Source: Bacteroidota bacterium (GTDB lineage Bacteria; Bacteroidota; Ignavibacteria; Kapaibacteriales; Kapaibacteriaceae). From it: a DNA stretch of 44,079 bases. How positions within the stretch are numbered: the stretch's first letter is position 1; each line of letters begins with the position of its first letter. The notes beneath the pieces are model-generated. The model worked only from the letters and a program-made list of their open reading frames with translations. It ran no database searches and had not been told where the DNA came from. The DNA lies in assembly GCA_041157865.1 (NCBI GenBank), contig JBEBCJ010000174.1:1-44079 (forward strand), given 5' to 3'. Both the position numbers and the translations under genes were made by a program. This document shows positions 1 to 44,079 of the stretch, piece after piece.

Positions 1-300
1 AAGTCCATCAAGCTGCCTACTGTTATCATGGGTGATACCGCAACAACGGTGATCAACTTTCGCGGTACAAAGACAACGACAGACATCGACGCGACCAAGT
101 ATCCGGTTAGCACTGTTTACTTCGACGGTCTTGCAAACTGGACAGGTGTTTATGGGCTGACCGGCACCTTTGAGGGATGGTTCAGTGACGATGCAGCGCG
201 TGTTCCGATTAAAGCAAAGATGAAAGTCTACATTGGGTCTGTTACGCTCGAGCTTCAATCATGGAAGCGTGGGAATTGGCAGCCCCCTAAGGCGGGATAA
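1..300 (+). CDS. C-terminal fragment of a hypothetical protein (DUF3108-like tail); the 5' end lies upstream of the window
   Basis: Frame 1 is open from base 1 (KSIKLPTVIMGDT...) to TAA at 298-300. The tail ...GWFSDDAARVPIKAKMKVYIGSVTLELQS resembles the C-terminal pattern I associate with DUF3108 proteins. The stop abuts the next ATG at 301. Confidence 0.45.
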   Translation, partial: KSIKLPTVIMGDTATTVINFRGTKTTTDIDATKYPVSTVYFDGLANWTGVYGLTGTFEGWFSDDAARVPIKAKMKVYIGSVTLELQSWKRGNWQPPKAG

Positions 301-1191
301 ATGCGTGTTCTGATCATCGACGGTGGCGGCACATCTACAGATGTTGGGTTGTCCATCAATGGTGAAATTGCTGCACGCACGCTACTACCGAGCGCACGTC
401 CAAACCGAGCCGATCAACAGACAGATGAACTCTGTAGGATGATCGGCTCTTTTCTTGCTACAACGGTCATTATTGATGGAGATCGAACAGAGAGTCTTGA
501 TGCTGTGATCATTGGCATGGCCGGTGTCTGGACCCCACGCGAGCGGCATGTCTATACAGCTTCGTTTAAGGAGTCGTGGTCTGTCTATGTTGGACTTATG
601 GCAGCACAGCTAGTTGTGATGAGCGATGTAGAGCTTGTGCACTTCGCTGCATTCGGCTCAGGTGAAGGAATTGCCTTGATAGCCGGTACCGGCTCGATTG
701 CTCTCTTGAGAGATCGGCATAACGAGTTTGTTCGATCAGGGGGCTGGGGGTCAACAGTTGATGATGCTGGATCCGGAACATGGCTTGGACGGCAGGCATG
801 CCTTGCTGTTGCGCATATGCTTGATGGACGTGGGCCGGCGACCCTGTTGATACGACCAGTAGCGAACTTTCTGCGAGTCGATGCAGACTATCCCGACGAA
901 GTACGCAATGCACTTCGGGGTGCGCCACTGCAGGGGGTAGCTCGCATAGGTGCATCTGTGCTGACGTACGCAGAAGAGGGAGACGTTCTGGCACAGACCA
1001 TTCGTCTGCAGGGAGCTCACGAGTTAGCGCTGCTCTGCTCGTCTTTGATGCAACACGACGGTACTTCAATTGCAGGTTACGGGTCGCTACTGTCCAATGC
1101 CGAGTATCGCATGCTTGTCGAGAGCAGCATGGGCCAACAGCTTACACGTATTGATGATGTAATTGCTGCTATACCACAGCAGCTTCGGTGA
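301..1191 (+). CDS. BadF/BadG/BcrA/BcrD-type ATPase (N-acetylglucosamine kinase-like sugar kinase)
   Basis: N-terminal phosphate-1 motif MRVLIIDGGGTSTDVG. Further ASKHA-fold motifs are GIALIAGTGSIAL and SGGWGSTVDDAGSGTWLGRQA, typical of the BadF/NagK-like family. The ATG directly follows the upstream stop. Confidence 0.8.
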   Translation: MRVLIIDGGGTSTDVGLSINGEIAARTLLPSARPNRADQQTDELCRMIGSFLATTVIIDGDRTESLDAVIIGMAGVWTPRERHVYTASFKESWSVYVGLMAAQLVVMSDVELVHFAAFGSGEGIALIAGTGSIALLRDRHNEFVRSGGWGSTVDDAGSGTWLGRQACLAVAHMLDGRGPATLLIRPVANFLRVDADYPDEVRNALRGAPLQGVARIGASVLTYAEEGDVLAQTIRLQGAHELALLCSSLMQHDGTSIAGYGSLLSNAEYRMLVESSMGQQLTRIDDVIAAIPQQLR

Positions 1192-2107
1192 TCACCAGAT
1201 CACACGTATCAGCCGAAAGTTGCGCACGTACGCCAAATGGCAATGTGAACTTGGTTTGCTCATGACCGTACATCAGATTCGATACTACTGGTCCGCGCGT
1301 AAGATCAAGACGCTCTTGCAGAACTTCGCTGATCTCTCTGTGCGGAGTTGTTCCTTGCTGACGTGAATCCTGTGACCAAAAACCGTACGCTATGCCAGAA
1401 GGGCGGGCGCGCTTTGTTGCAAGGGCAAGGTGTGTAAGCATGCGATCAATGCGATAGGTTGCCTCGCCGATGTCCTCAAGGGCAAGAATGGATCCCCGCA
1501 GTGAAGGCATGTACTCGGTTCCAAGTATGCTGGTGAGTACACTTAGGTTCCCGCCAAGTAGCACGCCCTGTGCATGACCTTGTTGAAGACGCGTAAGCGT
1601 CCACGGCTGCTTGAGCTTGCCAAGTGGTTTCTTAGACGAGAGCAGGCGCCAGAACTGTTCCTCTGATATCTCGTTGAATCCATCGGCCATGTCTACGCTC
1701 GGCATTGCCCCGCTGAAGGTAACCAGTCTGGATTGTTTCCAGATAGCCAGCTGCAGCGACGTGACATCGCTGAATCCAACAAAGATCTTAGGGTTCTTGC
1801 GAACCAACGCATAATCGATCAATGGCAGTAAGCGTGCGCACCCGTAGCCCCCTCGAGCACAAAAAATGGCATCAATAGAATCGTCGCCAAACATTGTGTT
1901 GATGTCACGTGCGCGGTCCTTGTCTGCCCCGGCCAGATAACCGCCGTATGAACCCAATACATGCTTGCCTAGTTTGACGTGGTAGCCAAGTGATTCGAGG
2001 TAGGCAACTCCACGATGCAGACGGGCCTCGTCGCGCTGCGGAGACGACGGAGAGATAATGCCGATGGTGGCCTTCTTGCGCAGTGCACGTGGACGTATTA
2101 CCCTCAT
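1169..2107 (-). CDS. ldcA: LD-carboxypeptidase (muramoyltetrapeptide carboxypeptidase, peptidase S66)
   Basis: MRVIRPRALRKKATIGIISPSSP..., catalytic-region motifs IFCARGGYGCARLL and VGFSDVTSL, and EDIGEATYRIDRML...L. I chose the start at the third in-frame ATG (2107) because it gives the family-typical N-terminus. The longer ORF reaching 2206 would run over the divergent gene. Confidence 0.85.
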   Translation of the reverse strand: MRVIRPRALRKKATIGIISPSSPQRDEARLHRGVAYLESLGYHVKLGKHVLGSYGGYLAGADKDRARDINTMFGDDSIDAIFCARGGYGCARLLPLIDYALVRKNPKIFVGFSDVTSLQLAIWKQSRLVTFSGAMPSVDMADGFNEISEEQFWRLLSSKKPLGKLKQPWTLTRLQQGHAQGVLLGGNLSVLTSILGTEYMPSLRGSILALEDIGEATYRIDRMLTHLALATKRARPSGIAYGFWSQDSRQQGTTPHREISEVLQERLDLTRGPVVSNLMYGHEQTKFTLPFGVRAQLSADTCDLVITEAAVV

Positions 2108-2142
2108 GGAACTCAAGATGGGTAATTTGCGCTCTTGATACA

Positions 2143-4683
2143 ATGAGAATTCTCGCATCGATCTTGGCTCTGGCGTTACTTCTGTGTTCACCACCTGCGT
2201 GGACACAACGTCCCGTAGCTTGTGAGCAGGTCTCCGGCATCATAAATAGCTATGAGGCCGTTGCAGGAATCTATCCGTGTCTGCGGGCAGTAACAACGGC
2301 AAACCCTTCAGGCCTTGCTGCCGGTAACAGAGTTGTCATGATTCAAATGAAGGGGGCCGGCATTGTCGAATCCCTAGATTCTGCGTTTGGCGAACTTCTC
2401 TCGTTGAATGGGGCCGGTGCGGCAGAGTATCTCGAGGTGGAGCGTGTCAGTGCAGACACTGTAGTGTTTACAACACCATGGGTGCATGAGTATCATCTTT
2501 CGGGCCACGTGCAGCTTGTGCGTGTAGCCGTCTATCAGGATGTACAGATCGTGGGAACCGTGTATGCCAAATCATGGAACGGATCAACGGGCGGCGTGAT
2601 TGCTATTGACGCAAATAGGGTGCTAACCCTGGATGCGGATATCGAGGCGAGTGGTGTTGGGTTTCGTGGCGGACGTTATTCGTTACAGAAAGATACATGT
2701 GGCACGTCGGTCTGGAGCGCCTCATACCAAAGTGGTGCAGGCGGCGAAAAAGGAGAGGGAATCTGGATAGCCAGTTCTGATCTGGCCTCTGGACGAGCTA
2801 ATCCGGCAAATGGCGCCGGAGGCGGCAATGGCGCTAACGCTGGTGGGGGTGGTGGTGGCAACGGCGGCCGAGGGGGTCAGGGAGGTGATGCGAACTCGTG
2901 GTGCAACCCATATCAAAATGCTGGTGGCCGCGGAGGCGCCTCACTGGCTGCAGCTGTGATGCGTCAGCACTTCTTCATGGGCGGCGGCGGCGGTGGTGCC
3001 CATCAAAACAATCAGCAAGGGACCAATGGTAGCGCCGGTGGAGGTATAGTATTTCTGCGCGCACAAACATTACTTGTAAACAAGGGTGCAATTAGGAGTA
3101 GGGGGCTTTCCGTAGCCGATACGTCTGCGTGGAAGAATGGTGCAGCACAACAGCCTGGCGATGGCGCAGGCGGTGCTGGTGCAGGCGGCACCATTATTAT
3201 TGATGCAGATGTGATAACGGGTCTGTTGGTAGCCGATGTCCAAGGTGGTAATGGTGGGAATCAAGGCGCACGTTACCAGTCCAATGGTCCTGGTGGAGGC
3301 GGCGCAGGCGGCGTTGTTGTGCTTACAAAGAATCATGCGGGAGTAAAGCCCCTTATCGCTGGCGGCAAGCCTGGCGTACATGTTAGTCCAGAGACCGGTA
3401 GCGCTGTCTATAACAGTCCATGGGGCGCTACGGCAGGTGATTCCGGAAGCGTAATTGCACCATTTCAATGGAAGAGTTTTTCGCGCATTACTCTGCAGGT
3501 ACAGGGGCGCACAACATTTTGTTATGGCGATTCTGTTTTGCTTGCCGCAACGCCTGGATTTCTGCGCTATCAATGGAATACTGGCGAAACAACGTCGTCG
3601 ATCGTCGTTCGATCAGCAGGCTCCTACACGGTAAACGTTACCGACAGTAGCGGATGCAGCGATCAACGTGCAGCTATAACAGTAGATCAACTCCCGCGCT
3701 GGCCGTTGTTTGCGAACAGCGCAATAGACTTTGGTGTGATTGAAATTGGAAGCATCTCACGAGCTACAACTTGGATGAAGCACTCAGGAGAAGGTTCGGT
3801 AACGATCACCGGAATCAGGCCGCCGCTAGGCGTTAGACTGATCAGACCAACTGTGTTTCCATTTGACATAGCACGGGACAGCGTTGAAATCGAGCTTGAG
3901 ATAGTCGGGTCAGTAGATGCCACGATCAATGATTCACTCGAGGTAGTTGTTGAGCAGCCATGTGCTGGTGTGCGTTATGTTCCGGTCAAAGCAATGATCA
4001 ACGCCGAGCATGCATTTGTTATCGGTGGAAAGGTCTCAGCAAAGGCAGGCATGACAGATGTAGCAGTGCCTATCAGTTTTCAGCATGACTCGCCAACACC
4101 AGAGATACTGGGGGCACGCGCACGGATTCATGTGCGTATGGATGCGCGCCTCTATATGCCTACTGGTGTAACAAATGGGAGCATTGTTTCATCTGTTCGT
4201 GACACTGTGCTCAAGACTCATGATTTAACGATCGATGTCGATGGTATCAACATTACTCGTGTTCCGTCGGTCTGTACACACATACTCGGCATGACGCTGC
4301 TTGCCCCTTATGATTCCAGCAAGGTGAGCATCGACAGTGTCGAATGGATACAGATCTCACGAACACCCCGTATCTCCAAGCTACACGGCGAGCTAGTGGT
4401 ACGCGCAATCTGCTCGCCGGGTGAACGACCGATAGTGCTTCTCGATAGTCCTATCATTCGCATTAGGCCGATTCCGGCATCTACCGAGGTAACAGTGGAT
4501 GTGAATGAAAGCATTGCAGGCTTTCGTTCAGCTAGCATTGTCGACATGCAAGGGCGCAGCGTGCTTGATGCCGCAACGAATAAGACCATCAGTCTTGCTG
4601 GTCTTGCAGATGGTGTATATACCATCATTGTAACAACAACCGCAGGACAATGGGTTAGCCCCTTGGTTATTGCAAACAACTAG
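2143..4683 (+). CDS. Secreted glycine-rich repeat protein with Ig-like and cohesin-like modules and a T9SS C-terminal sorting domain
   Basis: Signal peptide MRILASILALALLLCSPPAWTQ at the ATG at 2143; the track ORF begins at an upstream GTG (2083). Gly/Asn/Ala-rich tracts run from about 2640 to 3330 (GGGNGANAGGGGGGNGGRGGQGG, GDGAGGAGAGGTIIID, GGNGGNQG, GPGGGGAGGVVVL). The TFCYGDSVLLAATPG...YQWNTGETT...VTDSSGCS module is common in Bacteroidota surface proteins. The C-terminal ...ISLAGLADGVYTIIVTTTAGQWVSPLVI matches the T9SS CTD pattern. Confidence 0.8.
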   Translation: MRILASILALALLLCSPPAWTQRPVACEQVSGIINSYEAVAGIYPCLRAVTTANPSGLAAGNRVVMIQMKGAGIVESLDSAFGELLSLNGAGAAEYLEVERVSADTVVFTTPWVHEYHLSGHVQLVRVAVYQDVQIVGTVYAKSWNGSTGGVIAIDANRVLTLDADIEASGVGFRGGRYSLQKDTCGTSVWSASYQSGAGGEKGEGIWIASSDLASGRANPANGAGGGNGANAGGGGGGNGGRGGQGGDANSWCNPYQNAGGRGGASLAAAVMRQHFFMGGGGGGAHQNNQQGTNGSAGGGIVFLRAQTLLVNKGAIRSRGLSVADTSAWKNGAAQQPGDGAGGAGAGGTIIIDADVITGLLVADVQGGNGGNQGARYQSNGPGGGGAGGVVVLTKNHAGVKPLIAGGKPGVHVSPETGSAVYNSPWGATAGDSGSVIAPFQWKSFSRITLQVQGRTTFCYGDSVLLAATPGFLRYQWNTGETTSSIVVRSAGSYTVNVTDSSGCSDQRAAITVDQLPRWPLFANSAIDFGVIEIGSISRATTWMKHSGEGSVTITGIRPPLGVRLIRPTVFPFDIARDSVEIELEIVGSVDATINDSLEVVVEQPCAGVRYVPVKAMINAEHAFVIGGKVSAKAGMTDVAVPISFQHDSPTPEILGARARIHVRMDARLYMPTGVTNGSIVSSVRDTVLKTHDLTIDVDGINITRVPSVCTHILGMTLLAPYDSSKVSIDSVEWIQISRTPRISKLHGELVVRAICSPGERPIVLLDSPIIRIRPIPASTEVTVDVNESIAGFRSASIVDMQGRSVLDAATNKTISLAGLADGVYTIIVTTTAGQWVSPLVIANN

Positions 4684-4685
4684 TA

Positions 4686-4706
4686 CCTCGTACCTTTTTT
4701 ACGAGG
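4686..4706. terminator. Possible hairpin between convergent genes (weak terminator candidate)
   Basis: cctcgta (4686-4692), loop ccttttt, tacgagg (4700-4706), giving a 7-bp perfect stem. It sits 3 nt after the + gene stop and overlaps the last codons of kmo. There is no clean U-tract after the stem on either strand. Confidence 0.3.
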
Positions 4707-6075
4707 GCGATCCCGATGCAATGTGCATATCCGGACGTGACTCGATGATGTCTCGTATAGCCTGACGTGCCTCATCCGATGTCCAGTCGTTGATGACCGA
4801 CGGAATGGACATGATCTGCTCCATGAGCACGTCCTGTTCGCGCCCTATGCGCAATGCCTCGTTGTAGGGTATGTGTGCTGAGAACGTAACCATGGTATAG
4901 AGCGGGATGAGTTTTTGCGGATACTGCTCGTGTATCCATGCTTCGATCTTCTTTCGCCACAGAAACCGCGCATCAGCAACCTTATCGCGCATCTCAACAA
5001 AATTGTCAAGAGCCAGTTCTGCTATGGCATCGCCAGCGGGCTTCCGCAGTTTAGCATATGAATCTAATGCTTCGGACCAGTTGCCATTGTGATGGTCGAG
5101 GCATTCAATTAAAATGCTGCAGTCTTCGAATCCGCAATTCATGCCTTGGCCGTAAAACGGTACGATGGCATGGGCAGCATCTCCGATGAGCGCGACCTTA
5201 TTGTTTATCACCCATGGACTGCATCGAACAGTAACCAGAGATGATTCTGGATTGGTAAAGAAATCATCGAGTAGACTTGGCATCAATGGAACTGCATTCG
5301 GAAACTCCTGGTCAAAGAATGACGCAACATCTTCCCTCGTTTTTAGCTCTTGGAATGAAGGAGAGCCATTGTGTGCGAAGAACAGCGTAAGCGTGAAAGA
5401 TCCATCGGGGTTAGGCAGGCCGATCATCATAAAGTTGCGACGCGGCCAAATGTGCAACACATTCTTCTCAAGCTGAAAGGCCCCGCTTTCATCAGCCGGG
5501 ATGTGAAGTTCCTTATATCCGTGGTCGATGTATGACTGCGAATAGTTGAATCGGTCTCGCTGCTGGAGTCTGCTTCGTACTGCACTAAATGCGCCGTCTG
5601 CACCAAAAAGTACATCGGCATCTGCCTTGATGATCTGACCATCAGGAAGCTCAAAGGTGGCACTTGCCGAATCTACGTTTATGTCTGTGCATTTCGCATT
5701 AAAGATGATCTCGACACCGTGGCGTTCAGCGGCACTCATCAAGACCTTGTTCAATTCCCCACGAGACACACTGTTGATGAACTGGCCATCCTTACCATAG
5801 GGTTGATATGTCTGCACGCCCTGTTTATCGTGCATCATTCGACCGTGCATGGGAATCGCAATTGACCGTATATCGTCGGCTAGGCCAGCGGTTTCTAATG
5901 CGCGGAGCCCACGATCAGACATGGCGAGATTGATAGAGCGTCCAGCATAACCCGAAGACGTTCTCATATCTGGCCGGCGCTCGAAGATGCGAACACTGTA
6001 ACCCCGCTTTGCCAGAACAGTGCCAAGCAGCGAACCAACTAAACCTGCACCAACGATCGTGATGTGTTGTGACAT
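4699..6075 (-). CDS. kmo: Kynurenine 3-monooxygenase (FAD-dependent)
   Basis: Rossmann motif ITIVGAGLVGSLLGTVLAKRGYSVRIFERRPDMR. GRSINLAMSDRGLRALE and the LIGDAAHAIVPFYGQGMNCGFEDC FAD-binding motif are collinear with eukaryotic and bacterial KMO as I remember them. Confidence 0.9.
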   Translation of the reverse strand: MSQHITIVGAGLVGSLLGTVLAKRGYSVRIFERRPDMRTSSGYAGRSINLAMSDRGLRALETAGLADDIRSIAIPMHGRMMHDKQGVQTYQPYGKDGQFINSVSRGELNKVLMSAAERHGVEIIFNAKCTDINVDSASATFELPDGQIIKADADVLFGADGAFSAVRSRLQQRDRFNYSQSYIDHGYKELHIPADESGAFQLEKNVLHIWPRRNFMMIGLPNPDGSFTLTLFFAHNGSPSFQELKTREDVASFFDQEFPNAVPLMPSLLDDFFTNPESSLVTVRCSPWVINNKVALIGDAAHAIVPFYGQGMNCGFEDCSILIECLDHHNGNWSEALDSYAKLRKPAGDAIAELALDNFVEMRDKVADARFLWRKKIEAWIHEQYPQKLIPLYTMVTFSAHIPYNEALRIGREQDVLMEQIMSIPSVINDWTSDEARQAIRDIIESRPDMHIASGSPS

Positions 6076-6111
6076 AATGATGAAACCCTTCAGGATGTAA
6101 TGATTGCCGTA

Positions 6112-6669
6112 TTAAAAGTTAAACTCGGGGTCGCCCACCAAGATCGATCCGCGACGGGGCAGACCAATCAACACCCACTCGGTTAACGGCAGCGCAGTGC
6201 GTTGGTGACCCAGCCGTGTGTGATGGATCACCAGATCAAACCACGAGGCATCTTGTCGAACCTCGAAAAGAAATGGTTTGCCAATGGGAAGGGGTGTGTA
6301 GTACGTGGTTGTGTCAGGCCCGTTGAATAATGTGGTTGAGTCTGCAGATAACACCAGCATTACCCCTCTGTATTTGTGTACAGAATCATCAAATGGCGTT
6401 GTACGGAATTGAACCACGATTGGTTCGGCCGTGCTACGGATGATCTCTGTAGAGAACAATAGTTCAGTGTAGCGTTGTCCGCGCAATCCAACCATACTCG
6501 GTCCGCTCAGACGCACTGCGTTTGCAGCTGTTCTCTGAATACTGTCTGCATTCACAAGCTTAACAACCTGCGTGGGCAGCAGCGAAAAATCATGCATCGT
6601 AAACTTTGTTGTGTTGCATGATGCAAGAACTAACGACAGTATTACGGCAACACATATCGCTCTATTCAT
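6112..6669 (-). CDS. Hypothetical lipoprotein (185 aa)
   Basis: The internal ATG at 6669 gives MNRAICVAVILSLVLASC, a signal peptide plus lipobox. It overlaps the upstream stop by 8 nt (ATGAATAG). The longer ORF reaching 6870 would overlap the upstream gene by about 200 nt. Confidence 0.6.
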   Translation of the reverse strand: MNRAICVAVILSLVLASCNTTKFTMHDFSLLPTQVVKLVNADSIQRTAANAVRLSGPSMVGLRGQRYTELLFSTEIIRSTAEPIVVQFRTTPFDDSVHKYRGVMLVLSADSTTLFNGPDTTTYYTPLPIGKPFLFEVRQDASWFDLVIHHTRLGHQRTALPLTEWVLIGLPRRGSILVGDPEFNF

Positions 6670-8101
6670 GGGGATAGCCTTTGCCATAGCGGAGTTCGTC
6701 GCGATGAAAAAGTCTGTCGTACAAGCTTGCACCGATGCCGATGTAGAGAGCCTTGAAATTCGGATCTGCGGCCGTTGGCTTACCATAGCGGTCGCTAATG
6801 AACGAATAGCCCTTACCTTCCAGGCCGGGGATGGATGATCCGGTGTTTCCCTGCACGTAGCCTGCAACAAGCTGCAGACTGAGCTGATCGCTAAGTGCGA
6901 TTGCTGTCTTTACACCGATATGGGCAAATGATGAAGGGGCGTATGCAACCTCGAAGAACGGCTCGATGCGTAGATCACGTCGAAACGGAAACCAGTGGTA
7001 GGTGAAGCGTATTGGAAGAACAGCTATGCCATACTCCGATGGACCAAGCATGAGGGCTTCGACCAGCGACGTGCCGACCGAGAGATGATAGTTCCATACC
7101 GGCAGCGCCAAATCTGCCGTAGCAAATCGCAGCGTCCCACCTTTGATGATAGGTGCGGCATCCCCTGTAAGTTGAGGAGCCAAGAACGAGCGTTCAGCAT
7201 CGCTGCCCGCAAATGTGAAATCAAGTGCGCCGATCTCCCAAGCCGAATGTTCGTGATACTTCCATTCTGTCTCTGTTTCTTCTTCGCGATTAAGAAAATC
7301 GAGAGTTGAGATGCCGATTCCAAAGTATGGGAAGTCAATGGTGTTGTATGCTGTAGTGCGCGTGCGCCTATCTCTCTGGAATGTTCCACCAAATGCATAG
7401 CCAACATATGTGCGCAGGTTCATTCCGCCGATGCTGCCAAGATCTGCAGAAACACTTGCATTAACGTACTGATCTGGGAATGCGGCTAGCGATATCGATG
7501 GACGTATGGCAAAGTATGGGATCTTCTTTCGGTGATAGAATCGCTTAGATAGAGTTACAACCCCCATTCCAGATAGGTTGTGATCCGCATCTGCGTTGAT
7601 GCTCTCATATGCCGTTACGCCCCACGTCCAGTCTGGCGAATTACCAAACAACGGCAGCTTCCATTCAGCAATTCCGATTCGATAAATATGTCCATCAAAA
7701 ATCTGTGTTGTTGAATCGCTCTCGTTGCCGAACAACAGATCATTGATATTGTAGAACAGGCCGAATGCGCCACGGTTTGTGCTGCTTGATCCACTTATAG
7801 ATGAACCAATTGTACTGATGCCCTCGAACAATCCGAGTCTTATGAATGCTGGATACTCGCGCACCGCCACGCTGTCGTACCGCGAAATATCACGGTCCTT
7901 CGTCTCCGTCGTGGTAGACGGAAAGATGATGCCGTTGTCGCGCTCCCCTGGTGCATTACGAACACGGGTGGTAACTGTGGTGTCCAGTTCGATCTTCGTG
8001 TAGACGTCGCGCTCAACGCGGGTTATGTTGCCGCAACCCTCAAGTAACATCGTTGCAAAGAGCACGCCGAGTATCAATCGCATCTGCATTGTGTATTTCA
8101 T
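6662..8101 (-). CDS. Hypothetical lipoprotein, probable outer-membrane beta-rich protein (479 aa)
   Basis: MKYTMQMRLILGVLFATMLLEGC is a signal peptide plus lipobox. The body has many alternating hydrophobic/polar, aromatic- and Gly-rich segments. The start overlaps the upstream stop as ATGA (8098-8101). I recognise no family. Confidence 0.65.
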   Translation of the reverse strand: MKYTMQMRLILGVLFATMLLEGCGNITRVERDVYTKIELDTTVTTRVRNAPGERDNGIIFPSTTTETKDRDISRYDSVAVREYPAFIRLGLFEGISTIGSSISGSSSTNRGAFGLFYNINDLLFGNESDSTTQIFDGHIYRIGIAEWKLPLFGNSPDWTWGVTAYESINADADHNLSGMGVVTLSKRFYHRKKIPYFAIRPSISLAAFPDQYVNASVSADLGSIGGMNLRTYVGYAFGGTFQRDRRTRTTAYNTIDFPYFGIGISTLDFLNREEETETEWKYHEHSAWEIGALDFTFAGSDAERSFLAPQLTGDAAPIIKGGTLRFATADLALPVWNYHLSVGTSLVEALMLGPSEYGIAVLPIRFTYHWFPFRRDLRIEPFFEVAYAPSSFAHIGVKTAIALSDQLSLQLVAGYVQGNTGSSIPGLEGKGYSFISDRYGKPTAADPNFKALYIGIGASLYDRLFHRDELRYGKGYPHE

Positions 8102-8751
8102 ACAAATCGCGTTGTTAGCGTTACGAGATTGTTCAGCGAAGCCTTGGCTATCTGTCCAGCACGAACAGGGCCCACGCCCTCGGGAGTTCCAGTAAAGATG
8201 CAGTCTCCTGCACGGAGTGTAAAGACTGATGCCAGATAGGATACGAGCTGTTCTACGGACCGCTCCATGACAGCCGTACTCGACTGTTGTCGAATCTCAC
8301 CGTCGACTTTTAGCTGCAACTCCCAAGGGCCTCTTCCACATGTATGTGATGGTACTACAGCACCGCATGGAGCCGAGCCAGCCCAAGATTTCGCAACCGC
8401 CCATGGGTGGCCATTCGCCTTTGCGGCAGACTGCACATCACGTGCCGTAAGGTCGATGCCGACAGTTATGCCAGCTATATGGCGCCATGCATCTTCGACT
8501 CGGCAGCCTGCAGTGTCTTGTCCGATCACAACTACAAGCTCCACCTCGTGATGCACATCTTGAGAAAATGACGGGAGCGCTACGTCAGCATTGTCGCTTC
8601 TGAATGCGGCAGGGGGCTTGAGAAACACAATCGGGTCTGCCACGATCTCTGCGCCCATCTCGCGGGCATGAGCTGCATAGTTGCGCCCGATGCAATACAT
8701 CGTTCCAACAGGAAGACTTGTGCCGTCTATAAACTGCCAGGATGTTGTCAT
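8098..8751 (-). CDS. Fumarylacetoacetate hydrolase (FAH) family protein
   Basis: YCIGRNYAAHAREMG...PIVFLKP, HHEVELVVVIG, the DLTARD region and GDCIFTGTPEGVGPV are characteristic of the FAH/YcgM-like fold. It has ATGA overlaps at both ends. Confidence 0.85.
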   Translation of the reverse strand: MTTSWQFIDGTSLPVGTMYCIGRNYAAHAREMGAEIVADPIVFLKPPAAFRSDNADVALPSFSQDVHHEVELVVVIGQDTAGCRVEDAWRHIAGITVGIDLTARDVQSAAKANGHPWAVAKSWAGSAPCGAVVPSHTCGRGPWELQLKVDGEIRQQSSTAVMERSVEQLVSYLASVFTLRAGDCIFTGTPEGVGPVRAGQIAKASLNNLVTLTTRFV

Positions 8752-10922
8752 TTGGACTTCTTTATAGTGTCTGATTGGCGGAAAGGGGCTACCTCCTGAA
8801 CGGGATTCGCGATGTCGATATCAGTTGCTACCTCTGTTGAATCGCGCTCAACAGCGAAAGTTCTTCTCCGCCAGCGAACACTCGGATCATTGTACACCTT
8901 CTGCATCAGTCTGCCCCAAATAGGTGCCGCAGCTCTCCCGCCCTGACCGTAGTCGCCGGTGAAGCGTACGCGCATATCATCGAATCCTACCCAAACACCA
9001 CAGGCCAGTTGCGGTGTTACGCCAACGAACCATGCATCTGCAAAGTCATTTGTTGTGCCTGTCTTACCTGCGGCGTCATATCGATAGAATTTTCGAATGC
9101 TCGATGCCGTGCCGCCGTCAACAACACCCCTCATCATAGAAATCATGTACTCAGCGGTCCGCTGTGAGCATGCCTCATTCGAGATTCGCTCAAAGGGCTT
9201 TGACTCATAGAGAATGTTACCCATGCGATCTTCAATTCGCGTGATGAAGCCTGATGTTGAGTGCACGCCCTGATTGGCAAATGTTGCATAGGCAGACGTG
9301 ATCTCAAGAGGCGAGACTTCCCCTGTACCCAGCGCAATGGATGGTACTGCCGAGAGAGGCGAAGCGATGCCAAGCTTACGGCAGAGTTCGACCACACTTT
9401 GCGGATTGGTATAACCTGTCTCTGTGACTAATCGAGCAGCAACACTGTTAAGCGAAAACTTCAGTGCTGTTCGCAGCGGGATAGGGCCGCCCCCTTCGCG
9501 AGAGCCCTGCGGAGCCCATACGGTTCCGTCGTCGAGAGCGTAACTAAATGGGCCGCTTTCAACGGTGGTCTCTGGCGTGACGCTCTCAGATGACTCGAGC
9601 GCACTGGCATAGACGAATGGTTTGAATGAAGATCCTGGCTGACGTCTGATCTGTGTTGCATGGTTGAGTGAATAGCGCGCTGCCGATTGCAGCTGCATGT
9701 TCAACGGAGAGGATCCCACCATGCCCACCACGTTGCCAGTCGCTGGTTCAATCACAACCACGCCAGACTGAATGATGGTTGCCATGCGCTTGACGCTGTC
9801 GACGAATGTTCGGTTGGCCAACAGCCGCCGTTTGACTGTCTCACGACTGCCTTCCGGAGTTGTAAGGTAGTCTGGGTGACGTCGGATGGCGCGCGCGATG
9901 AGTTCGTCGAGTAACTCCTGCCGCGATTTCCACGAGAAGGAGTTATCAAAAATTCTTTGGTATTCACGCAGGTGTTCATCGAGCGCTTCATTTGCATACT
10001 TCTGCACACGAGAGTCAAGCGTGGTGTAGATCACCAAACCATCGCGGTAGAGGTCGTGCCCGGATAGCCGTTCCTTCCACACATTATCGTTCGTAAGTGT
10101 CTGACGAACCATCTCCACAAAGTGCGGAGCAATGCCTCTGTAGGTTCGACTCGGAGGTGCTTTGCGAAGAGGCTCAGCAACAGCACTTGTCCACTCATCG
10201 TCGGTTAGATACTCGGCATCATGCATCATGCCAAGAATAAGGTTGCGCCGAACCACACCAAGTGAATCATCTGTACCATAGCGCTCCGGCGCCTTGAACA
10301 GCCCTACCAGATATGCACACTCGGACGTGGAAAGCTTCATCGGCTCTTTATTGAAATACGTCAGTGCTGCAACACGCAGTCCGTATGCACCGCGTCCGTA
10401 GTAGACAGTATTGGCATACATTTCGAGAATCTCATTCTTGGTGTATGCTCGTTCGATCTGGAGTGCCGTCCATGCCTCTCGGATCTTGCGCCATATAGTC
10501 TGCTCTTGCGTAAAGTACAGGTTGCGTGCGAGTTGCTGCGTGATCGTCGAAGCGCCCTCCTTTGCCCGCAGTGCGAGGACATTTTTAACAGCGGCCTTCA
10601 CGATGCGCATCATGTGAACACCCCAATGGTCGTAAAAGGCCCTGTCCTCTGTAGAAACCAAGGCACTGATAAAACCGCGCGGAATTGAATCGAACTCAAG
10701 ATTCGTTCTGCGGGTGGTAGCGTATAGTTCGAGCATCACGCCGTCTGCACTGTATACTCGTGTCGCAAGTTCCTGGGGCGGATTTTCCAGCTGCTCAAGA
10801 GTTGGCAGACCGCTGCTAAGAGAGTAGACGACCAGCCCAACAACGACAAGAACGATCCCTACTATGCTGCCAATTGCAACTCTGGCAAAGGTGTTGGGCG
10901 AGATTCGATTAAGCAGATTCAT
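8748..10922 (-). CDS. mrcA: Class A penicillin-binding protein (bifunctional glycosyltransferase/transpeptidase, PBP1A-type)
   Basis: N-terminal TM anchor. GT51 motifs EDRAFYDHWGV, GASTITQQLARNLY and RKIREAWTALQIER. Transpeptidase motifs SSFKPFVYA (SxxK), SLNS and KTGTTND (KTG). Confidence 0.9.
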   Translation of the reverse strand: MNLLNRISPNTFARVAIGSIVGIVLVVVGLVVYSLSSGLPTLEQLENPPQELATRVYSADGVMLELYATTRRTNLEFDSIPRGFISALVSTEDRAFYDHWGVHMMRIVKAAVKNVLALRAKEGASTITQQLARNLYFTQEQTIWRKIREAWTALQIERAYTKNEILEMYANTVYYGRGAYGLRVAALTYFNKEPMKLSTSECAYLVGLFKAPERYGTDDSLGVVRRNLILGMMHDAEYLTDDEWTSAVAEPLRKAPPSRTYRGIAPHFVEMVRQTLTNDNVWKERLSGHDLYRDGLVIYTTLDSRVQKYANEALDEHLREYQRIFDNSFSWKSRQELLDELIARAIRRHPDYLTTPEGSRETVKRRLLANRTFVDSVKRMATIIQSGVVVIEPATGNVVGMVGSSPLNMQLQSAARYSLNHATQIRRQPGSSFKPFVYASALESSESVTPETTVESGPFSYALDDGTVWAPQGSREGGGPIPLRTALKFSLNSVAARLVTETGYTNPQSVVELCRKLGIASPLSAVPSIALGTGEVSPLEITSAYATFANQGVHSTSGFITRIEDRMGNILYESKPFERISNEACSQRTAEYMISMMRGVVDGGTASSIRKFYRYDAAGKTGTTNDFADAWFVGVTPQLACGVWVGFDDMRVRFTGDYGQGGRAAAPIWGRLMQKVYNDPSVRWRRRTFAVERDSTEVATDIDIANPVQEVAPFRQSDTIKKSK

Positions 10923-12622
10923 GAGCTAACTTTCTTCAATTCTACCCGACGGCATCGCTTGCGCCATGTGTCTATCGATTCATCCGTCCGTCGCGGAAGC
11001 AATTGCTGCTCGCCCTCACTGATGCCCTCAAGAATCCCGCGAGAGACTCCGCGCTCGACAAGTTTGTCGATTACAAAATTCACACGCTGCTGTCCAAGTA
11101 TAAGGTTGGATTCGTCGGTGTCTACATCGTCGGTATGGCCTACGAGGAGGATCTTGGATACCTTCTTCGAACTTGATGTAACACTTGCAGCTAGATCATC
11201 AAGTTCGCGCTGCCAAGCCCTATCTGTCTCTATTCCATTCGAGTCCAATGTACTCCCATAGGGGTTTGCATACTCTGAGGTAGGGAAGTTGATACGCAGC
11301 ACAAATGAGCGTGACAGGGCGATTGGCTCTGTTCGTTCCACAACCTGGTTTGCCTGTTTATCTGGCACAACCACGGTATACGAATCATAGAACAGTGTAT
11401 CAGTTTGAGCAGTGATCTGTACAGGTGTGCTTACTGGAACGCTTAACGTGTACGATCCTGTTGTGTCTGTTCGCGTTGATGCATATGTCTGTTGAGTGCC
11501 CGCACTGCGTGCAACTACCTCTGCATCAACCACTGGTTTCTGTGTCTGCGAATTCACCACACGTCCAGTAAGTCTGGCAAGAGGTTTGTTGCCAGACATC
11601 TGTTGGAATGCAACAAACACATCAAAGTCACGACGTGCAGCCTGACGGCCGTCTCTTCTGTTTGAGGCAATGTAGAAGTCTACCCCGTTGGTTGACATGG
11701 TAGGGAAGATCTCATCGAATGCTGAATTGATCGGTGGACCAAGGTTTACAACGTTTGTAGCGATAAGTGAGTCGGCGTCTTCGATGATGTCTGCCGAGAA
11801 GGCATCATAGCCTCCAAACGTAGTGTGACCGCTGGAGCTGAACAAGATCTTACCTCCAGCCTGCTGGGCAAACGATGGTGAGATTTCATCACAGTAGGTG
11901 TTTGCGCCGTGAAGGGGGCGTGCATCAGAGATACCACCATCCGCTGTGCGCCTTGCATACCAGATGTCTGTACTATTGCGCGAACCCTGGCGATTTGAGG
12001 CAAAAACAACCCAGCGTTTGGAAGCCGAAACTGTAGGATGTCCATCCCAAGCCAGCGGGTCATTGATCGCCGGTAACGTTGTATCAATAGTGATTTCGTC
12101 GGACGCGATCGTACACACTGCAATTGCGGCGTCAGGAATGCCATCACGATTGATGATGGTCGATACAAACGTCTGGCTGGCATGCCCTTCCCATGGGACT
12201 GAACTTACCGACGACGGGCCAGTCTTCGTGGCTGTGACATACTGCGCGCCTTTCATGCCCGGGCCGCGAATGATCAAGCAGTGCTCGTCGTTGTCATCGA
12301 TAGAGAGCAGGCCAAACTCATCGAGCGGCGTTGAAGCCCCCTGCACCCGTTCAAAAACGAAGTACAACACATTGGGGGCAGATGGTTTAGTTGTGTCGAG
12401 TCCGCGAATAGATGAAGGATCGGCAACTGGAATAGCTGCGCACGAGGGCGGCGGCGGCGGTGGTGGCGGGGGCTCCGCGTGACGCTTATAGTAGATCGTG
12501 TTACAGGACTGCAGGATCATGATTGGAAACACGACCAAGACGCACAGCTTAAAAAGCTGTGGGATTATGCAGAGCGATCGTAAGGAGCTGTTGATATCGT
12601 GTATCACTGATTTCGACAGCAC
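10919..12622 (-). CDS. OmpA-family lipoprotein with a TolB-like beta-propeller region and a CarboxypepD_reg-like domain
   Basis: GTG start at 12622 followed by a lipobox-type signal (...CVLVVFPIMILQSC), then a run of 9 prolines. Repeated ...P..S.D....F.S.R.G...D.W segments are TolB/WD40-like. GRVVNSQTQKPVVDAEVV...TDTTGSYTL is CarboxypepD_reg-like. The C-terminal OmpA-like domain is LVGHTDDVDTDESNLILGQQRVNFVIDKLVERGV...RRVEL. Confidence 0.8.
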   Translation of the reverse strand: MLSKSVIHDINSSLRSLCIIPQLFKLCVLVVFPIMILQSCNTIYYKRHAEPPPPPPPPPSCAAIPVADPSSIRGLDTTKPSAPNVLYFVFERVQGASTPLDEFGLLSIDDNDEHCLIIRGPGMKGAQYVTATKTGPSSVSSVPWEGHASQTFVSTIINRDGIPDAAIAVCTIASDEITIDTTLPAINDPLAWDGHPTVSASKRWVVFASNRQGSRNSTDIWYARRTADGGISDARPLHGANTYCDEISPSFAQQAGGKILFSSSGHTTFGGYDAFSADIIEDADSLIATNVVNLGPPINSAFDEIFPTMSTNGVDFYIASNRRDGRQAARRDFDVFVAFQQMSGNKPLARLTGRVVNSQTQKPVVDAEVVARSAGTQQTYASTRTDTTGSYTLSVPVSTPVQITAQTDTLFYDSYTVVVPDKQANQVVERTEPIALSRSFVLRINFPTSEYANPYGSTLDSNGIETDRAWQRELDDLAASVTSSSKKVSKILLVGHTDDVDTDESNLILGQQRVNFVIDKLVERGVSRGILEGISEGEQQLLPRRTDESIDTWRKRCRRVELKKVSS

Positions 12623-13118
12623 CTAGTGATGCTGTAAAGTCGTTGATGTATTGTGTATCGAGAAGTGTGAAACCCTTTGCATGAAGGTGCTGAATAAGCC
12701 GAACGAAGGCCACCTTCGAAGCATCAGGTTGTAAAGAGAACATCGACTCGCCAAAGAACGCACCGCCTATTGAGACACCGTACAAACCACCAACGAGTTC
12801 GTTGTTGCGCCATGACTCGATGCTGTGAGCATAGCCCATTTCGTGAAGTTGTGAGTACGTACTGATAATCTCATCTGTGATCCAAGTATCTGAACGCTCA
12901 GAGCACCGGAGAATCACCGTATCAAAACTCGCATTTATTGTTGTCTTGTAGGTCTCTTTCCGTAGTGTTTGACGTAAAGACCGCGAAATTCGTACGGCAT
13001 CCAGCGGGATTACAGCCCGTGGATCGGGTCGGTGCCAGAAAACCTGTCCGGCCGAGGGGTCTCCCATGGGAAAGAACCCCTGCCTGTAGCCCATGATAAC
13101 TACCTCAGGAAGAAGCAC
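12549..13118 (-). CDS. aat: Leucyl/phenylalanyl-tRNA--protein transferase
   Basis: GYRQGFFPMGDP...VFWHRPDPRAVIPLD, WITDEII..Y..LH..GYAHSIE.W and GGLYGVSIGGAFFGESMF match Aat. The GTG start at 13118 directly abuts the trmB stop. Confidence 0.9.
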   Translation of the reverse strand: MLLPEVVIMGYRQGFFPMGDPSAGQVFWHRPDPRAVIPLDAVRISRSLRQTLRKETYKTTINASFDTVILRCSERSDTWITDEIISTYSQLHEMGYAHSIESWRNNELVGGLYGVSIGGAFFGESMFSLQPDASKVAFVRLIQHLHAKGFTLLDTQYINDFTASLGAVEISDTRYQQLLTIALHNPTAF

Positions 13119-13817
13119 TTACCGCTTCTCCGCATAGTAGCGCACGTACGGAATTCCCTTGGAATCGCAGAACATTTGCTGGTCTGTGGTAAACCGGAAC
13201 GGCCATGTGGTATCATCGAGCAGGGGGCCGATAGAGAACAAAGCCGAATCGGACAAGATCTCTCGTTGATAAGCATCGACGTCCTCGCGGTCTGTAGCCA
13301 GGTACAAACGTCCACCCGGAACCAGAACGCGGTGCACCATTTCCAGAAATTCTCCACCAAAGGCACGGCGCTTGTGGTGACGTTTCTTCGGCCATGGGTC
13401 TGGAAAAAGGTAGACCGCGTACTCGATCGACTCGGCCGCTATCCAGTCCAGACCGTTGGCCAGCGTATACCACTCTGCATGCGCATTGGGCAGTTTCTCG
13501 CCGGCCACAACTCCGTTGATGTACTCCGCCAGTGCCTCGCGCACCTCTATGCCCAAGATGTTGATATCTGTATGGGTTAGCGCATGTCGAATCAAAAATG
13601 CTCCGCGACCGCATCCCAGATCCAGCACCTTTGCAGGTTCGGCATTGGCAAACCACGAGCCCCATTCGGGCTGTTGGCGAAGGGGCGGGTATTGGTGGTG
13701 TACAAACCTGTGCTGGTGGGCCGGCAGATAGGCTTGGGAATTGACGTGGTGACGCACCCGTGGGATGGGATACTTCGACCAGTCGATCTCGGGAGTTTCG
13801 GCAGTTCTTCTATCCAT
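13119..13817 (-). CDS. trmB: tRNA (guanine-N7)-methyltransferase
   Basis: SAM motif VLDLGCGRGAFL, then ILGIEVR and YLFPDPWPKKRHHKRR. I placed the start at the ATG at 13817 (232 aa, typical length). The ORF extension to 13997 would overlap secD. Confidence 0.85.
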   Translation of the reverse strand: MDRRTAETPEIDWSKYPIPRVRHHVNSQAYLPAHQHRFVHHQYPPLRQQPEWGSWFANAEPAKVLDLGCGRGAFLIRHALTHTDINILGIEVREALAEYINGVVAGEKLPNAHAEWYTLANGLDWIAAESIEYAVYLFPDPWPKKRHHKRRAFGGEFLEMVHRVLVPGGRLYLATDREDVDAYQREILSDSALFSIGPLLDDTTWPFRFTTDQQMFCDSKGIPYVRYYAEKR

Positions 13818-13914
13818 AGAGTCTACAAAGTTAGCATTACGTATATTCGCCGTTCTTCCGCCACCGATACGTGGGGGTGGAAAGACTTTGCCGATAGAAT
13901 GTCTTGGAGGACTC

Positions 13915-15984
13915 TTGCGTTCGAAATCCTTGAGCAAATGGTTGCTCATTCTAGCTCCGATCGTTGCAGCTGCCATTCTCTTGTGGCCAACGATCAACTA
14001 TTCTATGCTCACCTCTGAGCGTAGTGAACTTGCTGCCGACACAACTTTGGCCGGCCGTATCGCGCTTGCCAAGTGGGACAGCGCCAATGCCGAGGACATG
14101 GCAAGTGCCCGCGCGGGACGCTTAAAGCTGGGGCTTGACCTGCGTGGCGGTACGTACCTCACGCTGGAAGTCGATGTTCTGAAGCTTATCGAGTCGTCTG
14201 CAGACCCACAGGCCATCGATGATGATTTCAAGGCGATCATCGAGAAGACACGTCAGACAACAGACAACACGGACCTCGATGTTCTCACGGTGTTCCTTGA
14301 GAATTTCCGTGCAAAGGGCAAGAGTCTGATCAACTACTTCCCAGCGAACCCGCTAACGGAAGAAGCCGTTCAGAACAAACTCCGTCGCGATGCAGACGAG
14401 GCGGTTGAGCAGGCACAGATCGTTCTGTCCCAGCGTATCAATAAGTTCAATGTTTCAGAAGTAAGCATCACGAAGAAGGGCACACGCCGCCTGGTGATAG
14501 AAATGCCTGACGAGCAGGATACGCTGCAGATGCGTAAGCTTCTCTCGCAGACAGCTCGTCTTGAGTTCAAGCGTGTTATGATGGACGGTTCTATGATCAA
14601 GGCCATGTATGGTATCGATCAGGCTGTCAAGAATCTTCGCCTCGGTGTTGCCGCAGTTCCAGCCGATTCGGTTGCTGACACAACGGCAGTAGACTCCACT
14701 GCCACCACTGCCAAGGCAGACACGGTCAAGGCGGACACCGCAAAGGTTGCTGCAGACACAGGCAAGAAGGGTCCGCAAGACCCGTACAAGGGGCTCAGCG
14801 ATGATGAGAAGGTTCGTCGCATTAAGGCAGACTTCCCATTCACGTACATGGTCTTCGGAAGCGTTGCCGCCAACGAAGAATCACAGCCACAGAGCTTCGA
14901 CCTTGTCGGACTGAAGCTGAACAATGTTAAGCCAGACGACCTGCCGAAGACGGGCATCTTCAGCTTCCGCATCCCTGCCGAAAAGGTTGATGAGTTCACA
15001 TCGATCCTTAATGATCCGCGCATACGTGCATCAATCCCTGGGAACCTCGATATTCTGCTCTCGGCCACTGGTAACGTAACCAAGAAGGGCGTCAAGCCAG
15101 ACTACTATGACGTCTACGGGGTGGCTCGTGAAGCCGACCTCATGGGAGATGTGATTCAGGATGCCTATCCAAGTTTTGACAACACCAACAAGCCTGTTGT
15201 GATGATGTCGATGAACGAAGAGGGCAGTGAAGAGTGGTCAAAGATCACCGGGGCAAACATCGGCAAGCGTATTGCAGTTGTGCTCGACGACCGCGTATGG
15301 TCGGCCCCAACAGTTCAGAATAAGATCTCGAACGGCTCTTCACAGATCTCTGGCGCCTTTGCACCAGAGGATGCAAACCGTCTTGCTGTTGTCCTAAAGG
15401 CCGGCGCACTCAAGGCTCCAGTGAAGATCATCGAAGAACGCGTTGTTGGTCCATCACTCGGTGAAGACTCAATCAATCGCGGTCTAACGAGCTCTGCGAT
15501 ATCCTTCGCACTCATCATCGTGTTTATGCTTGCATACTACGCAGTTGGTGGCGCCATCGCAGACGTAGCACTGGTAATGAACGGCCTGCTCGTTGTTGCA
15601 GGTTTGGCAGCATTCGGAGGAACGCTCACACTTCCGGGTATCGCTGCTCTTATTCTCTCGACTGCAATGGCGGTTGACGCCAACATCCTCATCTTCGAGC
15701 GTATGCGCGAGGAGATGTATGCAGGTAAGACATTGAAGACGGCTGTCGAACAAGGCTTTAACCGCGCATGGAGCGCCATCCTTGACTCTAACCTTACAAA
15801 CATCATCGGCGCTATTCCGCTGATGATCTGGGGCTCGGGTCCGATCAAGGGATTTGCTATTACGTTGCTTGTTGGTGCAGTTATTACACTGTTCACAGCT
15901 GTTGTTGTAACACGAGCGATGTTCCAGATACTTATCATGGGTGGCGCAACAACACTCAACATTGGACAGAAGAGGACGGTGTAA
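13915..15984 (+). CDS. secD: Protein translocase subunit SecD
   Basis: N-terminal TM (M)RSKSLSKWLLILAPIVAAAILLWPT, LGLDLRGGTYLTLEV, the periplasmic head, and the C-terminal RND-like TM bundle (LTLPGIAALILSTAMAVDANILIFERMREE). I infer a TTG start at 13915, preceded by GGAGG at 13906-13910. The upstream ATG at 13765 would add about 50 non-conserved residues and overlap trmB. Confidence 0.88.
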   Translation: MRSKSLSKWLLILAPIVAAAILLWPTINYSMLTSERSELAADTTLAGRIALAKWDSANAEDMASARAGRLKLGLDLRGGTYLTLEVDVLKLIESSADPQAIDDDFKAIIEKTRQTTDNTDLDVLTVFLENFRAKGKSLINYFPANPLTEEAVQNKLRRDADEAVEQAQIVLSQRINKFNVSEVSITKKGTRRLVIEMPDEQDTLQMRKLLSQTARLEFKRVMMDGSMIKAMYGIDQAVKNLRLGVAAVPADSVADTTAVDSTATTAKADTVKADTAKVAADTGKKGPQDPYKGLSDDEKVRRIKADFPFTYMVFGSVAANEESQPQSFDLVGLKLNNVKPDDLPKTGIFSFRIPAEKVDEFTSILNDPRIRASIPGNLDILLSATGNVTKKGVKPDYYDVYGVAREADLMGDVIQDAYPSFDNTNKPVVMMSMNEEGSEEWSKITGANIGKRIAVVLDDRVWSAPTVQNKISNGSSQISGAFAPEDANRLAVVLKAGALKAPVKIIEERVVGPSLGEDSINRGLTSSAISFALIIVFMLAYYAVGGAIADVALVMNGLLVVAGLAAFGGTLTLPGIAALILSTAMAVDANILIFERMREEMYAGKTLKTAVEQGFNRAWSAILDSNLTNIIGAIPLMIWGSGPIKGFAITLLVGAVITLFTAVVVTRAMFQILIMGGATTLNIGQKRTV

Positions 15985-15985
15985 C

Positions 15986-18248
<2,263 letters not shown>

Positions 18249-18294
18249 GACCTGAAACTTCACGGTAGTTTTCCTATGTTAGCCCGGTGCGAAT

Positions 18295-21200
18295 ATGACG
18301 CGGCTATATACCATCATTGCTTTTGTACTTCTTGCGGCCACTGCCTCCGGACAGACTGCGCAGCGTTGGCAAAAGGTGGTCCTTCCGAGTCCCTACAGCA
18401 CAGGCTATTATCTCGATATATTCTTTCTGCCGGGCAATCCGAACTACGGTTGGGCATGCGATCAAAACGGCGGGTATGTGGTGCGTACCACGGATGGTGG
18501 TTCTACATGGCAGGGAACAAAAGTAGACCCAGCACTTGGTGCATGCCATCTTGAATACATTCAGTTTCTTGATCAAAACGTTGGTTACTGCTCTGGTCCG
18601 TGCGGTATGTATAAATCCGTGGACGGCGGCAAGACATGGGCAAGCATCAAGCCGGCTGGCTCGACGAATGTTTGGGGCGGCTGGTTCAAGAATGCCAACG
18701 AGGGTTGGTTTGTAGGGGGCGGCTGTGGAACAAGCACGTTCCTTCGAACGGTAGATGGAGGAACCACATTCACCACATCCACGCACCCAGAGCCCCGTTC
18801 CGTTATGTCCGATCCGTATTGGGATGCGTCGATGCCTCCCAACACTGTATATGCAGTTGGCAGTGGTACATTGTTCCGGTCTCAGGATAATGGGACAACA
18901 TGGAATGTTCTGAACTATACAGGCGTGAACAATCCGTGGCACGAAGAGCTTGCAATGGTTGGTACTGCTGTTCTGATTCCAAACTCCGGAGCGCGGTGCA
19001 GCTCGCCCCCTGGCCCAACAGATGGAATGCGTTTTAGTACGGACTTGGGAGCAACCTGGCGAGACTTCTCGACCGGGGAGGACATGTTCGGTACTTTCCT
19101 GCACGATGCTCAACGTGGTTGGGCCGCAGGGTGGAATGAGTCTGTCTACTATACCTCGAATGCCGGACAAACCTGGCAGAAACGGTCGTGTGGATTGGAT
19201 GGGGCTGGAACCGACGACATCTTCTTTATCGATGATAACAACGGATGGGTTGTTGGTGCAGGTATCTTTCGCACAGCAAAGGCACTGCGTACCCAGAGCG
19301 ATTCCATACTGAAGTATACAGGTGTATGCCCCGACAGTGCTGCCCGCGACACCGTGCGATTCCGCAATAGAAACTGGTTTAGCTCTCCATGGTCTGTTGT
19401 GATCAACGGCACCGATGCATCGCAGTTTCGCATTGTCAATACTCCGATTGCCGCATCGATCTCCTCGTGTGATTCCCTTGGTGTGATCGTCGAGTACAAG
19501 CCCAACGCGCAGGGACCGCATTATGCAACGCTGGTTGCAACATTTCAGAATCCCGATACCATGCTTATCGTTGAGCTGCAGGGAAGCGGACGTCAGCGTG
19601 TTGCATTTCCAGTAGACTCGGTGCTCTCTTTTAGCGCGCCTGTTGGGGTGGCAACCTCACGAACATCTGTCTGGCGTTCATCGTCAAGCATAAACCTCGA
19701 GTCGATAGTCAGCATCACTCGCATTAGCGGAGATACATCGATCACGTTAACAGTTGGGCAGATGCCGGCACTCGTGCGTACTGAAGGTACGCTTACCTAT
19801 GCTACCGCCAATCCGAAAGACACCGGTTGGATACAGGCTAGGTTTCGAGTACGCCTAGGTCCCTGCACGCGTGATACGATCATAACTGTGCGTGTATACG
19901 GACAGTCTCCGATCTTCGCATCGGTTCCTACGGCATACGTAGAAACGGGCTGTGGTATGAGTGATACGATTAGGATCCCTGTACTCAATACGGGTAACGT
20001 TCAACTCAACATCAGCTCGATAACAATAGACGTTAACGCTTCTGCGGCATTTACGTTTATCGGCCTTTCCAGCGGACGAAAGGGGCCACCATGGGTTGTC
20101 CCCGTCAAAGCTCGCGACACCATTTTGGTTGTTTACCGCAGCGGCACAGGCAGAGACAACACATCGTTAACAATTCAGCACGACGATCTAACAACGGCGC
20201 GTGGTTCAAAGAACCCATGGACAATTGCTCTGCGCGGTGTAACAGATCAGCCATCGGTCACGATCGCTCCACGCCTGATAGACCTGGGCTCGATATGTCA
20301 AGGGGCGATCATCGAACGCAATATCAATATCACGAACATTGGTTCGAAGATCGTAGATGCAGCAGCATGGACGAACTCTAAGAACATATCCGGTATCCAG
20401 CAGAGCACCATTTCCATTGCGCCGTCGCAAGTGCGGCAGATACCTGTAACATATAATGCCTCGGTGCTCGGACCCTTTGCCGATACTGTATACGTCCGCA
20501 TAGCCCCCTGCGACTCTGTGTATTCGGTGATCGTTAAAGGGACCGTTGAGAATATCGAAGTGGCGATCACTCCATCACGCATAGCAGACTCTGCTGATGT
20601 AGGCGTGCCTCTTAGTGGACGATGTGTGATACGCCTGCTGACTGGAGACAGCGCAATGATAACGGCTATTCGCATTGCGCCGCTGCCACAGACACTTACC
20701 TACCTGCTGCCTACGCTGCCGAAGCGTCTGCGTAAAGGAGACAGTATCGTCGTTAACCTGAGTTGGAGTTCTCAGGCTCCGACGACGTACTCGGGGACCA
20801 TTGAAGTCACTGCTGCGACAACGTGTACAACACGTCAGAGCTCACAGATATACTTCCGTGCACTGAATGCAGATGTTGGGATTGGACCTGCAGCTCTGAA
20901 CTGGCTGCTCGAATGCAAACCGTATGAGTCTGTAAAAAAAGTTAGCGTTGAAGTGCGCGGAAACCGTCCGGTAAGGGTCTTCTCGGCAACCATTGTTGAG
21001 CAGGGCACTCCATTTCGTGTGATTGGTCCGGCAACACCATTTGTTGTAGACCCCGGAAAGCCTCTTGCCATCGACGTTGCCTACGCTCCATCTGCTTTCG
21101 GCAGATCGACCGCAACAATGCTGGTTGATACTGACGTCGATGGGGGGGATGCCACTGTTAGCCTTGAGGGTGTGCTTGACAATGTAGACCTGGTGGTATT

Positions 21201-22539
21201 ACCAAAGACTATTGATGGCGGTTCGGTTCTCTCGTGCTCGCCCGTGATTCGTAAGGAGTTTACGATCCAAAATAACGGAACGGTCTCTACGGTTGTTGAT
21301 ATCAGCGATGCACGGGCACCGTTGGGATTCTTTGTAACTCCAAAGACAGTAAACCTTGGTCCAGGGGGCAAGGCAACGATCTTTGTTGATATGCAGCCGT
21401 CACTGCTGCCGGTTAACAAGATCAGTTATGGCCAGTTCATTATCCAGGATAGGCTTTGCAGTGATGTAGACACTGTTACAGCCATGATTGAGATAGGTGA
21501 AACGCCCAAAGTGGTGGTTACCCCTGATCCGCTTACGGTGCCCGAGATACTCAAGGGTACAACCATTTCAGGTAAACTAACCGTTAGCAATCCGTCGATG
21601 AACGACATGTTCATTCGTAACGTGCGTATCCAGCAGGTGCGTCCACACTGGACGTTGCTAACGCCAATCATGGGCAGAACCATAGCAAGCGGGGAGTCCA
21701 TAGAGGTAGACGCAGAGTATGCTCCAGTTGTGCCTGGTTTGGATACAGCACTCGTCTACATCGATGCGCAAGTGGTCAACGGTCCAACGTGCAACAGTAC
21801 TGCAACAACCGGCCTTGTTGGTTCTGCTCGCTCTCCACGCGTTCCAGTTACCTACGACGTAAAGCTTCGTGTAGATGAATACAGTGCGGCCCCCGAGGCC
21901 ATTGTTGCAATTCCTGTGCATCTAGATAGCGATGTAAAGGATGCACAACTTGACAGTTTGAAGTGGACCGTGGCCTTTACGGACATTAACCTTACTGTTG
22001 ATTCGATCCTTCAGGGCAGTGCTTCTGATAGCCGCATCATTGTAAGAGCGCAACCATCCTATGTAGAGTTCACTGCCTACCCGACGGGTCAGCAGTTTGG
22101 TCGGCCCGGAGTACTTGGGGTTATGTATGTTACCGCACATGCAGCCATCCCCGACAGCACGCCGCTCGATATCAAGAGCATGTTTGCAACGGCATATGAA
22201 CCGCTGACATTCACCGACGACGACGGTTATCTTGTTGTTGACGCATGCGGTCCACGATTCTGGATTGACTTTACGCAACGGCCGGTATTCCGTCTTATCC
22301 CGCCATTCCCCGCCAGCGATGTGCTGCGCGTAGGTACGCTGTGTCAGACTGCCGATGAGGCTAGTATTGAACTCATCAACGGACTTGGTCAGGTTGTACT
22401 CAGCCAGACATCGGCACTGCCTACGGGCGCGAGCGTGGTCGCACTCAATACGAGCAGCCTACCAAACGGTATGTACATTGTGCACGTGATGTCGCGATCG
22501 GGCGTTGCCTTCACCGCGTCGGTTCCACTGAATCGTTAA
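18295..22539 (+). CDS. Giant secreted T9SS cargo: BNR/Ycf48-like beta-propeller, about 8 Ig-like modules, a cohesin-like module and a T9SS CTD
   Basis: Signal peptide MTRLYTIIAFVLLAATASGQ. Six SxDxGxTW-type BNR motifs: TTDGGSTWQ, SVDGGKTWA, TVDGGTTFT, SQDNGTTWN, STDLGATWR, TSNAGQTWQ. About eight modules of roughly 100 aa share a recurring pattern (...N.G...L.I..I......F......). The C-terminus ...LNTSSLPNGMYIVHVMSRSGVAFTASVPLN is CTD-like. Confidence 0.85.
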   Translation: MTRLYTIIAFVLLAATASGQTAQRWQKVVLPSPYSTGYYLDIFFLPGNPNYGWACDQNGGYVVRTTDGGSTWQGTKVDPALGACHLEYIQFLDQNVGYCSGPCGMYKSVDGGKTWASIKPAGSTNVWGGWFKNANEGWFVGGGCGTSTFLRTVDGGTTFTTSTHPEPRSVMSDPYWDASMPPNTVYAVGSGTLFRSQDNGTTWNVLNYTGVNNPWHEELAMVGTAVLIPNSGARCSSPPGPTDGMRFSTDLGATWRDFSTGEDMFGTFLHDAQRGWAAGWNESVYYTSNAGQTWQKRSCGLDGAGTDDIFFIDDNNGWVVGAGIFRTAKALRTQSDSILKYTGVCPDSAARDTVRFRNRNWFSSPWSVVINGTDASQFRIVNTPIAASISSCDSLGVIVEYKPNAQGPHYATLVATFQNPDTMLIVELQGSGRQRVAFPVDSVLSFSAPVGVATSRTSVWRSSSSINLESIVSITRISGDTSITLTVGQMPALVRTEGTLTYATANPKDTGWIQARFRVRLGPCTRDTIITVRVYGQSPIFASVPTAYVETGCGMSDTIRIPVLNTGNVQLNISSITIDVNASAAFTFIGLSSGRKGPPWVVPVKARDTILVVYRSGTGRDNTSLTIQHDDLTTARGSKNPWTIALRGVTDQPSVTIAPRLIDLGSICQGAIIERNINITNIGSKIVDAAAWTNSKNISGIQQSTISIAPSQVRQIPVTYNASVLGPFADTVYVRIAPCDSVYSVIVKGTVENIEVAITPSRIADSADVGVPLSGRCVIRLLTGDSAMITAIRIAPLPQTLTYLLPTLPKRLRKGDSIVVNLSWSSQAPTTYSGTIEVTAATTCTTRQSSQIYFRALNADVGIGPAALNWLLECKPYESVKKVSVEVRGNRPVRVFSATIVEQGTPFRVIGPATPFVVDPGKPLAIDVAYAPSAFGRSTATMLVDTDVDGGDATVSLEGVLDNVDLVVLPKTIDGGSVLSCSPVIRKEFTIQNNGTVSTVVDISDARAPLGFFVTPKTVNLGPGGKATIFVDMQPSLLPVNKISYGQFIIQDRLCSDVDTVTAMIEIGETPKVVVTPDPLTVPEILKGTTISGKLTVSNPSMNDMFIRNVRIQQVRPHWTLLTPIMGRTIASGESIEVDAEYAPVVPGLDTALVYIDAQVVNGPTCNSTATTGLVGSARSPRVPVTYDVKLRVDEYSAAPEAIVAIPVHLDSDVKDAQLDSLKWTVAFTDINLTVDSILQGSASDSRIIVRAQPSYVEFTAYPTGQQFGRPGVLGVMYVTAHAAIPDSTPLDIKSMFATAYEPLTFTDDDGYLVVDACGPRFWIDFTQRPVFRLIPPFPASDVLRVGTLCQTADEASIELINGLGQVVLSQTSALPTGASVVALNTSSLPNGMYIVHVMSRSGVAFTASVPLNR

Positions 22540-23593
22540 TGGTGCCGAAGAGTTTGCCTAGGCACGTCCGAACGGCCTTCTTCAGGTGCTCTTTACTATC
22601 CTCTTGCAACACTACTTCGGCACGAGCGATTTCCTGTAGCTTGTAATCCTGCTGGATCTGCTGATAGTTCAGCGTAAGTACTGCGCCGTTCATTACACGC
22701 TCTACCTTGCCAGTAAGGATTCGTGACACCTCAAAAGCAGAGAGGATCTTGAGCTCTGCAGTGGTGGTTGGGTTATAGTTCTCGATCATGTACAAGCGCG
22801 CCTTTGCAAAGATCGAGTCTCGAGTATCCAGGTCGATCATGACAAGGTCCTTCGTGTCTCGAAGTGCCTCTACGATAATCTGTGCAGCATCATAAGAAGC
22901 AGAGACTTTCTCCTTAAACAACGACCATGGTACAAGGCCACTCGGTGTCTCACGAAAATCAATGCCGCCAACCACAGTAAGATCTGCCGGCTGAACACGC
23001 AGTATGGGGCTTGCAGACTTGTACAACGCAGAATCCTGAAGTGCCATGCACACCGCACGCTGAATGGAGCTCAAGATGGCCGGATCAATGATCATCGTCT
23101 TTGTACTGTCCTCTTCGATCGTGGTTATACCATAACCGACGCCGTTTAGGTTAAGCACGAAACCATCACCGCCTAGGATCACCACTTCCGAGCGGACAAG
23201 TTTGCCGATGCGACCGACATTACAAAAGACCACCAGCTCTGCCTTGATGTAGTCTGCTGCCATAAGAACAGACAGGGTGTCTGGGCGCGAGCGAAGCAGA
23301 GAATCGCGAACATCATTTGGGATTACAGCATACTTGCCGGTTGACCCAAGTGCGATCGATAGACCGGTCTCGATCTTCTTTGCCGATAAGAACACGTCTG
23401 TTGTGTCATACTGCAAGCCCCCTACCATCACCTGCTGCACCTGAGCATGGGTAGTGACCAATGTTACGAGAAGGAAACATAGGGCAGCCCAGTGTTTCCC
23501 GTTCGTAACACGCTGTTTACATGCACCTAACAGCCCTGGAATAGTTTCGCCATCGTTCGTTCGGTTCTCGTTCACTGTTGGTCGTCTACTCAA
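22511..23593 (-). CDS. Hypothetical secreted protein with two tandem alpha/beta halves
   Basis: Long clean ORF with a hydrophobic signal-like segment WAALCFLLVTLVTTHAQ. No ATG precedes that segment, so the start must be TTG (23593) or GTG (23575). The 3' end overlaps the convergent 1414-aa gene by 29 nt. Confidence 0.6.
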   Translation of the reverse strand: MSRRPTVNENRTNDGETIPGLLGACKQRVTNGKHWAALCFLLVTLVTTHAQVQQVMVGGLQYDTTDVFLSAKKIETGLSIALGSTGKYAVIPNDVRDSLLRSRPDTLSVLMAADYIKAELVVFCNVGRIGKLVRSEVVILGGDGFVLNLNGVGYGITTIEEDSTKTMIIDPAILSSIQRAVCMALQDSALYKSASPILRVQPADLTVVGGIDFRETPSGLVPWSLFKEKVSASYDAAQIIVEALRDTKDLVMIDLDTRDSIFAKARLYMIENYNPTTTAELKILSAFEVSRILTGKVERVMNGAVLTLNYQQIQQDYKLQEIARAEVVLQEDSKEHLKKAVRTCLGKLFGTINDSVEPTR

Positions 23594-23595
23594 TT

Positions 23596-26424
23596 ATGAA
23601 ACACATCATGTTCTTCATTGCCCTGTGCATCAGCGCTACAATTGCGTTTGCACAAACGGGCACGATCGAAGGCAAAGTTACTGATGCAGAGTCGGGAGAA
23701 CTTCTGCGCGGTGCAACAATAAGCCTTACAGCACTCAAGAAGGGTGCATACTCCGATACCAAAGGTACGTATAGGCTCAAGAAAGTCCCTGAAGGGACTT
23801 ACTCGATCAAGGTATCGTACGTAGGCTATCAGACCACAACATTCGATGGAGTTGTTGTGAAGCCTGATGCAGTGACAACGTTCAACGTTGTTCTCTCGGC
23901 ATCCAAGGAACTTGGTAAGGAGGTTGTTGTCGAGGCGGCAAAGGTAACCGACAACGCGGGTGCGTTATTGACAGCACGAAAAAACGCTGCACAAGTAAGC
24001 GATGGCATCGGACGCGAGGAGATATCCAAGATGCCTGACAGCGATGCTGGGCAGTCTCTTAAGCGCGTTTCAGGCGTAACGCTTGTGGAAGGAAAGTTCA
24101 TCTACGTTCGTGGAGTGAGTGATCGTTACAGCAATACCACGCTTAACGGAGCAGCATTAACTTCTACAGAGCCGGATAAGAAGGCCTTTGCCTTCGACAT
24201 GTTTCCTAGCGAACTGCTCGAAAACGCGAATATTCTTAAGTCGTTTACACCTGATCTGCCAGGAAACTTTGCCGGCGGATTAGTTCAGCTGAATACGATC
24301 GACTTTCCAAGTAAGAGAGGCGTTAAGGTCTCTGCCTCTCAAGGCTACAACAACTATGTAACGTTCAAGAACGGCGGGTACTATGCATCGGCAGGTGCCA
24401 GTGGCGATGCATTTGCCATGGGCGCATCCTCTCGCAACATGCCATCGGCAGTGCCAGCTGATAGGTTGGGGATGAATCAACTGCTTCGCGATGTGCGAGC
24501 AGGGAATCAGGAAGCCATTGCTCGTCTGGATGGTATAGGCAGGTCGTTCAATAACAGCCTCTGGAATACGCGTAGCGAGACAGTAACGCCCAACGGCAGT
24601 ATGTCGGTAACGTACTCCGATGTCGTGACACTTGAGAATGAAGATGAAATCGGCATCGTCGCATCGGGCAACTACGGTAACTCATGGCAAAACAATGAGA
24701 TCATACGCGGCGGTATTCTCTCGAACCCGAATGATTATCTCTTCCGCTATACTGGTGTACAGTCCTCGCGCAGCACTTCGTTTGGCGGACTTTTCAACGT
24801 TGCTTATCGTATCGGCTCAAACTCGCGCATCGGCTTCAAGAACACCTACAATCGCACGGCCGACTTCGATAACGTGCATTTAACGGGCGAGAACTTTACA
24901 CAATCGCAGGCGCAAAAACTCTTCTCTTTCCAATACGTTGAGAAGTCGCTCTACAGTGGAACGGTCTCGGGTGAGCATACCATCACAAGTTTCTCAAACG
25001 CACTCGTAGACTGGCGCGTAGGATATTCACGTTCAACGCGCGACGAGCCGGACTTTAAGCGTCTGCAGTTCCTGCGCAACAGTTCGGACGTGGGCCAACC
25101 ATATTTCGCGGCGTTTGACCTCTCGCCACAGGGGGCTGGTTCTCGTGCAGGACGATTCTTCTCGGGCCTGGTTGATAATGCTGTAACGTCAGGCGTAAAC
25201 GTTTCGATTCCAGTGACTACGGAGATCAAGGTCAAGGTTGGCGGACTGCTTGAGAATAGATCTCGTCGATTCAGTGCACGCTCACTAACCATCGTCCAGG
25301 GTGTTGAAAACGACATCTCCGACAAGCTTACCGTGCCAGATAACAATGAGCTTCCCAATCTTGGTGTATTCTTTGCAGACTCCAACTACAGCATAGAGAA
25401 GGGGCGCCTCAGTTATTCGGAAGATTCCAAGCTCAGCGATCAATACGATGCACAGGAGCACCTACTGGCTGGGTATGCGATGATCGATCTTCCGTTCACT
25501 ATTGCTGGTATGGATAGCCGTATCATCACAGGTGCACGAATTGAAAAGAATGTCCAGCGTCTAAATTCTTTTGATGTAACCGACAATCGTGTGAACGTTG
25601 ATCAGGATCTGGTAGACATTCTACCGGCATTCAACTTGATTCTTCGGCCAGTAAAAGACTTCAACATTCGTGCATCTGCATCGCAGACGTTGGCCCGTCC
25701 GTCGCTGCGTGAGTTTGCCCCCTTCCAGTTTTATGATTTCCAGCAGCAGGCTACAATAGCCGGCAATCCCAAGCTGGTCCGTTCGCTCATTCAGAACTAC
25801 GACCTTCGCCTTGAGTATTTCACAGGTGCTGGCGAAGTGCTTTCGGTTAGTGGTTTTTATAAGCGTTTCGACAATGCAATCGAAGAAACACTTTTCCCAC
25901 AGCAGTCTGAGATCGTTCGTTCGTTTGCAAATGCCAACGGAGCTGCCGATAACATCGGCGTGGAATTTGAGATACGAAAGAACCTCGGCACCATGGCAGA
26001 TTGGCTAATGCCGTTTACGGTCTCTCTTAATACTTCTATTGTGGACTCCCGTATCGTAGTTGAGCAGGCTGGTGTAAAGGATACACGCTCGATGTGGGGC
26101 CAGAGTCCATACTCGGTAAATGCCTCACTCTACTACAGCAACGTCGAGTCGGGTACCAATGTAAGCGTTGCCTACAACACCTACGGACGCCGCATCATAC
26201 AGGTGAATCTGGTTGGAGTATTCCAAGGCAACCCACACGTGTATGAGCTGCCACGAGATGTTATCGACTTGTCGATCCAACAAACTGTAGGTCAGTCGCT
26301 GGAGCTCAAGGTCAGCATCCGTGACCTTCTCAACCAGCCATTGAAGTGGGAGCAAAACGGAGCTCTCATCCAATCAAACATCCGCGGCATGAGCATGTCT
26401 CTAGGCCTCGGATATAGAATCTAG
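23596..26424 (+). CDS. TonB-dependent receptor with an N-terminal carboxypeptidase-regulatory-like domain
   Basis: Signal MKHIMFFIALCISATIAFAQ. CarboxypepD_reg domain GTIEGKVTDAESGELLRGATISL...GTYRLKKVPEGTYSIKVSYVGYQT. Plug region (SLKRVSGVTLVEGKFIYVRGVSDRYSNTTLNGA) followed by a long beta-barrel. Confidence 0.9.
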   Translation: MKHIMFFIALCISATIAFAQTGTIEGKVTDAESGELLRGATISLTALKKGAYSDTKGTYRLKKVPEGTYSIKVSYVGYQTTTFDGVVVKPDAVTTFNVVLSASKELGKEVVVEAAKVTDNAGALLTARKNAAQVSDGIGREEISKMPDSDAGQSLKRVSGVTLVEGKFIYVRGVSDRYSNTTLNGAALTSTEPDKKAFAFDMFPSELLENANILKSFTPDLPGNFAGGLVQLNTIDFPSKRGVKVSASQGYNNYVTFKNGGYYASAGASGDAFAMGASSRNMPSAVPADRLGMNQLLRDVRAGNQEAIARLDGIGRSFNNSLWNTRSETVTPNGSMSVTYSDVVTLENEDEIGIVASGNYGNSWQNNEIIRGGILSNPNDYLFRYTGVQSSRSTSFGGLFNVAYRIGSNSRIGFKNTYNRTADFDNVHLTGENFTQSQAQKLFSFQYVEKSLYSGTVSGEHTITSFSNALVDWRVGYSRSTRDEPDFKRLQFLRNSSDVGQPYFAAFDLSPQGAGSRAGRFFSGLVDNAVTSGVNVSIPVTTEIKVKVGGLLENRSRRFSARSLTIVQGVENDISDKLTVPDNNELPNLGVFFADSNYSIEKGRLSYSEDSKLSDQYDAQEHLLAGYAMIDLPFTIAGMDSRIITGARIEKNVQRLNSFDVTDNRVNVDQDLVDILPAFNLILRPVKDFNIRASASQTLARPSLREFAPFQFYDFQQQATIAGNPKLVRSLIQNYDLRLEYFTGAGEVLSVSGFYKRFDNAIEETLFPQQSEIVRSFANANGAADNIGVEFEIRKNLGTMADWLMPFTVSLNTSIVDSRIVVEQAGVKDTRSMWGQSPYSVNASLYYSNVESGTNVSVAYNTYGRRIIQVNLVGVFQGNPHVYELPRDVIDLSIQQTVGQSLELKVSIRDLLNQPLKWEQNGALIQSNIRGMSMSLGLGYRI

Positions 26425-26446
26425 CATTTCATATCGTTCCTCTCAC

Positions 26447-29400
26447 ATGGAGAATACCATGCGTCGAATCCATACTCTTATACTCATATTGTTTACGATG
26501 GTGTTGATTGCATCAGCACAAAACCCATCGTCTGTAACGCTGCGATTCCCCAACGGCGGCGAGACGTTCCGTCCTGGCTCGACACAGGAGCTGCGCTGGG
26601 ACACAGCAGGCACGTTCCGTGCCCGTTGGAGGTTCCTGTTCGCGACATCTATGACGGGTCCGTGGACAGCGCTTACGGGTCCATCAAACGTTCTTGATTC
26701 CGGTGCCACGCGTGGTCAGTCCGTACCAACATCAGGTGGATGGCGCGTACCAAACGTTCCTACATCAAGTGGCTATATCAAGATGGAGTTGATCGCAGAC
26801 CCAACGGTGTTTGACATCAACGACAATCCGTTTACAATTGCCACACCAGAGACGATTGTTCCAGACTCGATCATCACCGGTGAAATCACACGGAACATCC
26901 ACCTGCGGGCAACCAAGATCTATGGTCTACAAGGCTATGTATATGTCAATGCAGGTGCAACGCTTACCATAGACCCGGGAACAATCATTGTTGGCGATGT
27001 TCCAGGAAACAACTCAGCTTTGGTTATCAACCGTGGTGCCAAGATTGTTGCTCAGGGAACTGCTGAAAATCCTATCGTCTTCACATCACGTGCAGCAGCC
27101 GGACAGCGCGCCCGCGGCGACTGGGGTGGCATATTGATCTGCGGTAAGGCTCGCGTCAATCAGCCAGCAGGTCAAGCAGCTCTCGAAGGGGGCGTTGCAG
27201 ATCTTACAGCCGGAGGTAAGGGCTGGTATGGTGGCACTGACGACGACGACAACAGTGGCATTCTGAAGTATGTGCGAATCGAGTTCGCTGGTATCGCAAC
27301 ACAACCAAACTCGGAGCTCAACTCGCTCACGATGGGTGGTGTTGGCCGCGGCACAACGATCGAGAACGTACAAGTATCGTATGGTAACGATGATGGTTTC
27401 GAGTGGTTTGGCGGCACTGTTAACGGCCGTTATCTGATTTCCTACGGCATTCTTGACGATGACTTTGATTGCGACAACGGTTTCTCTGGACGCGTGCAAT
27501 TCGGTCTTGTTAAGCGCTTCCGCACTGTTGCCGACGTGTCCACATCCCAGGCATTTGAAATCGACAACGACGCGTCGGGTTCATTTAATGCACCGCGCAC
27601 GCAGCCGCTCTTCTCAAACTTCACGGTTGTTGGTCCACTGCAAGACACATCCTGGACACCAGGTTCTGGCACAAATCAATACAGTTCCCGCTACGGTGCG
27701 GCTGCTCAGATTCGTCGTGCCTCGCGTGCAAGCATCGTGAACACGGTGTTTGTTGGTTGGCCGCGTGGATTCGAGATCGCACAGGCACCAACAATGGTTG
27801 CTGCCAACAACGACTCATTACTTGTTCGCAGCAACAGCTGGTATGGCATCAAGGGAGCCACGCTCACACTTGCAAGCGGAACACCGCCAGCAGGAATGGA
27901 TGCCAACTGGCTTGCTAAGGCTGGCTTTAATAACGAAGTCGATAAGGGTAATCCCAATGCAGCATTCCTTGTAAATGCATGGGTAACAGATGGCTCGTTT
28001 AATGCACGTCCACTAGTCGTTGCACCATACCTGAGCACAGCAAGCTTTGCCAATGGCTCGGCTACTGTAAGCCTTGCAGACCCATACTTCCAGCAGGTAT
28101 CCTATCGTGGTGCATTCCCAGCAGATGGTCCAGCATGGGATGCTCAGTGGGCAGAATACGATCCAATCAACAAGGAGTATCGTGCACAACCACTTGTTCG
28201 TCTAACCTCGCCAGGATCGAAGACTGGTGAGAAGTTCATACAAGGCGAAAAGATCACCATCTCTTGGGATACATCAGGTGCAGCCGGCAACAGCTACCGC
28301 TTCCAGTTCGGTGCGTCTGCTGATGGTCCTTGGCAGGACATTCCTAATGCCTCGAATGTACTCGACGCCGGTGCAGGCCGCGGCACACTTGCCGGTGGCT
28401 TCACAGCACCAAACGTTGTAACGAAGACAGGCTACGTGCGTATGTCGCTTGTAAACGACCCCGCAACCTTCGACATTTCCGACAACCCAATCGAGATCGC
28501 AGCTCCAGTGCCGAAAGATCCTGCAGTTAAGCTTCTTGAGCCGGGTACAAACAATAAGGCATTCCGTGTTGGACAGTCGGTAGACATCTCATGGGACACC
28601 ACAAACACATTCCGCCAGCGCTGGCGCTTTGAGTTTGGTAAGAGTGCAACCGGACCTTGGTCCACTCTGCCAGGCCTTGGTAACGTTCTTGACAGTGCAA
28701 CCCGCCGTGGCCGTATCGCAGGTGCCGTTGTATTCCGTCCAGCAGACTTGACGCAAACAGGATACATCCGTATGGTGCTGCTGAGCGACACAACCAAAAC
28801 AGACGTTAACGATAATCCATTCACGATCTCTGCTCCGGCTCCAATTGTTGTGGACTCGATCCTTGAAGGCGAGATCACGAAGAACGTTAAGCTGAGCAAC
28901 ACAAAGATCTACGGACTTAAAGGATACGTCTACGTAAACGATGGAGCAACGCTCGAAGTTGAAAAGGGAACGATCGTTGTGGGCGACGAGCCAGGCAACA
29001 ACTCAGCACTCGTTATCAACCGTGGTGGCAAGATCATCGCAAACGGCACAGCAAAGGACCCAATCATCTTTACGAGCCGTGCAGTTCCTGGACAGCGCGC
29101 TCGTGGCGACTGGGGTGGTATTCTGATCTGCGGTAAAGCACGCATCAATCAACCAGCAGGGCAAGCAGCTCTTGAAGGGGGCGTAGCAGATCAAACACCA
29201 GGCGGTAAGGGCTGGTATGGCGGTACAGACAACGAGGACAACAGCGGTATCCTCAAGTACGTGCGTATAGAATTCGCAGGTATTGCAACACAACCAAACT
29301 CAGAGCTCAACTCTCTAACTATGGGTGGCGTAGGTCGTGGAACAACCATCGAGAACGTTCAGGTATCATATGGTAACGACGACGGCTTTGAATGGTTTGG

Positions 29401-30454
29401 TGGCACAGTGAATGCCAAGTACCTGATCTCGACAGGAATCCTTGATGATGACTTTGATACCGACAATGGCTATAGCGGTAAGGTACAATTTGCCGTAGCC
29501 CAGCGCTTCCGCACAGTAGCCGATGTGTCGACATCGCAGGTCTTTGAGTCGGACAATGACGCACAATCATCATACAACCAGCCACTAACTTCGGCTGTAT
29601 TCTCGAACGTCACAGGTATCGGTCCTGTCCAGGACACAAGCTGGACTCCAGGCTCGGGAGCAAATCAGTACAGCTCACGCTTTGGTGCTGCAGCGCAGAT
29701 TCGCCGAAACTCACGTCAGTCAATTCATAACTCCGTGTTTATTGGATGGCCACGTGGCTTCGAGTTTGCTCAAGTGCAGACATTGAATGCAGCCATGGCA
29801 GATAGCATCGAGATTCGTAACAACGCATGGTATGGTGTGAAGGGTGCTGTAATGACACTTGCCGGAGGAACACCTCCTGCAGGCATGGATATTAACTGGA
29901 TCGCAAAGCCGGCATACGGCAATGTGGTTGACAAATCGTCGCCAAACCTTGCGATGATCGAAAACGCCTTTGCAACAAATGCTGAATTCAATCCAGCGAT
30001 CAAGGAAATGTCTCCACTTGCTGCTGGTGCTGCATTCGCAGGTAAGTCAGAAGACTCGTTCTTCGAGCGCGTGGCTTTCCGTGGCGCGTTTGGCCTACAG
30101 CGTTGGGACGCAGAATGGTCGGAGTATGACCCTGTCAACAAGGAATACAAAGCCAAGTCTCCTGTGAGCGTAGACGAAGAGACACTTGTAGAAAGCGTCA
30201 TTGCTTCTGCCTATCCTAACCCTTCATTTACAGCATCCACAGTACGCTATGTTCTTGGTGAAGACGACGTCGTAAGCGTCCGCCTTGCAACTGCAACCGG
30301 AGAAGTTGTCTCCGCATTCTTTACCAATCAAGCACAGCGTGCCGGTACATACGAGTTTAACCTCGTTACCGCAGACCTTGCTTCTGGTATCTACTATCTG
30401 ACGATCACAGGCGTTCGTGGCACGGTAATCCTCCCAATATCCGTGGCACACTAA
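26447..30454 (+). CDS. 1335-aa T9SS cargo protein made of an internally duplicated unknown module (beta-helix-like) plus three small Ig-like domains
   Basis: Signal peptide ...LILILFTMVLIASAQ, with an alternative ATG at 26459. Two modules of about 440 aa each carry GDWGGILICGKAR and DDGFEWFGGTVN motifs. The T9SS CTD is AYPNPSFTASTVRYVL...VSVRL...AGTYEFNLVTADLASGIYYLTITG. The gene starts 22 bp after the TonB-dependent receptor stop. Confidence 0.85.
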   Translation: MENTMRRIHTLILILFTMVLIASAQNPSSVTLRFPNGGETFRPGSTQELRWDTAGTFRARWRFLFATSMTGPWTALTGPSNVLDSGATRGQSVPTSGGWRVPNVPTSSGYIKMELIADPTVFDINDNPFTIATPETIVPDSIITGEITRNIHLRATKIYGLQGYVYVNAGATLTIDPGTIIVGDVPGNNSALVINRGAKIVAQGTAENPIVFTSRAAAGQRARGDWGGILICGKARVNQPAGQAALEGGVADLTAGGKGWYGGTDDDDNSGILKYVRIEFAGIATQPNSELNSLTMGGVGRGTTIENVQVSYGNDDGFEWFGGTVNGRYLISYGILDDDFDCDNGFSGRVQFGLVKRFRTVADVSTSQAFEIDNDASGSFNAPRTQPLFSNFTVVGPLQDTSWTPGSGTNQYSSRYGAAAQIRRASRASIVNTVFVGWPRGFEIAQAPTMVAANNDSLLVRSNSWYGIKGATLTLASGTPPAGMDANWLAKAGFNNEVDKGNPNAAFLVNAWVTDGSFNARPLVVAPYLSTASFANGSATVSLADPYFQQVSYRGAFPADGPAWDAQWAEYDPINKEYRAQPLVRLTSPGSKTGEKFIQGEKITISWDTSGAAGNSYRFQFGASADGPWQDIPNASNVLDAGAGRGTLAGGFTAPNVVTKTGYVRMSLVNDPATFDISDNPIEIAAPVPKDPAVKLLEPGTNNKAFRVGQSVDISWDTTNTFRQRWRFEFGKSATGPWSTLPGLGNVLDSATRRGRIAGAVVFRPADLTQTGYIRMVLLSDTTKTDVNDNPFTISAPAPIVVDSILEGEITKNVKLSNTKIYGLKGYVYVNDGATLEVEKGTIVVGDEPGNNSALVINRGGKIIANGTAKDPIIFTSRAVPGQRARGDWGGILICGKARINQPAGQAALEGGVADQTPGGKGWYGGTDNEDNSGILKYVRIEFAGIATQPNSELNSLTMGGVGRGTTIENVQVSYGNDDGFEWFGGTVNAKYLISTGILDDDFDTDNGYSGKVQFAVAQRFRTVADVSTSQVFESDNDAQSSYNQPLTSAVFSNVTGIGPVQDTSWTPGSGANQYSSRFGAAAQIRRNSRQSIHNSVFIGWPRGFEFAQVQTLNAAMADSIEIRNNAWYGVKGAVMTLAGGTPPAGMDINWIAKPAYGNVVDKSSPNLAMIENAFATNAEFNPAIKEMSPLAAGAAFAGKSEDSFFERVAFRGAFGLQRWDAEWSEYDPVNKEYKAKSPVSVDEETLVESVIASAYPNPSFTASTVRYVLGEDDVVSVRLATATGEVVSAFFTNQAQRAGTYEFNLVTADLASGIYYLTITGVRGTVILPISVAH
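26855..28192 (+). repeat. Intragenic duplicated module, copy 1 (about 446 codons)
   Basis: IVPDSIITGEITRNIHL...EYDPINKEYRAQP aligns collinearly with copy 2, with an offset of about 1989 nt at the conserved core. Confidence 0.9.
28844..30163 (+). repeat. Intragenic duplicated module, copy 2 (about 440 codons)
   Basis: IVVDSILEGEITKNVKL...EYDPVNKEYKAKSP. It contains a 58-aa run identical to copy 1 (29240-29413 versus 27251-27424). Confidence 0.9.
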
Positions 30455-30480
30455 GAACACCGATCGTGAACCGAACACCT

Positions 30481-30515
30481 CAGCGGCCACCCATTCGGGT
30501 GGCCGCTGTTGGTTT
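30481..30515. terminator. Rho-independent-type terminator hairpin between convergent genes
   Basis: cagcggccaccc (30481-30492), loop attc, gggtggccgctg (30497-30508), giving a perfect 12-bp GC-rich stem. It is followed by ttggttt on the + strand and lies 27 nt after the stop of the 1335-aa gene. Confidence 0.8.
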
Positions 30516-30518
30516 AGA

Positions 30519-30629
30519 CTACTCTTTTGGACTTCGGCCAGTTAGGCGTCGTACAAGCCCCATAAAAAACGGCGAAAGCAGGATAAATCCCACGACGATG
30601 ATCGCGGCAATCATGAGAATTCTACGCAT
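30519..30629 (-). CDS. Possible 36-aa single-pass membrane peptide
   Basis: ATG at 30629 gives MRRILMIAAIIVVGFILLSPFFMGLVRRLTGRSPKE: a basic N-terminus, one hydrophobic helix and a basic tail. It ends 10 nt before the hairpin. Support is composition only. Confidence 0.3.
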   Translation of the reverse strand: MRRILMIAAIIVVGFILLSPFFMGLVRRLTGRSPKE

Positions 30630-30668
30630 GTGATGGTAAGATACACATGTATCTTTGACGCACGAACG

Positions 30669-32225
30669 ATGAGCAACCAGACTACCAATACCTCTGACCG
30701 GATAGCCGCGATTGACGTTGGCACAAACTCCTTTCACATGGTGATCGCCAGCGTGAGCGAACATGGAGTGATGCAGATACACGCACGCGACAAAGACATG
30801 GTGCGCCTAGGTTCATCGGCAACCGACATGAAGCGTCTTACCGAAGAAGCTATTGAACGGGGCGTGCAGACTCTTGCACGATTTGCTGAAGATGCACGCA
30901 GACATGATGCGTCGATCAGGGCCATAGCAACCAGTGCTGTTCGTGAAGCGCTCAATAAAGAGGAGTTCGTTCGCAGGGCCTATGAGGTTGCAGGAATCCA
31001 TGTAGATGTGATCCCAGGTATTGAAGAAGGTAGATTGATCTACGTTGGTGTTATACATGCGCTGTCACTTCGTAATGACCGCATCTTTGTTATCGACATC
31101 GGAGGTGGGTCTACCGAGACTGTCATTGGGCAGGCGGGCGAGCCCCTTGCCATAGACTCTGCAAAACTTGGTCACCTGCGACTCACAAAAAGGTTCTTCG
31201 GCACGCCGTCTATTACCGATGAGCAGATCGTACAATGCAGAGAGCTTATTCGTGGTGAGTGGGCCACGGTGTTCCAATCACACAGGCAGCTGGGCTTTGA
31301 TCATGCTGTAGGCTGTTCGGGAACAATTACGGCAATAGCATCGATGGTTGCCGCCCGCCGCGGACGTATACCTGAGGGATACAACGGCTACGTGATGAGC
31401 CGACACGAGATTCTATCAGTGATTGACGCAGTGGTTGATGCGCGGACGGTTGCCCAGAGATTGCTGATACCGGGCATGGACCCCAAGCGGGCCGACGTGA
31501 TAGTTGCCGGCGCACTGATTGTAGAACAGGCTGTTCGTGGACTTGGCATTCAGGAGTTAACGGTATCGGGATATGCACTGCGCGAGGGTATCGTATTTGA
31601 TACGGTACAGCAGCAGCGTGAGATGGGGCTACGGCACCACCTTACACCGTTACGCTATCAGAGTGTGCAGCACGTATGCGACCTCTACCGTGTGCGTAGA
31701 CGGCACGCCGAACACGTTAAGACACTCAGTGTACAGTTATTTGACCAACTTATCCCTCTGCATGGCATGGGGGATCGAGAGCGAGAGCTACTCGAGGCAG
31801 CAGCTCTGCTCCACGATGTTGGCTACCACATATCTGCAGATCAGCATCATAAACACAGCGAGTACATCATCCGTAATTCGGCCATGCCCGGTTTTACCAG
31901 TAATGAAACCGAATTGATAGCATCCATTGCCAGGTATCACAGGAAGAGCCACCCCAAAAAGAAACATACCGCCTTTGCGATGATGTCAGAAGAAGAACAG
32001 CGTATAGTTCTTGTGCTATCCTCAATACTGCGGATTGCAGAAGGCTTGGATAGACGCCAGCAAGCTGTCGTGCGTGAGCTCCTGGTTACCCTGGACCAGT
32101 CTGAATTATTGATCGGACTCAAGACCTCTGCTGTTGTTCCTGACATCGAGCTTTGGGGCGCCGAACGGCGAAAGGAGCTGCTTGAGGAAACATTTGGACG
32201 CAAACTGCGGTTGTTCCTCTGCTAG
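30669..32225 (+). CDS. ppx: Exopolyphosphatase / guanosine pentaphosphate phosphohydrolase (Ppx/GppA) with a C-terminal HD domain
   Basis: IAAIDVGTNSFHMVIA, VIDIGGGSTE and GCSGT are ASKHA motifs. LLHDVGYHIS...HHKHSEYII is the HD domain. I chose the ATG at 30669 (MSNQ...) over the upstream GTG at 30630. Confidence 0.9.
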   Translation: MSNQTTNTSDRIAAIDVGTNSFHMVIASVSEHGVMQIHARDKDMVRLGSSATDMKRLTEEAIERGVQTLARFAEDARRHDASIRAIATSAVREALNKEEFVRRAYEVAGIHVDVIPGIEEGRLIYVGVIHALSLRNDRIFVIDIGGGSTETVIGQAGEPLAIDSAKLGHLRLTKRFFGTPSITDEQIVQCRELIRGEWATVFQSHRQLGFDHAVGCSGTITAIASMVAARRGRIPEGYNGYVMSRHEILSVIDAVVDARTVAQRLLIPGMDPKRADVIVAGALIVEQAVRGLGIQELTVSGYALREGIVFDTVQQQREMGLRHHLTPLRYQSVQHVCDLYRVRRRHAEHVKTLSVQLFDQLIPLHGMGDRERELLEAAALLHDVGYHISADQHHKHSEYIIRNSAMPGFTSNETELIASIARYHRKSHPKKKHTAFAMMSEEEQRIVLVLSSILRIAEGLDRRQQAVVRELLVTLDQSELLIGLKTSAVVPDIELWGAERRKELLEETFGRKLRLFLC

Positions 32226-32297
32226 TGCACCAAAGCAATAGACCGAATTTTTCTTCGTCAGATACAGGCACAGTTTGTTCTACAGGAGTTGTACTAC

Positions 32298-33860
32298 ATG
32301 TCTCGACGATCTCTTTTCACAGCGATCTCCCTTATCGGTATAGGGGTAGTCGTGGGGGTCATCCTGATGACCTCGATTTCATCAAATGCTCTCGAGCAGC
32401 TCTTTGCGAGTGACGTAACATTGGGCGCCGGCAATCCACCGGCACCTGCGCCGCCCGCAGTAAAGTTGCTGAACGACCAGTTTGCGAACGTTGCTTCTGC
32501 AGTAACGCAATCAGTGGTCTCGATCTCGGTGAAGATCGATCAAAAGAAGTCAAATCCCGGACTTGAAGGCATGGAAGAGTTCTTCCGTCGCTTCGGGCCG
32601 TTTATGTCTCCCGATGGTAACGGACAAGACGAGCAAATGCCGGAGCGTGATGCAAGTGGTTCGGGGGTAATCCTGACGGCCGATGGATACGTGGTTACGA
32701 ACAATCACGTTGTTGAGTCGGCAAAGGAAGGTGGAATAACAGTAACCACAACTGACAACAAGGAATACAAGGCACGTTTAGTCGGGCGCGATCCGCTTAC
32801 AGACTTGGCCGTACTCAAGATCGACGGACGGTTTGCTCCGGCCCACCTGGCCCAGCGTTCGGACATACGAATAGGCGAGTGGGTAGTCGCGGTTGGTAGC
32901 CCATTGGGCCTTCAATCAACGGTAACAACAGGAATCATATCTGCCCTCGGTCGTGGAATTGGCATAGTAGGCACCAATGAGCTTACAAACGAACGTAATC
33001 GATATGCGATCGAAAACTTCATTCAAACAGATGCGGCCATTAACCCTGGGAATTCTGGAGGGGGCTTATTCAACCTTAACGGAAGCCTCATTGGTATCAA
33101 TACTGCGATAGCTTCCCGTTCGGGCGTCAACGCTGGTTATGGATTTGCGATCCCCGTTGATATGATGCGCAGCGTGGTTCTTGATATCATCGATGACGGC
33201 AAAATCGAGCGCGGATATATAGGGGTCGAGATCACCAGTGTTGACGAAGCATCAGCCAAGGCTGTTGGACTGCCCAAGGTAGCCGGTGTGAATGTGAACA
33301 AAGTGGTTAAGGGCGGGGCTGCAGAGGCAGCCGGCATTGAAGCTGGGGATGTGATCCTTGATGTAGACGGAAGATCTGTAAAGAGCTCGAATGAGTTGCA
33401 GAGCGAGATCGTGCTCCGCAGGGCGGGCGACAAGGTAAACCTCAAAATCTGGCGCGATGGGCGAGAGATTACCAAGACTGTTCGCCTGAAAGCACCAAAT
33501 GATAATGATGTAGCTGCAAATGACGCACGATCAGGCGATGAAGAAGCCTTCGACGCAAATGAGCCCGTTGCCTTTAAGGACCTCGGCTTTTCTGTTACGC
33601 CCCTTTCAGGTGACCAAAAGTCATCCTTTGGTGTAAGTCAGGGTGTGTTCGTTACTAAGGTAGAACGATCTGGACGCATGGCATATCGTGGTTTGCGTTC
33701 GAACACGGTGATCCTCAAGGCCGATGGTAAAGAGATTACATCACCGTCGCAACTGCGCAAGATCATCTCGGCTAAGAGTCCGGGCGATGGAGTGATGTTT
33801 GTTGTCAAGAACGGCGATGGATCAAAGCAGGCCATATCAGTTCAGATGCCCGAATCATGA
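32298..33860 (+). CDS. htrA: HtrA/DegP-family periplasmic serine protease with two PDZ domains
   Basis: Catalytic triad contexts TNNHVV (His), DLAVLKI (Asp) and GNSGGGLFN (Ser), followed by two PDZ-like segments (GVNVNKVVKGGAAEAAGIEAGDVILDVDG..., GVFVTKVERSGRMAYRGLRSNTVILKADG...). The ATG at 32298 is preceded by AGGAG at 32284-32288. Confidence 0.9.
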   Translation: MSRRSLFTAISLIGIGVVVGVILMTSISSNALEQLFASDVTLGAGNPPAPAPPAVKLLNDQFANVASAVTQSVVSISVKIDQKKSNPGLEGMEEFFRRFGPFMSPDGNGQDEQMPERDASGSGVILTADGYVVTNNHVVESAKEGGITVTTTDNKEYKARLVGRDPLTDLAVLKIDGRFAPAHLAQRSDIRIGEWVVAVGSPLGLQSTVTTGIISALGRGIGIVGTNELTNERNRYAIENFIQTDAAINPGNSGGGLFNLNGSLIGINTAIASRSGVNAGYGFAIPVDMMRSVVLDIIDDGKIERGYIGVEITSVDEASAKAVGLPKVAGVNVNKVVKGGAAEAAGIEAGDVILDVDGRSVKSSNELQSEIVLRRAGDKVNLKIWRDGREITKTVRLKAPNDNDVAANDARSGDEEAFDANEPVAFKDLGFSVTPLSGDQKSSFGVSQGVFVTKVERSGRMAYRGLRSNTVILKADGKEITSPSQLRKIISAKSPGDGVMFVVKNGDGSKQAISVQMPES

Positions 33861-33880
33861 TTCGGCTGTAAATTCGGTCT

Positions 33881-34624
33881 ATGAATACCACTTCGAAATT
33901 CCTAAGCGTCGTTATCATGTTGGTGGTAGCGACGCTTTGTTCTTACGGCCAGGCCATGTTCTTTGGTCCGATGGTCACAACAACAATGAGCACCGCCGTT
34001 TCCACTGATGTGGCAGCCTACGGAACGCCCACACGCTATTCTGCCGGCGTGCAGTTTGCCCGCAGAACTTCCACAGCGGCAGAGTACATGATTACCCTGC
34101 ATCATCGCATTGAGAATGGCGGGTATGTAACGGAGTATACAAAGCCATCGGGTGGCTTGGTTGGCAAGCTTAACGTTGTTGACGTTCCCGGAGCGAGTCC
34201 GGTTATCATTACCACGCTCGAATCCACCTCTATTGAGGCTGGTGCAGGGATACGTTTCCCCGTGCTCGACCTCGATACGATAGGTACACGCATGCTGTTC
34301 CAGTTTGGCATCAACGTGGATCGTATACTTTCGCTGACGCAGGTGGCAGACTATTCACGAATCCCCGAGGCAGACAGGGGGAGTAATCCACTGCAGTCTA
34401 CCGTTATGTTTGATGGTCAAACAGGGTTTGGTGGACAGTTTGGTGTAGCATTATCCGCCCCGGCTGGCGACGGACGATTTGTGATTGAGCTTACGTACAA
34501 TGTACGACAGCCCGTAACGATCGCCTTTCCTGTAGGAACCATAAGTGGCGCCTCAGAACAGAACATTGGATGGCTCGTTGGCAGAGGCCTCCGCCTTGGT
34601 GCCTCATACCAGTTCAAAATGTAG
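33881..34624 (+). CDS. Hypothetical outer-membrane beta-barrel-like protein (247 aa)
   Basis: Signal peptide MNTTSKFLSVVIMLVVATLCSYGQA, alternating beta-strand-like pattern, and a C-terminal ...GLRLGASYQFKM. It lies 20 nt downstream of htrA. Confidence 0.55.
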   Translation: MNTTSKFLSVVIMLVVATLCSYGQAMFFGPMVTTTMSTAVSTDVAAYGTPTRYSAGVQFARRTSTAAEYMITLHHRIENGGYVTEYTKPSGGLVGKLNVVDVPGASPVIITTLESTSIEAGAGIRFPVLDLDTIGTRMLFQFGINVDRILSLTQVADYSRIPEADRGSNPLQSTVMFDGQTGFGGQFGVALSAPAGDGRFVIELTYNVRQPVTIAFPVGTISGASEQNIGWLVGRGLRLGASYQFKM

Positions 34625-34631
34625 GGGGCTT

Positions 34632-36830
34632 CTATATCGCGATATGTGCGCCAAGCTCCAGCGTCCGCTTCGTCGGAATACCGAAGTATGATGCCGGTGT
34701 GCGCGAGTTGCGATGCAGGAACACAAAGATCTCCTTGCGCCACTTTGCCATGCTCTTGCCATCCCGAATCGAGATCGTCTCGTGACCAAGAACAAAAATC
34801 GCGTCCGTTACGTCTACCATCACATCGAGCTCAGGTAGAAACTTTAGATCGGCCATGATATCAAGCTGATCCATAAAGCCGTAGCGCACATTGACTGTGT
34901 AGATGCTTGTGTGCCCCTTTATCTCTTTGACGTCGTACCGTGCGCGTGGATCGCCCACGCCGCGCTCTCGGGCATTTGCAGTAATCTCTACCGAGAGAAA
35001 CACCAAACACTCGTGTCGAACTCTGTTGTAGGTTAGGTTGCTCACAAGCGCTCTTGGTGCATTACCTATTGTTTGCGTCATATAGATCGCAGTACCTGCA
35101 ACATGCTCGTGCCACCTGTTGGGCTCGTTAAGCACATCAGTAAGGGGCTTGCTGGTCCGCTCGATGGCTTGCTGCAGAAGCCTTCTGCCTGTGTGCCATG
35201 TTACCATGACCATAAATACGACGCATGCAAGAACGATTGGTACATATCCACCATGGAAGAACTTGAGTCCGTTTGCCGAAACAAATGCAACATCGATAAC
35301 AAGGAACAATATGCTGGCTGATGTTGCTGTAAGCTGACTCCAGCCGAGGATGTTTCTCATTGCCGACCATGCTAAGACGGTGGTAATGACCATTGTTGAT
35401 GTAACGGCGATACCATATGCTGCTGCAAGGGCGCCTGATGACGAAAACGTAACAACAAGCATAACGCATAGGATGAAGAGCAGCCAATTGATCGTTGGGA
35501 TATAGATCTGTCCGCGCTCTTCGCTCGAGGTATGCATAACCTTCAAACGCGGGATGTAACCAAGCTGCAGTGCCTGCCATGTAAGAGAGAATGCGCCGGA
35601 GATCACAGCTTGTGAGGCAATGATGGTCGCTCCAGTTGAGATGATGACTAAGGGCAGAACGCCCCAGGACGGTACCATGTGGAAGAACGGGTTTGCTACT
35701 GTTGCAGGGTTCGAGCCCTCGCGCAGCAGCAGAGCCCCTTGTCCGAAGTATTGAAGAAGCAACGCAGGATAGGCAAAGTAGAACCAGCCGCGCATGATCG
35801 GCGTGCGGCCGAAATGTCCCATGTCTGCATAGAGGGCCTCGCCACCGGTAACAACAAGGAACACGCTGCCGAGAACAGCAAAGCCAAGGAATCCATGTTG
35901 TACGAAGAATGTAAGACCATAGTATGGGTTGATAGCCCATAAAATATCCGGCGTCTGGCTGATGCTTACTACACCGAGTATGGCAAGTAAGCTAAACCAT
36001 CCCATCATGAACGGACCAAAGATCTTGCCAACACTGGCAGTTCCGTACTTCTGAATAAAGAACAGTCCAAACAGGATCACCAGCGTGATCGGCACGATGA
36101 AAGGATTTGAGTTTGGTGTGTCGATAATCTTTGTTTCTTCTTCTCCGCTTCGGTTGATAACGGTAAACGTTAGATCGTCTCCGCGATTTGAAGAAATAAT
36201 GCGTGTTAGCGAGTCTGGAGCATAGATGTCTTTACCATTGCATTTCACAATGAGCATGCCTTTGTGCATCTCATTCTCGGCCATCTTGCCCTCTGGGTCG
36301 ATGCTGTCAATCAACACGCCATAGGTGTATCCATAGGCCGAGAGTTGATTAGCTGTAGGGGTCGTGGTCTGATACCCGAGGTCGTTCGACGGAGCCGCAA
36401 CGGTAAGTCCCTCGATTGCGGAAAGCACCGAAATGGCCGGAGTGATCACCCCATCGCCATAGAGCAGTGCAGAACCGAATAGACCCATCACGATGATGGC
36501 TGTGCGTCTGATCAACTTGCTCTTGAACTTGGCTACAAGCTCCATCAGCGCCAGAATGCCGCCTTCGCCCTTGTTGCCGAAGCGCATAATGATGGCGAGG
36601 TACTTTACACCGATGATCAGTGTTAGTGACCAGAAGATCAATGAAAGAATTCCCTTGACCTCCAACTCGCCGTGCGGCAGCCCATAATGGGGAGAGAAAC
36701 ATTCTTTGAGGGCGTACAGGGGGCTTGTACCGATATCACCGAAGACAACGCCAACCGCTGCAACGGTAAGTGCCATCAGGCGCGACTTTGAGGTGGTGTT
36801 TGCGCCTGAATCAGCATGTGCTTGGTCCAT
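34632..36830 (-). CDS. kup: KUP-family potassium transporter carrying an inserted PDZ-like domain
   Basis: VGVVFGDIGTSPLYALKEC, GEGGILALM, GDGVITPAISVLSAIEGL, ITGGEALYADMGHFG, IASQAVISGAFSLT and AAAYGIAVT are collinear with E. coli Kup. I placed the start at the ATG at 36830 (MDQAHADSG...); the track ORF extends to 36944. Confidence 0.9.
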   Translation of the reverse strand: MDQAHADSGANTTSKSRLMALTVAAVGVVFGDIGTSPLYALKECFSPHYGLPHGELEVKGILSLIFWSLTLIIGVKYLAIIMRFGNKGEGGILALMELVAKFKSKLIRRTAIIVMGLFGSALLYGDGVITPAISVLSAIEGLTVAAPSNDLGYQTTTPTANQLSAYGYTYGVLIDSIDPEGKMAENEMHKGMLIVKCNGKDIYAPDSLTRIISSNRGDDLTFTVINRSGEEETKIIDTPNSNPFIVPITLVILFGLFFIQKYGTASVGKIFGPFMMGWFSLLAILGVVSISQTPDILWAINPYYGLTFFVQHGFLGFAVLGSVFLVVTGGEALYADMGHFGRTPIMRGWFYFAYPALLLQYFGQGALLLREGSNPATVANPFFHMVPSWGVLPLVIISTGATIIASQAVISGAFSLTWQALQLGYIPRLKVMHTSSEERGQIYIPTINWLLFILCVMLVVTFSSSGALAAAYGIAVTSTMVITTVLAWSAMRNILGWSQLTATSASILFLVIDVAFVSANGLKFFHGGYVPIVLACVVFMVMVTWHTGRRLLQQAIERTSKPLTDVLNEPNRWHEHVAGTAIYMTQTIGNAPRALVSNLTYNRVRHECLVFLSVEITANARERGVGDPRARYDVKEIKGHTSIYTVNVRYGFMDQLDIMADLKFLPELDVMVDVTDAIFVLGHETISIRDGKSMAKWRKEIFVFLHRNSRTPASYFGIPTKRTLELGAHIAI
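36102..36389 (-). other. In-frame insertion of about 96 codons encoding a PDZ-like domain inside kup
   Basis: The insertion lies between AIEGLTVAAP and FIVPITLVILFGLFFIQKYGT. In E. coli Kup these two segments are separated by only QLDTW. The insert contains GVLIDSIDPEGKMAENEMHKGMLIVKCNGKDIYAPDSLTRIISSNRGDDLTFTVINRSGEEETKII. Confidence 0.7.
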
Positions 36831-36965
36831 TGAGGGACCTTTAACTTCTGAAACAACAGTACCCCATGTACTTGGGGCCACCAAACTTACGGACCAAGGG
36901 CACTCATTCTGTAATTTTGTTGTTCTATCGACGCAACACAACATCCATCAACAACGGCAGATACA

Positions 36966-38132
36966 ATGTCATTCCAGCATCCGGATTATTTCAACATCGA
37001 CGAACTCCTTACCGAAGAAGAAAAGCTCGTTCGCCAAACCGTGCGCGACTTCGTTGACAACGAGGTACTTCCCATCATTGAGCACAGCGCGCGCGAGGGC
37101 ATCTTTCCGATGCATCTTGTGAAGAAGATGGCCGAGATCGGATTGTTTGGAATCACGCTGCCTCAGGAATACGGCTGTGCCGGACTTAACAGCACCTGCT
37201 ACGGACTAGCCATGCAGGAATTGGAGCGTGGAGATTCGGGTATCCGCTCGTTTGCCTCTGTGCAGAGTTCCCTCGTGATGTATCCGATCTACGCTTTCGG
37301 CTCCGAAGAGCAAAAGCGCAAGTGGCTTCCGAAGCTTGCCGCAGGAGAAGCCATTGGTTGCTTCGGTCTTACTGAACCAGATGCTGGATCCAATCCTGCA
37401 TCGATGATCACAAACGCCAAGAAGATCGATGGTGGCTTTTTGCTCAATGGAGCCAAGATGTGGATCACGAACGGAACACTCGCCGATGTGGCAGTGGTTT
37501 GGGCAAAACTTGACGGTGTAGTTCGCGGCTTTTTGGTCGAAAAGGGCATGAAGGGCTTCAGCGCACCAGAGATGAAGGGCAAACATTCACTCCGGGCCTC
37601 GGTCACATCCGAGCTTGTCTTTCAAGATGTTGAGCTTCCCGAAGACAGCATTCTGCCGGGAGTCGAGGGACTTCGTGGGCCACTTTCTTGCCTTACGCAG
37701 GCCCGTTATGGTATCTCATGGGGTGTGGTGGGGTCTGCCATGGCCTGCTACGACTCTTCGTTGAACTATGCAAAAAGCCGAATTACCTTCGGCAAGCCGA
37801 TCGCTGGGTACCAGATGATTCAAGAACGCCTGGTGCTGATGCTTAATGAGATCACCAAGGCCCAACTCCTGTGCTGGCGTCTCGGTAAGATCAAGGATTC
37901 CGGGAACTTACGTCCACAACAGGTGTCTCTGGCAAAGCGTAATAACTGCGAAATGGCCCTTAATATCGCCCGCATGGCACGTGAGATTCACGGCGCCAAC
38001 GGTATTCTGGATGAATATCCTATCATGAGGCACGCCGCAAACCTTGAATCTGTAAAGACATACGAAGGCACCCACGAAATGCACACTCTCATCCTGGGAC
38101 AGGACATTACCGGGCTGAGCGCGTTTTCTTGA
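36966..38132 (+). CDS. gcdH: Glutaryl-CoA dehydrogenase (acyl-CoA dehydrogenase family)
   Basis: It is collinear with GCDH as I remember it: SVQSSLVMYPIYAFGSEEQKRKWLPKLA, GCFGLTEPDAGSNP, KMWITNG, GKHSLRASVTSEL, RNNCEMALNIARMAREIHGANGI.DEY and YEGTHEMHTLILG. Confidence 0.88.
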   Translation: MSFQHPDYFNIDELLTEEEKLVRQTVRDFVDNEVLPIIEHSAREGIFPMHLVKKMAEIGLFGITLPQEYGCAGLNSTCYGLAMQELERGDSGIRSFASVQSSLVMYPIYAFGSEEQKRKWLPKLAAGEAIGCFGLTEPDAGSNPASMITNAKKIDGGFLLNGAKMWITNGTLADVAVVWAKLDGVVRGFLVEKGMKGFSAPEMKGKHSLRASVTSELVFQDVELPEDSILPGVEGLRGPLSCLTQARYGISWGVVGSAMACYDSSLNYAKSRITFGKPIAGYQMIQERLVLMLNEITKAQLLCWRLGKIKDSGNLRPQQVSLAKRNNCEMALNIARMAREIHGANGILDEYPIMRHAANLESVKTYEGTHEMHTLILGQDITGLSAFS

Positions 38133-38168
38133 CAAGTTTCTCCGTATATTTGTAACCGATTTCGAAGG

Positions 38169-38195
38169 GTGGGCGATTTCGCCCACTTTTCGTTT
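38169..38195 (+). terminator. Rho-independent terminator after gcdH
   Basis: gtgggcg (38169-38175), loop attt, cgcccac (38180-38186), followed by ttttcgttt. It lies 37 nt after the gcdH stop. Confidence 0.6.
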
Positions 38196-38233
38196 ATGCA
38201 CACGTATGACGATGCCTCTTAGAGAGGGACATT

Positions 38234-38698
38234 ATGAAGGAGACCTTACCGGATCGAATCCGGACTGTGATTGTTGATTCGTGCAACGATGCAGGAGTTT
38301 CCCTCATTGATGTCGTCATGCGAGGTCAGGCAAAGCAGCTGATCTTAGATGTTTTCATCGATGCACCTGATGGAATCACCCATGATCACTGCCGAGATGT
38401 TAGCCGCGGCATAGATGAGCGGCTGCAAGACGATGAATTTGCCGGCCGCCTTCGGGCGGTCGATGTGTCTTCGCCCGGAGCCGAGGCTCCAGTGAAGTTT
38501 CTTTGGCAGCTACAAAAACATGTTGGGCGTACGGTTCGTGTAGTGCGAACCGATGGTTCTGTGATCGAAGGCTCGCTTGCACGGGCTGATGACACAGGGC
38601 TGGACGTCCAGCCGAAACAATCGAAAAAGGAACCCAAGCCCCTTGCTACGATCCAAGCACAGGATGTACAAGAGGCAAAGGTGTTGATCACGTTCTAA
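38234..38698 (+). CDS. rimP: Ribosome maturation factor RimP
   Basis: Typical size and position upstream of nusA. The segments ...LIDVVMRGQAKQLILDVFID...GITHDHCRDVSRGI...D.....L.VSSPG fit the RimP pattern. Confidence 0.88.
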   Translation: MKETLPDRIRTVIVDSCNDAGVSLIDVVMRGQAKQLILDVFIDAPDGITHDHCRDVSRGIDERLQDDEFAGRLRAVDVSSPGAEAPVKFLWQLQKHVGRTVRVVRTDGSVIEGSLARADDTGLDVQPKQSKKEPKPLATIQAQDVQEAKVLITF

Positions 38699-38724
38699 AG
38701 GGTAGGGGGCAGCCCCTATTCGTC

Positions 38725-40197
38725 ATGGAGACGAGAAACATGGCACGTCGGAAAGTAAAACAGCAAGTCGACAACAAGAAGCTCATCATCGAGGCCTTCA
38801 ATGAGATGGCGCGTGAAAAGAGCATTGATCGCGACCTTTTGCAAGGTATCGTAGAGGAGACTCTTTCTGCGATGGTGCGCAAGAAGTACGGTCTAGAATC
38901 GAACTTCGACATCATTGTGAACATGGAGAAGGGCGACATCGAGATCTATCTCATGCGTGAGATTGTCGAAGAAGTCGAGAACCCTGAGTTGCAGATATCT
39001 GCCGAAGAAGTTCGCGAGGCCACCGGCGATGAGCCGGAGATTGGCGACGAGCACATCGAAGAGATCACGCTTGAGAACATCGCAGATTCGTTTGGACGCC
39101 GGCTTATTGCGCAGGCAATCCAGAATCTCAACCAGCGCATACGCGACGTTGAGAAAGACAACATCTACGACGAATATGCCAAGCGTGTTGGTGAAGTGAT
39201 CATCGGCGAAATCTACCAGGTGCGTCCGAACAACATCCTTGTGATGCACAATAAGGTAGAGATGCGTCTTCCACGTGAAGAGCAGATCCCAACTGAGCGC
39301 CTCAAGAAGAACCAGCAAGTAAAAGCAATACTGAAAGAAGTGCGCAGGTCGGGTGGAGCAACAGGGCTTCCGGACCTCATTCTTTCGCGTGCCGATGATT
39401 CGTTCATGGCACGACTGTTCGAGCAGGAAATCCCCGAGATCTTTGACGGAATCATCAAGATTCGTGCGATTGCACGCGAACCTGGCGAGCGTGCCAAGGT
39501 GGCTGTTACGTCGTTTGATGAGCGTGTCGATCCAGTTGGCGCCTGCGTTGGTATGAAGGGGATCCGTATCCACTCTATCGTACGCGAACTGGGCAATGAG
39601 AATATCGACATCATTGAGTTCACCGAAGACCCACGTTTGTTCATCGCCCGTGCGTTATCGCCTGCCAAGGTACGCGACGTGCAGATAAGCGAAGATGGAC
39701 GTCAGGCAGTGGTGATCGTTCCAGATGATCAGGTATCGCTTGCTATTGGCAAACAAGGACAGAATGTGCGTCTGGCTTCGAAGCTGACGGGCTACTCGCT
39801 CTCGCTTGTCAAGGAAGGGGCTGAGGATATTGAGCTGATTGAATTCCGTGACGAGATCGGACGTGAGACATTTGATCAGCTGATTCGCGCTGGAATTGAT
39901 ACAGCTCGTGAGTTTCTCGAGGCAGAACCAATGGGACTGCTTGCGATAGTTCCAAAGGACATGATCGTTCGCATACGTCGCGTTATGCTCGAGGAATTCG
40001 AAGAGCGTGAAGATCAGAACTATCTGATTGCTCTAGAGGATGCAGACCTTGCCAGGTCTACTCCGAGTGTAGTTGCAGATGATGATATTGCAGAGTCATA
40101 TGCCGAAGACACCCCAGAGGTATATGAACAAGAAGAAGGTGAGCAGGTAGAAGAGGAAGAATCCTCTGATGCCTCCACTGAACAAGGTGATGAATAA
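38725..40197 (+). CDS. nusA: Transcription termination/antitermination factor NusA
   Basis: N-terminal domain (LIIEAFNEMAREKSIDRDLL), S1 domain (GEVIIGEIYQV), KH1/KH2 (VGACVGMKGIRIHSIVRELGNENIDII, LAIGKQGQNVRLASKLTG) and an acidic C-terminal tail. An alternative ATG is at 38740. Confidence 0.95.
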   Translation: METRNMARRKVKQQVDNKKLIIEAFNEMAREKSIDRDLLQGIVEETLSAMVRKKYGLESNFDIIVNMEKGDIEIYLMREIVEEVENPELQISAEEVREATGDEPEIGDEHIEEITLENIADSFGRRLIAQAIQNLNQRIRDVEKDNIYDEYAKRVGEVIIGEIYQVRPNNILVMHNKVEMRLPREEQIPTERLKKNQQVKAILKEVRRSGGATGLPDLILSRADDSFMARLFEQEIPEIFDGIIKIRAIAREPGERAKVAVTSFDERVDPVGACVGMKGIRIHSIVRELGNENIDIIEFTEDPRLFIARALSPAKVRDVQISEDGRQAVVIVPDDQVSLAIGKQGQNVRLASKLTGYSLSLVKEGAEDIELIEFRDEIGRETFDQLIRAGIDTAREFLEAEPMGLLAIVPKDMIVRIRRVMLEEFEEREDQNYLIALEDADLARSTPSVVADDDIAESYAEDTPEVYEQEEGEQVEEEESSDASTEQGDE

Positions 40198-40208
40198 CTG
40201 AAGGTTGT

Positions 40209-43199
40209 ATGGCTGGTTCTACCGGAAATAAACTTTTTAAGGTTGCGAGTCAGATCAACATTGGTCGTGATGCAATCGTTGAGTACTTGGCGTCGAAGGG
40301 TCACAAGATCGACAACAAGGCAACGACTGTACTAACCGATGAACAGCTCGACATCGTGATCGAAAAGTTCGCGAAGGAACTTAAGTCTGCTCAAAAGCAG
40401 CGCGAAAAGGTCCAACGCCAACAAGCTGTGCGCAAGAGTCATCTTGAGCAGGGCAATGCCGTGTCCATCGACACGATCGCCGAGGCGCATGAGCGCGAGC
40501 GCGAGATCGAAGAGCGGCTAGAGCGTCCAGCTGATGCCAAGGAGCAAGTCGTTGCAGCAGCCGAACCGGTATCAGCACCGATGCAGGCCGCAGCACCGGA
40601 GCCCGAGTCCATTGCCCATGCGCGGGAAGAGCAAGAGACGCCTGCTGCCGGCCCTACAGTGGGCGCAGTGATCGACCTTTCGAAGGCTGAAGAGCTGGAG
40701 AAGATCGACGAGGCAGCACAGAAGATTGCCAAGTCCAAGAAGGGCCAGAAGGAGGCGGCAAAGCCGGCAGCCGCCAAGACCGAAGTCAAAGAAAACGCAA
40801 AAGAGGCTGCCGCTCCTGTTCCGGTTGATTCGCCAGCAGTAGCGCCAGAGGCTCCGCAGCCTGCGGCTGAAGTGCCGGCGCCTGCTACGGAAGAGGCAGC
40901 CGACAGCGATGAAAAGAAGGGCAAACGCCGTCGCAAGGGCGTGATCGAAGTAGAATACAAGCCAGGTGAAGGTGCCACGCTGCGTGGTCTGACGGTGGTT
41001 GGCAAGATCGATCTTGCACCCAAGCCACCACCGCGTCCAAAGCGCGATGAAAGGCGGCCTGGTGGTGGTGGCGGTGACCAACGCCGCGGTGCCATTGGCG
41101 ATGCACTCGCAGCTCGTGGGCGTGGTCCGGGTGGACAGCAAGGTGGTGGCGGACAATTCGGCGACTCTGCGTCACGCGGACCTGCAGGCGGTGGTGGTGG
41201 GCGTCCAAACTTTGGTCCAAATGCAACACCTGCAGCTGCCAAGAAAGACGATAAGAAGAAAAAGAAAACCAATGCCAAGGGTATGCGTACCCAGGTGTCC
41301 GACTCTGATGTTGAGCGCGCTATCCGGCAAACGCTGTCGGGTATGGAGTATGCTCCGTCGGGCGGTCGTGCCAAGCTGCGCATGCGCAAACGCCTGGAAC
41401 GGGAAGAGAAAGAAGCGATTCGCCAAGAAGAGTTGGCACGTGAAAGCTCTATCCTGCGTTTGTCGGAGTTCGTTACAACGGCAGACCTTGCCAACATGAT
41501 GCGCGTAACTGCATCCGACATCATCATGAAATGTATGGGGCTTGGTTTGATGGTTTCCATCAACCAGCGTCTCGATAAGGACACGATCATCTTGATCGCT
41601 TCCGACTACGGCTTTGAAGTTGATTTCGTTGATGATCAAGCCGAAATGGTCATCGAGGAAGAAGAAGATTCGCCGGAGTCGCTCCAAACACGATCACCTA
41701 TCGTCACAATCATGGGTCACGTAGACCATGGTAAGACGTCGCTTCTGGACTACATTCGCAACGCAAACGTGGTCGCTGGCGAGGCAGGCGGGATTACGCA
41801 GCATATCGGCGCCTATCGTGTTGAGCTCCCTAGCGGACGCTCAATCAGCTTCCTCGATACACCTGGTCACGAGGCCTTTACGGCCATGCGCGCCCGCGGT
41901 GCACAAGTCACAGACATTGTTGTGCTTGTTGTCTCTGCCGACGACAGCGTGATGCCTCAGACAATTGAGGCCATCTCGCACGCGCAGGCTGCCGGTGTGC
42001 CAATCGTTGTGGCAATCAATAAGATCGATAGGCCAGATGCAAACCCAGATCGCATTCGTCAGCAGCTTGCAGACCACGGTGTTCTCGTAGAAGACTGGGG
42101 TGGCAAGTTCCAGGTAGCTGAAGTCTCGGCAAAGACAGGACATAACGTTCCTATGCTTCTTGAGAAGATTCTTCTCGAGGCAGACTTGCTAGACCTCAAG
42201 GCAAATCCTGATCGTAATGCGAAAGCTACCGTCATTGAAGCCCACATTGATAAGGGGCGAGGCAATGTTGTTACTGTGATGGTGCAAACTGGTACACTGA
42301 ATGTTGGCGACATCTTCGTCTGCGGTCAGTTTGCTGGACGTGTTCGTGCGATGTTCGACGAACGTGGACACCGCATGGAACAGGCTGGGCCATCAATGCC
42401 GGCTCAGGTCACAGGATTTGACGGTCTGCCAAATGCAGGCGACATCCTCATGGAAATGGAGACCGACGCAGAAGCACGCGATGTAGCAACAAGACGTCAG
42501 CAGCTTCGCCGAGAACAGCAGTTCCGTGGCATGCGTCATATGACACTCGACGATATCTCTGCACAAATCCAGCAGGGTGGCGTAAAGGAACTCCGCTTGA
42601 TCGTACGCGCAGACGTAAGCGGTTCGGTAGAAGCTCTTTCGGATTCCCTCCAAAAGCTCTCAACACAAGAAGTCAAAGTCCGCATTCTCTATCGCGGTGT
42701 GGGCGCCATCTCGGAAAGCGACATCATGCTCGCATCTGCTTCAGATGCCGTTATCGTTGGTTTCCAGATCAATGTACCGCCTGCGGCCCGCAAGCTTGCA
42801 GAGGCAGAAAATGTGGATGTGCGTTTGTATTCCATCATCTACGACTGTATCAACGAAGTACAGTTGGCTCTTGAAGGCATGCTCACGCCAGACATTAAAG
42901 AAGAGATCACGTCCACGGTCGAAGTTCGAGCGATCTTTAAGATCAGCAAGCTCGGCACGATCGCAGGATGCTATGTCCAGAACGGAAAGATCACCCGCAA
43001 CGACAAGGTTCGAGTGCTTCGTGATGGATTTGAGATCTACAAGGGTACGCTTGCCTCTCTCAAGCGCATCAAGGATGACGTTCGCGAGGTCGATTCCGGT
43101 TACGAATGCGGTATAGGAGTTAATGGCTTTAACGATCTCGAAGTTGGCGACATCATTGAAGGCTACAAGACAGTTGAAGTGAAACGGAAGCTAGCGTAA
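40209..43199 (+). CDS. infB: Translation initiation factor IF-2
   Basis: G domain (IMGHVDHGKTSLLD, DTPGH, NKID), the domains that follow it, and the conserved nusA-infB-rbfA order. The N-terminal region is long and low-complexity. Confidence 0.95.
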   Translation: MAGSTGNKLFKVASQINIGRDAIVEYLASKGHKIDNKATTVLTDEQLDIVIEKFAKELKSAQKQREKVQRQQAVRKSHLEQGNAVSIDTIAEAHEREREIEERLERPADAKEQVVAAAEPVSAPMQAAAPEPESIAHAREEQETPAAGPTVGAVIDLSKAEELEKIDEAAQKIAKSKKGQKEAAKPAAAKTEVKENAKEAAAPVPVDSPAVAPEAPQPAAEVPAPATEEAADSDEKKGKRRRKGVIEVEYKPGEGATLRGLTVVGKIDLAPKPPPRPKRDERRPGGGGGDQRRGAIGDALAARGRGPGGQQGGGGQFGDSASRGPAGGGGGRPNFGPNATPAAAKKDDKKKKKTNAKGMRTQVSDSDVERAIRQTLSGMEYAPSGGRAKLRMRKRLEREEKEAIRQEELARESSILRLSEFVTTADLANMMRVTASDIIMKCMGLGLMVSINQRLDKDTIILIASDYGFEVDFVDDQAEMVIEEEEDSPESLQTRSPIVTIMGHVDHGKTSLLDYIRNANVVAGEAGGITQHIGAYRVELPSGRSISFLDTPGHEAFTAMRARGAQVTDIVVLVVSADDSVMPQTIEAISHAQAAGVPIVVAINKIDRPDANPDRIRQQLADHGVLVEDWGGKFQVAEVSAKTGHNVPMLLEKILLEADLLDLKANPDRNAKATVIEAHIDKGRGNVVTVMVQTGTLNVGDIFVCGQFAGRVRAMFDERGHRMEQAGPSMPAQVTGFDGLPNAGDILMEMETDAEARDVATRRQQLRREQQFRGMRHMTLDDISAQIQQGGVKELRLIVRADVSGSVEALSDSLQKLSTQEVKVRILYRGVGAISESDIMLASASDAVIVGFQINVPPAARKLAEAENVDVRLYSIIYDCINEVQLALEGMLTPDIKEEITSTVEVRAIFKISKLGTIAGCYVQNGKITRNDKVRVLRDGFEIYKGTLASLKRIKDDVREVDSGYECGIGVNGFNDLEVGDIIEGYKTVEVKRKLA

Positions 43200-43201
43200 C
43201 A

Positions 43202-43585
43202 GTGTCGATTCGCACAGAACGAGTAGCCGGAGAGATCCAAAAGGCACTTGCCGGCCCCCTTCGCACAATTGCCGAGGAGCTCTCTGCTGGGTTCATCTCG
43301 GTAACAGAGGTTCGTTTGTCTGCGGATCTGCAGCTGGCACGCGTGTACTTGAGTGTTTTTGGCGGACGTCGTTCCCCGGCTGAAGTGCTCGACCATCTGG
43401 ACGAACACGAGATCGGGCGTCTGCGTCACCAGCTGGCCAAGTCTGTACGCTTACGTTACACTCCTTCGCTGAAGTTCTATATCGATGATTCTCTCGACAG
43501 AGCACAACGCATAGAGGCTATCCTCGACCGCGTGCGACCTGTTGATGCAGATCAAGAAGAGGGCAATGACAACAACGGCGAATGA
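43202..43585 (+). CDS. rbfA: Ribosome-binding factor A
   Basis: The GTG start lies 2 nt after the infB stop. R.ERVAGEIQKALA, ITVTEVRLS.DLQ.A.VY.S and LRYTPSLKFYIDDS match the RbfA pattern. Confidence 0.9.
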   Translation: MSIRTERVAGEIQKALAGPLRTIAEELSAGFISVTEVRLSADLQLARVYLSVFGGRRSPAEVLDHLDEHEIGRLRHQLAKSVRLRYTPSLKFYIDDSLDRAQRIEAILDRVRPVDADQEEGNDNNGE

Positions 43586-44079
43586 TCGAATGATACTGGA
43601 TCGCTCTACCGTAGGGAAGATCGATCAGTGGTTGGAGCAAGCAAGATCGGTAGGTGCTATAGCGCTCATTGACAAAGAAGAAACGTGGACATCGTTTGAC
43701 TGTGTCGCAAAGGTCCGCAACATGTCTCGTATCAAGCGAGTGGGACATGCAGGTACACTCGACCCCCTTGCAACGGGGCTGCTGGTTCTTTGCTTTGGTA
43801 AGGCCACCAAAGACATTGCCATGCTCCAGGAAGATGTCAAAGTCTATGATGTAGACATCCTACTCGGTGCTACCTCCACTACTGACGACCGCGGTGGCGA
43901 GGTCGTTGATAATGATGCTGCCGAGGTCGATGCTGATGCTATTTGTACAGCACTCCAAAGCTTTGTGGGACTCATCCAACAAACACCTCCTGCATTCAGT
44001 GCTGTGCGCCACCAAGGTAAAAGGCAGTATGACCTTGCCCGCGAAGGCAAAGACTTTACACCTAAGGTGCGCGAGGTTA
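43566..44079 (+). CDS. truB: tRNA pseudouridine(55) synthase TruB, 5' partial (runs off the window end)
   Basis: This ORF is absent from the supplied track because it has no stop inside the window. Frame 3 from the ATG at 43566 reads ...LIDKEETWTSFDCVAKVRNMSRIKRVGHAGTLDPLATGLLVLCFGKATK...PPAFSAV...G.R.YDLAREG, which includes the catalytic GHxGTLDPxAxG motif. It overlaps the rbfA 3' end by 20 nt; an alternative ATG is at 43590. Confidence 0.9.
   Translation, partial: MTTTANDRMILDRSTVGKIDQWLEQARSVGAIALIDKEETWTSFDCVAKVRNMSRIKRVGHAGTLDPLATGLLVLCFGKATKDIAMLQEDVKVYDVDILLGATSTTDDRGGEVVDNDAAEVDADAICTALQSFVGLIQQTPPAFSAVRHQGKRQYDLAREGKDFTPKVREV

What the first reader, a model, noticed from the sequence alone, without database searches (positions are those of the whole stretch)
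36102..36389. PDZ-like domain inserted into the transmembrane core of a KUP-family K+ transporter
In E. coli Kup (from memory) the sequence runs [35 protein letters not shown]. Here the same two conserved helices (AIEGLTVAAP and FIVPITLVILFGLFFIQKYGT) are separated by about 96 in-frame residues. The rest of the protein is collinear with Kup. The insert has the hallmark PDZ layout: GVLIDSIDPEGKMAENEMHKGMLIVKCNGKDIYAPDSLTRIISSNRGDDLTFTVINRSGEEETKII. For comparison, HtrA-type PDZ domains read G-V-x-V-x-x-V-x-x-x-x-P-A-x-x-A-G-L-x-x-G-D-V-I-x-x-V-N-G-x-x-V...G-D-x-V-x-L-x-V-x-R-x-G. There are no stops or frameshifts and no flanking repeats, so this is a domain fusion and not a mobile-element scar. 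A peptide-binding module grafted onto a short loop of an APC-fold transporter could gate transport or tether a partner. I am not aware of a described KUP/HAK/KT member with this feature. Which side of the membrane the loop faces cannot be decided from the sequence alone.
Basis: partly seen in the sequence, partly recalled or inferred. Interest (0 to 1): 0.7.

Follow-up and report, generated by a model that had tools for sequence, protein, structure and literature searches.

The report
Kup potassium transporter with periplasmic PDZ
A potassium-uptake transporter in a small group of uncultured Ignavibacteria/Kapabacteria carries a complete protein-binding (PDZ) domain in one of its outward-facing loops, probably copied from the quality-control protease gene two genes away; no such arrangement turned up in the literature I searched, and its function is untested.

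Summary
Window 36102-36389 (- strand) encodes residues 148-243 of a 732-aa Kup transporter (34632-36830). The segment is in frame and is absent from every insert-less homologue examined.

It is a real PDZ domain:
- A profile of the four known inserts hits 1016 proteins in a 1.8-billion-protein library.
- The AlphaFold model (pLDDT 89) matches only PDZ structures among its top 50 hits, 49 of them from HtrA-family proteases (TM ~0.8).
- It aligns end to end, with one indel, to the C-terminal PDZ2 of the Do-family protease encoded about 2.2 kb away (32% identity, E 6e-17).
- Pfam's own PDZ models miss it (14.5 bits against a cut-off of 27).

The four insert-bearing Kups are monophyletic. Their sister lineage has the same gene order and an empty site. 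dN/dS on the insert is 0.037, against 0.033 for the rest of the gene. Topology places the insert in the periplasm, in the TM3-TM4 loop beside the extracellular gate. Net charge changed from +6 in the parent domain to between -3 and -6.

Only four species genomes in the GTDB set carry it, and no paper found describes it. The function is inferred, not shown: most likely a partner- or ligand-binding regulatory cap. This is a new variant of a known transporter, of moderate interest.

The parts
34632..36830 (-). kup gene, 732 aa counted from Met39 of the ORF (the mechanical ORF extends upstream to 36944)
   Evidence: ORF list. Orthologue starts in the alignment. Pfam K_trans 577.9 bits and K_trans_C 112.5 bits. 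AF2 model pLDDT 83.9 with KimA as the best PDB match.
36390..36830 (-). N-terminal part of the transporter: TM1 (including the GDIGTSPLY motif), TM2, a cytoplasmic amphipathic helix and the long TM3 (residues 1-147)
   Evidence: AF2 helices H15-44, H55-83, H92-100 and H106-145. Invariant columns of A3.
36102..36389 (-). Inserted HtrA-type PDZ domain (residues 148-243), in the periplasmic TM3-TM4 loop
   Evidence: Exact coordinates. Profile hits to PDZ proteins. End-to-end alignment to the neighbouring protease's PDZ2. AF2 pLDDT 89.1 and Foldseek matches to HtrA-family PDZ structures, TM ~0.8. dN/dS 0.037.
36372..36383 (-). D150-L151-G152-Y153, the x-Phi-G-Phi loop. It corresponds to the PDZ carboxylate-binding loop. 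L, G and Y are invariant in all four inserts.
   Evidence: Invariant columns L4, G5, Y6 in A2. Aligned to KDLGF of the protease PDZ2. The assignment as the carboxylate-binding loop rests on established knowledge of PDZ domains.
35151..36101 (-). TM4-TM12 of the transporter (residues 244 to about 560)
   Evidence: AF2 helices H245-262 through H529-559. Pfam K_trans second stretch.
34632..35096 (-). C-terminal cytoplasmic domain (K_trans_C), followed by the stop codon
   Evidence: Pfam PF22776 112.5 bits, ORF residues 617-770. Alpha/beta domain in the AF2 model. The cytoplasmic location follows KimA (PMC6994465).
32289..33860 (+). Do-family (HtrA/DegP/DegQ-type) serine protease, Trypsin-PDZ1-PDZ2, convergent with kup
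   Evidence: ORF. Pfam Trypsin_2 118 bits and PDZ_2 91.6 bits in two stretches. Source names of its orthologues.
33573..33857 (+). C-terminal PDZ2 of the protease (residues 429-523), the closest relative of the insert and its candidate donor
   Evidence: BLASTP 32% identity over 93 residues, E 6e-17. Insert-HMM single-domain score 49.2 bits, against 13 bits for PDZ1.
33881..34624 (+). Conserved 247-aa protein with an N-terminal signal-like hydrophobic segment and no Pfam family, lying between the protease gene and kup. It is part of the conserved neighbourhood and is not specific to insert-bearing lineages.

Best explanation
SHOWN. The gene is a KUP-family K+ transporter. Its loop between TM3 and TM4 carries a complete, folded HtrA-type PDZ domain of 96 residues. 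The domain is a diverged copy of the C-terminal PDZ2 of the Kapabacteria/Ignavibacteria Do-family periplasmic protease. The gene for that protease lies two genes away, about 2.2 kb off and in inverted orientation, and that adjacency is older than the insertion. The insert was gained once, in the ancestor of a small clade (four species genomes in the GTDB set). It has since been held under purifying selection as strong as on the rest of the transporter.

INFERRED.
(a) The domain faces the periplasm. It is tied by linkers of about 4-8 residues to the outer ends of TM3 and TM4, next to the extracellular gate formed by TM1b, TM3, TM6a and TM10.
(b) After the copy was inserted it diverged quickly to about 31% identity and lost positive charge (+6 to between -3 and -6; no Lys or Arg in the window's first 34 insert residues). 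This fits the positive-inside rule for a translocated loop.
(c) Mechanism, my commitment: the PDZ acts as a periplasmic partner- or ligand-binding cap. It would bind either a C-terminal peptide through the retained L-G-Y loop and groove, or the neighbouring protease through PDZ-PDZ contacts of the kind PDZ2 makes in DegP/DegQ cages. Its occupancy or position would then modulate opening of the outer gate. That would link K+/H+ uptake to the state of the cell envelope, or tether a partner at the transporter.

My confidence by step: PDZ identity above 0.95; descent from Do-family PDZ2 about 0.85; periplasmic location about 0.85; the donor being the genome's own neighbouring gene about 0.5; the regulatory or tethering mechanism about 0.35.
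For: Homology: the profile of four inserts gives 1016 hits at E<=1e-3 in 1.84e9 representative proteins, and all 10 hits sampled are Pfam PDZ proteins. The PDB profile hits are HtrA/DegQ PDZ domains (best E 1.4e-5). NCBIfam gives weak DegS and DegP hits on the same residues.

Fold: the insert-only AF2 model has pLDDT 89.1 and pTM 0.82. The Foldseek top 50 are all PDZ domains, 49 from HtrA-family proteases and one RseP PDZ2, with TMq 0.73-0.83 for the HtrA-family matches and probability 1.00.

Origin: the insert aligns to PDZ2 residues 431-523, the exact C-terminal end of the protease, at 32% identity with one gap, E 6e-17. The insert-HMM single-domain score is 45-58 bits on PDZ2 of most protease orthologues at least 68% identical to the window's (a few score 36-43), 31-51 bits at 56-67% identity, and 10-28 bits at 55% or below. 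PDZ1 typically scores 5-15 bits (maximum 22). The best single domain among the 150 listed library hits is 46.5 bits, on P0178, a 189-aa PDZ1-partial plus PDZ2 fragment that looks like an HtrA C-terminus. No other relative is encoded in the window.

Single gain: the insert-bearing Kups are monophyletic in 100% of bootstraps, and sister to the insert-less P0004+P0005 in 96%. The P0004 locus has the same gene order and an empty site. The order kup / 247-aa gene / protease / Ppx also holds in a 67%-identical insert-less relative.

Selection: window against L001 gives 40.3 synonymous and 10.7 non-synonymous differences in the insert, omega 0.037, compared with 0.033 for the rest of the gene.

Topology: the AF2 model has 12 TM helices and a C-terminal alpha/beta domain. 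KimA has 12 TM helices, a LeuT fold, a cytoplasmic C-terminal domain, and an outer gate formed by TM1b, 3, 6a and 10 (PMC6994465). Lys and Arg cluster in the TM2-3 and TM8-9 loops and are absent from the short odd-to-even loops.

Charge. Independent assemblies.
Against: No experiment or complex model bears on the function.

Pfam PDZ models do not reach their thresholds on the insert.

The donor lineage cannot be resolved. In the NJ tree the insert clade is sister to the genome's own protease PDZ2 in only 16% of bootstraps. Lineage-diagnostic columns split 3 to 2. Some protease PDZ2s from related lineages score slightly higher than the neighbour's (57.6 against 49.2 bits).

Synonymous sites between the insert and PDZ2 are saturated (31% identity at third codon positions), so no DNA-level trace of the duplication remains.

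Residues lining the presumed groove (strand 1 and the long helix) vary between the four lineages. This is not what one expects for a strictly conserved ligand.

In DegP/DegQ, PDZ2 is mainly an oligomerisation module and not a peptide binder (established knowledge). The charge reversal argues against simple retention of the parental interface.
Confidence: 0.5

Rival explanations
1. Electrostatic or structural role without a ligand. The acidic PDZ (net -3 to -6) sits at the mouth of the transporter and serves as a cation-attracting vestibule, a stabilising cap, or a periplasmic dimer contact. It would raise local K+ or stabilise the outward-facing state, and its binding groove would be irrelevant.
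For: Net charge changed from +6 in the parental PDZ2 to between -3 and -6 in all four inserts. Eight acidic positions are invariant among the inserts. Groove-lining positions vary between lineages. KimA protomers approach each other on the extracellular side (PMC6994465). Purifying selection is equally compatible with a structural role.
Against: The loss of positive charge is also what the positive-inside rule predicts for any translocated loop, so it need not reflect a cation-attracting function. The L-G-Y loop is invariant. There is no model of the domain's position relative to the pore. The many insert-less relatives evidently manage with a loop of 3-4 residues.
Confidence: 0.2
2. Tolerated passenger. 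The PDZ was inserted by chance into a permissive surface loop. It is kept only because a misfolded or deleted version would damage the transporter, and it adds no function of its own.
For: The feature is rare: four of 185,579 species genomes and three JGI metagenome loci. The closest relatives lack it and keep the same neighbourhood. No partner gene is specific to insert-bearing lineages. The N- and C-termini of a PDZ lie close together, which makes it an easy domain to insert (established knowledge).
Against: Omega is 0.037 across the insert, as low as in the transporter itself, at synonymous divergence of roughly 1 substitution per site (near saturation). The insert has been retained in all four lineages, out to 73% Kup identity, with no indel other than relative to the parent. 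The fold is confidently predicted. Selection against misfolding alone rarely holds 56 of 96 positions invariant, although the lineages are close.
Confidence: 0.15
3. The PDZ came from a foreign or unsampled PDZ protein by horizontal transfer, not from the genome's own neighbouring protease gene. This is a rival only for the origin step.
For: Identity to any known PDZ2 is only 22-37%. The highest scores are on protease PDZ2s of related lineages, not the neighbour's. Tree placement is unresolved. The GC content of the insert is somewhat lower than that of the rest of the gene (0.469 against 0.517).
Against: Every top-scoring relative belongs to the same orthologous protease family of the same bacterial group, and scores fall with phylogenetic distance. 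No closer donor exists among the 1.84e9 representatives. The candidate donor has sat within about 2.5 kb since before the insertion. The copy spans exactly the terminal domain of that gene up to its stop codon.
Confidence: 0.3
4. Artefact: an assembly chimera, or an intein or mobile-element remnant.
For: None beyond the prior likelihood of such artefacts in metagenome data.
Against: The same architecture is found in independent assemblies from ENA, JGI, Logan and NCBI MAGs, on contigs up to 880 kb. The reading frame is intact and under purifying selection. No repeats flank the junctions. The sequence is a PDZ domain, not an intein or a transposase.
Confidence: 0.01

Closest known systems
Kup / KimA (KUP/HAK/KT family, Pfam PF02705 + PF22776; KimA structures 6S3K, 8B70)
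   Same: [quoted passage not shown] It presumably works the same way, by K+/H+ symport.
   Different: It carries a 96-residue folded domain where the insert-less homologues aligned here have a TM3-TM4 loop of 3-4 residues. It falls below NCBIfam's Kup equivalog cut-offs (622.9 against 883; 514.3 against 539.6).
PDZ2 of Do-family periplasmic proteases (DegP/DegQ/HtrA), here the gene at window 32289-33860
   Same: Homologous from first to last residue with one indel, the same fold, a retained x-L-G-aromatic loop, and the same cell compartment.
   Different: About 31% identity and reversed net charge. It is embedded in a transporter loop instead of ending a soluble protease. In DegP/DegQ, PDZ2 mediates contacts between trimers that build the cage (established knowledge). 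Whether any such contact survives here is unknown.
RseP / site-2 protease PDZ tandem
   Same: This is the closest architectural analogue: PDZ domains inserted in a periplasmic loop between transmembrane helices of a polytopic inner-membrane protein, placed over the functional centre, where they control access (established knowledge). RseP PDZ domains appear among the weaker sequence and fold hits.
   Different: RseP is an intramembrane metalloprotease, not a transporter. It has two PDZ domains, they are ancient and family-wide, and they are not derived from HtrA PDZ2.
DegS PDZ sensor
   Same: It is a model for how an HtrA-type periplasmic PDZ can switch an attached module when C-terminal peptides of unassembled outer-membrane proteins bind (established knowledge). 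DegS is among the hits.
   Different: In DegS the regulated module is a protease domain in the same soluble part of the protein. No ligand is known here.
Elaborated extracellular loops of other LeuT/APC-fold carriers (EL2 of SLC6 transporters; extracellular caps of the cation-chloride cotransporters KCC/NKCC)
   Same: These show that extracellular loops of this fold, including TM3-TM4 (EL2), can carry large structured elements next to the outer gate (established knowledge). CCC structures are among the full-length fold hits.
   Different: Those elements are lineage-specific loop elaborations. They are not a recruited, independently folding interaction domain with an identifiable donor gene.

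Membership tests
KUP/HAK/KT K+ transporters | Pfam K_trans (PF02705) above the gathering score | tested here: met
   577.9 bits against 24.8, in two stretches split by the insert.
KUP/HAK/KT K+ transporters | C-terminal K_trans_C domain (PF22776) | tested here: met
   112.5 bits against 24.8.
KUP/HAK/KT K+ transporters | 12-TM LeuT/APC fold resembling KimA | tested here: met
   AF2 pLDDT 83.9 with 12 TM helices. The top Foldseek hits are KimA 8B70, 8B71 and 6S3K, followed by other APC carriers.
KUP/HAK/KT K+ transporters | Family-invariant residues retained (for example GDIGTSPLY in TM1) | tested here: met
   The invariant columns of the 72-sequence alignment include the window protein.
KUP/HAK/KT K+ transporters | NCBIfam Kup equivalog cut-offs (NF008015, TIGR00794) | tested here: not met
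   622.9 against 883, and 514.3 against 539.6. This is a naming threshold. The match is split by the insert and the lineage is distant from E. coli.
KUP/HAK/KT K+ transporters | K+ uptake activity | not testable with these tools
   Needs complementation of a kdp kup trk mutant.
PDZ domain (HtrA type) | Pfam PDZ model above the gathering score | tested here: not met
   PDZ_2 gives E 0.043 and 14.5 bits against 27. The precomputed Pfam annotation of P0001-P0003 lists no PDZ.
PDZ domain (HtrA type) | Significant sequence homology to bona fide PDZ domains | tested here: met
   E 6e-17 to the neighbouring protease's PDZ2. 1016 library hits, and all those sampled are PDZ proteins. PDB hits to HtrA-family PDZ domains.
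PDZ domain (HtrA type) | PDZ fold | tested here: met
   AF2 pLDDT 89.1. The top 50 Foldseek hits are all PDZ domains, 49 of them from HtrA-family proteases, TMq about 0.8 and rmsd about 2-3 A.
PDZ domain (HtrA type) | x-Phi-G-Phi carboxylate-binding loop | tested here: met
   D-L-G-Y, with L, G and Y invariant in the four inserts and aligned to KDLGF of PDZ2.
PDZ domain (HtrA type) | Binds a peptide or protein partner | not testable with these tools
   No binding assay was possible and no complex prediction was available.
Derived from Do-family protease PDZ2 | Closer to PDZ2 than to PDZ1 or to any other PDZ family | tested here: met
   45-58 bits on PDZ2 of close orthologues, against typically 5-15 bits (maximum 22) on PDZ1. 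The best single-domain score on any other listed protein is 37.5 bits or less, apart from a PDZ fragment that appears to be an HtrA C-terminus (46.5 bits).
Derived from Do-family protease PDZ2 | The donor is the genome's own neighbouring gene | tested here: inconclusive
   16% bootstrap support. Diagnostic columns split 3 to 2. Proximity and the age of the adjacency favour it.
RseP-like 'PDZ in a periplasmic loop of a polytopic membrane protein' | PDZ located between TM helices on the periplasmic side | tested here: met
   Topology inferred from the AF2 model, the KimA structure and Lys/Arg counts. This is an architectural analogy only and does not imply homology of the host protein.

The most novel reading that the evidence does not exclude
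The periplasmic PDZ is a sensor that couples envelope protein-folding status to K+/H+ uptake. It would detect either the C-termini of unassembled outer-membrane proteins or direct docking of the neighbouring Do-family protease. This would be the first extracytoplasmic regulatory domain known in the KUP family, whose known regulation (c-di-AMP acting on the C-terminal domain of KimA) is cytoplasmic. It would also be a documented case of a transporter gaining a regulatory module by copying a domain from a gene 2 kb away.
Probability: 0.2. Interest if true: 0.75.

Novelty: new variant of a known kind. Interest (0 to 1): 0.5.

Why it matters
If the domain is functional, it adds a mode of control on the outer face of KUP transporters. 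Their known regulation, such as c-di-AMP acting on KimA, is on the cytoplasmic side. It would also be a rare bacterial case of an interaction domain placed in an extracellular loop of a LeuT-fold secondary carrier.

Whatever the function, this is an unusually clean natural example of domain insertion. The likely donor family lies in the same locus. An orthologous empty site exists in the sister lineage. The inserted copy then diverged rapidly and lost positive charge, as the positive-inside rule predicts, and afterwards came under strong purifying selection.

The loop is a proven permissive site for engineering KUP transporters. The case also shows that Pfam-based domain-architecture catalogues can miss such fusions, because the PDZ scores below threshold.

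Tried and rejected
- Pfam PDZ models on the isolated insert scored below threshold. They were not used as evidence for or against.
- A word-index search of the 5.8-billion-protein collection with the insert profile returned nothing, not even the known insert-bearing Kups. This is a sensitivity limit of that tool and tells us nothing.
- The 50%-identity representative library did not return the Kup-PDZ proteins themselves, presumably because their cluster representative lacks the insert. It therefore cannot be used to survey other Kups for insertions.
- The first bootstrap tree with Biopython timed out. The re-implemented NJ bootstrap could not place the insert within the protease PDZ2 tree. 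Counting lineage-diagnostic columns was also indecisive.
- I looked for a gene present only in insert-bearing loci as a candidate partner and found none. The 247-aa neighbour is also present, at full length, in the empty-site lineage, where the gene caller had truncated it to 171 aa.
- I looked for flanking direct or inverted repeats and mobile-element signatures at the junctions and found none.
- Codon-aligned DNA identity between the insert and PDZ2 is 49% overall and 31% at third positions, which is saturated.
- Literature searches for a Kup-PDZ fusion or a PDZ inserted in a bacterial transporter found nothing relevant. A survey of 7,852 microbial PDZ proteins lists 12 families, none of them a transporter (PMC6411480).
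- Misassembly, an intein or mobile-element scar, and a cytoplasmic location were considered and rejected for the reasons given under the rival explanations.
Full report
OBSERVATION

The region lies in an ORF on the minus strand, 34632..36944. Orthologues start at its Met39, giving a 732-aa protein from 34632..36830. Pfam assigns K_trans (577.9 bits, in two stretches) and K_trans_C (112.5 bits). NCBIfam's Kup models match strongly but fall below their equivalog cut-offs.

I aligned the protein with 12 and then with 71 homologues. It is collinear with ordinary Kups of about 630 aa, apart from one block of about 92 extra residues between '...EGLTVAAPS' and 'FIVPITLVILFGLFFIQKYGT'. The frame is open, and no direct or inverted repeats flank the junctions.

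The same insert is present in three other protein clusters: P0001 at 94%, P0002 at 89% and P0003 at 73% identity. These come from independent ENA, JGI, Logan and NCBI assemblies, on contigs up to 880 kb. It is therefore not an assembly artefact.

IS IT A PDZ DOMAIN?

Pfam's PDZ models alone are inconclusive. PDZ_2 gives E 0.043 and 14.5 bits against a cut-off of 27. The precomputed Pfam annotation of the orthologues shows no PDZ. Four other lines of evidence are decisive.

1. A profile of the four inserts searched against PDB sequences returns almost only PDZ domains, led by HtrA/DegQ/DegP (best E 1.4e-5).
2. The same profile, scanned with HMMER over 1.84 billion representative proteins, finds 1016 proteins at E<=1e-3. 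All ten that I sampled are multi-PDZ or HtrA proteins by Pfam.
3. BLASTP against the protease encoded at 32289-33860 aligns insert residues 3-94 with protease residues 431-523, its C-terminal PDZ2. Identity is 32%, positives 56%, with one gap, E 6e-17.
4. An AlphaFold2 model of the insert, built on an alignment with protease PDZ2 sequences, has pLDDT 89.1 and pTM 0.82, with the strand and helix order of an HtrA-type PDZ. Its top 50 Foldseek matches in the PDB are all PDZ domains: 49 from HtrA, DegP, DegQ, DegS, HtrA1-3, MucD or AlgW, and one RseP PDZ2. TMq is 0.73-0.83 for the HtrA-family matches, with probability 1.00.

In the full-length model (pLDDT 83.9) the insert adopts the same secondary structure, with pLDDT between the 60s and the high 80s. 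The D-L-G-Y motif at the start of the insert corresponds to the PDZ carboxylate-binding loop (x-Phi-G-Phi). Its L, G and Y are invariant in the four lineages.

WHERE DID IT COME FROM?

In the window, and in all related loci, the gene order is IF2-NusA-RimP-acyl-CoA dehydrogenase | kup | 247-aa protein | Do-family protease (Trypsin-PDZ1-PDZ2) | Ppx. kup and the protease gene are convergent. The PDZ2-coding end of the protease gene lies about 2.2 kb from the insertion site.

The insert aligns to PDZ2 from its first strand to the protease's last residue before the stop codon, with a single one-residue indel.

I scored single domains with an HMM of the four inserts:
- The PDZ2 of the window's own protease and of its closest orthologues scores 45-51 bits. 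PDZ1 of the same proteins scores about 10-13 bits.
- Among the 150 listed hits from the 1.84-billion-protein library, the best other single domain scores 46.5 bits. It is on P0178, a 189-aa fragment (partial PDZ1 plus PDZ2) that looks like an HtrA C-terminus. The next best scores 37.5 bits.
- Across 120 protease orthologues the PDZ2 score tracks relatedness. It is 45-58 bits for most of those at least 68% identical to the window protease (a few score 36-43), 31-51 bits at 56-67% identity, and 10-28 bits at 55% or below.
- Nothing else in the window is related to the insert.

The insert is therefore a derivative of the PDZ2 of this Kapabacteria/Ignavibacteria protease family.

Which lineage donated it cannot be resolved. 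NJ bootstrapping places the long insert branch next to the genome's own protease PDZ2 in only 16% of replicates. Lineage-diagnostic columns split 3 to 2. Some related lineages' PDZ2s score a little higher than the neighbour's. Third codon positions are saturated.

The local gene is the parsimonious donor because the adjacency predates the insertion. It is found in the insert-less sister lineage (with the 247-aa gene confirmed at full length) and in a 67%-identical insert-less relative.

WHEN, AND UNDER WHAT SELECTION?

A tree of the Kup proteins with the insert columns removed makes the four insert-bearing proteins monophyletic in 100% of bootstraps. They are sister to the insert-less P0004+P0005 in 96%. 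A single gain is the simplest history, and the syntenic P0004 locus is an orthologous empty site.

Between the window and L001, the insert shows 40.3 synonymous and 10.7 non-synonymous differences. Omega is 0.037, essentially the same as for the rest of the gene (0.033). The domain is therefore maintained by selection.

The insert is only about 31% identical to PDZ2, whereas the PDZ2s of these same lineages are roughly 85-90% identical to one another by eye. This implies a burst of change after insertion.

Part of that change is a charge reversal. PDZ2 has a net charge of +6, and the inserts have -3 to -6. In the window sequence there is no Lys or Arg in the first 34 residues after TM3, where the parent has four (sequences). 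I read this as adaptation to being a translocated internal loop, following the positive-inside rule. That is an inference.

WHICH SIDE OF THE MEMBRANE?

The AF2 model has 12 TM helices followed by an alpha/beta domain. The best structural matches are the KimA structures. KimA has 12 TM helices, a LeuT fold and a cytoplasmic C-terminal domain. Its extracellular side is sealed by TM1b, 3, 6a and 10 (PMC6994465).

With the C-terminus inside, TM3 runs from inside to outside, so the TM3-TM4 loop is outside. Lys and Arg counts agree: 4 in the TM2-3 loop, 3 in the TM8-9 loop and none in the short odd-to-even loops. A neighbouring gene in related loci carries a weak Por_Secre_tail match, a T9SS signal typical of this diderm group. 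The parent domain is itself periplasmic.

The PDZ is therefore periplasmic. It is tied by linkers of about 4-8 residues to the outer ends of TM3 and TM4, beside the outer gate. It is not in the membrane core.

HOW IT PROBABLY WORKS

Nothing here measures function. Three things point to a working interaction module at the outer mouth of the carrier: strong constraint, the retained L-G-Y loop, and the rigid attachment next to the gate.

The closest analogies are these:
- The RseP PDZ tandem, which sits in a periplasmic loop of a polytopic membrane protein and controls access to its active centre.
- The DegS PDZ, where peptide binding switches an attached module.
- The parental PDZ2 itself, which in DegP/DegQ makes PDZ-PDZ contacts between trimers.

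These roles are established knowledge and were not tested here.

I commit to a partner- or ligand-binding regulatory cap that modulates opening of the outer gate or tethers a partner such as the neighbouring protease. My confidence is about 0.35.

The rivals are a ligand-independent acidic vestibule, cap or dimer contact (0.2) and a tolerated passenger (0.15). Groove-lining positions vary among the four lineages and the charge has reversed. Both points count against simple retention of the parental interface.

COMPARISON AND NOVELTY

The host is a member of the KUP family by every structural and profile test. The exception is NCBIfam's equivalog naming cut-offs. The insert is an HtrA-type PDZ by homology and by fold, though not by Pfam threshold.

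Among the insert-less homologues examined, none has a long TM3-TM4 loop. Only 4 of 185,579 GTDB species genomes (all Ignavibacteria-labelled MAGs) and 3 JGI metagenome loci carry the insert.

Literature searches found no Kup-PDZ fusion and no PDZ inserted in a bacterial transporter. A survey of 7,852 microbial PDZ proteins lists no transporter family (PMC6411480).

I rate this a new variant of a known kind. It is a known transporter and a known domain in a combination and position that turned up in none of the literature I searched. Its evolutionary source is traceable and its function is unknown.

VERDICT

Interest is moderate (0.5). It would be higher if a regulatory link between envelope status and K+ uptake were demonstrated.

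Noticed in passing
L008 6001-7977 (empty site) compared with window 33573-33590 and L008 protease PDZ2 start: In the insert-less sister lineage the TM3-TM4 loop reads APS-FKD-VVLPIT (TCA TTC AAA GAC). The protease PDZ2 begins [A/S]-FKD-LGF (TCC TTT AAA GAC in L008). This is a possible microhomology at the 5' junction of the insertion, or a coincidence. P0005 has FEQ at that position and more distant Kups have LHP or LHT.
   Followed up: partly
window 36102-36389 compared with 33573-33857: Net charge of the PDZ changed from +6 (protease PDZ2) to -6 (window insert) and to between -3 and -4 in the other three inserts. The first 34 insert residues in the window contain no Lys or Arg.
   Followed up: partly
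window 36831-36944: The mechanical ORF starts 38 codons upstream of the start used by all orthologues (MDQAH...). The upstream extension is probably not translated.
   Followed up: partly
window 33881-34624 (+): A 247-aa protein with an N-terminal signal-like hydrophobic segment and no Pfam match, ending ...ASYQFKM. It is conserved between kup and the protease gene in every related locus, including insert-less ones. The gene caller truncated it to 171 aa in L008. It may be an outer-membrane or periplasmic protein.
   Followed up: partly
window 26447-30454 (+): A 1335-aa secreted protein that appears by eye to be built from two near-identical halves of about 650 aa. Orthologues carry Beta_helix_4 and a weak Por_Secre_tail (T9SS) match. 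This is a large internal duplication.
   Followed up: no
P0001-P0003 (database annotation): The precomputed Pfam annotation of the insert-bearing Kups lists only K_trans and K_trans_C, so architecture databases would not flag this fusion. The word-index search with the insert profile returned no hits at all, not even these proteins.
   Followed up: yes
window 32289-33860 (+): The protease ORF begins at a TTG. Orthologues are 520-521 aa, so the true start is probably the ATG three codons downstream (MSRRS...).
   Followed up: no
L018 3891-4943: In a more distant insert-less relative, a DinB-like gene and a HicA-toxin pair sit between the acyl-CoA dehydrogenase gene and kup. This is the only break in an otherwise conserved gene order.
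   Followed up: no
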